The notes under the pieces are model-generated. The model worked only from the letters and a program-made list of their open reading frames with translations, was not told the DNA's origin and did not search any database. The translations under genes were made by a program, and so were the position numbers. Of a DNA stretch of 39,688 bases, positions 1-39,688 are shown piece by piece. Origin of the DNA: a virus (taxonomy: Duplodnaviria > Caudoviricetes); the IMG/VR virus record IMGVR_UViG_3300049167_000219, positions 1 to 39,688 of that record, one strand, 5' to 3'. How positions within the stretch are numbered: position 1 is the stretch's first letter; every line of letters starts with the position of its first letter.

Positions 1-222
1 CCCTGCCGCCTGATCGACGTCGAAGGACTGATAGGTGTCCTCGATGATCTCCCAGGTGTCGGCGAGGATGTCCGACATCAGGCCGTTGATCTGGCCGAGC
101 GGGCTCTGCGCCGTCTGCGTCACGCCAGGCCCGAAGGCTGCGATCATCGCCGCTTCGAGATCGGCAAGCTGCTCCGGCAACCGCTTCCGCTCGAAGCCGG
201 TCGGGACGACACCATAGGCCAT
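1..222 (-). CDS. Baseplate J/gp47-like protein, N-terminus (truncated by window edge)
   Basis: Manual translation from ATG 222: MAYGVVPTGFERKRLPEQLADLEAAMIAAFGPG...SPLGQINGL; follows the wedge gene; not in the ORF track. Confidence 0.8.
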   Translation of the reverse strand, partial: MAYGVVPTGFERKRLPEQLADLEAAMIAAFGPGVTQTAQSPLGQINGLMSDILADTWEIIEDTYQSFDVDQAAG

Positions 223-230
223 GGGAACCC

Positions 231-599
231 CTAGAATTGGATGTCGAGCACGTCGTCGAAGACGGTGGCGATCTGCACGCGATCCATGCGCATGCCGCGC
301 GAGGCGCGGTCGTAGACCGCGCTGAACTCGAGGATTTCGGAGACGCCGGGCGTGGCCGCGATCTCGGCCTTGATAATGCTCTCGGCCATCGGCATCTCGC
401 CGGGCGGGCGCCCGAGGATGTAGCGGGTCCACTCGACCCCGGCCTCGGTGTTCAGGAACCACTCGCCAGCCCAGAACATCATGCGCTGGCGGATGTGCTC
501 GCCGATGGCCTCGGCATCCGTGACCATGACGGGCGAGCCGGTTTCGTCCAGCTGCAGGTCGTTGTGCGGCAGGATCGAGAGGCCGATGTAATCTGCCAT
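231..599 (-). CDS. Baseplate wedge protein (gp46/gp25-like)
   Basis: GEWFLNTEAGVEW motif and IAATPGV; located between spike and baseplate J. Confidence 0.75.
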   Translation of the reverse strand: MADYIGLSILPHNDLQLDETGSPVMVTDAEAIGEHIRQRMMFWAGEWFLNTEAGVEWTRYILGRPPGEMPMAESIIKAEIAATPGVSEILEFSAVYDRASRGMRMDRVQIATVFDDVLDIQF

Positions 600-601
600 G
601 A

Positions 602-1306
602 TCAGGTGCCTTGGATACCGTCGAGGCGGGTGATCAGCGCTGTGGCGGCCGTCTGGGTGACGCCGTCGACGGGCGCGCCCTCGTTCAGGTGGTTTTTGAT
701 CAGGACAAGAGCCTCGCGGATGATGTTCATCAGGCTGTCGCCGTTAGGTCCCTTGATGTCGACCTGGCCGGACGGCTTGACCGTCACCGCGTCCTTGCCA
801 TCGCCGCCGACGAGCGCCGTGGTGCCATCGGCGCGGACCTGCATGCCCTTCTTGCCATCCGACTTGCCGTAATGGGCGCCGCCGGCTGGCATGTTGGTCG
901 CGACCTTCGAGTCCTCACCACCCCCTGGGATGGCAATGGCGTCGGACAGATCGTGCATCCGGCCCGGCGCGCCGTCGGCGTCGCCGCCTTCGGTCTGCGC
1001 CTTATCGACGCTTCGCTGGCGGACGTGGACCGTGACGGGGTCGCCGGCCTTCATGTCGTAGTGGGACACGTACCCGCCACCGCCCGGCATGACGATCTTG
1101 ATCTCTTCGAGCGCCGGTGCCTTCAGCGTCTTGTCGCCGAACTTGCGCTCAAGCCTGGGCTGGATCTTCGCGCGCTGGGTCGCCCGGTCATAGCTGACGA
1201 TCGTGGCGTCGAGCGTGGTGTTCAGCTCGCGCCGCTCGGCCTCGATCGCTGCGGCCAGTGCTTCATGGCCATTCTTCCGGGTGGATGTGCCCTGGTAGCC
1301 GGCCAT
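602..1306 (-). CDS. Baseplate spike, Gp138-N/gp45-like
   Basis: N-terminal ATIVSYD..QRAKIQP OB-fold, RMHDLSDAIAIPG motif, Gly-rich beta repeats. Confidence 0.8.
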   Translation of the reverse strand: MAGYQGTSTRKNGHEALAAAIEAERRELNTTLDATIVSYDRATQRAKIQPRLERKFGDKTLKAPALEEIKIVMPGGGGYVSHYDMKAGDPVTVHVRQRSVDKAQTEGGDADGAPGRMHDLSDAIAIPGGGEDSKVATNMPAGGAHYGKSDGKKGMQVRADGTTALVGGDGKDAVTVKPSGQVDIKGPNGDSLMNIIREALVLIKNHLNEGAPVDGVTQTAATALITRLDGIQGT

Positions 1307-2172
1307 TACTTCACCACCTTGCCGCCTTCGACGCGGTTGCCTTCGGCCTCGACATAGAACTCGACGTCACGGCTATCGCCGCTGAACGTGCAGTCAGACA
1401 CGCGGAAGGTGCCGCCACCCTCGTCCGACTTGCGCTTGTCCTTGCCGCTGCCCTCGTCGAGGAAGTCGGATCGAACGTCGATGAGGTGCCCCGGCACGAC
1501 CTTGGGATTGAGCAGCGCCTTCACCTTGACGCCCTTGTCGGTGATCTCGGGGATGCCGATCATGCCGCTCTCTTTCGAGATGACGGTCGACTGGCTCAGG
1601 TGCTGGTCGTTCTTTACGGCCTCGATCTGGCCGTTCTGGCTCGACCAGTAAAAGCCATGCTCGCGGCCGAGCTTATCCATCTCGCGTGCGGCCCAGCCGT
1701 AGACGCTGACCGGGCGCTTGTAGACTGGCAGGTTGTCGAGGCCCTTCATCTCGCCCTTGGACGCTCCAGGCATCTCGCCAACGAGATAATCGACGATCTC
1801 CTTGGGCTTCGTCCCCTTCGGAAAGGTCTTCGAGACGGCGCCCTTGTTCACACCCTCGTCGCCGTCGCCGCACTCGATCGCGGATTCGACGTCGGCCGTT
1901 TCCTTGGTGTGGGTGACGTCGCGGATGTCGCCCTTGAAGATGGTCGAGACCTCGCCGCCCTCGTAGCCGGCCTCCAGCTCGATCTTGTCGAACTCCTCGC
2001 CCAGCTGCTTGCGGTGGCTCTTGGTCAGGTTCCAGATCGAGATCGATGCGGTGTTCTGCTTTGAGCCGATCGACTTCGAGACGCTGAACTTGATGCGCAG
2101 CTTCTCGATCGTGAGCGAGCCGCCCTTCCCTGATATCTTGACGCGGACGACGCGCTTCCACTGCCGGGTCAC
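1306..2172 (-). CDS. Baseplate hub protein
   Basis: IKFSVSKS..NTASISIWNL, LEAGY, IFKGDI, GMIGIPE, ALLNP motifs. Confidence 0.8.
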   Translation of the reverse strand: MTRQWKRVVRVKISGKGGSLTIEKLRIKFSVSKSIGSKQNTASISIWNLTKSHRKQLGEEFDKIELEAGYEGGEVSTIFKGDIRDVTHTKETADVESAIECGDGDEGVNKGAVSKTFPKGTKPKEIVDYLVGEMPGASKGEMKGLDNLPVYKRPVSVYGWAAREMDKLGREHGFYWSSQNGQIEAVKNDQHLSQSTVISKESGMIGIPEITDKGVKVKALLNPKVVPGHLIDVRSDFLDEGSGKDKRKSDEGGGTFRVSDCTFSGDSRDVEFYVEAEGNRVEGGKVVK

Positions 2173-2492
2173 GCGGCGACCTCAAGCGGATCGTAGTGGA
2201 AGAGCCGAACCCTGCCAGATGGCAGCTGCATGCGGCCCGGAATGGCAGGCTCCTCGCCCCAGGGCGTGGCCACGATGCTGCCGATGCCGAGATCGAAGGG
2301 CCGGATCAGACCCACGCCGCAGACGATGCGCCGGCCCGACAAGACCCGCACGCCCTCGATATCGAGGTGAAAGGTCCAGCGATCGGCCCAGGTGGAATAG
2401 TTCACCACGAAGTCGCAGCGCCGGCCCGACAGCGTCGTCGTGAACGACTGCGATGGCGCGTCGATGATGGGAAGCTCGCGAAATACGCCCAT
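2169..2492 (-). CDS. Small baseplate protein
   Basis: 107 aa, PSQSFTTTL...W motif; sits between Dit-like and hub genes; overlapping stop/start. Confidence 0.65.
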   Translation of the reverse strand: MGVFRELPIIDAPSQSFTTTLSGRRCDFVVNYSTWADRWTFHLDIEGVRVLSGRRIVCGVGLIRPFDLGIGSIVATPWGEEPAIPGRMQLPSGRVRLFHYDPLEVAA

Positions 2493-2495
2493 GGC

Positions 2496-3011
2496 TCAAT
2501 CCGCCGCGATGGCGCCGCTGAGGATGGAATTGGAGCTCGATGGGATGTCGTTCGCGGGACGTGCCGCGACCTGCCCGCGCGAGGTTGTCGACTTCGCGCT
2601 GTCGCTGTTCGTCGTGCCCGAATTCCCAGAACCGTCGCCGCTCTGCGTATTGACGATGATGACTTCCTGGAGTTCGGCTGTGAACTTGAGAACGCGAGCG
2701 TGCTCCTTGTCCCGCGTCGCCACGATCTCCTTGATCAGCATGTTGCTGTAGACCTTCAGGCCGGTGATCAGGCTGAAGGGTTCGGCGCGCTCCTGAACGG
2801 CCAGGAGCTGCTGATAGGAGGAAACAGCGCGCGAGGCATCGACGACCGATTCCAGCACCACCTTGTAAGGCATGCGCCAGGCGTGATCGCTGATCTTCGC
2901 CCCGCTCTCGACGGGGTGCTCTGCGATCTCCATCGAGGCGGTGTGCTCTTCCGAGATCACCACGTCGACGAAGACGCCACCGATCGAGCGGCTGACGAGG
3001 ATGCAGCTCAT
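2496..3011 (-). CDS. Dit-like tail tube initiator/baseplate protein
   Basis: SEEH...EHPVESGAKISDH...P motif directly after the tape measure gene. Confidence 0.8.
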   Translation of the reverse strand: MSCILVSRSIGGVFVDVVISEEHTASMEIAEHPVESGAKISDHAWRMPYKVVLESVVDASRAVSSYQQLLAVQERAEPFSLITGLKVYSNMLIKEIVATRDKEHARVLKFTAELQEVIIVNTQSGDGSGNSGTTNSDSAKSTTSRGQVAARPANDIPSSSNSILSGAIAAD

Positions 3012-5008
3012 GGCGCGGTCAAGGCTCCGGTCGACGTGTTGCTGCCCTTGGTGGAAATCGCGCCCAGAACCGAGTTCTTGACCGCTGCCGCCACCGCATC
3101 GAGCCCGGTCGCATTGACCGTTACGTTCGTGGAGACTGTCCGATGGTCGTTGCCGATATCCGAATAGGTCCGGTTATCGTTCTCGGTCTTGTTCTCGATC
3201 GCCTTCTGCATCTTGTTCGCATTGGTCTCCGGAGAGACCTGCGACAGGATGCTCGGGATGCTGTCGATGATCGACTTGAACTGCTGAAGGATGCCGGTTG
3301 CTTCGCCTGTCGGCTCAGGCTTTGGCTTCTTCTTCAGCGCGTCGAGCCGCTCGGGCAGATCCGCTTGGGTATCGCGGATGCGCCGCGTCGGCGTATCGCG
3401 CGGCGCCGGCGAGGTGTCCTTGTCGCGGCTCGGAAGGCTGGTGCTGTCGGTCGACGGCTTGCTCTTGTCGAGCGCCTTGCGAAGGGCTTCGAGCTTGGCC
3501 GGCACATCGCTCTGGGTCTCGCGGACGACGGTGGTCGGTGTGCGCTCCGGGGCCGCTGAAGTGTCCTTGTCCCGTGCCGGGAGCGACACAGGGGCGGGCA
3601 GCGTATCCTTGTCGCGCGCAGGGAGAGCCTGGGCGTCGGATTTGATTGGCTTCGCCTTGCCGGGGACAATCCGCTTGTCATCTTTCGGGCGTTCAGGGGG
3701 GAGTGGCGCGGTGGTTGGGACGCCGTTGCGTTCAAATTCTGCTTGCCGCGCCTTGTAGTCGGCCTCGTCCTGCGTGCGCCGGCGGCGCTGAGCAGCCGTT
3801 TCTTCCGGCTTCTCGCTGAGACCGCGAGCGCGATTGTTCTCGCGCGCTGAGTCGCTTTCCCGATCGAGCCTTTCGCGGCGACGCCCGGCAGATTCCTTGA
3901 TAATGCCAGCGTTTTCCGCGAACTCGACCAGCTTATCGAGGAACGAATTCAGGGCCGGCAGCACGTAGGTCGCGATGGTCGTGCCAAACTCCAAGAGCCT
4001 GTCACTGATCCCCTTCATCAGGGCATCAAACTTGAGCCCGGCCGCCAGGGCCTGCTCGGCTACCTCGCTCTGCTTCTTCTCCGACTTGTCGGACGTCGTC
4101 GGGAAAAGCTTCGCGGCCTTTTCTATGATACCGGGAAGGTCCTTGAGCGCAATGCTGTCGAGGAGGACCTTCAGCTTCCCACTGATGCCGGCGTCCTCGG
4201 CGAACTGCTCGTTCTTCTTGTCCTGCTCCAGCGCCTTTTTGCGGAGCGCAGCCGCCTTCTTAGGCGTTTTGTTGCCGAGCTTGTCGGCCTCAGCGCGCAG
4301 CTTACCCGCCTGTTCGGTGGCGCGCTTGTAGGCCTGGAACACGTCGAGAGCGAGAGCGGCGCTGTCGCGGGTCTTGCCGGTCTTCGGGTCGACGTCGAAC
4401 GCCTTATCGATCCCGAAACCCTTGAACTTCTTTTTCGCCTCGTCCGCGTCGTCACCGCCCTTGCGGACGGCCTTCGCGACGTCCTCCATGGCGCCGACGA
4501 CCTTCTTGGCCTCGTCTTCGAAGCCATCGCCGAACCCGGCGACTCGCAGGATATTGCCGACCGTCTCCAGGTTCTGAGCGCTGGTGCCGATCTCCTTAGC
4601 TGCTAGCGAGAACTCGCGCCTGGCGAGCGCGGCCTTGGCCGCCGCGCGGGTGAAGGCCAGCGCCACCACCGCAATCCCAGCGGCCAGGCCGGCGAACACG
4701 CCGACAGCCCGCAGCGCGATCGTCAGGATCAGGCGGAGACTGGAGACCGCGACCGCGGCGGCCCGCTTGAGCCCGCCCAGCGCCGTCGAGAGGAGCAGCA
4801 CGCCCCTGCTGGATTTCTTGGAGGTCTCGCCGAGGCGACCGACGCCGACGGCGGCGACCGTGGCCGATGCGCCTGCTGCCTTCAGTGGGTTAGACGATGC
4901 GACGATCGTCTTCTTCGCGGCATCGAACTGCTTGACGGCAGCCTTGAGCTTCGGGAGGCCGTCGACGTCGAACCCAAGTTTGGCAACGAGTTCTTCGATG
5001 ACGGCCAT
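3008..5008 (-). CDS. Tape measure protein
   Basis: 666 aa, Ala/Lys-rich and helical, MAVIEELVAKLGFDVD start, hydrophobic segment, expected position. Confidence 0.8.
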   Translation of the reverse strand: MAVIEELVAKLGFDVDGLPKLKAAVKQFDAAKKTIVASSNPLKAAGASATVAAVGVGRLGETSKKSSRGVLLLSTALGGLKRAAAVAVSSLRLILTIALRAVGVFAGLAAGIAVVALAFTRAAAKAALARREFSLAAKEIGTSAQNLETVGNILRVAGFGDGFEDEAKKVVGAMEDVAKAVRKGGDDADEAKKKFKGFGIDKAFDVDPKTGKTRDSAALALDVFQAYKRATEQAGKLRAEADKLGNKTPKKAAALRKKALEQDKKNEQFAEDAGISGKLKVLLDSIALKDLPGIIEKAAKLFPTTSDKSEKKQSEVAEQALAAGLKFDALMKGISDRLLEFGTTIATYVLPALNSFLDKLVEFAENAGIIKESAGRRRERLDRESDSARENNRARGLSEKPEETAAQRRRRTQDEADYKARQAEFERNGVPTTAPLPPERPKDDKRIVPGKAKPIKSDAQALPARDKDTLPAPVSLPARDKDTSAAPERTPTTVVRETQSDVPAKLEALRKALDKSKPSTDSTSLPSRDKDTSPAPRDTPTRRIRDTQADLPERLDALKKKPKPEPTGEATGILQQFKSIIDSIPSILSQVSPETNANKMQKAIENKTENDNRTYSDIGNDHRTVSTNVTVNATGLDAVAAAVKNSVLGAISTKGSNTSTGALTAP

Positions 5009-5017
5009 GGTTACCCG

Positions 5018-5395
5018 CTATTTTGGTGTGAACTCGGCGGCCTTGATGGTGAAACCGCCGCGATGCTCCTCTCGGAGCGTGACTTTAAATGTCAGCGACC
5101 CTTGGCATTCCGCCTTTGGGGCAGAGGTTGAGACGCGACTGCAATGTCGTTCCAGGTGGTAGATCGTTCGCGGCGTCATGCCGGCATCATCAAGCTTGGC
5201 GCCGCCCGATGCGTCGCGAACAAGGCCACCGTGGTATTGGCTGAACCCGAAGATCGTGACGTTCTGGACCGTCACTGTCTCGCCAGCCAATGCGGGGCGC
5301 TGTGCTTCGAGCTGCGCAAGAGATACGATCTTCGTGGTCTGGGCTAAAAGCTGCGACGCAGCCACCACTCCAACTGAAACCAGAATCGCTCGCAT
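5018..5395 (-). CDS. Hypothetical exported protein (moron)
   Basis: Signal-peptide-like N-terminus, two Cys, GGGAGG RBS. Confidence 0.7.
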   Translation of the reverse strand: MRAILVSVGVVAASQLLAQTTKIVSLAQLEAQRPALAGETVTVQNVTIFGFSQYHGGLVRDASGGAKLDDAGMTPRTIYHLERHCSRVSTSAPKAECQGSLTFKVTLREEHRGGFTIKAAEFTPK

Positions 5396-5479
5396 AGAAG
5401 CCTCCCTTTTGCCCGGAGGATGTCGGCGAACGTGGTCGGCGTCGAGGGGATTGGTGAAGGCGCTATCCCGGATGGGAGA

Positions 5480-6478
5480 TCAATTTTGTGGAGCGCGCTC
5501 GTAGATTTTAACGCTGCTGACTTGATTGGCGACTACACCAATATCGCCATACTTTAGTGAACACTCGGGCGGAAGACTTTCATCCATAAATTTTAGATAC
5601 TCGGCTACAATCTCAGCGTCACTTGATGGAGAAAGTATTTTTGCTAGCTCAGATGCGACAGAAGTTAGAGATATAATTCCAAGGGTAATATCCGCATCGA
5701 CATCAGAACTGTATACAATCCCGTGGTTCCATAAAAAAAGTATACTATAGGTCTTTGCCTTCATCGCCTCTTTTACAGATAGCCCCAATGCCGCGTGAAC
5801 AAGCCCAGCGGCTTCGAGATTATTGACATAATTCAAATATTTACCGCTCGTAAATTTCTCCAGACGCAAAATATAATCGTTACTTATCGCGTACCGGATA
5901 AGATATTCGAACTCAAGTGCGGTATTTTTGTCCAGCATCGAAACGGCATGCAACGTGCGACGCGAGAACGACCCGGCTGCTCTAATTTCTCCAGCTAAAA
6001 CGCGCCCCCACAAATGACGGAGTTCATCTGAGGAGGCCTGTTCAGCGTACGACCCGAATAGATTGAGCCAATCCTCCGATGGAGCTTCAACGTTCTCATT
6101 GGGCATATCTGCCCGCAGATTTTCAATCGCGATAGCAGCGACGCTCTCTCGATTCACCTGAGACCCGACTAGTTTTTGCGCCCAGGAGTCCATCGCGCGT
6201 TCGACGATTTCAGGCTCGGAATCTAGTTGCCCGATCGCCTTTTCGACGAGAGCCTTTTTGATCACGGCTCTCGCATCGGTTTCGTCCTCGATGCCTCTGC
6301 GAATTTGGTCGCCCTTTGCACCAATTATCTTAATCCAGGCTGCACCTGCATCTCCTGTCGCGCCCACAACATGAGCGATCGCCTTAACTGCCCCGGGTAT
6401 CTTGCCGTTATTGACCCATTCGTCGAGCCATTTGCCAATCTGAGAAACAGTCGATGTTGGGAGGTCGTTCATGTGCAT
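5480..6478 (-). CDS. DUF2806-like protein (moron)
   Basis: EDWLNLF..YAEQASSDELRHLWGRVLAGEI..GSFSRRTL motif; visibly AT-rich. Confidence 0.8.
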   Translation of the reverse strand: MHMNDLPTSTVSQIGKWLDEWVNNGKIPGAVKAIAHVVGATGDAGAAWIKIIGAKGDQIRRGIEDETDARAVIKKALVEKAIGQLDSEPEIVERAMDSWAQKLVGSQVNRESVAAIAIENLRADMPNENVEAPSEDWLNLFGSYAEQASSDELRHLWGRVLAGEIRAAGSFSRRTLHAVSMLDKNTALEFEYLIRYAISNDYILRLEKFTSGKYLNYVNNLEAAGLVHAALGLSVKEAMKAKTYSILFLWNHGIVYSSDVDADITLGIISLTSVASELAKILSPSSDAEIVAEYLKFMDESLPPECSLKYGDIGVVANQVSSVKIYERAPQN

Positions 6479-6499
6479 GCCCCTGCTGGGACGAATGCA

Positions 6500-6646
6500 T
6501 CACAGCAGGAGCCATCGTGCAAATGCGACGAAAGCAGCAAAAATCGCGAATGTTGCCGATAAGGGCACCAATGCCGCCATCGCGATAACGCTCACCATAA
6601 GAGCGGCATTTGCCCATTTGGGAAGATCTTGCGGCCTTTCTGTCAC
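6500..6646 (-). CDS. Small membrane protein, 48 aa
   Basis: GTG start after GGAGG; almost entirely hydrophobic. Confidence 0.5.
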   Translation of the reverse strand: MTERPQDLPKWANAALMVSVIAMAALVPLSATFAIFAAFVAFARWLLL

Positions 6647-6647
6647 G

Positions 6648-6917
6648 TCACCTCCGCACCCGCTCCGCATCCTCCATAGCCTTCGCGGCCATGTGCTCTT
6701 CGACGTCAAGCAGCTCATTCATGTCGAAGAGGTCATCGATATTGTAGATCGTCCGCAACTCATGGCGCGAGGCCAGGGGCGGGTCTGAGCGCGTCGGGCG
6801 CCAGATGAAGAGGTCGTCGGCGAGGTTGGGGGCTATGGCGCGGATTTGAGATGGCGAGAGGCTTACGCCGCCGGCCTTGCCCTCAGGAGGGCCGATCCCG
6901 CGCCGTCGGCGAAAAAA
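6648..6917 (-). CDS. Tail assembly chaperone, frameshift-extended part (gpT-like)
   Basis: Open in the -1 frame from T TTT TTC; ELRTIYNIDDLFDMNELLD motif. Confidence 0.7.
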   Translation of the reverse strand, partial: FFRRRRGIGPPEGKAGGVSLSPSQIRAIAPNLADDLFIWRPTRSDPPLASRHELRTIYNIDDLFDMNELLDVEEHMAAKAMEDAERVRR

Positions 6918-7252
6918 CCGCCGAATTCCGTCTGCAGCGCGAACATGGCGACAGAAAGAAGTTCCGGAAGCTCCATTACGCCAGGCACGGCCAAATCGCC
7001 ATCGACCCGGCACTCGGCGACCATGTCCATGATCAGGGTGTAGACGGCGTCGTTGTCCATCTCCCCGATGAAAGATGCGATAGCGGCCATGGCGAGGAGA
7101 TCGCTCTGGCCCGGGTCCTCGGCGGCAATGGCTTCAAGCAGACCCTTGGCCGGGCCCAGCACTTTCAGGACCCGCAGGAGCATCTTCAGCCCCTTGTCGG
7201 CCGGCATGCGATCATATCGCACCGTCCGGCCGTTGATCTTCTTCTCAGCCAT
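6863..7252 (-). CDS. Tail assembly chaperone (gpG-like)
   Basis: 129 aa between tube and tape measure genes, with EFGGFF at the slippery site. Confidence 0.8.
   Translation of the reverse strand: MAEKKINGRTVRYDRMPADKGLKMLLRVLKVLGPAKGLLEAIAAEDPGQSDLLAMAAIASFIGEMDNDAVYTLIMDMVAECRVDGDLAVPGVMELPELLSVAMFALQTEFGGFFADGAGSALLRARPAA
6911..6917 (-). other. -1 ribosomal frameshift slippery heptamer T TTT TTC
   Basis: In-frame X XXY YYZ near the chaperone end; the -1 frame is open to 6648. Confidence 0.75.
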
Positions 7253-7304
7253 TTGACTCTCGGGGATCGGGGACAGGAGGATGTCGCCTCAATGGGAGGC
7301 GGCA

Positions 7305-7625
7305 ATGGTTACGGACGAACAGTTCGATCTGATGGTCGAGGCGTTGCGTGCTCAGAAAGAGCTGCTGGAAAAGCTGATCGTCGAAGTTCAGAAGCTGCAG
7401 GGGCGCGATCACGCGACCGTAGTTTTCACGACGATGCTTTGCAGAGTTCTCAGCGGACGCGGCGTGATTTCGGGCGATGATCTAGCTGTTTTTGTCGAGC
7501 GGCTGATCGCTGAAGCAGGGACTGCAGGCAATGCCGGCATCGACAGGTACGCGCGAGAACATCTGAAAACGATCTTGGGCATGCTCCGGCAGGATCGAAA
7601 CATTGATAGGTCCCGTCCGCAATAG
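7305..7625 (+). CDS. Hypothetical protein, opposite strand to the late operon
   Basis: GGGAGG RBS then ATG 7305; helical 106 aa product. Confidence 0.65.
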   Translation: MVTDEQFDLMVEALRAQKELLEKLIVEVQKLQGRDHATVVFTTMLCRVLSGRGVISGDDLAVFVERLIAEAGTAGNAGIDRYAREHLKTILGMLRQDRNIDRSRPQ

Positions 7626-7670
7626 GCCACACGTCAGCAGCGATCTGCTTGATGTCAGCGTCTGTGAGCG

Positions 7671-7820
7671 TCATCGGGCCAACTTCTCCGCCACCTTAGC
7701 TTTGATTTCCGCGATGACCTGGGCCGCCGAGACGCGGGCGCCGGCGATGTCACCGGAGGCCGCCGCGTTGACCGCCTTGCCTGCGGCCTGACGCGCGGCC
7801 GCGCATCTTGAGCAAGCCAT
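7671..7820 (-). CDS. Small hypothetical protein, 49 aa (MACSRCAAARQAAGK...)
   Basis: Manual translation; CxxC at the N-terminus; ATGA overlap with the next ORF. Confidence 0.5.
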   Translation of the reverse strand: MACSRCAAARQAAGKAVNAAASGDIAGARVSAAQVIAEIKAKVAEKLAR

Positions 7821-7888
7821 GGCCCTACCGGGATAGAGAGTGCGATTATCCCGTTGCGCGCGCGGCGCCGGTGATGTCTGCTGCCGGG

Positions 7889-8089
7889 ATGAGCAACAGC
7901 ACCGATGAGCGCTTGGAGCGCCTGCAGCTTGAGGTTTCCCAGCTGCGCGAGATGGCGATGATGCAGACCGCCATCATGCAGATCATGGCCCTGAAGATGG
8001 GCATCGCCCCGGCCGATATGCAGGCGATGAGCCCGGTACCGATCCCGACGCCTCTCGACATCGTGGATCAGCTGAGGCCGAAGGCTTAG
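7889..8089 (+). CDS. Hypothetical protein, opposite strand
   Basis: Helical ORF converging on the tail tube stop; start uncertain (7874 or 7889). Confidence 0.5.
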   Translation: MSNSTDERLERLQLEVSQLREMAMMQTAIMQIMALKMGIAPADMQAMSPVPIPTPLDIVDQLRPKA

Positions 8090-8538
8090 GCCACCGGTGC
8101 GTAGGTGGTGTCGTTCTCCTGCCAACAGTTGCAGAAGAGCACCCATTCCCGCTCGGTCGCGGCGGCGCCGAAGCTCTTGCTCGGCTCCTGAATGATGACG
8201 GCGGCGGAGCAACCTCCGCCCTCGCCCGTCGTCGTATCGACCAAGCCAACCGCGATGAGCTTCAGAGAGCCCATGCGAACCGCCTTGGACCGCTGCTGCA
8301 AATACTGGTTCATGGGGCTGTTCGGCATCAGCTTGATCGTCAGGCGGGCGCTTTCGTCCGCCGTAACCGAGACGACTGACGAGCCGTCCGCGCCAGTCAA
8401 TGGCGTGCCGAGCTCGGTGTCTCGCTCGACCACGACAGCGTCGTCCCCCTCCCAGAGGCCGGTAACTCGGCGGCCATCGAGTGTCAGGACGATGTTCTTG
8501 AAGGAATGGATGGTGAGCTGAGCGCATTCAACGGTCAT
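8086..8538 (-). CDS. Tail tube protein (DUF3277-like)
   Basis: 150 aa after the sheath; GADG, LMPNSP, EREW motifs. Confidence 0.8.
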   Translation of the reverse strand: MTVECAQLTIHSFKNIVLTLDGRRVTGLWEGDDAVVVERDTELGTPLTGADGSSVVSVTADESARLTIKLMPNSPMNQYLQQRSKAVRMGSLKLIAVGLVDTTTGEGGGCSAAVIIQEPSKSFGAAATEREWVLFCNCWQENDTTYAPVA

Positions 8539-8573
8539 AGATCAGGCTCCTGGATAGGGATCGGGTTGCCCGG

Positions 8574-9995
8574 TCAGAACCGGAACGTGATCGCCGCGCT
8601 GGCGTAGTGGAAGGCGCCCGCGTATCGGAAGTCGACGCGCAGTCCGGGGGCGACGCGGTTGCGGCGCTGGCTCACCGGGATGTTGTCGACCCGATCGGCC
8701 GTGATCGTGAACTCCGGCAGGATATCGCCCTCGTCACCGAAGTCCGCGGCGACGATGCCCGCTGCCACGGCGCGGTTCATGACAGTCCGCAGGGCGTTGA
8801 TCAGAACACCCACGCCGGCGTTGGTGTAGGGGATGCGCGGATTGGTCGTGAGGGCGGACAGCAGGCCTTCGCGGCTGCGAGCGACAATCCAATCCGAAGC
8901 ATGGATCTCATCGATGAAGGCGCGCGAGCCAACGGTTCCCTCAACGACCATCGGCAGACCTCCGATGTCCACGTAGGTGTTCGCCGCGTGCCCCTGCGAA
9001 GGATCGACGCCGACGCCTGGCACGAAGCCGGTGATTGCCTGAACGGCGGCAGAGCCCTTGTTGAGCGGGGTGATCCCGGCCAGTTTCTTGAACTTGAGCG
9101 TGTATGCCTGACCGCTGTTGATGTCGCCGCGCTGGGCTGCCTGCAGGTTGCCCTGATCGAGGTCTCGGGTCGCGCAATAGGCAAGAGCGGCAAGCGCCGG
9201 ATAGAGCCCGGCATCGGTGTGGTAGAACACGAAGGAGCGGTCGTAGCCCTTGCTCTCGATGTATTCCGCGATCGAGCCGCCGTACTGGGGATTGGTTGCG
9301 GTGTGGACGCCGCTCTGCGAGCCAGAGGTGACGATCGCCGAGCCTCCAGGCGTCGCAGCCAGCTGCAGGGTGTTCGTGGCAACGGCCAGGGCATAGTAGG
9401 TGACGCCAGCGGTCAGGCCGGTCGGCAGCGTGCCGGTGGTCGTGAACACGACGGGATCGTTGTTCGCGAGCGTGTGACCGGTCCAGGTGACCACGCCGGG
9501 CGAGGCAATCGAGATCGTCACGGTCGCGGTCTTGTCGGCGACCGCAGCTGCCGTCTCCGTCGATACGTCGTTGCTGTCGAGGCCCATCAGCACCGAATGG
9601 CTTTCGGCCCAGTCGGCGGCCAGCTGCTGGTTCAGGGTGTCGCGGATCTCGGCTGTGAAGCCGATCCAGTAGAAGTCGGGGTCGGCGGCATAGATCGCAT
9701 CGAGCTCGTCGGTGATCGGGTTCGCGACGGCGCGATAGCCGATCTTGATCTGCGCTGGGCGCGGGTTCTGCGCGAACATGGCAGCCGCAGCGACATAGGC
9801 CGCATCGGCGCTGTCAAAATCCTCGGCAACCTCCAAGATCGAGCCATAGACCTTCGTCCGGTTCGCCGAATCCAGCACGCCGTTGATCATCTCGGTCTGC
9901 ACGATCAGCGCAACCGAGAACCCGGTCGCAGTCGCGAACCGATCCTGCCGCGTTAGCGAGACGTCGACGACGCGGGAATAGGGAAGACGGGCCAT
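8574..9995 (-). CDS. Tail sheath protein (DUF3383-like)
   Basis: FAQNPRP, TLKFKKLAGI, FIDEIH..DW, RIPYTNAG, YAGAFH motifs. Confidence 0.88.
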   Translation of the reverse strand: MARLPYSRVVDVSLTRQDRFATATGFSVALIVQTEMINGVLDSANRTKVYGSILEVAEDFDSADAAYVAAAAMFAQNPRPAQIKIGYRAVANPITDELDAIYAADPDFYWIGFTAEIRDTLNQQLAADWAESHSVLMGLDSNDVSTETAAAVADKTATVTISIASPGVVTWTGHTLANNDPVVFTTTGTLPTGLTAGVTYYALAVATNTLQLAATPGGSAIVTSGSQSGVHTATNPQYGGSIAEYIESKGYDRSFVFYHTDAGLYPALAALAYCATRDLDQGNLQAAQRGDINSGQAYTLKFKKLAGITPLNKGSAAVQAITGFVPGVGVDPSQGHAANTYVDIGGLPMVVEGTVGSRAFIDEIHASDWIVARSREGLLSALTTNPRIPYTNAGVGVLINALRTVMNRAVAAGIVAADFGDEGDILPEFTITADRVDNIPVSQRRNRVAPGLRVDFRYAGAFHYASAAITFRF

Positions 9996-10007
9996 GCGAC
10001 GGCTCCT

Positions 10008-10586
10008 TTAGGGCTTGGTGAAGGTGAAACCGGCAGTGACGGTCGAGCCGCCCGCGCCTTCGGTGATGATCTCGCCGGTCTCGATCACGTCGACGAGGAG
10101 AGGTTCGGTTGCGACCGCGCCAAGAGCGACCTCGAACATCGCCCTGCCTTCCCAGCGCTGCTGGATCAGCTCGGGCGCGCGCTTGATGTCGCGGACGTCG
10201 CGGACGACGAGCGGAGCCATCCAGACGCTGGCCTCGGCGGAGCGAAGCCCAGAGGCGAAAAGTCGGCACCAGTCGATCGGGCGCGGCGAATAGACGTTGA
10301 CCCGGAAGAGCCATTCGACGCCGCGTGACTTGCACATGAGGACGCGGTCCTCGGCGTCCTCGCCCGTGCCGATCGTGATGTCGCTGTAGACCTCGTCGTC
10401 GAGCTCGCCGAGATCCCGGTCAGCGATGAAGTCGATCATGCAGTACGGGCCGTCCGGCCGGGGCGCGCCCTGGGCATCCCGAATGACGTCGGTGAGATGC
10501 TCCCTCTCGGGATCGATCAGGATGGCGTCGGCAGCCAGCTTGACGAGATAGGCCCGCAGGGCGTCAAACGCGCCGTCCTCGTCCAT
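10008..10586 (-). CDS. Neck/tail terminator protein
   Basis: Directly before the sheath gene; PRPDGPY and WEGRA motifs. Confidence 0.7.
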   Translation of the reverse strand: MDEDGAFDALRAYLVKLAADAILIDPEREHLTDVIRDAQGAPRPDGPYCMIDFIADRDLGELDDEVYSDITIGTGEDAEDRVLMCKSRGVEWLFRVNVYSPRPIDWCRLFASGLRSAEASVWMAPLVVRDVRDIKRAPELIQQRWEGRAMFEVALGAVATEPLLVDVIETGEIITEGAGGSTVTAGFTFTKP

Positions 10587-10953
10587 CGCTGACCAGCCTC
10601 GCTATGGCCCGCGTGAAGCCGGCCTCGGTACGCTCGACGACGCGGACCACCTTGTAGGTCTGGCCCTGCTCGCCCGTGATTTCGTCTGCCTGGCGCCCGC
10701 TATCCTCATCGGCGGTGACGAGGTCGGCCCGCGTCCAGATCGTGACGTAAGCCTCGGTGCGCTCACCATCGGGCAGCTGTCGAATGTCGGATTCGCTGGG
10801 CGCTCGGATGGCCGCTCTGATCTGGTCGGAGATGGGTGCTCCTCCGGCCTGCCATTTGCCGCCGACATAAGAGCCAACCGCGGCGCGGATGCGCGTCGCG
10901 GGCCGCGCCATTGCATCGACGGCCAAGCCGGCCAGTCCACCGAGGAATGTCAT
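10564..10953 (-). CDS. Head closure/head-tail adaptor
   Basis: Start re-called at MTFLGG; GSYVGGKW, LPDGER motifs. Confidence 0.7.
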   Translation of the reverse strand: MTFLGGLAGLAVDAMARPATRIRAAVGSYVGGKWQAGGAPISDQIRAAIRAPSESDIRQLPDGERTEAYVTIWTRADLVTADEDSGRQADEITGEQGQTYKVVRVVERTEAGFTRAIARLVSDGRGRRV

Positions 10954-11489
10954 TTGGAAAAGCCCACGCCGCTGCTGCCGCTGCCGTAGTCGTACGCCCA
11001 GGTCATCGAGTCCCAGAGCCGACCTTGGTCGATCAGTTGCTTCGACGAGCCCTTGATTTTGACGGTAAGCGGGACGTTTGGAGCGCCGACACCCGCGCTC
11101 ATCGTCGCCTGGACGTAGCCCTTGCCCTTTTCGCCGATCAGTTCGAGAACGGCGGGCATCGGACGCCCATTGACGACGATTGACCGCGCCGCGGCTTTCA
11201 GGTCGCTGCGGATCGCGCCGCGATATCTGAACATCGCAGCGGTGATGAACGGACGAGGCGGGATAGGGCCGCCGAAACCTCCGACGCCATTGCGAACGAA
11301 GTTCGTCTGGCTGCCTGCGGTCCCGAAGTGGTTCCAAACACCAATCTGAAGCACGTCCGCAGGGCTCTTGCCGGCAGGTAAGCCGACCTTGACCTTGTGA
11401 GGTCCGGCCAGCGCCTTCTCGATCTTCTGAATATGGCCGCGCAGGTTGCCGCGACGACGGAGCGTCACCTTCGTCCTGATCGTGACCAT
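10950..11489 (-). CDS. Neck/tail completion protein
   Basis: Start re-called at MVTIRT; NHFGT, IPPRPF, KGSSKQLIDQG motifs. Confidence 0.78.
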   Translation of the reverse strand: MVTIRTKVTLRRRGNLRGHIQKIEKALAGPHKVKVGLPAGKSPADVLQIGVWNHFGTAGSQTNFVRNGVGGFGGPIPPRPFITAAMFRYRGAIRSDLKAAARSIVVNGRPMPAVLELIGEKGKGYVQATMSAGVGAPNVPLTVKIKGSSKQLIDQGRLWDSMTWAYDYGSGSSGVGFSK

Positions 11490-11893
11490 CAGACGAGGGC
11501 GACGGCAGGATGATTGCGGCGCAGCAGGTCGAGGTAGCGCCGGCCGTAGGCGGTGGAGCCATAACCGAAGGCCGAACCGCCGGAGCCGGAGCCCGAGCTC
11601 GCAGAGCCTGCAAGCTTCACCGCGACATCGCCGACCTTCATCTCGGTCACCAGACCGGAATTGATCACGCTGGAGGCGTCTTCGAGGTCCACCGCAGCCG
11701 ACAAGGCACCGTCGAGCGTCATGATGTGCGCTGCGAGATAGAGGATCGCCGGCTGATAGTCCGCCTCGATCCATGTATTGTCGACTGATGCCCCTGCCTC
11801 CGCAATCGCGAGCGTGATCGTGGCGTCAGCAACCGGCCCGAAGGTCGGGAACTTGGTCTTGAGCGTCGCCGCGGTCGGGAGGGCGTAGGGCAT
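11489..11893 (-). CDS. Head-tail connector (DUF4054-like)
   Basis: FPTF, YLAAH, VGDVAV, STAYGRRY motifs. Confidence 0.82.
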   Translation of the reverse strand: MPYALPTAATLKTKFPTFGPVADATITLAIAEAGASVDNTWIEADYQPAILYLAAHIMTLDGALSAAVDLEDASSVINSGLVTEMKVGDVAVKLAGSASSGSGSGGSAFGYGSTAYGRRYLDLLRRNHPAVALV

Positions 11894-12114
11894 CAGTTCT
11901 TCTCGGCAGCCTTGGCCTCACGACGCGCGGCGACAGCCTTGCCGTCGGGTCCGGTGACCTTGAAGCCCTCCCCAGCCAGACGGACAGCTTCCTCTTCGGT
12001 CAGCGGGAGCACCTTGTCGCGGCCGGCGTCGATCGGCTCCGCGCGGCCGGCGAACGAAGCCAGCTGCGGGGCCTTCGCGGTGTTGATGACGGTGTAGAGC
12101 GGGGCCTTCGCCAT
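11893..12114 (-). CDS. Small virion-region hypothetical protein
   Basis: Start re-called at MAKAPLY after GAAGGA. Confidence 0.6.
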   Translation of the reverse strand: MAKAPLYTVINTAKAPQLASFAGRAEPIDAGRDKVLPLTEEEAVRLAGEGFKVTGPDGKAVAARREAKAAEKN

Positions 12115-12142
12115 ACGGCTCAATCCTTCTGTTCTGCTTCGA

Positions 12143-12472
12143 TCAAGCTGAGAGAGCTTCGTCGATCCGCTTCTGGATCTCAGCGGCGTCCCATCCGTGG
12201 AACGGCCGCTTGCCAACGAGTTCATGATATTCAGCGCGGAGCTTGACGATATCGCGCGTCTCCCCGTCTTCAGACCCTGAGGCGTCCTCTGCTTTCGCCG
12301 GGGCCGTCTCAATGATCTCCAATGCAAGGCTGGCCTGCATGATGAGGACCTGGTCCTCGGTGAACCGAGCCGGCTCGCTCTCGCCGAGAGCGGGTAACAG
12401 CAGCGGGCCATCCAACGACTCGATGTCGAACGGCGCGTTGACGAGATTCCGCACGACTAGGCGATGATCCAT
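12143..12472 (-). CDS. Hypothetical protein with C-terminal helix-extension-helix-like motif
   Basis: GGAAGG RBS; LRAEY..LVGKRPFHGWDAAEI motif, typical just after capsid genes. Confidence 0.65.
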   Translation of the reverse strand: MDHRLVVRNLVNAPFDIESLDGPLLLPALGESEPARFTEDQVLIMQASLALEIIETAPAKAEDASGSEDGETRDIVKLRAEYHELVGKRPFHGWDAAEIQKRIDEALSA

Positions 12473-12491
12473 GTTCCCAACCTTCCATGAT

Positions 12492-12514
12492 GGCGGGGCA
12501 GGAGCCGCCCCGCC
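12492..12514 (-). terminator. GC-rich hairpin after the major capsid gene
   Basis: GGCGGGGC-N7-GCCCCGCC; no U tract, so it may be an mRNA stabiliser or attenuator. Confidence 0.5.
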
Positions 12515-12531
12515 GGGAGATTCCGCTTTCA

Positions 12532-13515
12532 TCAGGCCGGCGGCTCAAGGATGCCGTCGAGATAGTAGACGGTCGTCGTGGTCAGGAACTCCAGGCCGCC
12601 GGTCCGGAAGATGCCGGGCACTGCCCAGTTCAACGGGCCGTCGCGATAGACCGGGAGGAACTGATGCGGCATTGGCAGATGCAGCTTGAGATAGTCCTCG
12701 TTGTTCTTGTAAGCGACGAGTCGTCCGCCGCCGACCACCGTCTCCGTCGAGGAGGTACGGAGGGTGTCGACCGCCCGAACCGTGAGCGGCCGGCCGGTTG
12801 CCAGTGTGTAGACGTTGGTCCGCAGCAGCCACGTCAGGATCGTGTCGGTCCCCAGCGTGTTGAACGGGGTCGAGGCGATGTAGTTGTAGGCCTCGATCGG
12901 CAGCAGGACCGTATCCGCGTATTCGATGGCGTTGGTAGCGGCGACGGTGCCGGTCAGCGCCTGATTGATATCCCGCAGGATCTGCTGCGGAGTCTTGGTC
13001 CCAATGCCGGTATTGGCGACCCAGTGCCGAGCCGAACCTGTGCCATCGTTCGCCGCAACCACCGGGGCGACTGCGCCGTTATTGATGAGGCCGGGAATGC
13101 CCTTCTCGCTGGAGCCTCGCACAACCAAGTCGAACATGAACTTGGTGTAGACGAGCCGGGCCGCGCGGGCGCGGCGATCGGGCAAAGCACTGCCGACCTG
13201 GATGGCTGTATTCACTTCCTCCAGATTGTACTGGTAGCCGATAGCCGCCAGGTGGAAGGTCATGCGCTGGTTGTCCTGATTGACGTCAGCCATCGGAATG
13301 TCTTTGGCGTAACCGGACTGCCAGTTCGCCTTGCCCGTGAGGTCGGACGTGTAGGTCATCACGCCGGGCGACCATGCTGGGCCGGACGTGTCGACGAACG
13401 CCAGGCGCGCGAAATCCCAATCGGGATAGCGTGCCTCGTAGACGCGCTGGTTGATTTTGTAGGCCTGCCCCTCGACGAAGGCGAGGGCCTGAGTATCGTT
13501 GATGACGTGCTGCAT
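12532..13515 (-). CDS. Major capsid protein (DUF2184-like)
   Basis: 327 aa; IGYQYNLEE, GLIN, RLVAY, LPMP motifs. Confidence 0.88.
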   Translation of the reverse strand: MQHVINDTQALAFVEGQAYKINQRVYEARYPDWDFARLAFVDTSGPAWSPGVMTYTSDLTGKANWQSGYAKDIPMADVNQDNQRMTFHLAAIGYQYNLEEVNTAIQVGSALPDRRARAARLVYTKFMFDLVVRGSSEKGIPGLINNGAVAPVVAANDGTGSARHWVANTGIGTKTPQQILRDINQALTGTVAATNAIEYADTVLLPIEAYNYIASTPFNTLGTDTILTWLLRTNVYTLATGRPLTVRAVDTLRTSSTETVVGGGRLVAYKNNEDYLKLHLPMPHQFLPVYRDGPLNWAVPGIFRTGGLEFLTTTTVYYLDGILEPPA

Positions 13516-13518
13516 GGA

Positions 13519-13998
13519 TCAGGTCCCCGAGACCGAGAGGGAAGGAACGGGGCGGCGATAGCGGATCACGCCGACTGCCCCACTGGAGCCATCCTCCTCG
13601 AACTGCGCGCCGGGGATGGTGACGACCGTCGCGGACTGAGCCGCCCCGGTCCATGTGCCGTTGGCCGTGTTGAAACGCGCCTGAGCGCCCTTCGTGACAT
13701 TGGCGCCAAGCAGCACGCCGAGGACGCCGGACTCGCAGATGCCGACATTGTCGTACTGTGCATAGGCATCGCCGGCCCGCGGCAAGACTACGCTCGATTC
13801 GGTGATGCCGAGGATATTGCGCCCGTTCGTGGCATCGAGAACCACGCAAGTATGTGCGCCGGTCCCTGGCATGACCGGCACGCCGAACGCTAGGGTGCCG
13901 GCGCCTTCCTTGGTCCGCGTGAGTGTGTTCCACTCTTCCATGTTGGCGCGACGACCAACGGCGTAGACGGAGATGTTCTGTTTGAAGTTGAGCGCCAT
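13519..13998 (-). CDS. Capsid decoration/cement protein
   Basis: LAFGVPV, beta-rich; between protease and capsid genes. Confidence 0.75.
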   Translation of the reverse strand: MALNFKQNISVYAVGRRANMEEWNTLTRTKEGAGTLAFGVPVMPGTGAHTCVVLDATNGRNILGITESSVVLPRAGDAYAQYDNVGICESGVLGVLLGANVTKGAQARFNTANGTWTGAAQSATVVTIPGAQFEEDGSSGAVGVIRYRRPVPSLSVSGT

Positions 13999-14001
13999 TG
14001 A

Positions 14002-15141
14002 TCAGGCCTCCTTGCGCCAGGCGTTGAGATCGGTGACGCCCTTGTCCCAGGCATCGCTGGACTGCTGACGCGCATCGCCGACGTGCTTGATTCCGCCGTT
14101 GATGGCGTCGCGCACGGGGTCGGGCAGCTTTGCGTCCTCGACCAGGATGTCGAAGCGGGCATCGATGTAGGCGGCCGGCTTGTCCTTGACGGCCGCATCG
14201 CCGATCTTCGCCGCGACCACTCCATGCCGGATCTGGGCATCGGATTTGCCGTCCGTGGCGACGGCCGGAGCGATGGCCTTCGCCTTGGCAATGAGATCGC
14301 CGCGGGCCTGCACCAAGGCGTCGAGGGCAGCGCCCTCGACAATCTTCGCTTTCAGGCCGTCGATCTCAGCGTCCTTCTTGGCGAGGTCCGCATCCTTCGC
14401 TGCAAGGATGCCAGCATGGTCAGAAACCAGCTTGTCCTTCGCGATGGCGTGGTCGGTCACCAGCTTCTCGGATGCCGTCTTGGCGTCGGTGAGCCGACTT
14501 TGCAGCGTGGCGATGACGATGGCGCCCTGATCGGTCACCTCGACCGGGATGCCATCGACGGTGATCGTCTTGAGCGTCATGTGAGCGTCCTTCTGCTCGG
14601 TTGAGAAAGCCGACCAGGAATCCCCGATGCGGCACTGCGGTCCGGCGCGGCCGGCCGACACGATGGCGATGTGGTTGGCCACGATCGCGGTTTGCTTGGC
14701 CTGGTAGGCGGTGCCATCGGGCGCCACGCCGTCACCCCAGACGAGTTCGGTCGAGTAGCCGACGCTGAGCTCTCGCTTGCCGTTTTGAACCGCCTTGACA
14801 GCAGCAGCGTCAGTGATGCGAAGCCCGATCTTCAGGTGTTCGCCATCGCGCAGGACGTCGCCGCCGGTGGTCCCGGCAGCGTATTTCTTCCAATTGCCGG
14901 CGTTTACCGGCTCGGCCGGGTGGTCGACCGTGATGGGGATGTGCGCGAAGCTGTCGAGCGAGGCCTTCGCGAAAACCTCGGTCTCGTCGCGGAACACGTT
15001 GACGTTGGCGAGATCAGGCTTCCCAACCTCGGCGCCGCGATACTGCTGAACTCCGGCGCGGGCGGTGCGGGCGACGGCCTCGAGATAGCCGTCTGCATTC
15101 ACCCGCGCATCGGCGAGCGTGACCGTGTCGGTGATGAGCAT
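14002..15141 (-). CDS. Prohead protease/scaffold (DUF2213-like)
   Basis: ARAGVQQY, PITVDHP, ELSVGY, NHIAIV..GRAG motifs; coiled C-terminus. Confidence 0.88.
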   Translation of the reverse strand: MLITDTVTLADARVNADGYLEAVARTARAGVQQYRGAEVGKPDLANVNVFRDETEVFAKASLDSFAHIPITVDHPAEPVNAGNWKKYAAGTTGGDVLRDGEHLKIGLRITDAAAVKAVQNGKRELSVGYSTELVWGDGVAPDGTAYQAKQTAIVANHIAIVSAGRAGPQCRIGDSWSAFSTEQKDAHMTLKTITVDGIPVEVTDQGAIVIATLQSRLTDAKTASEKLVTDHAIAKDKLVSDHAGILAAKDADLAKKDAEIDGLKAKIVEGAALDALVQARGDLIAKAKAIAPAVATDGKSDAQIRHGVVAAKIGDAAVKDKPAAYIDARFDILVEDAKLPDPVRDAINGGIKHVGDARQQSSDAWDKGVTDLNAWRKEA

Positions 15142-15151
15142 GGGGCCTCTG

Positions 15152-15391
15152 CTATTTCTGCTTGGGGTCTGGAGGCGGCGTGGTCGGGCGGAACGAGCCC
15201 CGGAGTTCCTCCGGCATCGCGGGATGCTGGATCAGGTCCATCACGACGCGGGCCTCCGCGCTGGAAATGCGGCCTTGCTTGTAGAGGTCGTCGAGCAACT
15301 CGAGCACGAGACCGATCGGTGACCCTGATCGAACGAGCGGAGACTTGTAGGACCGCTCTGCCCCTCGCTCTGGCATCTCAAAGTTGTACAT
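15152..15391 (-). CDS. Hypothetical protein
   Basis: 79 aa ORF filling the operon gap. Confidence 0.5.
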   Translation of the reverse strand: MYNFEMPERGAERSYKSPLVRSGSPIGLVLELLDDLYKQGRISSAEARVVMDLIQHPAMPEELRGSFRPTTPPPDPKQK

Positions 15392-15394
15392 GCT

Positions 15395-15874
15395 TCAGGC
15401 GACGATCAGACCATCGCGAATATCACGCTCGCGGCGCCATAGATCGCGATAGGGCATCGTGCGCTGGCGACTGAACGTCAGCTGGCATCGCATAAACTGG
15501 AAGCCGAACTGTCGGCCGCCGTTCGTCGAATAGGTCCAGGCGCCGAGCCATCGGCCCTCGTCAGGCGATCGCGGAAGGATGAAGGCGACGATCCAGGACC
15601 AGGTCAGGCCGTGCGGCGAGTGGAACGCTGCCAAATTGAACGTGTAGCGGTCGCTCGTCCGGGAAAGCAGACTGAACCCAGCGCGGCGAAGAAATCGATA
15701 GCCGATCGCGATGGCGAGCACAGTGATGAGACCGGTGGCGAACATGATCAGCGGCGGCAGCGCGAGCAGATGGGGCGCCACAGATATCGTCACGACAAGG
15801 GTCGCCAAGACGACGGCAGAGGCGCAGGCCAGCACGCAAAGTCCCGCAAGGGACGGCCAAAGTCGACCGAACAT
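15395..15874 (-). CDS. Hypothetical membrane protein
   Basis: GAGGAG RBS; two N-terminal hydrophobic helices. Confidence 0.6.
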   Translation of the reverse strand: MFGRLWPSLAGLCVLACASAVVLATLVVTISVAPHLLALPPLIMFATGLITVLAIAIGYRFLRRAGFSLLSRTSDRYTFNLAAFHSPHGLTWSWIVAFILPRSPDEGRWLGAWTYSTNGGRQFGFQFMRCQLTFSRQRTMPYRDLWRRERDIRDGLIVA

Positions 15875-15898
15875 GGATATCTCCTCAGATCTCAGGTT

Positions 15899-16726
15899 TC
15901 AGAACTCGATGACCGCGCGCGCAGTGCAGCGGCAGTTGATCGGCTGGCCCGGATGCCCATCGCTGGGCGGGTCGGACCACTTGAAGTGCTTGCCCTCGCG
16001 ATCCCAATGGGACGGGCGGGCGTTCGGATACTTGCCATCCGGGTTGCCCCGGACCCGCTCGTCCATGCTCGTCGACCAGACGTATTCGGTGACGCCCATG
16101 GCGGTCTGGCGAATCCGGTTCAGATCGCCGTTGAAGCTGGCGGCCTGATCGCGAGCAATGAGCGCGGCCCGGCGCTTGCCGATGCCGAATTCCCTTCTCA
16201 GCAGCCGGGCGATCTCGCGATTGTTCACGCCTTGGGTCATGGCGTTGATCAGCGCGGTCTCGATCCGCTTGGCGACGTCGCCGGTCAGGCCTCGAATAAG
16301 CGCGACGCTCCGTTGAACCGCCGCCTCGATGGTGTTGGTCAGGCCCTCGCCTACGATGACGCGGCCGAGGTCTATCCCGATCGCGCCGCGCATTGCCTCA
16401 TTGAAGCGGCGAGAATGGCGCTGGTCTTCGGTCTCGAAGGCCTCGCGGATCGTCTCGCGAGCGCCGTCGACCAGGCCGTCAAGCAGCTCGCGCAGCGCCC
16501 GCATGGCGCGTTCGAACCAGTTCAGATCGTCGCGCATCAGCTGCGCCTTGCCGGACAGGGCCGCCGGCAGCACCTCGAGGGCCACCCGCTCGGCTGCCTT
16601 GCGCAGGATGCTGGTGGTCACCAGCCGCAGAGCCTCTTCGCACGCCAGCGTGGCGCCGATCGGCCGGAGCACTGCGGAGCGGCGCTTCAGCGGCTTGGCC
16701 TGGGCAACCCACGCCTGGACGTTCAT
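15899..16726 (-). CDS. Head morphogenesis protein (SPP1 gp7/Mu F)
   Basis: RAALIARDQ, YVWST..DERVR, HPGQPINCRC motifs. Confidence 0.92.
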   Translation of the reverse strand: MNVQAWVAQAKPLKRRSAVLRPIGATLACEEALRLVTTSILRKAAERVALEVLPAALSGKAQLMRDDLNWFERAMRALRELLDGLVDGARETIREAFETEDQRHSRRFNEAMRGAIGIDLGRVIVGEGLTNTIEAAVQRSVALIRGLTGDVAKRIETALINAMTQGVNNREIARLLRREFGIGKRRAALIARDQAASFNGDLNRIRQTAMGVTEYVWSTSMDERVRGNPDGKYPNARPSHWDREGKHFKWSDPPSDGHPGQPINCRCTARAVIEF

Positions 16727-18054
16727 GTGGCAGCCGCAGCGTTCTGCTCAGCCTGCCGCCGGGCGGCTTCGGCTTCAGCGTCGCGATCTTCCGGTTCCGT
16801 GCCGAACTTGGCCAGCGCCGCGTCGAGACCCGGATATGTCCCGTCCTCGATCAGCTGGTTCTGCACCACCTTGCCGAGTGCCGCATCCGGCATCAGGCCG
16901 GCGTCGGCGTAAATCTTCGTGGCCTGGGCCTTCTTGAAGGCGACCTCGGCCGATTCCGTTTCCGTCATCTGCCAGAGCGGGGCCCATTTGTAGTGGACCT
17001 CAGGCGGACGCGAACCCAGCGCCGATCGGATCAGCACCTCATCGAGGCGGGATATCGTCGGGCGAAGGTCCAGGTTCTGACCGGCGCTGATCCGGTCGTA
17101 GTAGTTGCGGATGTCGCTCTCGCCGGTCGACTGCAGGCCGCCAGGCGTCTGGCCCAGCAACCGCGTCGCCGGGATATCGGCGGCGCCAGATGCGACCTGC
17201 AGGTAGGTGTTGAGCACCTCCGGTAGGTTCGTGAATGACACCGTCTTCTGCGACCACTCCTCTTCGGCATCGAGCAGGATCGCGTTGACAATCGACTTGC
17301 CCATGTTGGCGAGCGAGAACCGCTGCAACATGCGCGCGCTGAAGTCGGCCGTTGCCAGCTGTTCCATAAAGCGCGGCACCTTGATGACGTCGACCTTGGC
17401 CTCCTGCAGCAGCGCTGCGATGGCCGCGGCCGCGATCCCGGCGTGCTTGACCGCGTCGTTCACGGCCTGAAGGATGCTGTCTCCCCAGCCGTCATTGATC
17501 AGCATCCGATCAGGCAGCTCTGCGCCGATGAAGCGCACCACCCGCGAAGGATGGATGTCGACCATCGCCGTCTTGCCGGCGAGGCTATACATCTTGGGCT
17601 CGCCGAACAGCGGCGACAGTGGATCCTGCTCGAGCTCGCCGGCGATGATCTCGTGCCGTGTGAAGACGTGCAGATACTGGAAGGCGCCCTTCCCGATCCG
17701 GTTGATATCGAGCGGCTCGCTCGGCTGGGCATCGTTGGTGCCGATGTAGAGCGCTGCGCCGCCATAAAGCCGCGCGAGCTTGCGCGCCCTGGTGACCTTG
17801 TGCTGAAGGCCGAGGCGGGATTCTTCCGCCTCAAGCGCCTCGATCTGCTTTTCGTCAGCCTGCCAGTCGCGCCATTCCCGGGTCTCGTCGAAGGCCGGGA
17901 TGTCGACGATCTTGCGTGCGATCCAATCGCCCCGATAGGCGGCGTCGATCTGCGGTTTGTCGAGATAGACGAACCCGTAGGTCGTGCCGCCGACCTTGTC
18001 TTTTGTGGTCCCCAGCCCGGAAACCAAGTTCACGAGCGTGTCGGACGTCAGCAT
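16723..18054 (-). CDS. Portal protein (DUF1073 family)
   Basis: WIARKIVD, ARLYGG, IHPSR, ADIPATRLLGQ.PGGL..TGESD..NYYD motifs. Confidence 0.9.
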   Translation of the reverse strand: MLTSDTLVNLVSGLGTTKDKVGGTTYGFVYLDKPQIDAAYRGDWIARKIVDIPAFDETREWRDWQADEKQIEALEAEESRLGLQHKVTRARKLARLYGGAALYIGTNDAQPSEPLDINRIGKGAFQYLHVFTRHEIIAGELEQDPLSPLFGEPKMYSLAGKTAMVDIHPSRVVRFIGAELPDRMLINDGWGDSILQAVNDAVKHAGIAAAAIAALLQEAKVDVIKVPRFMEQLATADFSARMLQRFSLANMGKSIVNAILLDAEEEWSQKTVSFTNLPEVLNTYLQVASGAADIPATRLLGQTPGGLQSTGESDIRNYYDRISAGQNLDLRPTISRLDEVLIRSALGSRPPEVHYKWAPLWQMTETESAEVAFKKAQATKIYADAGLMPDAALGKVVQNQLIEDGTYPGLDAALAKFGTEPEDRDAEAEAARRQAEQNAAAAT

Positions 18055-18060
18055 GCAATG

Positions 18061-19455
18061 TCAGCCCAAATTGGCGAGGGTGTATGTCGAGGCGTCGAGC
18101 AAGGCGTTGAAGGCCCGGCTCGTGCTGTCGGCATCGTCGTCGTGCTTGGCCTCGGGGAAGCCCTCCAACGCCGAGAACCAGCGCTCATTCCAGGGGGCCC
18201 GCAGGATCAGGACGTTGCCAGCCTCTGCCTGGGCGGAGAACGGGCTGAAGCGCGTGACCTTGTCGCCCGATTCCGGAGAGGCCCTAACGACGAAGCCGGC
18301 GAGCATCTTGGTCAGGCTCTGAACCTGGGACTTGCCGGCTTGGCCGGGGTCCTGCGGCAGCGAGATATGCACGCCAGTGCCATCTGCTGTGGCCGTATTC
18401 TTGATCAGCGTCTCGACGCCTGAAGGCGACAGGTGATCGGACGCGTGGTGAGCGACGATGTACCGGCCGTCCGAGAGCTTGCCGATCTTCGTGCCCGCGG
18501 TCGCGTCGGGATCGGTCCCTTCGGCCTTCGGCGTGGCGCCAAGGTCCCAACCGCGCATCCACCGCACCACGTTGGACGGTACGACATCAACGACAGGGCA
18601 CCAGCCCCGTTGGAACAGCAGCCCGGCGGCGGGCCGGATCTTCCAGTTGCCGCCGAGAAGCCGTTCCCGCTCAACCGTCGGCTGCGCCATCAGGTTGGCG
18701 AGATAGCCCGGGTCCGCCGCCATCAGCAAAGCGTTGTCGCTGAGCTTGGCGGGGATGAACGTCACCGATTTGGGCGGGATAGGCTCGCCGGTCAGCGGGT
18801 TGGTGTGGTGCGCCAGTTCCTCAGGGCTGTTTGCCCAGATGATGGTGTCGCCGATGCGGATGAACCAGCGAAGCACGCCGGCCCGTTCCGCTATGGCAAA
18901 GCCGGTATCCTGATCGATCCACCAGGATATGAACTCTGCGACCCAGCTATCCGCATCAGGATTGCAGGTCGCGCGAACATAGGGCCGAACTCCGCACATC
19001 GAGCGGTTTCGGCTGAGCATGTACCAGAACTGCTTGGCACTGAAATGGGTCAGCTCGTCGAAACAGATCAGAGGGATCTGTGATCCCTGCCAGTTATAGA
19101 TCGTCTTGTCGTGCTCGAGGTGGGCGAACGCCACCCCTGCCCCCGAGGGGAATGTCCAGCTCAAATCGGGGGCCGATCGCGGCGCCGCGCTGAGATGGGG
19201 ATAGAGCTTTTCGCTCTCATCCCAGAGACCGCCTTCGTTCCTCACCTGAGTAAGGTTGCGGCGGAAGAACACCGCGCCGAAGTCGGGATTGCTGACGTGG
19301 CGCAAGGGCTCCATTAGGAGCGCCCAGGTCTTTCCGCCACCGGCCGCGCCGCCATAGATGGCAATGTCGGCTGGCGAACTGAGGAAGGTCGTTTGAGGCC
19401 CCGGCTGCGGGCGGATGACTGTCTGGGCTACCGCGCCCTTCTCAGGTCCTGCCAT
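18061..19455 (-). CDS. terL: Terminase large subunit
   Basis: Walker A GGAAGGGKT, Walker B ICFDE, ATCNP, nuclease WDLG and HDDDAD. Confidence 0.95.
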   Translation of the reverse strand: MAGPEKGAVAQTVIRPQPGPQTTFLSSPADIAIYGGAAGGGKTWALLMEPLRHVSNPDFGAVFFRRNLTQVRNEGGLWDESEKLYPHLSAAPRSAPDLSWTFPSGAGVAFAHLEHDKTIYNWQGSQIPLICFDELTHFSAKQFWYMLSRNRSMCGVRPYVRATCNPDADSWVAEFISWWIDQDTGFAIAERAGVLRWFIRIGDTIIWANSPEELAHHTNPLTGEPIPPKSVTFIPAKLSDNALLMAADPGYLANLMAQPTVERERLLGGNWKIRPAAGLLFQRGWCPVVDVVPSNVVRWMRGWDLGATPKAEGTDPDATAGTKIGKLSDGRYIVAHHASDHLSPSGVETLIKNTATADGTGVHISLPQDPGQAGKSQVQSLTKMLAGFVVRASPESGDKVTRFSPFSAQAEAGNVLILRAPWNERWFSALEGFPEAKHDDDADSTSRAFNALLDASTYTLANLG

Positions 19456-19993
19456 TGTCGGGCAACTGGAAGATCGTCACCGGTGAAACGGGCACCGGCA
19501 AGTCCTTTCCGTCCTTCCCTGTCAGTTCGACCTTTTCCTTGAACATGCCCAGGTGCTTCCCGAGCTTCTCCAGGGCGCCGAGCTTGTCGTAGAGCTTGAA
19601 CTTGATCCGACGGACATCACGGGCGTCGTCGCCCCTGCCTTCCTTGAAGTCCTCGACCGTCACCTCTGACAGAGCGGCTTTCTGCTCATCGGTCAGTTGG
19701 TCGTAGACGAAGAACGGGTCGCCGCCGGTCGTGGCCCGGAGGTAGTCGCCCATGTTGGCGAAGCCAACCTTAGCGAGCTCATCGACGATCCGCTGCACGG
19801 TGACCCCGGCCTTGGCCGCGCCCTGACTCAGTAGCTCCTCGACGCGGGCTCGAACCTTCTCATTCCCGCTCAGACGCGAGGCATTGCTATCGCTTTTTGA
19901 GTATCCGGCTTCCACATAAGCTGCTGAAGCGCTCGACCCTTGAGCAAGGGATTGTGCGAACCGCTCATGCTTTGGATTTGAAAGGACCGGCAC
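19442..19993 (-). CDS. terS: Terminase small subunit
   Basis: KHERFAQ..AYVEAGY HTH; DKLGALEKLGKHLGMF motif. Confidence 0.92.
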   Translation of the reverse strand: MPVLSNPKHERFAQSLAQGSSASAAYVEAGYSKSDSNASRLSGNEKVRARVEELLSQGAAKAGVTVQRIVDELAKVGFANMGDYLRATTGGDPFFVYDQLTDEQKAALSEVTVEDFKEGRGDDARDVRRIKFKLYDKLGALEKLGKHLGMFKEKVELTGKDGKDLPVPVSPVTIFQLPDNGRT

Positions 19994-20031
19994 CTACTCT
20001 ACTCGCGATAGGTTTGTGGGAGGATCGGAAT

Positions 20032-20199
20032 ATGACCGACAAGCCACGACAAGAATTGGAGCGGCGCCTTCTGGATGCGCGGCGCTTACAGATGGTCCAC
20101 TACCTTGCTGACCGGCATGCCGAAGGCGACAAGTTGAAGCCGCTTATCGAACAGCTGGAGAGCCACTTCCGGTCAAAGGGCTGGAAGCTGCCCAAGTGA
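20032..20199 (+). CDS. Small hypothetical protein, 55 aa
   Basis: GGGAGG RBS then ATG 20032. Confidence 0.6.
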   Translation: MTDKPRQELERRLLDARRLQMVHYLADRHAEGDKLKPLIEQLESHFRSKGWKLPK

Positions 20200-20228
20200 C
20201 TGCGCAGGTGAACAACTGCCCCCGGCGC

Positions 20229-20254
20229 GGAACTGTGCTCGATTGCCTCGCGTT
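20229..20254 (+). promoter_or_regulatory. EcfG/SigT-type general-stress promoter
   Basis: GGAAC-N17-CGTT about 50 nt upstream of ORF 20308. Confidence 0.6.
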
Positions 20255-20307
20255 CGAACCTGGACAACGATGATGTCGATCTGCTTCAGGCCAAGGGCGA
20301 ATAGGCA

Positions 20308-20589
20308 ATGATCACTGTTCGGATCGTCGGGAACGTAGCAATACCAGGCGCGGAACTCGAAGCGGCGCGACAGGCTGCGCTGGAGAGCTTGAGGTCGGAG
20401 GGCATCACGACACTCGGAGACCTCACTGTTGCTCGCAACAGGTTTGTTGCTGCTCAGCATTGGGCGAGGTCTCACCCAGTCGAGGGCACAGCTCCCTGCG
20501 CCTGGACACGCGCACATGCCGCCGCAGCCGAGGCGCTCTCGACCTCCCCTGACGACATCGATCTTACGCTGAGCCTGCGCCATGCCTAA
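20308..20589 (+). CDS. Hypothetical protein
   Basis: 93 aa, overlaps the next ORF. Confidence 0.6.
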   Translation: MITVRIVGNVAIPGAELEAARQAALESLRSEGITTLGDLTVARNRFVAAQHWARSHPVEGTAPCAWTRAHAAAAEALSTSPDDIDLTLSLRHA

Positions 20590-20803
20590 TGAACGCATCG
20601 ATATCGCCGTTGAAGCGGCGGCCAAGGCTCTTCATGAGCAATCCCGCAACAAGCGGCAGTTCACATGGGAGGCATCGAGCGTTGAATGGCGGGCGGATAT
20701 GCGGAACTTCGTTCGCCCTCTCGTCGAGGCGGCGATCGAGGCATCGGACGAGTACATGGCCCTAGCGCTTCGCAAGCGGATCATCCCAACCGATAACCGG
20801 TGA
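20582..20803 (+). CDS. Hypothetical protein
   Basis: 73 aa helical, coupled to the upstream ORF. Confidence 0.6.
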   Translation: MPNERIDIAVEAAAKALHEQSRNKRQFTWEASSVEWRADMRNFVRPLVEAAIEASDEYMALALRKRIIPTDNR

Positions 20804-20885
20804 AGTGGTCCCACGTTTAGGTGATGCGTTCGGATAAGCTGCTTGAGAATGGTCTTTTACCGAGCTTGCACCGAAGGGGATCGCC

Positions 20886-21194
20886 ATGACGAAACGAGAC
20901 GACTTGCAGGACCAAGCCTTGGGCTGGGCCACATCTATGAGCATGCACACCTTGGGCACGAATGCCCGGCAGGCGGTGGAGCTTGCGGAGCACAAGAAGC
21001 ACATCCAGGCGCTGTGGCGGCATATCGAGCGGCTTGAGAAATTTATCAAGCCGACGTCCGAAGGCCTCATGATCAAAGTGGATCGGTCCGAAATTCTCAT
21101 CATGAAGAACGGTGCGATCCTGCTCGACGGCAGGATAATCACCCTCAAGGTACCTAACCGAATGAAGATGATGACCAGCAGCGGCGATCTGTAA
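20886..21194 (+). CDS. Hypothetical protein (coiled coil plus beta-strand repeats)
   Basis: AAGGGG RBS; 102 aa. Confidence 0.65.
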   Translation: MTKRDDLQDQALGWATSMSMHTLGTNARQAVELAEHKKHIQALWRHIERLEKFIKPTSEGLMIKVDRSEILIMKNGAILLDGRIITLKVPNRMKMMTSSGDL

Positions 21195-21355
21195 GGCGCA
21201 GCAAAAAGCCGGGTCGCGGGATCGCGCCGATCGTCCGAGCCCTCGACTGTCCGGCTGGCAGAACCCGCCCAAAGAAAAAACCGCCGGTGAGGCAAGCTGA
21301 AGCAGGCCATGTCATACGTTATTGCGGCGATCCGCCGTGCGGGGTGATGTGGCCC

Positions 21356-21559
21356 ATGACCACCTTCAACCCCGTGCTCGCCAACTCGCTACGGACCAGC
21401 TTTCGGGAACTCCATACTGTCGCCGACGACGGACTGGCCGCGCTCGGGCCCGACGAGAATACGGCTTCCGTCGATCTGGAGGGCCTGCGACGTGCGAACG
21501 AGAAGCTGCGGCAGCTTGTGACTTTAATCCTCGCCGCTCAAGACCAGGAAGAGCGCTGA
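21356..21559 (+). CDS. Hypothetical protein
   Basis: 67 aa helical, start re-called at MTTFNP. Confidence 0.5.
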   Translation: MTTFNPVLANSLRTSFRELHTVADDGLAALGPDENTASVDLEGLRRANEKLRQLVTLILAAQDQEER

Positions 21560-21571
21560 AGCGCCTGTGGT

Positions 21572-21760
21572 CTAGCGTCCGCCGGCATGGCGCTTTAATT
21601 CTTCCAACGTAATCTGGCGATCGCCGTGGTAGACCCAGAGAGCGCTGACCTGTCCGGTAGCCTGCATCTCGCGACAGATCCGCAGGGCTTCCGCGGCGCT
21701 GCCGAGGCCTTGGAAGCGGACGTCTTTTCCAGCAACGGTTCCTGATATCGAATACGTCAC
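21572..21760 (-). CDS. Hypothetical protein
   Basis: 62 aa with protein-like composition; GTG start. Confidence 0.55.
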   Translation of the reverse strand: MTYSISGTVAGKDVRFQGLGSAAEALRICREMQATGQVSALWVYHGDRQITLEELKRHAGGR

Positions 21761-21810
21761 GACACATCACCAAGCGACATGCGCGCCGACTAAAGCGCGG
21801 TTCAGCCAAA

Positions 21811-22074
21811 TCACTTCAGCTGACTATCCTTGCTTCCACGGCGATTGATCCCGCCGAGAACAAGTCGACGGTCGAGCCCGGATTGGCAATCGACGCAGGT
21901 ACGAGCGCCGCGCATCGCCTTGCGCCGTGCTTCCGGGATTTCGTCACCACAGACCTGGCAATAGACCTCGCCCGGGCCAGAAGGCAGGTTGGCGCGCGCG
22001 TGCCTCACCGCATCCGTGACCGAGGCGTCGATCTGATCTTGAACCGCCCCGTCCGGGGCCCAGCCGCTTGCCAT
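21811..22074 (-). CDS. ybiI: DksA/TraR-family C4 zinc finger protein (YbiI-like)
   Basis: MASGWA.DGAVQDQID, CxxC...CxxC, NRRGSKDSQL signature. Confidence 0.92.
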   Translation of the reverse strand: MASGWAPDGAVQDQIDASVTDAVRHARANLPSGPGEVYCQVCGDEIPEARRKAMRGARTCVDCQSGLDRRLVLGGINRRGSKDSQLK

Positions 22075-22145
22075 GACACTACCCTCTTGTCGAACCCATA
22101 AAATGGGTATCCGAAGGCAATGGTTCCACCCTACCTCGCAGCTGC

Positions 22146-22174
22146 CAAAAGCCCGATCACACGGACCGGGCTTC
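22146..22174 (-). terminator. Intrinsic terminator after pfpI (repeat copy 2)
   Basis: AAGCCCGGTC-loop-GATCGGGCTTTT. Confidence 0.8.
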
Positions 22175-22200
22175 GGCTCGCATTGAGGCAGAAAAGGTGG

Positions 22201-22761
22201 TCAGGCGGCCTGACGGTTGTGCAGGCCTTCCTGCACTTCCTCAATAATTTTCGCGGCAAATGCCGGCAGGTCAGCCGGCTTGCGCGAGGTCACGACACCA
22301 TTGTCCGCAACGACCTCGGAGTCCTGCCACTCGGCGCCAGCGTTGATGAGATCCTGCTTGATCGTCTTAAAGGACGTTAGCTTGCGCCCTTTGGCGATGC
22401 CGGTGTCGATCAGCAACCACGGGGCATGGCAGACAGCCGCCACAACCTTGCCCTGGCGGTAAAACTCCTTGATCAACGCGAGCGCCTTGTCGTTGCCGCG
22501 AAGCGTATCAGGGTTCATCTGGCCGCCGGGGAGAACGATCGCGTCGTAGGCGGACGCATCGACACCATCGAGCGCCTTGTCGACTTTGACCGCGCGTCCC
22601 CAATCCTTTTCATCCCAGCCCGTAATCTCGCCGTCTTCCGGCGAAGCGACATGAACGGTCGCGCCTGCCTCTTTCAGCTTTGCCTGCGGCACCTCGAGCT
22701 CAGACTGCTCGAAGCCGTTGGTTGCGAGAATGAGAATGCTCTTGCCTGTAAGGGCGCTCAT
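22201..22761 (-). CDS. PfpI/YhbO (DJ-1 family) general stress protein
   Basis: GFEQSEL, YDAIVLPGG, AVCHAPW nucleophile Cys, TSRKPADL. Confidence 0.93.
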   Translation of the reverse strand: MSALTGKSILILATNGFEQSELEVPQAKLKEAGATVHVASPEDGEITGWDEKDWGRAVKVDKALDGVDASAYDAIVLPGGQMNPDTLRGNDKALALIKEFYRQGKVVAAVCHAPWLLIDTGIAKGRKLTSFKTIKQDLINAGAEWQDSEVVADNGVVTSRKPADLPAFAAKIIEEVQEGLHNRQAA

Positions 22762-22790
22762 GGGAACTCTCCTGTTGAGGGTGCCCTTTC

Positions 22791-22815
22791 AACAGGAGAG
22801 GTGGCGATGCGTTCC
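22791..22815 (-). promoter_or_regulatory. EcfG/SigT-type promoter of pfpI
   Basis: GGAAC-N17-GTT about 30 nt upstream of the ATG. Confidence 0.65.
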
Positions 22816-22866
22816 CGCAATTAGCGCGAAAATGCCGGCGGCGCGCCTTCTCATCGTGCAGTCCAG

Positions 22867-22896
22867 CAAAAAGCCCGATCACGAGGACCGGGCTTC
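22867..22896 (-). terminator. Intrinsic terminator ending the leader after nusG (repeat copy 1)
   Basis: AAGCCCGGTC-loop-GATCGGGCTTTTT. Confidence 0.8.
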
Positions 22897-23050
22897 AGCG
22901 CCTGACAGCGGCGGTACATCCGCGCTCGCTGTCGGGAAGAGGATTTTTGAGACAAGCCGCCACCTGGTTGCCGGAGCAACGCGGGGGACGGGTAGCTTCG
23001 ACCGGACAAGCCGGGAGCAGGCCTTCGAACAAACCGTGAATCGACGTGTA

Positions 23051-23692
23051 CTATGCGGCGTCGAGTTGTGCAACATCCATTCTGGCGCGCGTCATCCGCC
23101 CGAAGATGTCGATGAGCACGTCGGCCTCTTCCATCCCGATCGCTTCGATGACGGTGGCTTGGAAGGATGCGAAGGGCCCCTCGATCACGCGCATCTGCTC
23201 GCCGGGCTGAAGGATCTTCCGCACCTTAGGCGGCGCGACCGGCTTGGACTGGTAGCGCGCGATCTCCGCGATGGCTGACGTCGGCACGCGAACGCCTCCG
23301 CGGCTGCTGCCGATGACGTCCACCACCCCGTCTATGTCGCCGAAGAACCGGACGGGCCTGCCCTTCACGATGAACCTGACGCGCTCGGCTTCTGGGTCCG
23401 CCGACAGCAAGGGCCCGCTGGCGAAGAGGTACCGGGGGAATATGCCGACGTCGAGCTCGATCGGTTTCCGCTTCCTGATGGTGATGACACGGTGAATGCT
23501 CGGCCAGAAGGTCGCGCAGCCCGCGGCTTCAAGCCCCTCGATCGCCTTCGCCTCCATGCGTGGCGCCGTGTAGACGAGATACCACTTCGCCTCCTTACGG
23601 AGATCGAGATCAGCCGGAGGCGGATTCAACGTCTCGACGATGCGCGGTATCTCGGGCGAGATGCGAAGACGGCGGTTGCTCTTCTTGCCCAT
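23051..23692 (-). CDS. NusG/RfaH-family antiterminator
   Basis: NGN WYLVYT..FPRYLF and KOW RVIEGPFASF, IDIFGR; occupies the lambda Q position. Confidence 0.9.
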   Translation of the reverse strand: MGKKSNRRLRISPEIPRIVETLNPPPADLDLRKEAKWYLVYTAPRMEAKAIEGLEAAGCATFWPSIHRVITIRKRKPIELDVGIFPRYLFASGPLLSADPEAERVRFIVKGRPVRFFGDIDGVVDVIGSSRGGVRVPTSAIAEIARYQSKPVAPPKVRKILQPGEQMRVIEGPFASFQATVIEAIGMEEADVLIDIFGRMTRARMDVAQLDAA

Positions 23693-24054
23693 CAGGCCAC
23701 CTCGTCTTTGCGATCGATGATGTCGCTCAATGTCTGAAAGGGGTGAGCCTCGCGCTGGTGACGCCCCTTGATCAACATGAGGGAAGGTCCGAATTCATCG
23801 AGAGCGCGGGCAGCCGCAGCTTTGTAATCCGCCTTGCATTCCTGCTTGGCCGGCAAGCCAGGGAACTGACTGAGCGCTGCCACGCCGAGCGCTGCGCGGG
23901 TCGCTGGGTCCGCGAACTCGTGCGTCCAAACAGGGTGCCCAAGCAGGAATTCCGAGCACTCGTGGATCTCGCTGATCTTCATGCCTTCCGCCATCACGAT
24001 GCCGGTGGCCGCGCTGACGACCACCAGCGTGGGGAATGTTTTCGTGCAGGTCAT
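23692..24054 (-). CDS. Hypothetical phage protein
   Basis: Start re-called at MTCTKTF; FLLGHPVWTHE; coupled junctions. Confidence 0.65.
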   Translation of the reverse strand: MTCTKTFPTLVVVSAATGIVMAEGMKISEIHECSEFLLGHPVWTHEFADPATRAALGVAALSQFPGLPAKQECKADYKAAAARALDEFGPSLMLIKGRHQREAHPFQTLSDIIDRKDEVA

Positions 24055-24269
24055 CAGGCGTGTTCCTTCGTGAGCATTGCTTCGAGCTCGGCGCGATACG
24101 GCTGCCAGATGTCCATCTTGAGCATGGCGCGGGTGTTGTGCTGGTGCGCCTCGGCGCGATCGGGCCCGATGTAGAGCGTCGTCCAATCACGATCGCCGGC
24201 GTACCGGACACTGACGGCATGGTCGCCGCTGTTGAAGGATTCCAGCAGGCATTCGGTGACCCTCCTCAT
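24054..24269 (-). CDS. Hypothetical phage protein
   Basis: Start re-called at MRRVTE; ATGA coupling. Confidence 0.55.
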   Translation of the reverse strand: MRRVTECLLESFNSGDHAVSVRYAGDRDWTTLYIGPDRAEAHQHNTRAMLKMDIWQPYRAELEAMLTKEHA

Positions 24270-24622
24270 GCTGCTTCCTCGATCTTCGGGGGCGCCGGAA
24301 TCGGCTGCCAATGGGTTGCGTCGATATCTCGCGCGATAAGGAGGTTGTTGCGGTCGTCTTCGCTGAACCAGCCGCCGTCCGACCGCTTGCATTGAGATCC
24401 GTCGTGATAGAAGCCCGCGCCGCTCCATCCGCCGCGCCGGTCAGCGACACCCAGGATGATCTCCGAGCCGTCCTTCGGGGCCGTCTCAATCGGCCGCCAA
24501 CCGCTGATGGCGTCGATCGCAGCTTTGGCATCACGCCTGAACCCATCCCAGTTTATCTCGCAGCCAGGAGGCAGGTTGCGGCTGGCGATGATCGCATCCG
24601 CTACGCGTTGGATCTCGCTCAT
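24266..24622 (-). CDS. DUF551-like phage protein
   Basis: WRPIETAPKDG...THWQPIPAPP motif. Confidence 0.75.
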   Translation of the reverse strand: MSEIQRVADAIIASRNLPPGCEINWDGFRRDAKAAIDAISGWRPIETAPKDGSEIILGVADRRGGWSGAGFYHDGSQCKRSDGGWFSEDDRNNLLIARDIDATHWQPIPAPPKIEEAA

Positions 24623-25488
24623 GCTGCACGTTCCGTCTTGGCGGAGGCCGGGAACAGCCAGCCTTCGCCGCCATGCTCCGGGTAGCTGGAGATCAGGCCC
24701 GGCTTGTGCCCGGCCGCGACACGGGCATGCCACTCGGCCGAGCCAGCCTTGACGAATACCTTCGGCGCGGCAGACGGGGCGGTTGAAGGCGCGCGCCGAA
24801 CCATCGCCTCAAGGATCGAGGGGACGTACCACTTCCACGATTTTACGCCGTGCGCCGCAGCTTTTCGCGCTCGGATTACTGGCAGAATGTCTAGTTCTAG
24901 ATCGGCTTTTCGATGCAGAAGCTCTTCAATCGGGGCGAACTTGCCGAGATGGGAAGTGCCAGCGGCTTCCTGGCATCGTCGTTCTGCGTCGATCATGTCG
25001 ACAGCAGGCGCGCCGGCCGAAGATGCCGCGCTAGCGGTATCTTCGTTTTCTCCTACCCCTTCCCTCCCTCCTCCATCCTCCCTCTGCGCGGACTTTTCCC
25101 CATCGGTCCCGGCCTGGTGGGGAACTGGTTCGGGATTGCGGTGGTCTGAGCAGGCGTATTTTCCTAGGTCGTTCGGGAGCTTGCCGGAACTGTTGGGCTT
25201 TTTGGGCCGCTGGTACTTCTGGAAATTGCGGATCACGCCATAGGCTTTGCCGTCAGCATCGAATTGCCGGACGAAATCCAGGCCGGCCAGCTCGCCGAGC
25301 AGGTCGCTCACGCTGATGACGTCAGCTGGAAATAGTCGAGCCTTGAGGGTCAGCGGCTTCCATTCGAAGACACCGTCGTCCCAAGCCTCGCACCAGACCC
25401 CAATGATCAGCAGGCGCGCATGAGCGCTCGCGGTCATGAAGGCTTCGTCGGTGAACAGGCCGGGATGGATTGAGCGGATGCGAGCCAT
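24619..25488 (-). CDS. Phage replication initiator
   Basis: MARIRSIHPGLFTDE..ARLL, DDG.FEW, NFQKYQRP N-terminal domain. Confidence 0.8.
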   Translation of the reverse strand: MARIRSIHPGLFTDEAFMTASAHARLLIIGVWCEAWDDGVFEWKPLTLKARLFPADVISVSDLLGELAGLDFVRQFDADGKAYGVIRNFQKYQRPKKPNSSGKLPNDLGKYACSDHRNPEPVPHQAGTDGEKSAQREDGGGREGVGENEDTASAASSAGAPAVDMIDAERRCQEAAGTSHLGKFAPIEELLHRKADLELDILPVIRARKAAAHGVKSWKWYVPSILEAMVRRAPSTAPSAAPKVFVKAGSAEWHARVAAGHKPGLISSYPEHGGEGWLFPASAKTERAA

Positions 25489-25973
25489 CAGTCGCGTCTC
25501 CACGAGGCGGCAGCGACCCATTCAATGATGGTGCTGACGCAGCTGATCGGGTCGTTGAATATCTCGGAGCCGGTGAAGCGGTAGATCGTGTACCCGAGCT
25601 CCTGAAGTCGCCGGTCGCGAGACCGATCCTTCTTGGCCTGGTCCTTCGTCCGCTCATGGAAATCATGCCCGTCGCATTCAATGACGAGGTGATGGTACTT
25701 CCCAGTCCGGCTGTTCTGCACGCTGACCATGAAGTCGACGCGGAATTTCTCGACCTTGGCTTGGACCGACAGCCCGACCTCGCCGACAGCCGGGGCTCGG
25801 TTCGACGCGACTGGATAGTCTCGATCTGCGAAAAGGACGGTGAGGAGCGCGCTCCAAAGCAGCTTCTCAATCGGTGACCCGAGCGGTGGACTGTCTTCCG
25901 AGCAAAGCTGGTTCACCTCTGCGAGCGCCCGATCATAGGCGTACAGGGCAATTTTCTCTTGAGGACTTCTCAC
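25488..25973 (-). CDS. DUF559/Vsr-like endonuclease
   Basis: SPIE, RVDF, IECDGHDFH, DRSRDR, RFTGSEI motifs. Confidence 0.85.
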   Translation of the reverse strand: MRSPQEKIALYAYDRALAEVNQLCSEDSPPLGSPIEKLLWSALLTVLFADRDYPVASNRAPAVGEVGLSVQAKVEKFRVDFMVSVQNSRTGKYHHLVIECDGHDFHERTKDQAKKDRSRDRRLQELGYTIYRFTGSEIFNDPISCVSTIIEWVAAASWRRD

Positions 25974-26155
25974 CGCAGCACCTCGACGTTCGCCACCGGC
26001 ACGATGGTGATGATCCCGCCTACCTTGATGGAGACGCGCTCAGGCGCAGTCGGGCCCGCGGCATAGTGGTTGATCACCTCTGCCTCGCAGCGGATCTTGA
26101 TGCGCTTGCCCATGAGGGGATGGCGCTCGGGTTGCTTTTCGAGGGGGCGGGTCAT
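25970..26155 (-). CDS. Hypothetical protein
   Basis: 61 aa, coupled on both sides. Confidence 0.55.
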   Translation of the reverse strand: MTRPLEKQPERHPLMGKRIKIRCEAEVINHYAAGPTAPERVSIKVGGIITIVPVANVEVLR

Positions 26156-27729
26156 GCGACTGCTCCGAATAGAGGTCCATGATCGGCGGCCTTGCCAGCG
26201 AGCTTCGCCTTGATGGATTCCCGCTGCCGCTCATCAGGGCCGGCGAGACACAGCGTCATGCGGCGGGCGATGTCGGCTTGATATTCTGCCTCCCGCTCGA
26301 TCAGGACTGCGGACAGGCCCTCGCGCCATGCTGCCTCGCCGGTCGTACCGGTGCCTGCGAACGGGTCGAGCACGACGCCGCCTGGCGGCGTCACCAGCCG
26401 GCAAAGCCACTGCATCAAATCAACCGGCTTGACCGTCGGGTGCTTCGAGCCAATGCGATCGTCGGCGTCAGCTTTCGCAGAATAGAAGAACCGGGAGGCC
26501 GAGCCGGCGCTGCCGACGATCGCAGGACCTCCGTCACCGTCCGCACCGTTGAACCCCATCCCGGTACGGACACCTGCAGACCGGGACCCGCTTGCCTGCG
26601 TCGGGAACGCGTCGACGACCTCGTCGCTGCCGTCGTGCACGATGTTGGCGGGCCAACGGCCGAGATCGGTCGGGATCGGCTTTCCGCTCGTGCCAGTTCG
26701 GTACTGGCTGCGATCTCGATCCCCGGCGCCGCGCGTAGCCTTGGTGGTGTTGTCGGTCGCTTCAACCCGGCAGCCGCCGATATTCAGCGCGCCAGTGCCG
26801 TGCGCCAGCACGTTTGCCGCGACGGTACCGGCCATGGGCTTGCGAGCAAGGGCGATCGGCTCCCAAGCTGGCTTTAGTGCCGTGCCCCACCCCTGCCAGT
26901 CGACGGCAAGAGGATCGACGATATCGCGGATGGTTTTGTCGCCGTTGAAGCGTTCATCACCGAAGCCAGCAGGCGTGCTCGCGACCTCACCAACGATGGC
27001 GGCCCCGGTCCAATTTTGACCGCGCTCACCTTTCCGTTCGTTCAGGCGCGCGAATTCTCGATCGAACTCATCGCCCAAGCCAAGGATAAGCTTGAGCGTC
27101 GTCCATTGATCGTAGGTCGGCAGGCTGGGCTGCGAGTCCGTGTCTCGTGCTGCCCAATGATCTATGAGGCGCGCATTGCATCCCCCGAAGTGCTGGGTCA
27201 GATCGCGGGACTTGAGAGCGCGCGCATCCATGCCAGCGCGAATGAACCGACAGATGGCCCGGACTGGCTCGATGTCCTCGACGCGACGCTTCGCGATGCC
27301 CTTGGCGACGTCATGCGATTTGGGGAAGCCTGACCCGTAGCACCATCCCAGTTGGTCGCGAATTTCAAAGCCTGCATCCTCGATCGCGCAGGCAAGCCGA
27401 TGATAGGACCGCGTGCCGCCGAAGGCGATAACATGCCCGCCGGGCTTGAGAACGCGCAGCACCTGTGCCCAGAACTCGACGGCAAAAGCGGTTTCTCCGG
27501 TGTCCCATTGCTTGCCCATGAAGCCAGCAGAAGCACGGGCGTAAGCTCCGGTCGCACCAACCTGCGCGGGCGCTGCGCCTTCCGCTCCAAAGCGTTTGCC
27601 AATCGATACCAGAGCATAGGGAGGGTCTGTCACGACGCTGTCGATCGAGGCATCAGGCAGACCGGCGAGCACCGTGCGGCAATCGCCGGCATGAAGTGTG
27701 ACGCGGCCATCGAGGAAGCTCTGGCTCAT
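26152..27729 (-). CDS. N6-A/N4-C DNA methyltransferase, beta class
   Basis: DPPY before HPTVKP and DPFAGTGTT; start re-called at MSQSFLDG. Confidence 0.92.
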   Translation of the reverse strand: MSQSFLDGRVTLHAGDCRTVLAGLPDASIDSVVTDPPYALVSIGKRFGAEGAAPAQVGATGAYARASAGFMGKQWDTGETAFAVEFWAQVLRVLKPGGHVIAFGGTRSYHRLACAIEDAGFEIRDQLGWCYGSGFPKSHDVAKGIAKRRVEDIEPVRAICRFIRAGMDARALKSRDLTQHFGGCNARLIDHWAARDTDSQPSLPTYDQWTTLKLILGLGDEFDREFARLNERKGERGQNWTGAAIVGEVASTPAGFGDERFNGDKTIRDIVDPLAVDWQGWGTALKPAWEPIALARKPMAGTVAANVLAHGTGALNIGGCRVEATDNTTKATRGAGDRDRSQYRTGTSGKPIPTDLGRWPANIVHDGSDEVVDAFPTQASGSRSAGVRTGMGFNGADGDGGPAIVGSAGSASRFFYSAKADADDRIGSKHPTVKPVDLMQWLCRLVTPPGGVVLDPFAGTGTTGEAAWREGLSAVLIEREAEYQADIARRMTLCLAGPDERQRESIKAKLAGKAADHGPLFGAVA

Positions 27730-28127
27730 GCTGCCACCTCGACCTGAAACAGGTCCAACGGCTTCCCGTCGAATAGGTCCACACGGCAGTAGCCTCGGGA
27801 CACGTCTGGAGACCGGACGATGGAAGCGCCTTGGGCGTTGCTGTCGTTGGCGATGATGCCGGCCGGCTTTTGCAAGAAATCCAGTGTGGCCTTGATGCGG
27901 TTGTCGATATCGCCACGCATGGATAGCGCGACCGATATCTGCGCGTTGAAGTGGCCGGCGAAGAATGGGAACCCGCCCCTGGGCTTCTGCTCCCATAGGC
28001 TGTTGAGCGCGCGTTTCTGCCAGGCCTTGTAGGCCGGGTTTAGGTAGGTCTTCCCGGTGCGACGGTTCACGCGCCAGATGATGTTCGCCGATGGCGCGAG
28101 AGGCAGGTTGAGCGTGATCGCCATCAT
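27726..28127 (-). CDS. RusA-like Holliday junction resolvase
   Basis: PSAN..W, DIDNRIKATLD, IIAND motifs. Confidence 0.85.
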   Translation of the reverse strand: MMAITLNLPLAPSANIIWRVNRRTGKTYLNPAYKAWQKRALNSLWEQKPRGGFPFFAGHFNAQISVALSMRGDIDNRIKATLDFLQKPAGIIANDSNAQGASIVRSPDVSRGYCRVDLFDGKPLDLFQVEVAA

Positions 28128-28462
28128 TGGCCGCGCTCTCGGATAAGGCGCTCTGCCGCTTGCCGATCGAACTCATGCCGGGGAATGCCGGCGCGGCGGC
28201 AGTAGTCCGCGATCAGAAGCTCCAGCTCTGGGGCGATGCCCGGCGTCTCGACGATGCTTATGCTGCGAGCCGATTTCGCAACCCGCCGAATGTACCCCCG
28301 CTTCTCCAAGCGGGAGATCATGCCGGCCACTGCGCCGCGGGAATTGATGCCCAGAGCCCTCGCCATCTCGGTGAAGCTCGGCGCGTGGCCGTCTCGCTCG
28401 ATCGCGGAGCGGATGAAGATCAGCAGATCCCCAAGGCGTGGGGTGAGGCCGGCGCGCGTCAT
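28124..28462 (-). CDS. LexA-type DNA-binding-domain protein without peptidase domain
   Basis: LTPR..IR..IERDGHAPSFTEMA..LG..S....LEKRGYIRR...ARSI. Confidence 0.82.
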   Translation of the reverse strand: MTRAGLTPRLGDLLIFIRSAIERDGHAPSFTEMARALGINSRGAVAGMISRLEKRGYIRRVAKSARSISIVETPGIAPELELLIADYCRRAGIPRHEFDRQAAERLIRERGQ

Positions 28463-29019
28463 GCTGCCGCCCTCGCCTTGTCAATGCCGAGGCGGCGGTC
28501 CCATGCTGCAGCGACGCGTGGGCCGGAGATGCTGAGACCGGCGCAGTGGTGGCAGTATGGTTTGCCGGGGATCGCCTTATTGCCACAGAAGAATTTCTGG
28601 TCGAGGGGAGGATTGCCGACCCAGAGCGGCCATTTGCACAGGCCATCCTTGAGCGCGAAGATTGTGATGCGTGCGGGCGTCCAGTCTTCGGAGGCCGTGA
28701 TCATCTTCGCCTCTCGCTGGTCAAGGCGTGCTGCAGCGATCTGGTCGACAACGGTCGCATCCGTCACGCCGCCATAGGTAGCGAAGACCTTCGGCCGCTT
28801 TGGCGGCGGCGGCGCGCCCTTCAAGACCAACCGCAAGACAGGCTGACGCTGAACCTTCGTGGCCGCGCTGGCGAGGTCGATGTTGCGGCGCGTGCATCGG
28901 CCGATCACGGCGTTCCGGGTGACACCGAAAACCTCGGCGATCTGCTTCGCCGAAAAATCCGGCGCCATCTCGCGCAGCTTGGCATCGTGTTCGTCCGTCC
29001 AGGTGAAGGATTTCGTCAT
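28459..29019 (-). CDS. gcrA: GcrA-family regulator
   Basis: [19 protein letters not shown] and CKWP...FCG...PYCHHC. Confidence 0.88.
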
Positions 29020-29786
29020 GCATGCTCTCCGTAAGGCGAGCAGTTCCCCAAGGCTGCACGGCGGAGAAAAGCCGGGATATCGGGCATCTCTCCGCTGGAG
29101 GATCGGACAACGGCCGCCGGTTGGACAGCGCGCGCCGCGATGGCGTTCGCCTCGGCGAGTCCGGGAATTGATGCGGGTCTCTCCCCGCCTGTCACGCCCG
29201 CGGTGTCGCGCTGTTGCTCGGCCGAGTATTGGGCCTCACGCTGAGGACAGGACGTTTTCTCGCTGCCTGGAAGATTTGTTGCGGTCTCTCCCGCCGTCAC
29301 ACCACTCGTTTCGGCCACCACAGCCCCGGCAGGTGTCGCGTCGGGTTCGGGGGATTCAACTTCGGCGACAAGCTGATCGGCCCCGTTGCCGGCCGGCGCG
29401 CTGATCGGGCGCGCTTGCGTATCCTTGCTTGTCTCAAGGTCTGGTGCCGGGCGGGAGGCCCGCTCGGAAATGGATGATGCAGAGCGCGCCATGCTGGTGC
29501 GGGACGAGAATCCCGGCGCGGCGGCGCGGCCAAGGGGCGTGTCGGCATATTCGCCAACGGCCTGCATGTAGAGGTCGAGGATCGCTTCGAACTCGGCGCG
29601 TTCGTTCGCGTCCATCTTGCGAAGAGCGACGACTTTGCGGAGCACCTTGACGTCGTAGCCGTTTCCCTTGGCCTCGGCGTAGATCTCCTTGATGTCGTCC
29701 GAGATCGTCTTCTTTTCCTCTTCGAGACGCTCGATGCGCTCGATGATGCTCTTGAGCTGGTCGCCCTGCACTGGATCGTCCATCAC
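29016..29786 (-). CDS. gapR: GapR (DUF2312) domain protein with long C-terminal extension
   Basis: [56 protein letters not shown]. Confidence 0.9.
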
Positions 29787-30257
29787 GCGGCCCTTTTCTG
29801 ATTGGTCTTGGATTGAATGGCGGCGCAGGCTTGCCGAGCGTGCTCAATCGCTTTGGCCGCTTGCTGCAGTTCGCGTTCGATCAGCGTCGCGTCGACTGGG
29901 CTGAGACCGTCAGCGACGAGATCGGCGTAAACTTTGCCGAGGTCCGCGATCGACCATGACGGCGCCAACCGACGCGTGGATGCAGACCTTGCCCGCAGGC
30001 CCGGCCTCTTCGGCAGCGAGGTCGAAACCCAGCATCGCGGCCATTGCCTTGGTGACGATCGGCTTCCCGACAAACGCCTCCAGCTTCGAAAGCTGAAAGA
30101 CGTTCATGAACGCCTCCGGTGGGTCGACGTGCATGCGACCCATCTGGGCTTTCTTGACGCCCACGGCTCCGCCGGCCTCTCCGCACCCGCCCGCTTCCGC
30201 GATCAGTTCGCGCATTGCGGCGTGGATCCGTTTCTCCCTGGGCGTCATCTCGGTCAT
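29783..30257 (-). pseudogene. CII-like regulator split by a frameshift near 29951
   Basis: N-half MTEMTPREK...GKPIVTKAMA...VGAVMV and C-half IADLGKVYADLVADGLSP.. lie in different frames. Confidence 0.65.
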
Positions 30258-30561
30258 TGGCGGTCTCATCGATTTGGGGAGACGGAGGTTTCGAAAATCC
30301 CGGTGCGCAGTCGCAATCGCCGCGCTAGGTCTCAGGCAGTGAGTTGCGGAGGCGTGCAGTGGTTTCGGGTCTTGGAATGAACGGGAGGCAGCTTCTGGCG
30401 CTGCTGAACCGGCCAGTTGCCGACAGGGCGGCGCAGAACGACAACCGCCCTGTCGAGCCGGCGACCGACCTGTTCGGAGAGGAACAGGTTGAGCGACACA
30501 GCGACGCGCGGAAGAAACCGAACCGGCGGAAGCGCAGGCGCGGCCATTTCGGCTGAGGCGC

Positions 30562-30663
30562 TCATCGGACAAAGCCTCCGACGAGTGCGAAGGTCATGAC
30601 GAATGACGCGAACATGCAGGCAATGGAGCCGGGATTTGCCTGGAGAGACGCGAGCAGGTTCAT
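30562..30663 (-). CDS. Small hydrophobic peptide, 33 aa
   Basis: ATGA overlap with the cro stop; MNLLASLQ...FALVGGFVR. Confidence 0.4.
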   Translation of the reverse strand: MNLLASLQANPGSIACMFASFVMTFALVGGFVR

Positions 30664-30908
30664 GCTGCCCTCTCAGCTTCTGGCGCGGCGAAAAAATCGC
30701 CGGGCGTAAGATCGATGTTGTTGGTCTGGGCGTAAGCCAGCAGTCCGCGGGCATCGTCGTACGGGATCACGCCGCCTGTGCCGCCTTTTTCCTTCGGGTA
30801 CATCCATCGATAGACTCGAGAGACATGCTTCCCGGTGACAGCGACAACATTGTCGATGCCGATTTTTCGGATGATGGAGGATGCGGGTTCAAGGCGATGT
30901 GCGCTCAT
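30660..30908 (-). CDS. Cro-like repressor
   Basis: 82 aa HTH, VSRVYRW..PKEKGGTGG.IP; divergent from cI. Confidence 0.8.
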   Translation of the reverse strand: MSAHRLEPASSIIRKIGIDNVVAVTGKHVSRVYRWMYPKEKGGTGGVIPYDDARGLLAYAQTNNIDLTPGDFFAAPEAERAA

Positions 30909-30917
30909 AGGCGCTTA

Positions 30918-30992
30918 TTTGCGATAATCGCGATTTCATTGTCAAGGCAAATTCGCGATCTTCGCGATGGATAATTTTGCGCATTTCGCAAA
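30918..30992. promoter_or_regulatory. Three operators between cro and cI plus cro promoter
   Basis: TTTGCGA-TAA-TCGCGAT, TTCGCGA-TCT-TCGCGAT, TTTGCGC-ATT-TCGCAAA; minus-strand TTGACA at 30940-30945. Confidence 0.8.
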
Positions 30993-31005
30993 CAGTCTGC
31001 GGACC

Positions 31006-31767
31006 ATGGATGATCCGCAGTACGAATTTAAGCGATGGTTGGCCGAAAAGGTCGCCCCACACGGAACGATCACGAAACTGTCTGAGGCGACCGGGATCGC
31101 CAAGGACAAGATCACGCGATCGAAAGAAACGGAATCGACCGACCCGAAAAAACGGCGGCAGGTTCCCATCCATGAAATGCGGGCCATCGCTGAGTTTTTC
31201 GGAGAGGTGCCGCCTGGCTTGAATTGGGCTGCGCCGACGACGAGCGGCGACCAAGCGCCTCTATCAAACGAGCTTCGCCCCGCTCCAGCCGGGGAATTAA
31301 TCCCAATCCGCGTATCGGGTCGAGCGAAGGCGGGCGAATTTATATCAGTTGAAGACCTTGGTGATTGGGAAGAGCCAGAGACGATTTACGACACTCGCGA
31401 TGAGCGCTTTCCCGAGGCGAGGCACCTCGGCTTTGTCGTCGATGGCGACAGCATGAATGCGCTCAAGCCGATACCGATTCCGGATGGCGCCCGCGTCTCC
31501 GCCCTGGCCTACGAGGATATCTCCGAGAGCGTTCCGCTTCGCGACGGCATGACCGTAGTTGTAGAACGCACTCGCCATGGCGGCCTCGAACGCGAATGGT
31601 CCGTAAAGCAACTCGAGATTTACGACGACCGGGTCGAGTTCCATCCGCGGTCAACGAACCCGCGACACAAGCCGATCGTCGTGGCCCGCAACAATAACGC
31701 GGACGACGGGATGATGGTGACCATCATCGCATTGGTTCGAGGGTGGTCGACTAAGCTAAGCTGGTGA
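31006..31767 (+). CDS. cI: CI-like repressor with S24 peptidase
   Basis: N-terminal HTH, Ala-Gly site (AKAGEF), GDSM Ser, VKQL Lys; start 31006 or 30967. Confidence 0.9.
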   Translation: MDDPQYEFKRWLAEKVAPHGTITKLSEATGIAKDKITRSKETESTDPKKRRQVPIHEMRAIAEFFGEVPPGLNWAAPTTSGDQAPLSNELRPAPAGELIPIRVSGRAKAGEFISVEDLGDWEEPETIYDTRDERFPEARHLGFVVDGDSMNALKPIPIPDGARVSALAYEDISESVPLRDGMTVVVERTRHGGLEREWSVKQLEIYDDRVEFHPRSTNPRHKPIVVARNNNADDGMMVTIIALVRGWSTKLSW

Positions 31768-32076
31768 AAACGCCTGCTCGGGCCGCGTGCTAAAATCGAT
31801 CTTTGCAAGCTGGTCCTCGATCTCCCGCATCCGTTCCCGCGAGGGCGGTCCAGCGTAAAGCCCACGACCGCCTTCGCCCGCCTCGCCGAGTATCGGTATC
31901 ACCCTAGGCCGATCGCCCAGGCTCATATCGACAATCGAGAATTTCAGGTCAGGGAAGGCATGGTACAGCCGCGCTTGCGTTGCCTCCTTGTCTGCCGACC
32001 ACTCCCGCACCCGCCCGGACGGCGGGAAAACGGAAAACTCAGTTGCCTCAGGCAGTCCGCGATGCCAGCTCCTCAT
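31756..32076 (-). CDS. Hypothetical protein, second gene of the SOS-box operon
   Basis: GAGG RBS, ATGA coupling to the upstream gene. Confidence 0.65.
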   Translation of the reverse strand: MRSWHRGLPEATEFSVFPPSGRVREWSADKEATQARLYHAFPDLKFSIVDMSLGDRPRVIPILGEAGEGGRGLYAGPPSRERMREIEDQLAKIDFSTRPEQAFSPA

Positions 32077-32309
32077 GTCAGCACCTCGTCGTAGATCTGC
32101 TTGATAGCCACCACCTGGGCGATGAAGCCTTCGCAGACTTGGCATTTATACCGCAAGTTCTGGAACAGCGCGCTGGCGAGCAACTCTTCAACGTCGCTCG
32201 GAGCATCTTCCACGTCCGGCACCTCGATCGACCGAAACGTGTTTTTCTCGCAGTTGAGGCAGTGATAATGCAGCCTGAAGCGCGCTCGTATACCTACGTC
32301 GTCCGCCAT
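32073..32309 (-). CDS. Small putative Zn-binding protein
   Basis: CLNC...CQVC; GGAG RBS. Confidence 0.7.
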   Translation of the reverse strand: MADDVGIRARFRLHYHCLNCEKNTFRSIEVPDVEDAPSDVEELLASALFQNLRYKCQVCEGFIAQVVAIKQIYDEVLT

Positions 32310-32348
32310 CTCGATACTCCACTCTGGTTAGACGCCCTGCGCAGATTT

Positions 32349-32363
32349 GTTCTGCTTACGTTC
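32349..32363. promoter_or_regulatory. Alphaproteobacterial LexA (SOS) box
   Basis: GTTC-TGCTTAC-GTTC, 40 nt upstream of ATG 32309. Confidence 0.8.
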
Positions 32364-32450
32364 TCATTACGTGCCCGTACGAGGTGAGAGTCGAGGCGGA
32401 AGGCCGAATCATCCTGACAGGACGTGTCAGTAGGGTGGATCGCGGATAAA

Positions 32451-32504
32451 TTTGCGAAGATCGCGATTTTTATCCTTGACTAAATTCGCGATTGTCGCAA
32501 ATAT
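32451..32504 (+). promoter_or_regulatory. Early (pL-like) promoter with two operators
   Basis: TTTGCGA-AGA-TCGCGAT and TTCGCGA-TTG-TCGCAAA flank TTGACT at 32476. Confidence 0.8.
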
Positions 32505-32530
32505 CTCTCCACACCACGGAGAGACAGCGC

Positions 32531-32929
32531 ATGTCCCGCCCTACCTATGTTGAAGACCTGAATGGCTGCACCCGCCAATTTCCGAGTTGGGGTGAGGCCT
32601 ACGACTTCGTCATCGCCCGCAACAAGGGGGATGAGCACTGGTCGATCTTGGGCCGCGAGCCGTCGGCGCCGGAGAACCCCACCGAGGCCGATTATCTCGA
32701 AGCCGGCCGCCGCGTGGCCGAGGGCATCTTCGAGGTCTTCGCCCGCAAGCCGACCATGTTCAACTATCGGACGCCGGAGCACATCCAGGGCAGCGAGCAG
32801 CGCAATGCCCACTGGAATGCCGAGCTCGCTGCCCGTCAGCGCGACGCTCGCATGGCCGCGCTCGACCGCTGCCTGATCGCACTCGCCAAAAGCCAGGACA
32901 TCACCCGCTTTCTGGAGGCCGCCGAATGA
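32531..32929 (+). CDS. Hypothetical early protein
   Basis: GGAGAG RBS; first gene after pL. Confidence 0.7.
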   Translation: MSRPTYVEDLNGCTRQFPSWGEAYDFVIARNKGDEHWSILGREPSAPENPTEADYLEAGRRVAEGIFEVFARKPTMFNYRTPEHIQGSEQRNAHWNAELAARQRDARMAALDRCLIALAKSQDITRFLEAAE

Positions 32930-33129
32930 ACACCGCGATCCGCCTCTCCAAGGCCCACGACGAGCTCCGCCGCATCGAGAAGGAGATTTGCGAGGCCTAT
33001 CGCCTCGCCACGCCTGCGGAGCGCGCAGCGATGAACGCTGATGCGCCGGTCTGTGAAATCGACCTCTTGGCCTGCGCGGAAGCCTGCCAGCGCGTCGCCG
33101 AAACCCTCCTTCAGAAGGAAGCCGCCTGA
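32926..33129 (+). CDS. Hypothetical protein
   Basis: GGAGG RBS, ATGA coupling. Confidence 0.65.
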   Translation: MNTAIRLSKAHDELRRIEKEICEAYRLATPAERAAMNADAPVCEIDLLACAEACQRVAETLLQKEAA

Positions 33130-33461
33130 TGGTTATCCGCACCCTGTACGTGCCGGCCTTCGACGCCGACGAGGCGAAGGTCATCGCGGAATCCGTCGCA
33201 CGCGGCGAAACGAGCGAGATGGCCTTCCATACCAATCAGGCTGAGGTCGAGCGCATCTGCGCGCATCTCAACCGCAACCGCGCCGCAGACAGCGAGCGAT
33301 ACGAGACCTTCGCCGTTCCGGTTCAGGAGCGGACCACCCACGACGGCCGGATCATGGTCGCGTGGGCTGCTGACAAGGTCGGCGACGTCGCGGCCCTGCT
33401 CATGATCGGCGCGCTGATCCCGATCATCGGCTTCGCGAGCCTTTGGGAGGCTTTGGTCTGA
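33129..33461 (+). CDS. Hypothetical protein with C-terminal TM helix
   Basis: TGATG coupling; hydrophobic tail. Confidence 0.65.
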   Translation: MVIRTLYVPAFDADEAKVIAESVARGETSEMAFHTNQAEVERICAHLNRNRAADSERYETFAVPVQERTTHDGRIMVAWAADKVGDVAALLMIGALIPIIGFASLWEALV

Positions 33462-33709
33462 TGGAACGCAACACCTTCTGGATGGTCTATGGCCTGAACC
33501 AGCGTTCGCCGGTCGTCAGACACAAGACCGAGGACAGCGCGCTTCGCGAAGCCGCCCGGCTCGCGCGCCAGAACCCTGAGACGGCGTTCTACGTGATGGA
33601 GGCAACGCACCGCCTCCGCCGGAACGACGTGCTCGTCGAGACGCTGGGCCAGCGTTGCTACAGCGATCGTGATGGCGATGGCGTGTTCGATGACGGGATA
33701 CCGTTCTGA
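33461..33709 (+). CDS. Hypothetical protein with SSB-like acidic tail
   Basis: FWMVYG..P..RH...A.REA.RLA..NP; ends FDDGIPF. Confidence 0.75.
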   Translation: MERNTFWMVYGLNQRSPVVRHKTEDSALREAARLARQNPETAFYVMEATHRLRRNDVLVETLGQRCYSDRDGDGVFDDGIPF

Positions 33710-33936
33710 TGATCGCCCGCCTCGCCCGTCAGGCGCTCGCCGCCTTCACCTCTTGGCGCCGGCGCAAGAAGCTCGTCCGCGCCATCCCCGACCTGGTCGA
33801 GATCGACCGCCAAATCCAGGCGCTGCGCGAGAAGCACCGCCCCATCCGCCGCCATCTTCGCGCCAAGCGCGACCTCGTGCTCGCCCGCATGGCGGAAGAG
33901 CAAGGCAAGAACCTCCCGGAAAGGCTTTTCTCATGA
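33709..33936 (+). CDS. Basic hypothetical protein
   Basis: Coupled on both sides. Confidence 0.6.
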   Translation: MIARLARQALAAFTSWRRRKKLVRAIPDLVEIDRQIQALREKHRPIRRHLRAKRDLVLARMAEEQGKNLPERLFS

Positions 33937-34985
33937 GCGATGCCGCCACTCTCGAACGGCCTGCCGTCATCGGTCACAACTCTGCAGCCGTCGGCGAGAT
34001 GATCAAGGCTGAGCCGGCCGTCGTCTATCGTGACGAGACCGTGCTGCCGTCGTTCATCGCCGAGATCAAGGCGGAGATCGCCGCGCTGCCGGTCGACCTG
34101 ACAACGACCAGCGGGCGCGATGCGATAAAGTCGTTGTCCGCTTCAATCTCGCGGCGGAAGACGCCGATCGTGGATGCCGGCCTCGCCCTGACCGAGGGCT
34201 GGCGCAAACAGACGACGGCCGTCGACGCCTTGAAGGCGAAGGTAATCGCCGAGATGGACGCGCTGCGCGATGAGGCTCGTGCCCCGCTGACCGAATGGGA
34301 AGCCGCCGAGGATAAGCGGAAAACCGCAATCGTCAGCGCCCTCACGTTCTTCGCCCAAGCTGCCGTTGTTCCGGCCGGATCGACCGTTGAGAGCATCGAC
34401 GCCACGGTCGCGCGGGTCGAGGCGATCCAGATCGGCCACGAGTTCGGCGACAGCCTCGCGCGCGCCAAAGAGGATCAGTCTGCCGCGCTCGCGAAGCTGA
34501 AGGAGGCCCGCGCCGCCATCGTCAAGGCAGACGCCGAGCGTGCCGAGTTGGAGAAGCTGCGCGCCGAGGCGCAGGAACGCGAGCGCGCGGCCCAGGAGGT
34601 CGAGGCCAAGCGCCTTGCCGACGAGGCTGAAAGGCAGCGCATCGCTGATACCGAGCGCCGCGCAACCGAGGCCGCGGAAGCGAGGGCGAAGGAAGCGGCC
34701 GATGCCGCAGTTGCAGCCGAACGTCGCAAGGCAGAACTGGCCGAGCAGGCACTGGCTGACGAGCAGCGCCGCCAGCGCGAGGCCCAAGCCGCGGAACAGC
34801 GCCGGCTTGACGCCACCGCAGCCGAAGACGCTCGCCGGCAGGCCGACCAAGAGCACCGTGGCGCCATCATGCGCTCCGCCAAGGAAGCCCTGATCGAGCA
34901 CGGCGGCATCAGCGAAGCAGCGGCCAAGAAGGTCGTGCTCGCCATTGTCGCCGGCACCATTCCCGCCGTCACCCTGAAATTCTGA
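33933..34985 (+). CDS. Coiled-coil phage protein of the recombination module
   Basis: DLTTTSGRDAIKS, LRDEARAPLTEWE, E/A/R-rich coil, IPAVTLKF. Confidence 0.75.
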   Translation: MSDAATLERPAVIGHNSAAVGEMIKAEPAVVYRDETVLPSFIAEIKAEIAALPVDLTTTSGRDAIKSLSASISRRKTPIVDAGLALTEGWRKQTTAVDALKAKVIAEMDALRDEARAPLTEWEAAEDKRKTAIVSALTFFAQAAVVPAGSTVESIDATVARVEAIQIGHEFGDSLARAKEDQSAALAKLKEARAAIVKADAERAELEKLRAEAQERERAAQEVEAKRLADEAERQRIADTERRATEAAEARAKEAADAAVAAERRKAELAEQALADEQRRQREAQAAEQRRLDATAAEDARRQADQEHRGAIMRSAKEALIEHGGISEAAAKKVVLAIVAGTIPAVTLKF

Positions 34986-34993
34986 GGTCCGAC

Positions 34994-35767
34994 ATGAGCG
35001 AAGCAGCACTGACCGTCATTGACGGTGACTTCAACCGGGATCCGCCGCCGGCTTATGCCGTTTCCGCCATCACTCCCATGGCGATGCTGAGCCAAGCCGT
35101 CGAACGCGGGATGGACCCGGCGACGATCGAGAAACTCATGACCCTCGCGGAGCAATGGGAATCGAAGCAGGCGCGTAAGGCATTCGACGCCGCTATGTCG
35201 GCAGCTAAAGCCGAAATCCCGGTCATTTCCAAGAACAAGCTGGTCGATTTCCCCACCGACAACGGGCGGAGCCGAACGACGTATCGGCACGAGGATCTCG
35301 GTGAGATCGCGCGCACTGTCGATCCCATCTTGGCCAAGCATGGCCTTTCCTACCGCTACCACACGACATCCGAGATCAATCAGCCGATCAGCGTGACCTG
35401 CATCGTTTCTCATCGCGACGGCCACAGCGAGAAGAACACGCTCACCGGACCTCGGGACGACAGCGGCAAGAAGAACGCAATCCAGCAGATGGGCAGCACG
35501 CTGACCTATCTGCAGCGCTACACGCTGAAGGCCGCACTCGGCCTCGCGGCAGCCGCCGATGACGATGGAGCATCTTCGGAAGATGGGCCAGACGTCGTTA
35601 CCGACGACCAAGTCGGCGAGCTGATCGAGCTGATGGATAGCGTCAACGCCGACAAGCCGAAGTTCCTCGAGCACTTCGCGATCGAGAGCGTCGCCGACCT
35701 TCCTGTGGCCAAGTTCAATCAGGCCGTCACCATGCTCAACGCCAAGCGCGGGAGGGCAGTATCATGA
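34994..35767 (+). CDS. ERF-family ssDNA annealing protein
   Basis: PILAKHGLS, H.DGH, QQMGSTLTYLQRYTL..ALGL...DDDG. Confidence 0.9.
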   Translation: MSEAALTVIDGDFNRDPPPAYAVSAITPMAMLSQAVERGMDPATIEKLMTLAEQWESKQARKAFDAAMSAAKAEIPVISKNKLVDFPTDNGRSRTTYRHEDLGEIARTVDPILAKHGLSYRYHTTSEINQPISVTCIVSHRDGHSEKNTLTGPRDDSGKKNAIQQMGSTLTYLQRYTLKAALGLAAAADDDGASSEDGPDVVTDDQVGELIELMDSVNADKPKFLEHFAIESVADLPVAKFNQAVTMLNAKRGRAVS

Positions 35768-36387
35768 TGGAGATCATCACCTGCGAACAGGGGACAGACG
35801 AGTGGTTCCGCTCCCGCATGGGCATTCCGACAGCGTCCGAGTTCGCCACTGTCATGGCCAAGGGCCGCAGCGGCGGAGATAGCAAGACGCGCCAGACCTA
35901 CCTCTACAAGCTGGCCGGCGAACTGATCACCGGCGAACCCATGGAGAGCTACAGCAACGCTCACATGGAGCGAGGCAAGGTCATGGAGGACGAAGCCCGC
36001 TCCTTCTACGAGTTCATGACGGACGCTCAGTGTGAGCGCGTCGGTTTCATCCGCAACGGCCGTAAGGGTGCATCGCCCGATAGCCTCATCGGCGCGAACG
36101 GCATGGTCGAGATCAAGACCAAGCTACCGCACCTCATGATCGAGACCATATTGCGCGGCGAGTTCCCGCCCGAGCACAAGGCTCAGTGCCAGGGCCAGCT
36201 CTGGGTTGCGGAGCGGGAATGGATCGACATCGCCGTTTACTGGCCCGGAATGCCGCCCTTCGTGCAGCGCGCCACCCGTGACGAAGCCTACATCCGCGAA
36301 CTGTCGGGGGCTGTCGACGCCTTCAACGCCGAGCTCGACATGATCGTCGACAAGGTCCGGGCGCACGGTCTTAGGAAGGCCGCGTGA
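35764..36387 (+). CDS. YqaJ/lambda-type exonuclease
   Basis: QGTDEW..R.G.PTAS, MERG..ME, ASPD, EIK, QCQGQLW. Confidence 0.92.
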   Translation: MMEIITCEQGTDEWFRSRMGIPTASEFATVMAKGRSGGDSKTRQTYLYKLAGELITGEPMESYSNAHMERGKVMEDEARSFYEFMTDAQCERVGFIRNGRKGASPDSLIGANGMVEIKTKLPHLMIETILRGEFPPEHKAQCQGQLWVAEREWIDIAVYWPGMPPFVQRATRDEAYIRELSGAVDAFNAELDMIVDKVRAHGLRKAA

Positions 36388-36782
36388 TGTCGCGCGCGCT
36401 CGTCATCCTGGACAGCCCGGTTGCTCGGCAGCGCGCCGCCCGTTGGGTGCAGAACGCTCCCTCGGGAACACGCGTCGAGTTCAAGGCCAGCAAGCGCACG
36501 CTCCCGCAGAATGATCGCATGTGGGCGATGCTCACCGAGCTCGCGCGGCAGCTACCTTGGCACGGCCTCTCCCTCACGCCTGACGATTGGAAGCTGATCT
36601 TCCTCGACGCGCTCAAGCGCGAGGTCCGCGCCGTTCCAAACCTCGACGGAACCGGCTTCGTCAACATCGGCCGCTCGTCCTCGGATCTGACCAAGAGCGA
36701 GATGGCTGAACTGATCGAGCTAATTTTTGCATTCGGCGCGCAGCACGGCGTCGTCTTCCAAGATGATCAGGTGGCGGCATGA
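36384..36782 (+). CDS. ninB: NinB/Orf recombination protein
   Basis: RTLPQNDRMWAML, DWK..F, SSDL...EM.ELIE.I.AFGA. Confidence 0.9.
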   Translation: MMSRALVILDSPVARQRAARWVQNAPSGTRVEFKASKRTLPQNDRMWAMLTELARQLPWHGLSLTPDDWKLIFLDALKREVRAVPNLDGTGFVNIGRSSSDLTKSEMAELIELIFAFGAQHGVVFQDDQVAA

Positions 36783-37147
36783 GCCGGTCGGTTCCCGAAT
36801 GGATCGGCAAGACGCCTGACGCCAAGGTTCCGCCGCGCGTCCGCGATCGGATCTTCGAGCGCGAGGGCCACCGTTGCCACCTCTCCGGCCGCGTCATCGC
36901 TGCCGGCGAGCCGTGGGAACTCGATCATCGCCAAGCCCTTATCAACGGCGGTGAGCATCGCGAGAGCAACCTGTTCCCGGCTCTCAAGGACAAACACCGC
37001 GCAAAGACGGCTGAAGACGTGGCGGAAAAGGCGAAGGCCTACGCCAGGCGCTCCAAGCATTTCGGCGCCGCCAAACGATCCACCTTCCCCTGCTCCAAGG
37101 CCAGCAAGTTCAAGAAAAAACTCGATGGCAGCGTGGTGCTCAGATGA
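36779..37147 (+). CDS. HNH endonuclease family protein
   Basis: WELDH...INGGEHRESNL...H..KT. Confidence 0.8.
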   Translation: MSRSVPEWIGKTPDAKVPPRVRDRIFEREGHRCHLSGRVIAAGEPWELDHRQALINGGEHRESNLFPALKDKHRAKTAEDVAEKAKAYARRSKHFGAAKRSTFPCSKASKFKKKLDGSVVLR

Positions 37148-37329
37148 CGACAGAGAACAAGACCGAGCGCGTGCAGCTCTTGATGTCACCTTCACAGGTT
37201 GAAGCGATCGACGAGTGGGGTTGGCAGCGACGCATCCGAACCCGAGCCGAGGCTATCCGACAGCTGGTCGATCTCGGCCTCACGATTCCCGCAATCGAGA
37301 AAACACCACTCCCTAGGAGGCAGATATGA
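37144..37329 (+). CDS. Ribbon-helix-helix protein
   Basis: RVQLLM...IDEW...RTRAEAIRQLV. Confidence 0.75.
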   Translation: MTTENKTERVQLLMSPSQVEAIDEWGWQRRIRTRAEAIRQLVDLGLTIPAIEKTPLPRRQI

Positions 37330-37757
37330 GCACGGAGACGAAGTTCACGCCGGGGCGGTGGAAGCAAGCTCACGTGACGCTTGGCAGTGGCGAGACAGAC
37401 TTCCTCGTGTGGCCCGCAACCTTCAAGACCGCGTTCGACGCGATGCGGGACGGCTCTCTTATCGCGAGCGTCTTCGCAGAAGAGGATGGCGCGGCCAGCA
37501 GCCCTACCGCGATGGCCAACGCCCGCCTGATCGCCGCCGCGCCGGACATGTACGAGGCGCTCCATCGGATAGCCTTTGCTGCGTCCGGCGGCACTGGTCC
37601 GACCCTGACAGAGTCCATCGCCATAGCGAAGGCAGCTCTCGCCAAGGCGGTGCGCCCACGACCTGGCAAGCCGCCTTCGGCCTATCGCTCCTCATCGGCG
37701 TGCCCTGCTACTTCGCTGGCTTCGTCGTCAGAGGCATGTTCCCTCGCGTCAACCTAG
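37326..37757 (+). CDS. Hypothetical phage protein (3' end possibly rearranged)
   Basis: TPGRW and ANARLIAAAPDMYEAL motifs; AGGAGG RBS. Confidence 0.65.
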   Translation: MSTETKFTPGRWKQAHVTLGSGETDFLVWPATFKTAFDAMRDGSLIASVFAEEDGAASSPTAMANARLIAAAPDMYEALHRIAFAASGGTGPTLTESIAIAKAALAKAVRPRPGKPPSAYRSSSACPATSLASSSEACSLAST

Positions 37758-37818
37758 AGCAAGAGGAAGAACCTGTAGGGGACTTCCCTTATTCGTCTCA
37801 TGTGATGAAGGATGGTTT

Positions 37819-38352
37819 GTGATGGCATCCGCGAGCTATCCCAACGAACCTTTAGACGAAAAGCCCGCCAGCCCGGTCGCTTGGGCTTACGTCAACGATT
37901 TAGGCGAATGCGAAGAGATACAATGGGGCGGTGAGCAATTCGATGACCCAGATGTCATCCCACTCTACAAGACGCCGGACATCGCGAGGCGAAAAGTTAT
38001 GGTGAAGATCAAGGCGCTGGAATGGGGGCGCGCTTGTCCGGTGCCTGACGGGGCATGGTCAAAGACCTACCTGCAACAACGCATAGGTCATCATGGCCTT
38101 GGTCGCTACGCAGGCTCCTACACCGTGCAGGAAATGGAGCCCGGCGGGGCTTGGGGCTGGTGGTGCACATGGACAAGCGACCGTCTCCCGGAAGGCGTTG
38201 AACTCACAGAAGAGGCCGCGCGGAAAGCGTGCCAGAACGACTTCGAAGCACGAATCCGCTCTGTTTTGATCCAACCTGAAGGCGACGCCGTCCTAGAAGA
38301 GGAAGCTGGGACCCTCGCGGATGCCAACTCAAAACAAAAGCCCCTCCCATGA
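37819..38352 (+). CDS. Hypothetical phage protein
   Basis: PVAW...PLY and VKIKALEW...CQNDFEARIRS modules. Confidence 0.65.
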   Translation: MMASASYPNEPLDEKPASPVAWAYVNDLGECEEIQWGGEQFDDPDVIPLYKTPDIARRKVMVKIKALEWGRACPVPDGAWSKTYLQQRIGHHGLGRYAGSYTVQEMEPGGAWGWWCTWTSDRLPEGVELTEEAARKACQNDFEARIRSVLIQPEGDAVLEEEAGTLADANSKQKPLP

Positions 38353-38747
38353 CAAGGGCGGTAGAGATGGAACTGCACACGCCGGCTGAAGCGTGCGAGC
38401 TGCTGAAATGCAGCGAGAAGGTCCTGCGCGCCTACGTCCAGGCTGGCGCGCTCTCCTACATTCTCAAGGGCAATGGCTTGAAGCGGCCAAGGCGGCTGTT
38501 CCATCCTGATGACCTAGCCGCCTTCATCTCGCGCCAGCGGAGGACCGCATGTCCGTCTACAAGCCGAAAGGCCGCGACTACTACGTCATCGACTTCAAAT
38601 GTGGTGGCCGTCGATTTTGCATCAGTACCGAAACCACCACGAAACGTGCCGCCGAGTCGCAGCAGGTTACCGAGCGCGAAAAAGCAAAGCAGCTCATCGC
38701 CGCAGAGAAAGCAGCAGCAGCAGCCTTCCGAGGCGAGGCCCCGCTGA
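38349..38747 (+). CDS. Excisionase-like HTH protein
   Basis: TPAEACELLKCSEKVLR...RRLFHPDDLAAFI; directly before int. Confidence 0.8.
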   Translation: MTRAVEMELHTPAEACELLKCSEKVLRAYVQAGALSYILKGNGLKRPRRLFHPDDLAAFISRQRRTACPSTSRKAATTTSSTSNVVAVDFASVPKPPRNVPPSRSRLPSAKKQSSSSPQRKQQQQPSEARPR

Positions 38748-39688
38748 CAATGACCGCAGCCGTCGCGCGATATTGGGAAGAATCCGGCAAGCGTCACGCC
38801 AACGCCGCGACGACTTGGACCGACCTCAACCGGGCCATGGCGCATTTCGGCGCGCAACGGCGGATCGACGATATCCGCGACACCGATATGGCCGACTTCG
38901 TTGCCAAGCGGCGCGGTCACCGCGTCAAAGATCGAAAGAAGACCCCATTCCTCCAGCCCTCGACCGTCAACCGCTCGACCGTGGATCTGATGCGCAAGCT
39001 CCTGACGCACGCCCGAAAGAAGTGGAAGATCGCCCTGCCCCATGAGCCCGAATGGAAAGAGCACCGGCTGCGGGAGGCCGGCGAGAAGGTCCGCGAGATG
39101 AAGGCTGGCGCGCAGGAGGACGGCATCGCCGAGGCGCTTGGGACTGGCTACCGCGACCTGTGGCGCTTCGCCTTGGCGAGCGGCCTGCGCCTTGCCGAGT
39201 GCTTCCTGAGCTGGGATCAGATCGATTGGGAAGCCGAGACCGTCACCGTCACGCAGAAAGGTGACCGGACGCACACGATACCGCTGACGCGAGCCATGCG
39301 TGCGATCATCTCAAGCTGCCGAGGGCAGCACGACGTGTTCGTGTTCTGCTACACCGCGCAGCGGACGCGGGGCGAGAAGGAAGCCTTGCGCGAGCGCGGC
39401 AAGCGCTACCCGGTCACCTATGAGGGCATGAAGACGGAATGGCGCCGGAAGGTGAAGACCGATCTCGACCTCGATCTGCGCTTCCATGACATGCGCCACA
39501 CCCGCGCGACCAGGACGCTGCGCGAGACCGGAAACCTCAAGGTCGTGCAGCGCCTGCTGGGCCATTCCGACATATCGACCACGTCGAATTACTACGCTCA
39601 CGTGACCATGGACGATGTGCGCGCCGCGCTCGATGGCGACACAGAATCCCGACAAAAGTCCCGACGCGCTACCAAGCGCACCACGTAA
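38549..39688 (+). CDS. int: Tyrosine integrase
   Basis: GLR..E, K, HDMRH, LLGH, Y catalytic set; ends with TAA at 39688. Confidence 0.95.
   Translation: MSVYKPKGRDYYVIDFKCGGRRFCISTETTTKRAAESQQVTEREKAKQLIAAEKAAAAAFRGEAPLTMTAAVARYWEESGKRHANAATTWTDLNRAMAHFGAQRRIDDIRDTDMADFVAKRRGHRVKDRKKTPFLQPSTVNRSTVDLMRKLLTHARKKWKIALPHEPEWKEHRLREAGEKVREMKAGAQEDGIAEALGTGYRDLWRFALASGLRLAECFLSWDQIDWEAETVTVTQKGDRTHTIPLTRAMRAIISSCRGQHDVFVFCYTAQRTRGEKEALRERGKRYPVTYEGMKTEWRRKVKTDLDLDLRFHDMRHTRATRTLRETGNLKVVQRLLGHSDISTTSNYYAHVTMDDVRAALDGDTESRQKSRRATKRTT
39647..39665 (+). repeat. Tandem TCCCGAC repeat, candidate integrase arm-type sites
   Basis: TCCCGAC-AAAAG-TCCCGAC at the int 3' end. Confidence 0.5.

What the first reader, a model, noticed from the sequence alone, without database searches (positions are those of the whole stretch)
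29016..29786. GapR DNA-binding domain fused through a disordered linker to an FtsZ C-terminal-peptide mimic (DIPAFLRR)
Seen: the first ~80 aa are a clear GapR/DUF2312 domain, followed by ~155 aa rich in Ala/Ser/Pro/Glu, then [11 protein letters not shown] (DIPAFLRR at 29058-29081) and 13 more residues. Known: GapR is normally ~90 aa and binds overtwisted DNA. (D/E)IPAFLR(R/K) is the conserved FtsZ tail bound by FtsA, other membrane anchors and ClpXP, and in FtsZ it also follows a disordered linker. Inference: an early phage protein could display FtsZ tails on DNA, titrating divisome anchors to block division or tethering phage DNA to the membrane or division site.
Basis: partly seen in the sequence, partly recalled or inferred. 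Interest (0 to 1): 0.85.

Follow-up and report, generated by a model that had tools for sequence, protein, structure and literature searches.

The report
Phage DNA clamp carrying FtsZ tails
A temperate phage encodes a copy of the DNA-encircling protein GapR whose long, predicted-floppy arm ends in a conserved near-copy of the short docking peptide of the host's cell-division protein FtsZ, a tag also found on many unrelated phage proteins, so it likely competes for FtsZ's partners and would delay host division, though no binding or effect has been tested.

Summary

The peptide is selected as protein: 16 synonymous versus 4 D/E changes against four prophage relatives. It matches the likely host genus's FtsZ tail (EIPAFLRRQAN) at 7 of 8 core residues.

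It is not GapR-specific. It sits on 23 of 104 long GapRs (shuffles 0.4). In viral contigs it has 46 non-redundant carriers (controls 5 and 6), including methyltransferases, replication initiators and a helicase, and its unsearched flank converges on FtsZ's acidic-Leu lead-in. This scan already noted the tag on other phages' proteins.

Best reading (0.45): a GapR tetramer shows four FtsZ-tail decoys that compete for FtsA, FzlC or MinC and delay division.

Against: close relatives swap it for a four-cysteine module, about a third of copies carry an Asp not seen in the host FtsZ tails read, FtsZ's terminal residues are missing, and nothing is shown to bind. ClpX docking or another receptor remain open. 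My literature searches found no description.

The parts
29016..29783 (-). gapR-tail gene, 255 aa from the ATG at 29783; start overlaps the upstream stop (TGATG) and stop overlaps the downstream start (ATGA)
29544..29783 (-). GapR/DUF2312 domain, residues 1-80; 70 of 80 identical to PDB 6CFY; Caulobacter residues E28, K34, K42, K49, K56, R65, K66 kept, K59 is Arg
   Evidence: residue roles from passages of PMC7373187
29163..29543 (-). Predicted disordered A/S/P/G/E/T-rich linker, residues 81-207, mosaic among relatives
29127..29162 (-). Second conserved element [12 protein letters not shown] (residues 208-219), predicted helix, travels with the motif in this clade; role unknown
29058..29090 (-). 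FtsZ-tail-like motif [11 protein letters not shown] (residues 232-242; DIPAFLRR at 29058-29081)
29016..29057 (-). 13 poorly conserved terminal residues and stop; the last codons (GE-x-A) double as the ribosome-binding site and start of the next gene (inferred from GGAGAG...ATGA)
28459..29019 (-). GcrA-like gene, the conserved downstream neighbour
   Evidence: PF07750 E 3.5e-20; same neighbour in 4 of 4 genus prophages
29783..30254 (-). CII-like gene upstream, split over two reading frames in this phage
30967..31767 (+). CI-like repressor, divergent; places the gapR-tail gene in the early lytic operon (inferred from lambdoid layout)
   Evidence: phrog_4 E 2.2e-10, Peptidase_S24 E 2e-4

Best explanation
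The gene encodes a phage GapR with its DNA-contact residues kept and a conserved FtsZ-tail-like peptide at the end of a predicted disordered arm; it likely forms a DNA-encircling tetramer whose four arms would act as decoys for the host proteins that grip FtsZ's tail (FtsA, FzlC or MinC), likely delaying division during lytic growth. Shown: domain, conserved residues, motif, protein-level selection, match to the host-genus FtsZ tail, wide spread of the tag on phage proteins. From established knowledge: GapR is a tetramer that encircles DNA, and the FtsZ tail is the docking site for FtsA, FzlC, MinC and ClpX. Inferred: expression after induction, binding, gain in avidity from four arms (perhaps also in mixed tetramers with the 86%-identical host GapR), and the division effect. 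The DNA-bound scaffold would make it a mirror image of SlmA: instead of grabbing FtsZ tails over the DNA, it would grab FtsZ's anchors.
For: (1) Selection on the peptide: 12 identical, 16 synonymous and 4 non-synonymous (all D/E) codons against four prophage relatives. (2) In the close clade IPAFLRR is 86-100% identical in 9 relatives whose linkers are 7-43% identical. (3) The FtsZ of the genome with the closest GapR ends EEDHLEIPAFLRRQAN, and 4 of 111 genomes of that genus hold a prophage GapR-tail gene, all four with EIPAFLRR. (4) In hosts the pattern is nearly single-copy: 255 matches in 235 of 301 Hyphomicrobiales genomes, and all 30 fetched were FtsZ. (5) In IMG/VR the pattern gave 84 hits, 46 non-redundant, versus 7/5 and 14/6 for two controls. 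Positions not in the pattern converge on FtsZ's lead-in: Leu at -1 in 22 of 46, Asp at -3 in 18 of 46; host tails have Leu in 35 of 35 and Asp in 32 of 35. (6) One phage ORF ends in LDIPAFLRKQAD, a different complete FtsZ-type ending (that this is the beta/gamma-proteobacterial form is recalled). (7) Passages of PMC10769210 report that free C-terminal FtsZ fragments inhibit E. coli growth; passages of PMC13423816 say phages commonly block division and T7 gains from it. (8) The genus has ftsA and minC (5 of 5 genomes).
Against: No binding or phenotype is shown. The tag is optional: absent from 81 of 104 long GapRs, absent from short prophage GapRs with the same N-terminus (L001-L005), and replaced by a Cys4 module in P0006, P0008, P0011 and P0062. 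Phage copies are looser than FtsZ: among 50 GapR-tail copies Phe is kept in 35, the first Arg position is Asp in 15, and FtsZ's following Gln is present in only 2, whereas 35 of 35 host tails read FLRRQ (partly fixed by the search pattern). That Arg corresponds to E. coli R379, whose charge reversal abolishes FtsZ function in passages of PMC3983244. The annotated carriers are mostly DNA enzymes and regulators, which a division decoy would not require. Complete FtsZ-type endings in KQA are rare in viral contigs (3 hits), although FtsA is near-universal.
Confidence: 0.45

Rival explanations
1. [quoted passage not shown]
For: Carriers are replication initiators, methyltransferases, a helicase and HTH proteins, the kind of proteins ClpX handles: passages of PMC3983244 name lambda O and MuA as ClpX N-domain substrates and R379/K380 as FtsZ determinants. 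The basic pair at the motif's end is well kept (partly required by the pattern).
Against: In Caulobacter, FtsZ degradation needs the free terminal Ala-Asn; replacing or blocking it stabilises FtsZ (passages of PMC4285227). Phage copies lack these residues (Gln at +8 in 2 of 50) and are often internal or N-terminal (39 of 84 lie over 20 residues from the stop; P0037). The Ile-Pro-x-Phe-Leu core matters little for ClpXP in E. coli (L378A is degraded faster without GTP), yet Phe is kept in 35 of 50 copies against a 1.9% background.
Confidence: 0.17
2. The tag is a phage-wide docking signal for another receptor (a host or phage replication or partition factor) whose groove happens to prefer an acidic-Ile-Pro-x-Phe-Leu-basic peptide; the likeness to FtsZ is convergence.
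For: A variant with Asp before the Arg pair is common in viral contigs (31 hits, 26 non-redundant, with the same acidic-Leu lead-in; no scramble control was run for it) but was at chance level in 201 host genomes (10 matches versus 18 control). Other long GapR tails carry other swappable tags (Q-x-D-L-E in 25 of 104, acidic-PF in 6 of 104, Cys4 in 5 of 104). An earlier scan note (e1-3278468) reached this view for another phage.
Against: Among the host matches read, the motif is FtsZ's alone, so no second conserved host owner turned up. The unsearched flank converges on FtsZ's. One phage copy reproduces a complete FtsZ-type ending.
Confidence: 0.17
3. The tag binds the same membrane anchors, but to tether phage DNA (replication or excision complexes) to the membrane or mid-cell, without blocking division.
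For: The tag rides on DNA-binding proteins behind long flexible linkers, copying FtsZ's linker-plus-tail layout. GapR retains its DNA-contact residues.
Against: The tag survives on relatives whose GapR domain is strongly degenerate (Pfam E 1e-9; L315, L316) and on small proteins with no recognised domain (27 of 50 scanned had no Pfam hit). GapR is not sequence-specific, so it would tether host DNA too.
Confidence: 0.15
4. The motif is a neutral by-product: a read-through extension with a chance match, or an imprint of a DNA or RNA signal.
For: The linker has lower GC3 (0.69) than the domain (0.82), and the last residues are shaped by the next gene's ribosome-binding site.
Against: Synonymous changes dominate in the motif; all codon families vary across 84 viral hits; 23 of 104 long GapRs carry it against 0.4 in shuffles; chance in this window is 6e-5.
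Confidence: 0.04

Closest known systems
GapR / DUF2312 / UPF0335 (PF10073; PDB 6CFX, 6CFY, 6CG8, 6JYK, 6OZX)
   Same: Same three-helix domain, 70 of 80 residues identical to 6CFY, DNA-contact and structural residues kept. Phage-borne GapR is common: 68 annotated phage records match, and PMC12185513 reports one (passages).
   Different: Cellular and crystallised GapRs are 80-97 aa. This one adds a 175-residue arm with a conserved helix and an FtsZ-tail-like motif; none of the 68 records covered 80% of the query.
FtsZ C-terminal linker plus conserved C-terminal peptide (CTL + CTC)
   Same: Oligomeric core, disordered linker of free sequence, then acidic-hydrophobic-[DE]IPAFLRR; 7 of 8 core residues identical to the likely host genus's tail.
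   Different: No tubulin domain; lead-in is EMP rather than DHL; the terminal QAN is replaced by 13 unrelated residues; phage copies tolerate D/E/P at the Ala position and Asp at the first Arg.
Phage division inhibitors lambda Kil, Rac KilR, Qin DicB, T7 Gp0.4
   Same: Prophage or early phage genes proposed to delay host division (passages of PMC13423816; listing).
   Different: Those target FtsZ itself (DicB through MinC, recalled) and share no similarity with each other. This one would copy FtsZ's tail and occupy its partners.
E. coli SlmA nucleoid occlusion
   Same: A DNA-bound oligomer that acts on division through the FtsZ-tail interface (PMC7999717 passage).
   Different: SlmA is the receptor for the tail and binds specific sites; here the DNA-bound protein presents the tail and GapR is not sequence-specific.

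Membership tests
GapR (PF10073) | Profile match above the curated cut-off | tested here: met
   115.2 bits versus cut-off 22.6, residues 9-78
GapR (PF10073) | Three helices H1-H3 | tested here: met
   Model helices 4-40, 45-56, 59-80, block pLDDT 72-97
GapR (PF10073) | Basic DNA-contact residues and the E28-R65 pair | tested here: met
   E18, K24, K32, K39, K46, R49 (for K59), R55, K56 align with the Caulobacter residues named in PMC7373187
GapR (PF10073) | Tetramer encircling DNA and stimulating type II topoisomerases | not tested
   No oligomer model was run; the activity needs bench work
FtsZ CTC peptide | [DE]-I-P-x-F-L-R-[RK] core with acidic-hydrophobic lead-in | tested here: met
   [11 protein letters not shown] against the host consensus from 35 tails and the genus tail; lead-in differs in spacing (Met at -2, Pro at -1)
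FtsZ CTC peptide | Follows a disordered linker | tested here: met
   pLDDT under 50 over most of residues 92-233; composition
FtsZ CTC peptide | Sits at the C-terminus with the short terminal QAN-type ending | tested here: not met
   13 unrelated residues follow; Gln at +8 in 2 of 50 GapR copies
FtsZ CTC peptide | Binds FtsA, FzlC, MinC or ClpX | not testable with these tools
   Needs a binding assay
FtsZ (whole protein) | Tubulin-like GTPase domain | tested here: not met
   Only PF10073 matches; none of 50 scanned viral carriers matched an FtsZ family
ClpXP C-terminal degron of alphaproteobacterial FtsZ | Free terminal Ala-Asn right after the CTC | tested here: not met
   Requirement from passages of PMC4285227; the phage protein ends in GEHA, 13 residues beyond the motif

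The most novel reading that the evidence does not exclude
Phages of alphaproteobacteria use the FtsZ tail as a portable plug, bolted again and again onto unrelated DNA proteins. On GapR it builds a DNA-sliding, four-armed decoy, possibly co-assembling with host GapR, that turns the phage-occupied nucleoid into a sink for FtsZ's membrane anchors: a phage-made nucleoid-occlusion system that works by mimicry.
Probability: 0.3. Interest if true: 0.9.

Novelty: new variant of a known kind. Interest (0 to 1): 0.68.

Why it matters
The phage division inhibitors named in the papers I read target FtsZ itself, and one such complex is now known to trigger immunity (PMC13423816, passages). A copy of FtsZ's own docking peptide would be a different route that the host cannot easily escape without breaking its own division. 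Because the tag recurs on dozens of unrelated phage proteins, one set of peptide pull-downs would annotate many unknown genes at once. Natural variants (Asp at the first Arg, loss of the terminal residues) are a ready-made specificity series for asking which partner (FtsA, FzlC, MinC, ClpX) reads which part of the tail. GapR is the cleanest test case, since its fold and DNA binding are solved.

Tried and rejected
Complex prediction of the tail (residues 218-250, 23-row alignment) with FtsA of G249 (residues 20-412, 29-row alignment): no verdict, scores 0.04 and 0.00, controls not run; not used as evidence either way. PDB search with the 24-residue tail: 0 hits (chains under 20 residues are not in that library). 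tblastn of a 24-residue motif stretch from L019 against annotated phages: 1 record, a Bradyrhizobium phage, too insensitive for short motifs. Genome-collection scan for PDIP[ADE]FLRR: 41 hits, 3 with an FtsZ signature, about 8 plausible carriers by eye, the rest look like chance. A loosened pattern in 111 genus genomes was at or below control level and uninformative. DIP[ADE]FLR[KN] scan: 33 hits, 17 non-redundant, weak flank signal, many repeats of one large protein family. Tree of 183 GapR domains finished only in quick mode with 90 columns: 27 changes (shuffles 43.4), only 3 forced by strong branches, so repeated gain is suggested but not shown. Promoter scan: no sigma-70-type site in 28000-31800. 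Sequencing runs: no RNA holder listed. FcrX of S. meliloti considered as a partner: passages suggest it does not need the FtsZ tail. DNA- or RNA-signal origin of the motif rejected on codon variation.

Full report
Setting. The window is a whole 39.7-kb virus record with the layout of a temperate lambdoid-type phage: integrase, Erf, YqaJ and NinB on one arm; a CI-like repressor at 30967-31767 (+); and, on the minus strand, a CII-like gene, the gene in question, a GcrA-like gene, a LexA-type HTH, a DNA methyltransferase, a replication initiator, a NusG-like gene, then terminase, portal and capsid. The identical protein is on record on a 216-kb contig, consistent with an integrated prophage. The GapR domain is 70 of 80 residues identical to PDB 6CFY; that this entry is from Bosea is recalled. 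Of 301 Hyphomicrobiales genomes, G249 has by far the closest GapR (86%), so I treat its genus as the likely host; this is inference.

Observation. Confirmed in every detail. The start is more likely the ATG at 29783. All DNA-contact and structural residues named in passages of PMC7373187 are kept, with Arg for K59. AlphaFold2 gives a confident three-helix domain, a linker mostly under pLDDT 50, and short helices at 209-219 and 238-241. The first of these, [12 protein letters not shown], is a second conserved element: 67-100% identical in 8 relatives whose linkers are 9-43% identical, with 21 synonymous and 6 non-synonymous changes against four prophages. A viral scan for it gave 9 hits, 3 of them GapR-tail genes that also carry the motif and 6 in unrelated frames or proteins.

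Is the motif real? Yes. Against four prophage relatives the eight codons show 12 identical, 16 synonymous and 4 D/E changes. Of the 120 best homologues listed (of 959; the window's own protein included), 104 have tails of 50 residues or more; 23 carry a loose form and 12 a strict form of the motif, against 0.4 and 0 in 300 shuffles. The other 81 lack it. A second set from a profile that itself contained the motif, hence enriched, gave 26 of 79. One homologue has it N-terminal to GapR (P0037). Close relatives P0006, P0008, P0011 and P0062 share parts of the linker but end in a four-cysteine module instead; P0007 and P0135 have both. Four of 111 genomes of the G249 genus hold a GapR-tail gene, each followed by a GcrA-like gene and each with EIPAFLRR, two of them on a strongly diverged GapR domain. 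A quick tree needs 27 changes but forces only 3, so repeated gain or loss is likely but not shown.

It is not a GapR speciality. Back-translated DIP[ADE]FLRR matches 84 stretches of IMG/VR, 46 after my rough clustering by flanks; a scramble gave 7 (5) and an Ile/Leu swap 14 (6). 42 of 46 are stop-free for 30 residues upstream, against 1 of 5 and 3 of 6. Positions outside the pattern converge: Leu at -1 in 22 of 46, Asp at -3 in 18 of 46, Leu or Met at -1/-2 in 34 of 46 (controls 2 of 5, 0 of 6). I scanned 50 hand-picked ORFs of the 84: 13 MT-A70 methyltransferases (some with ParB), 4 weak HTH hits, 2 replication initiator or primosomal proteins, a helicase, another GapR, DUF3102 and DUF3310; 27 had no Pfam hit and none matched FtsZ. 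A phage replication initiator ends in the same eleven residues as this protein's motif. 45 of 84 lie within 20 residues of the stop; others are internal or N-terminal. Earlier notes of this scan report the same tag on other phage and mobile-element proteins. I had reached the portable-motif reading before looking, and those notes are not independent evidence.

Comparison with the host. In 301 Hyphomicrobiales genomes the pattern gave 255 matches in 235 genomes against about 15 for the reversed control. All 30 fetched were FtsZ; with 5 more the consensus is [DE][DE][QH]L[ED]IP[AT]FLRRQ[AST][NST]-stop in nearly all of 35. G249's FtsZ ends EEDHLEIPAFLRRQAN. So in these hosts the motif is, as far as read, FtsZ's alone. 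Phage copies differ in three ways (50 GapR-tail copies, one probably chance): the terminal QAN is missing (Gln in 2 of 50), the lead-in is often Met/Phe-Pro, and 15 of 50 have Asp at the first Arg. That variant also gave 31 viral hits (26 non-redundant, no scramble control run) but only chance-level matches in 201 host genomes (10 versus 18). Endings in KQA are rare in viral contigs: 3 hits, one a 67-aa phage ORF with a weak CsrA-like start (E 0.085) ending LDIPAFLRKQAD, one at a contig edge that may be a host ftsZ end, and one unassigned.

Mechanism. Established (passages read): the FtsZ tail binds FtsA and, in Caulobacter, FzlC (10.1101/632075; 10.1101/2023.09.08.556907), and in E. coli MinC, SlmA, ZipA and ClpX (PMC7999717). 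Free tail fragments inhibit E. coli growth (PMC10769210; section 13 also read). GapR is a tetramer around DNA (PMC7373187). The host genus has ftsA and minC; I did not search it for fzlC or clpX. I therefore favour a decoy: an early, DNA-bound tetramer showing four tails that compete for FtsZ's partners and delay division (0.45). Tethering phage DNA to the same anchors is a variant (0.15). ClpX docking (0.17) fits the DNA-enzyme carriers, but Caulobacter FtsZ degradation needs the free terminal Ala-Asn (PMC4285227, passages), which the phage copies drop while keeping the hydrophobic core that matters little for ClpXP in E. coli (PMC3983244, passages). A different receptor (0.17) is kept alive by the Asp variant, by the apparent bias to alphaproteobacterial phages, and by the other swappable tags on GapR tails. 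Neutral origin is nearly excluded (0.04). Every step after 'the peptide is selected and looks like FtsZ's tail' is inference.

Literature. Nine searches listed no paper on a phage FtsZ-tail mimic or on GapR with such an arm; I judged from listings and abstract starts, and read passages of twelve papers (searches cover thirteen look-ups; PMC13170164 and PMC7824862 added nothing on this point). The library lacks most subscription journals, including the original GapR papers, and I opened no supplements. Phage-borne GapR itself is known (PMC12185513; 68 records).

Verdict. A true GapR member with a new architecture, carrying a real, selected, portable FtsZ-tail-like tag of untested function. New variant of a known kind; interest 0.68, up to 0.9 if the decoy acts from the nucleoid as proposed.

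Noticed in passing
window 29783-30254 (-): The CII-like gene is split over two frames: 29910-30254 matches the N-terminal half and 29783-30073 the C-terminal half of the intact CII of L315. The one contig spanning it shows no indel but may be the source.
   Followed up: partly
L254:1188-1391 (-): 67-aa phage ORF with a weak CsrA-like start (E 0.085) ending in LDIPAFLRKQAD, a complete FtsZ-type terminus; perhaps the cleanest single mimic seen.
   Followed up: partly
L006-L009, L020, L147: Phage replication initiators (phrog_1408) ending in [12 protein letters not shown], the same eleven residues as the window's motif; one copy is in a Rhodospirillales MAG.
   Followed up: partly
P0006, P0007, P0008, P0011, P0062, P0135 and others: A four-cysteine module (C-x5-C-x7-C-x2-C) replaces or accompanies the helix-plus-motif ending; 15 of 183 long GapRs match a Cys4 pattern.
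   Followed up: no
P0012, P0017, P0023, P0031 and others: Another recurrent tag in long GapR tails, Q-[IVT]-D-[LI]-E-[ED]-A-I (25 of 104, shuffles 0.03), faintly like a sliding-clamp motif (recalled); and an acidic-PF-G tag (6 of 104).
   Followed up: no
P0014, P0025, P0027, P0079, P0111: GapR fused to an FtsK gamma domain (PF09397), a second link between phage GapR and division-site proteins.
   Followed up: no
L013, L017, L019, L022, L024, L060 and others: MT-A70 (ParB-fused) phage methyltransferases are the largest annotated class of tag carriers, 13 of 50 scanned.
   Followed up: no
window 22201-22761 (-): DJ-1/PfpI family gene between the NusG-like gene and the terminase genes (E 1.8e-53).
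   Followed up: no
window 5480-6478 (-): DUF2806 gene in a low-GC stretch (0.51) inside the tail region, probably a moron.
   Followed up: no
L284:4319-4594 (G249): G249 holds a second, short GapR (84% identical to the window's domain) besides the first; context not examined.
   Followed up: no
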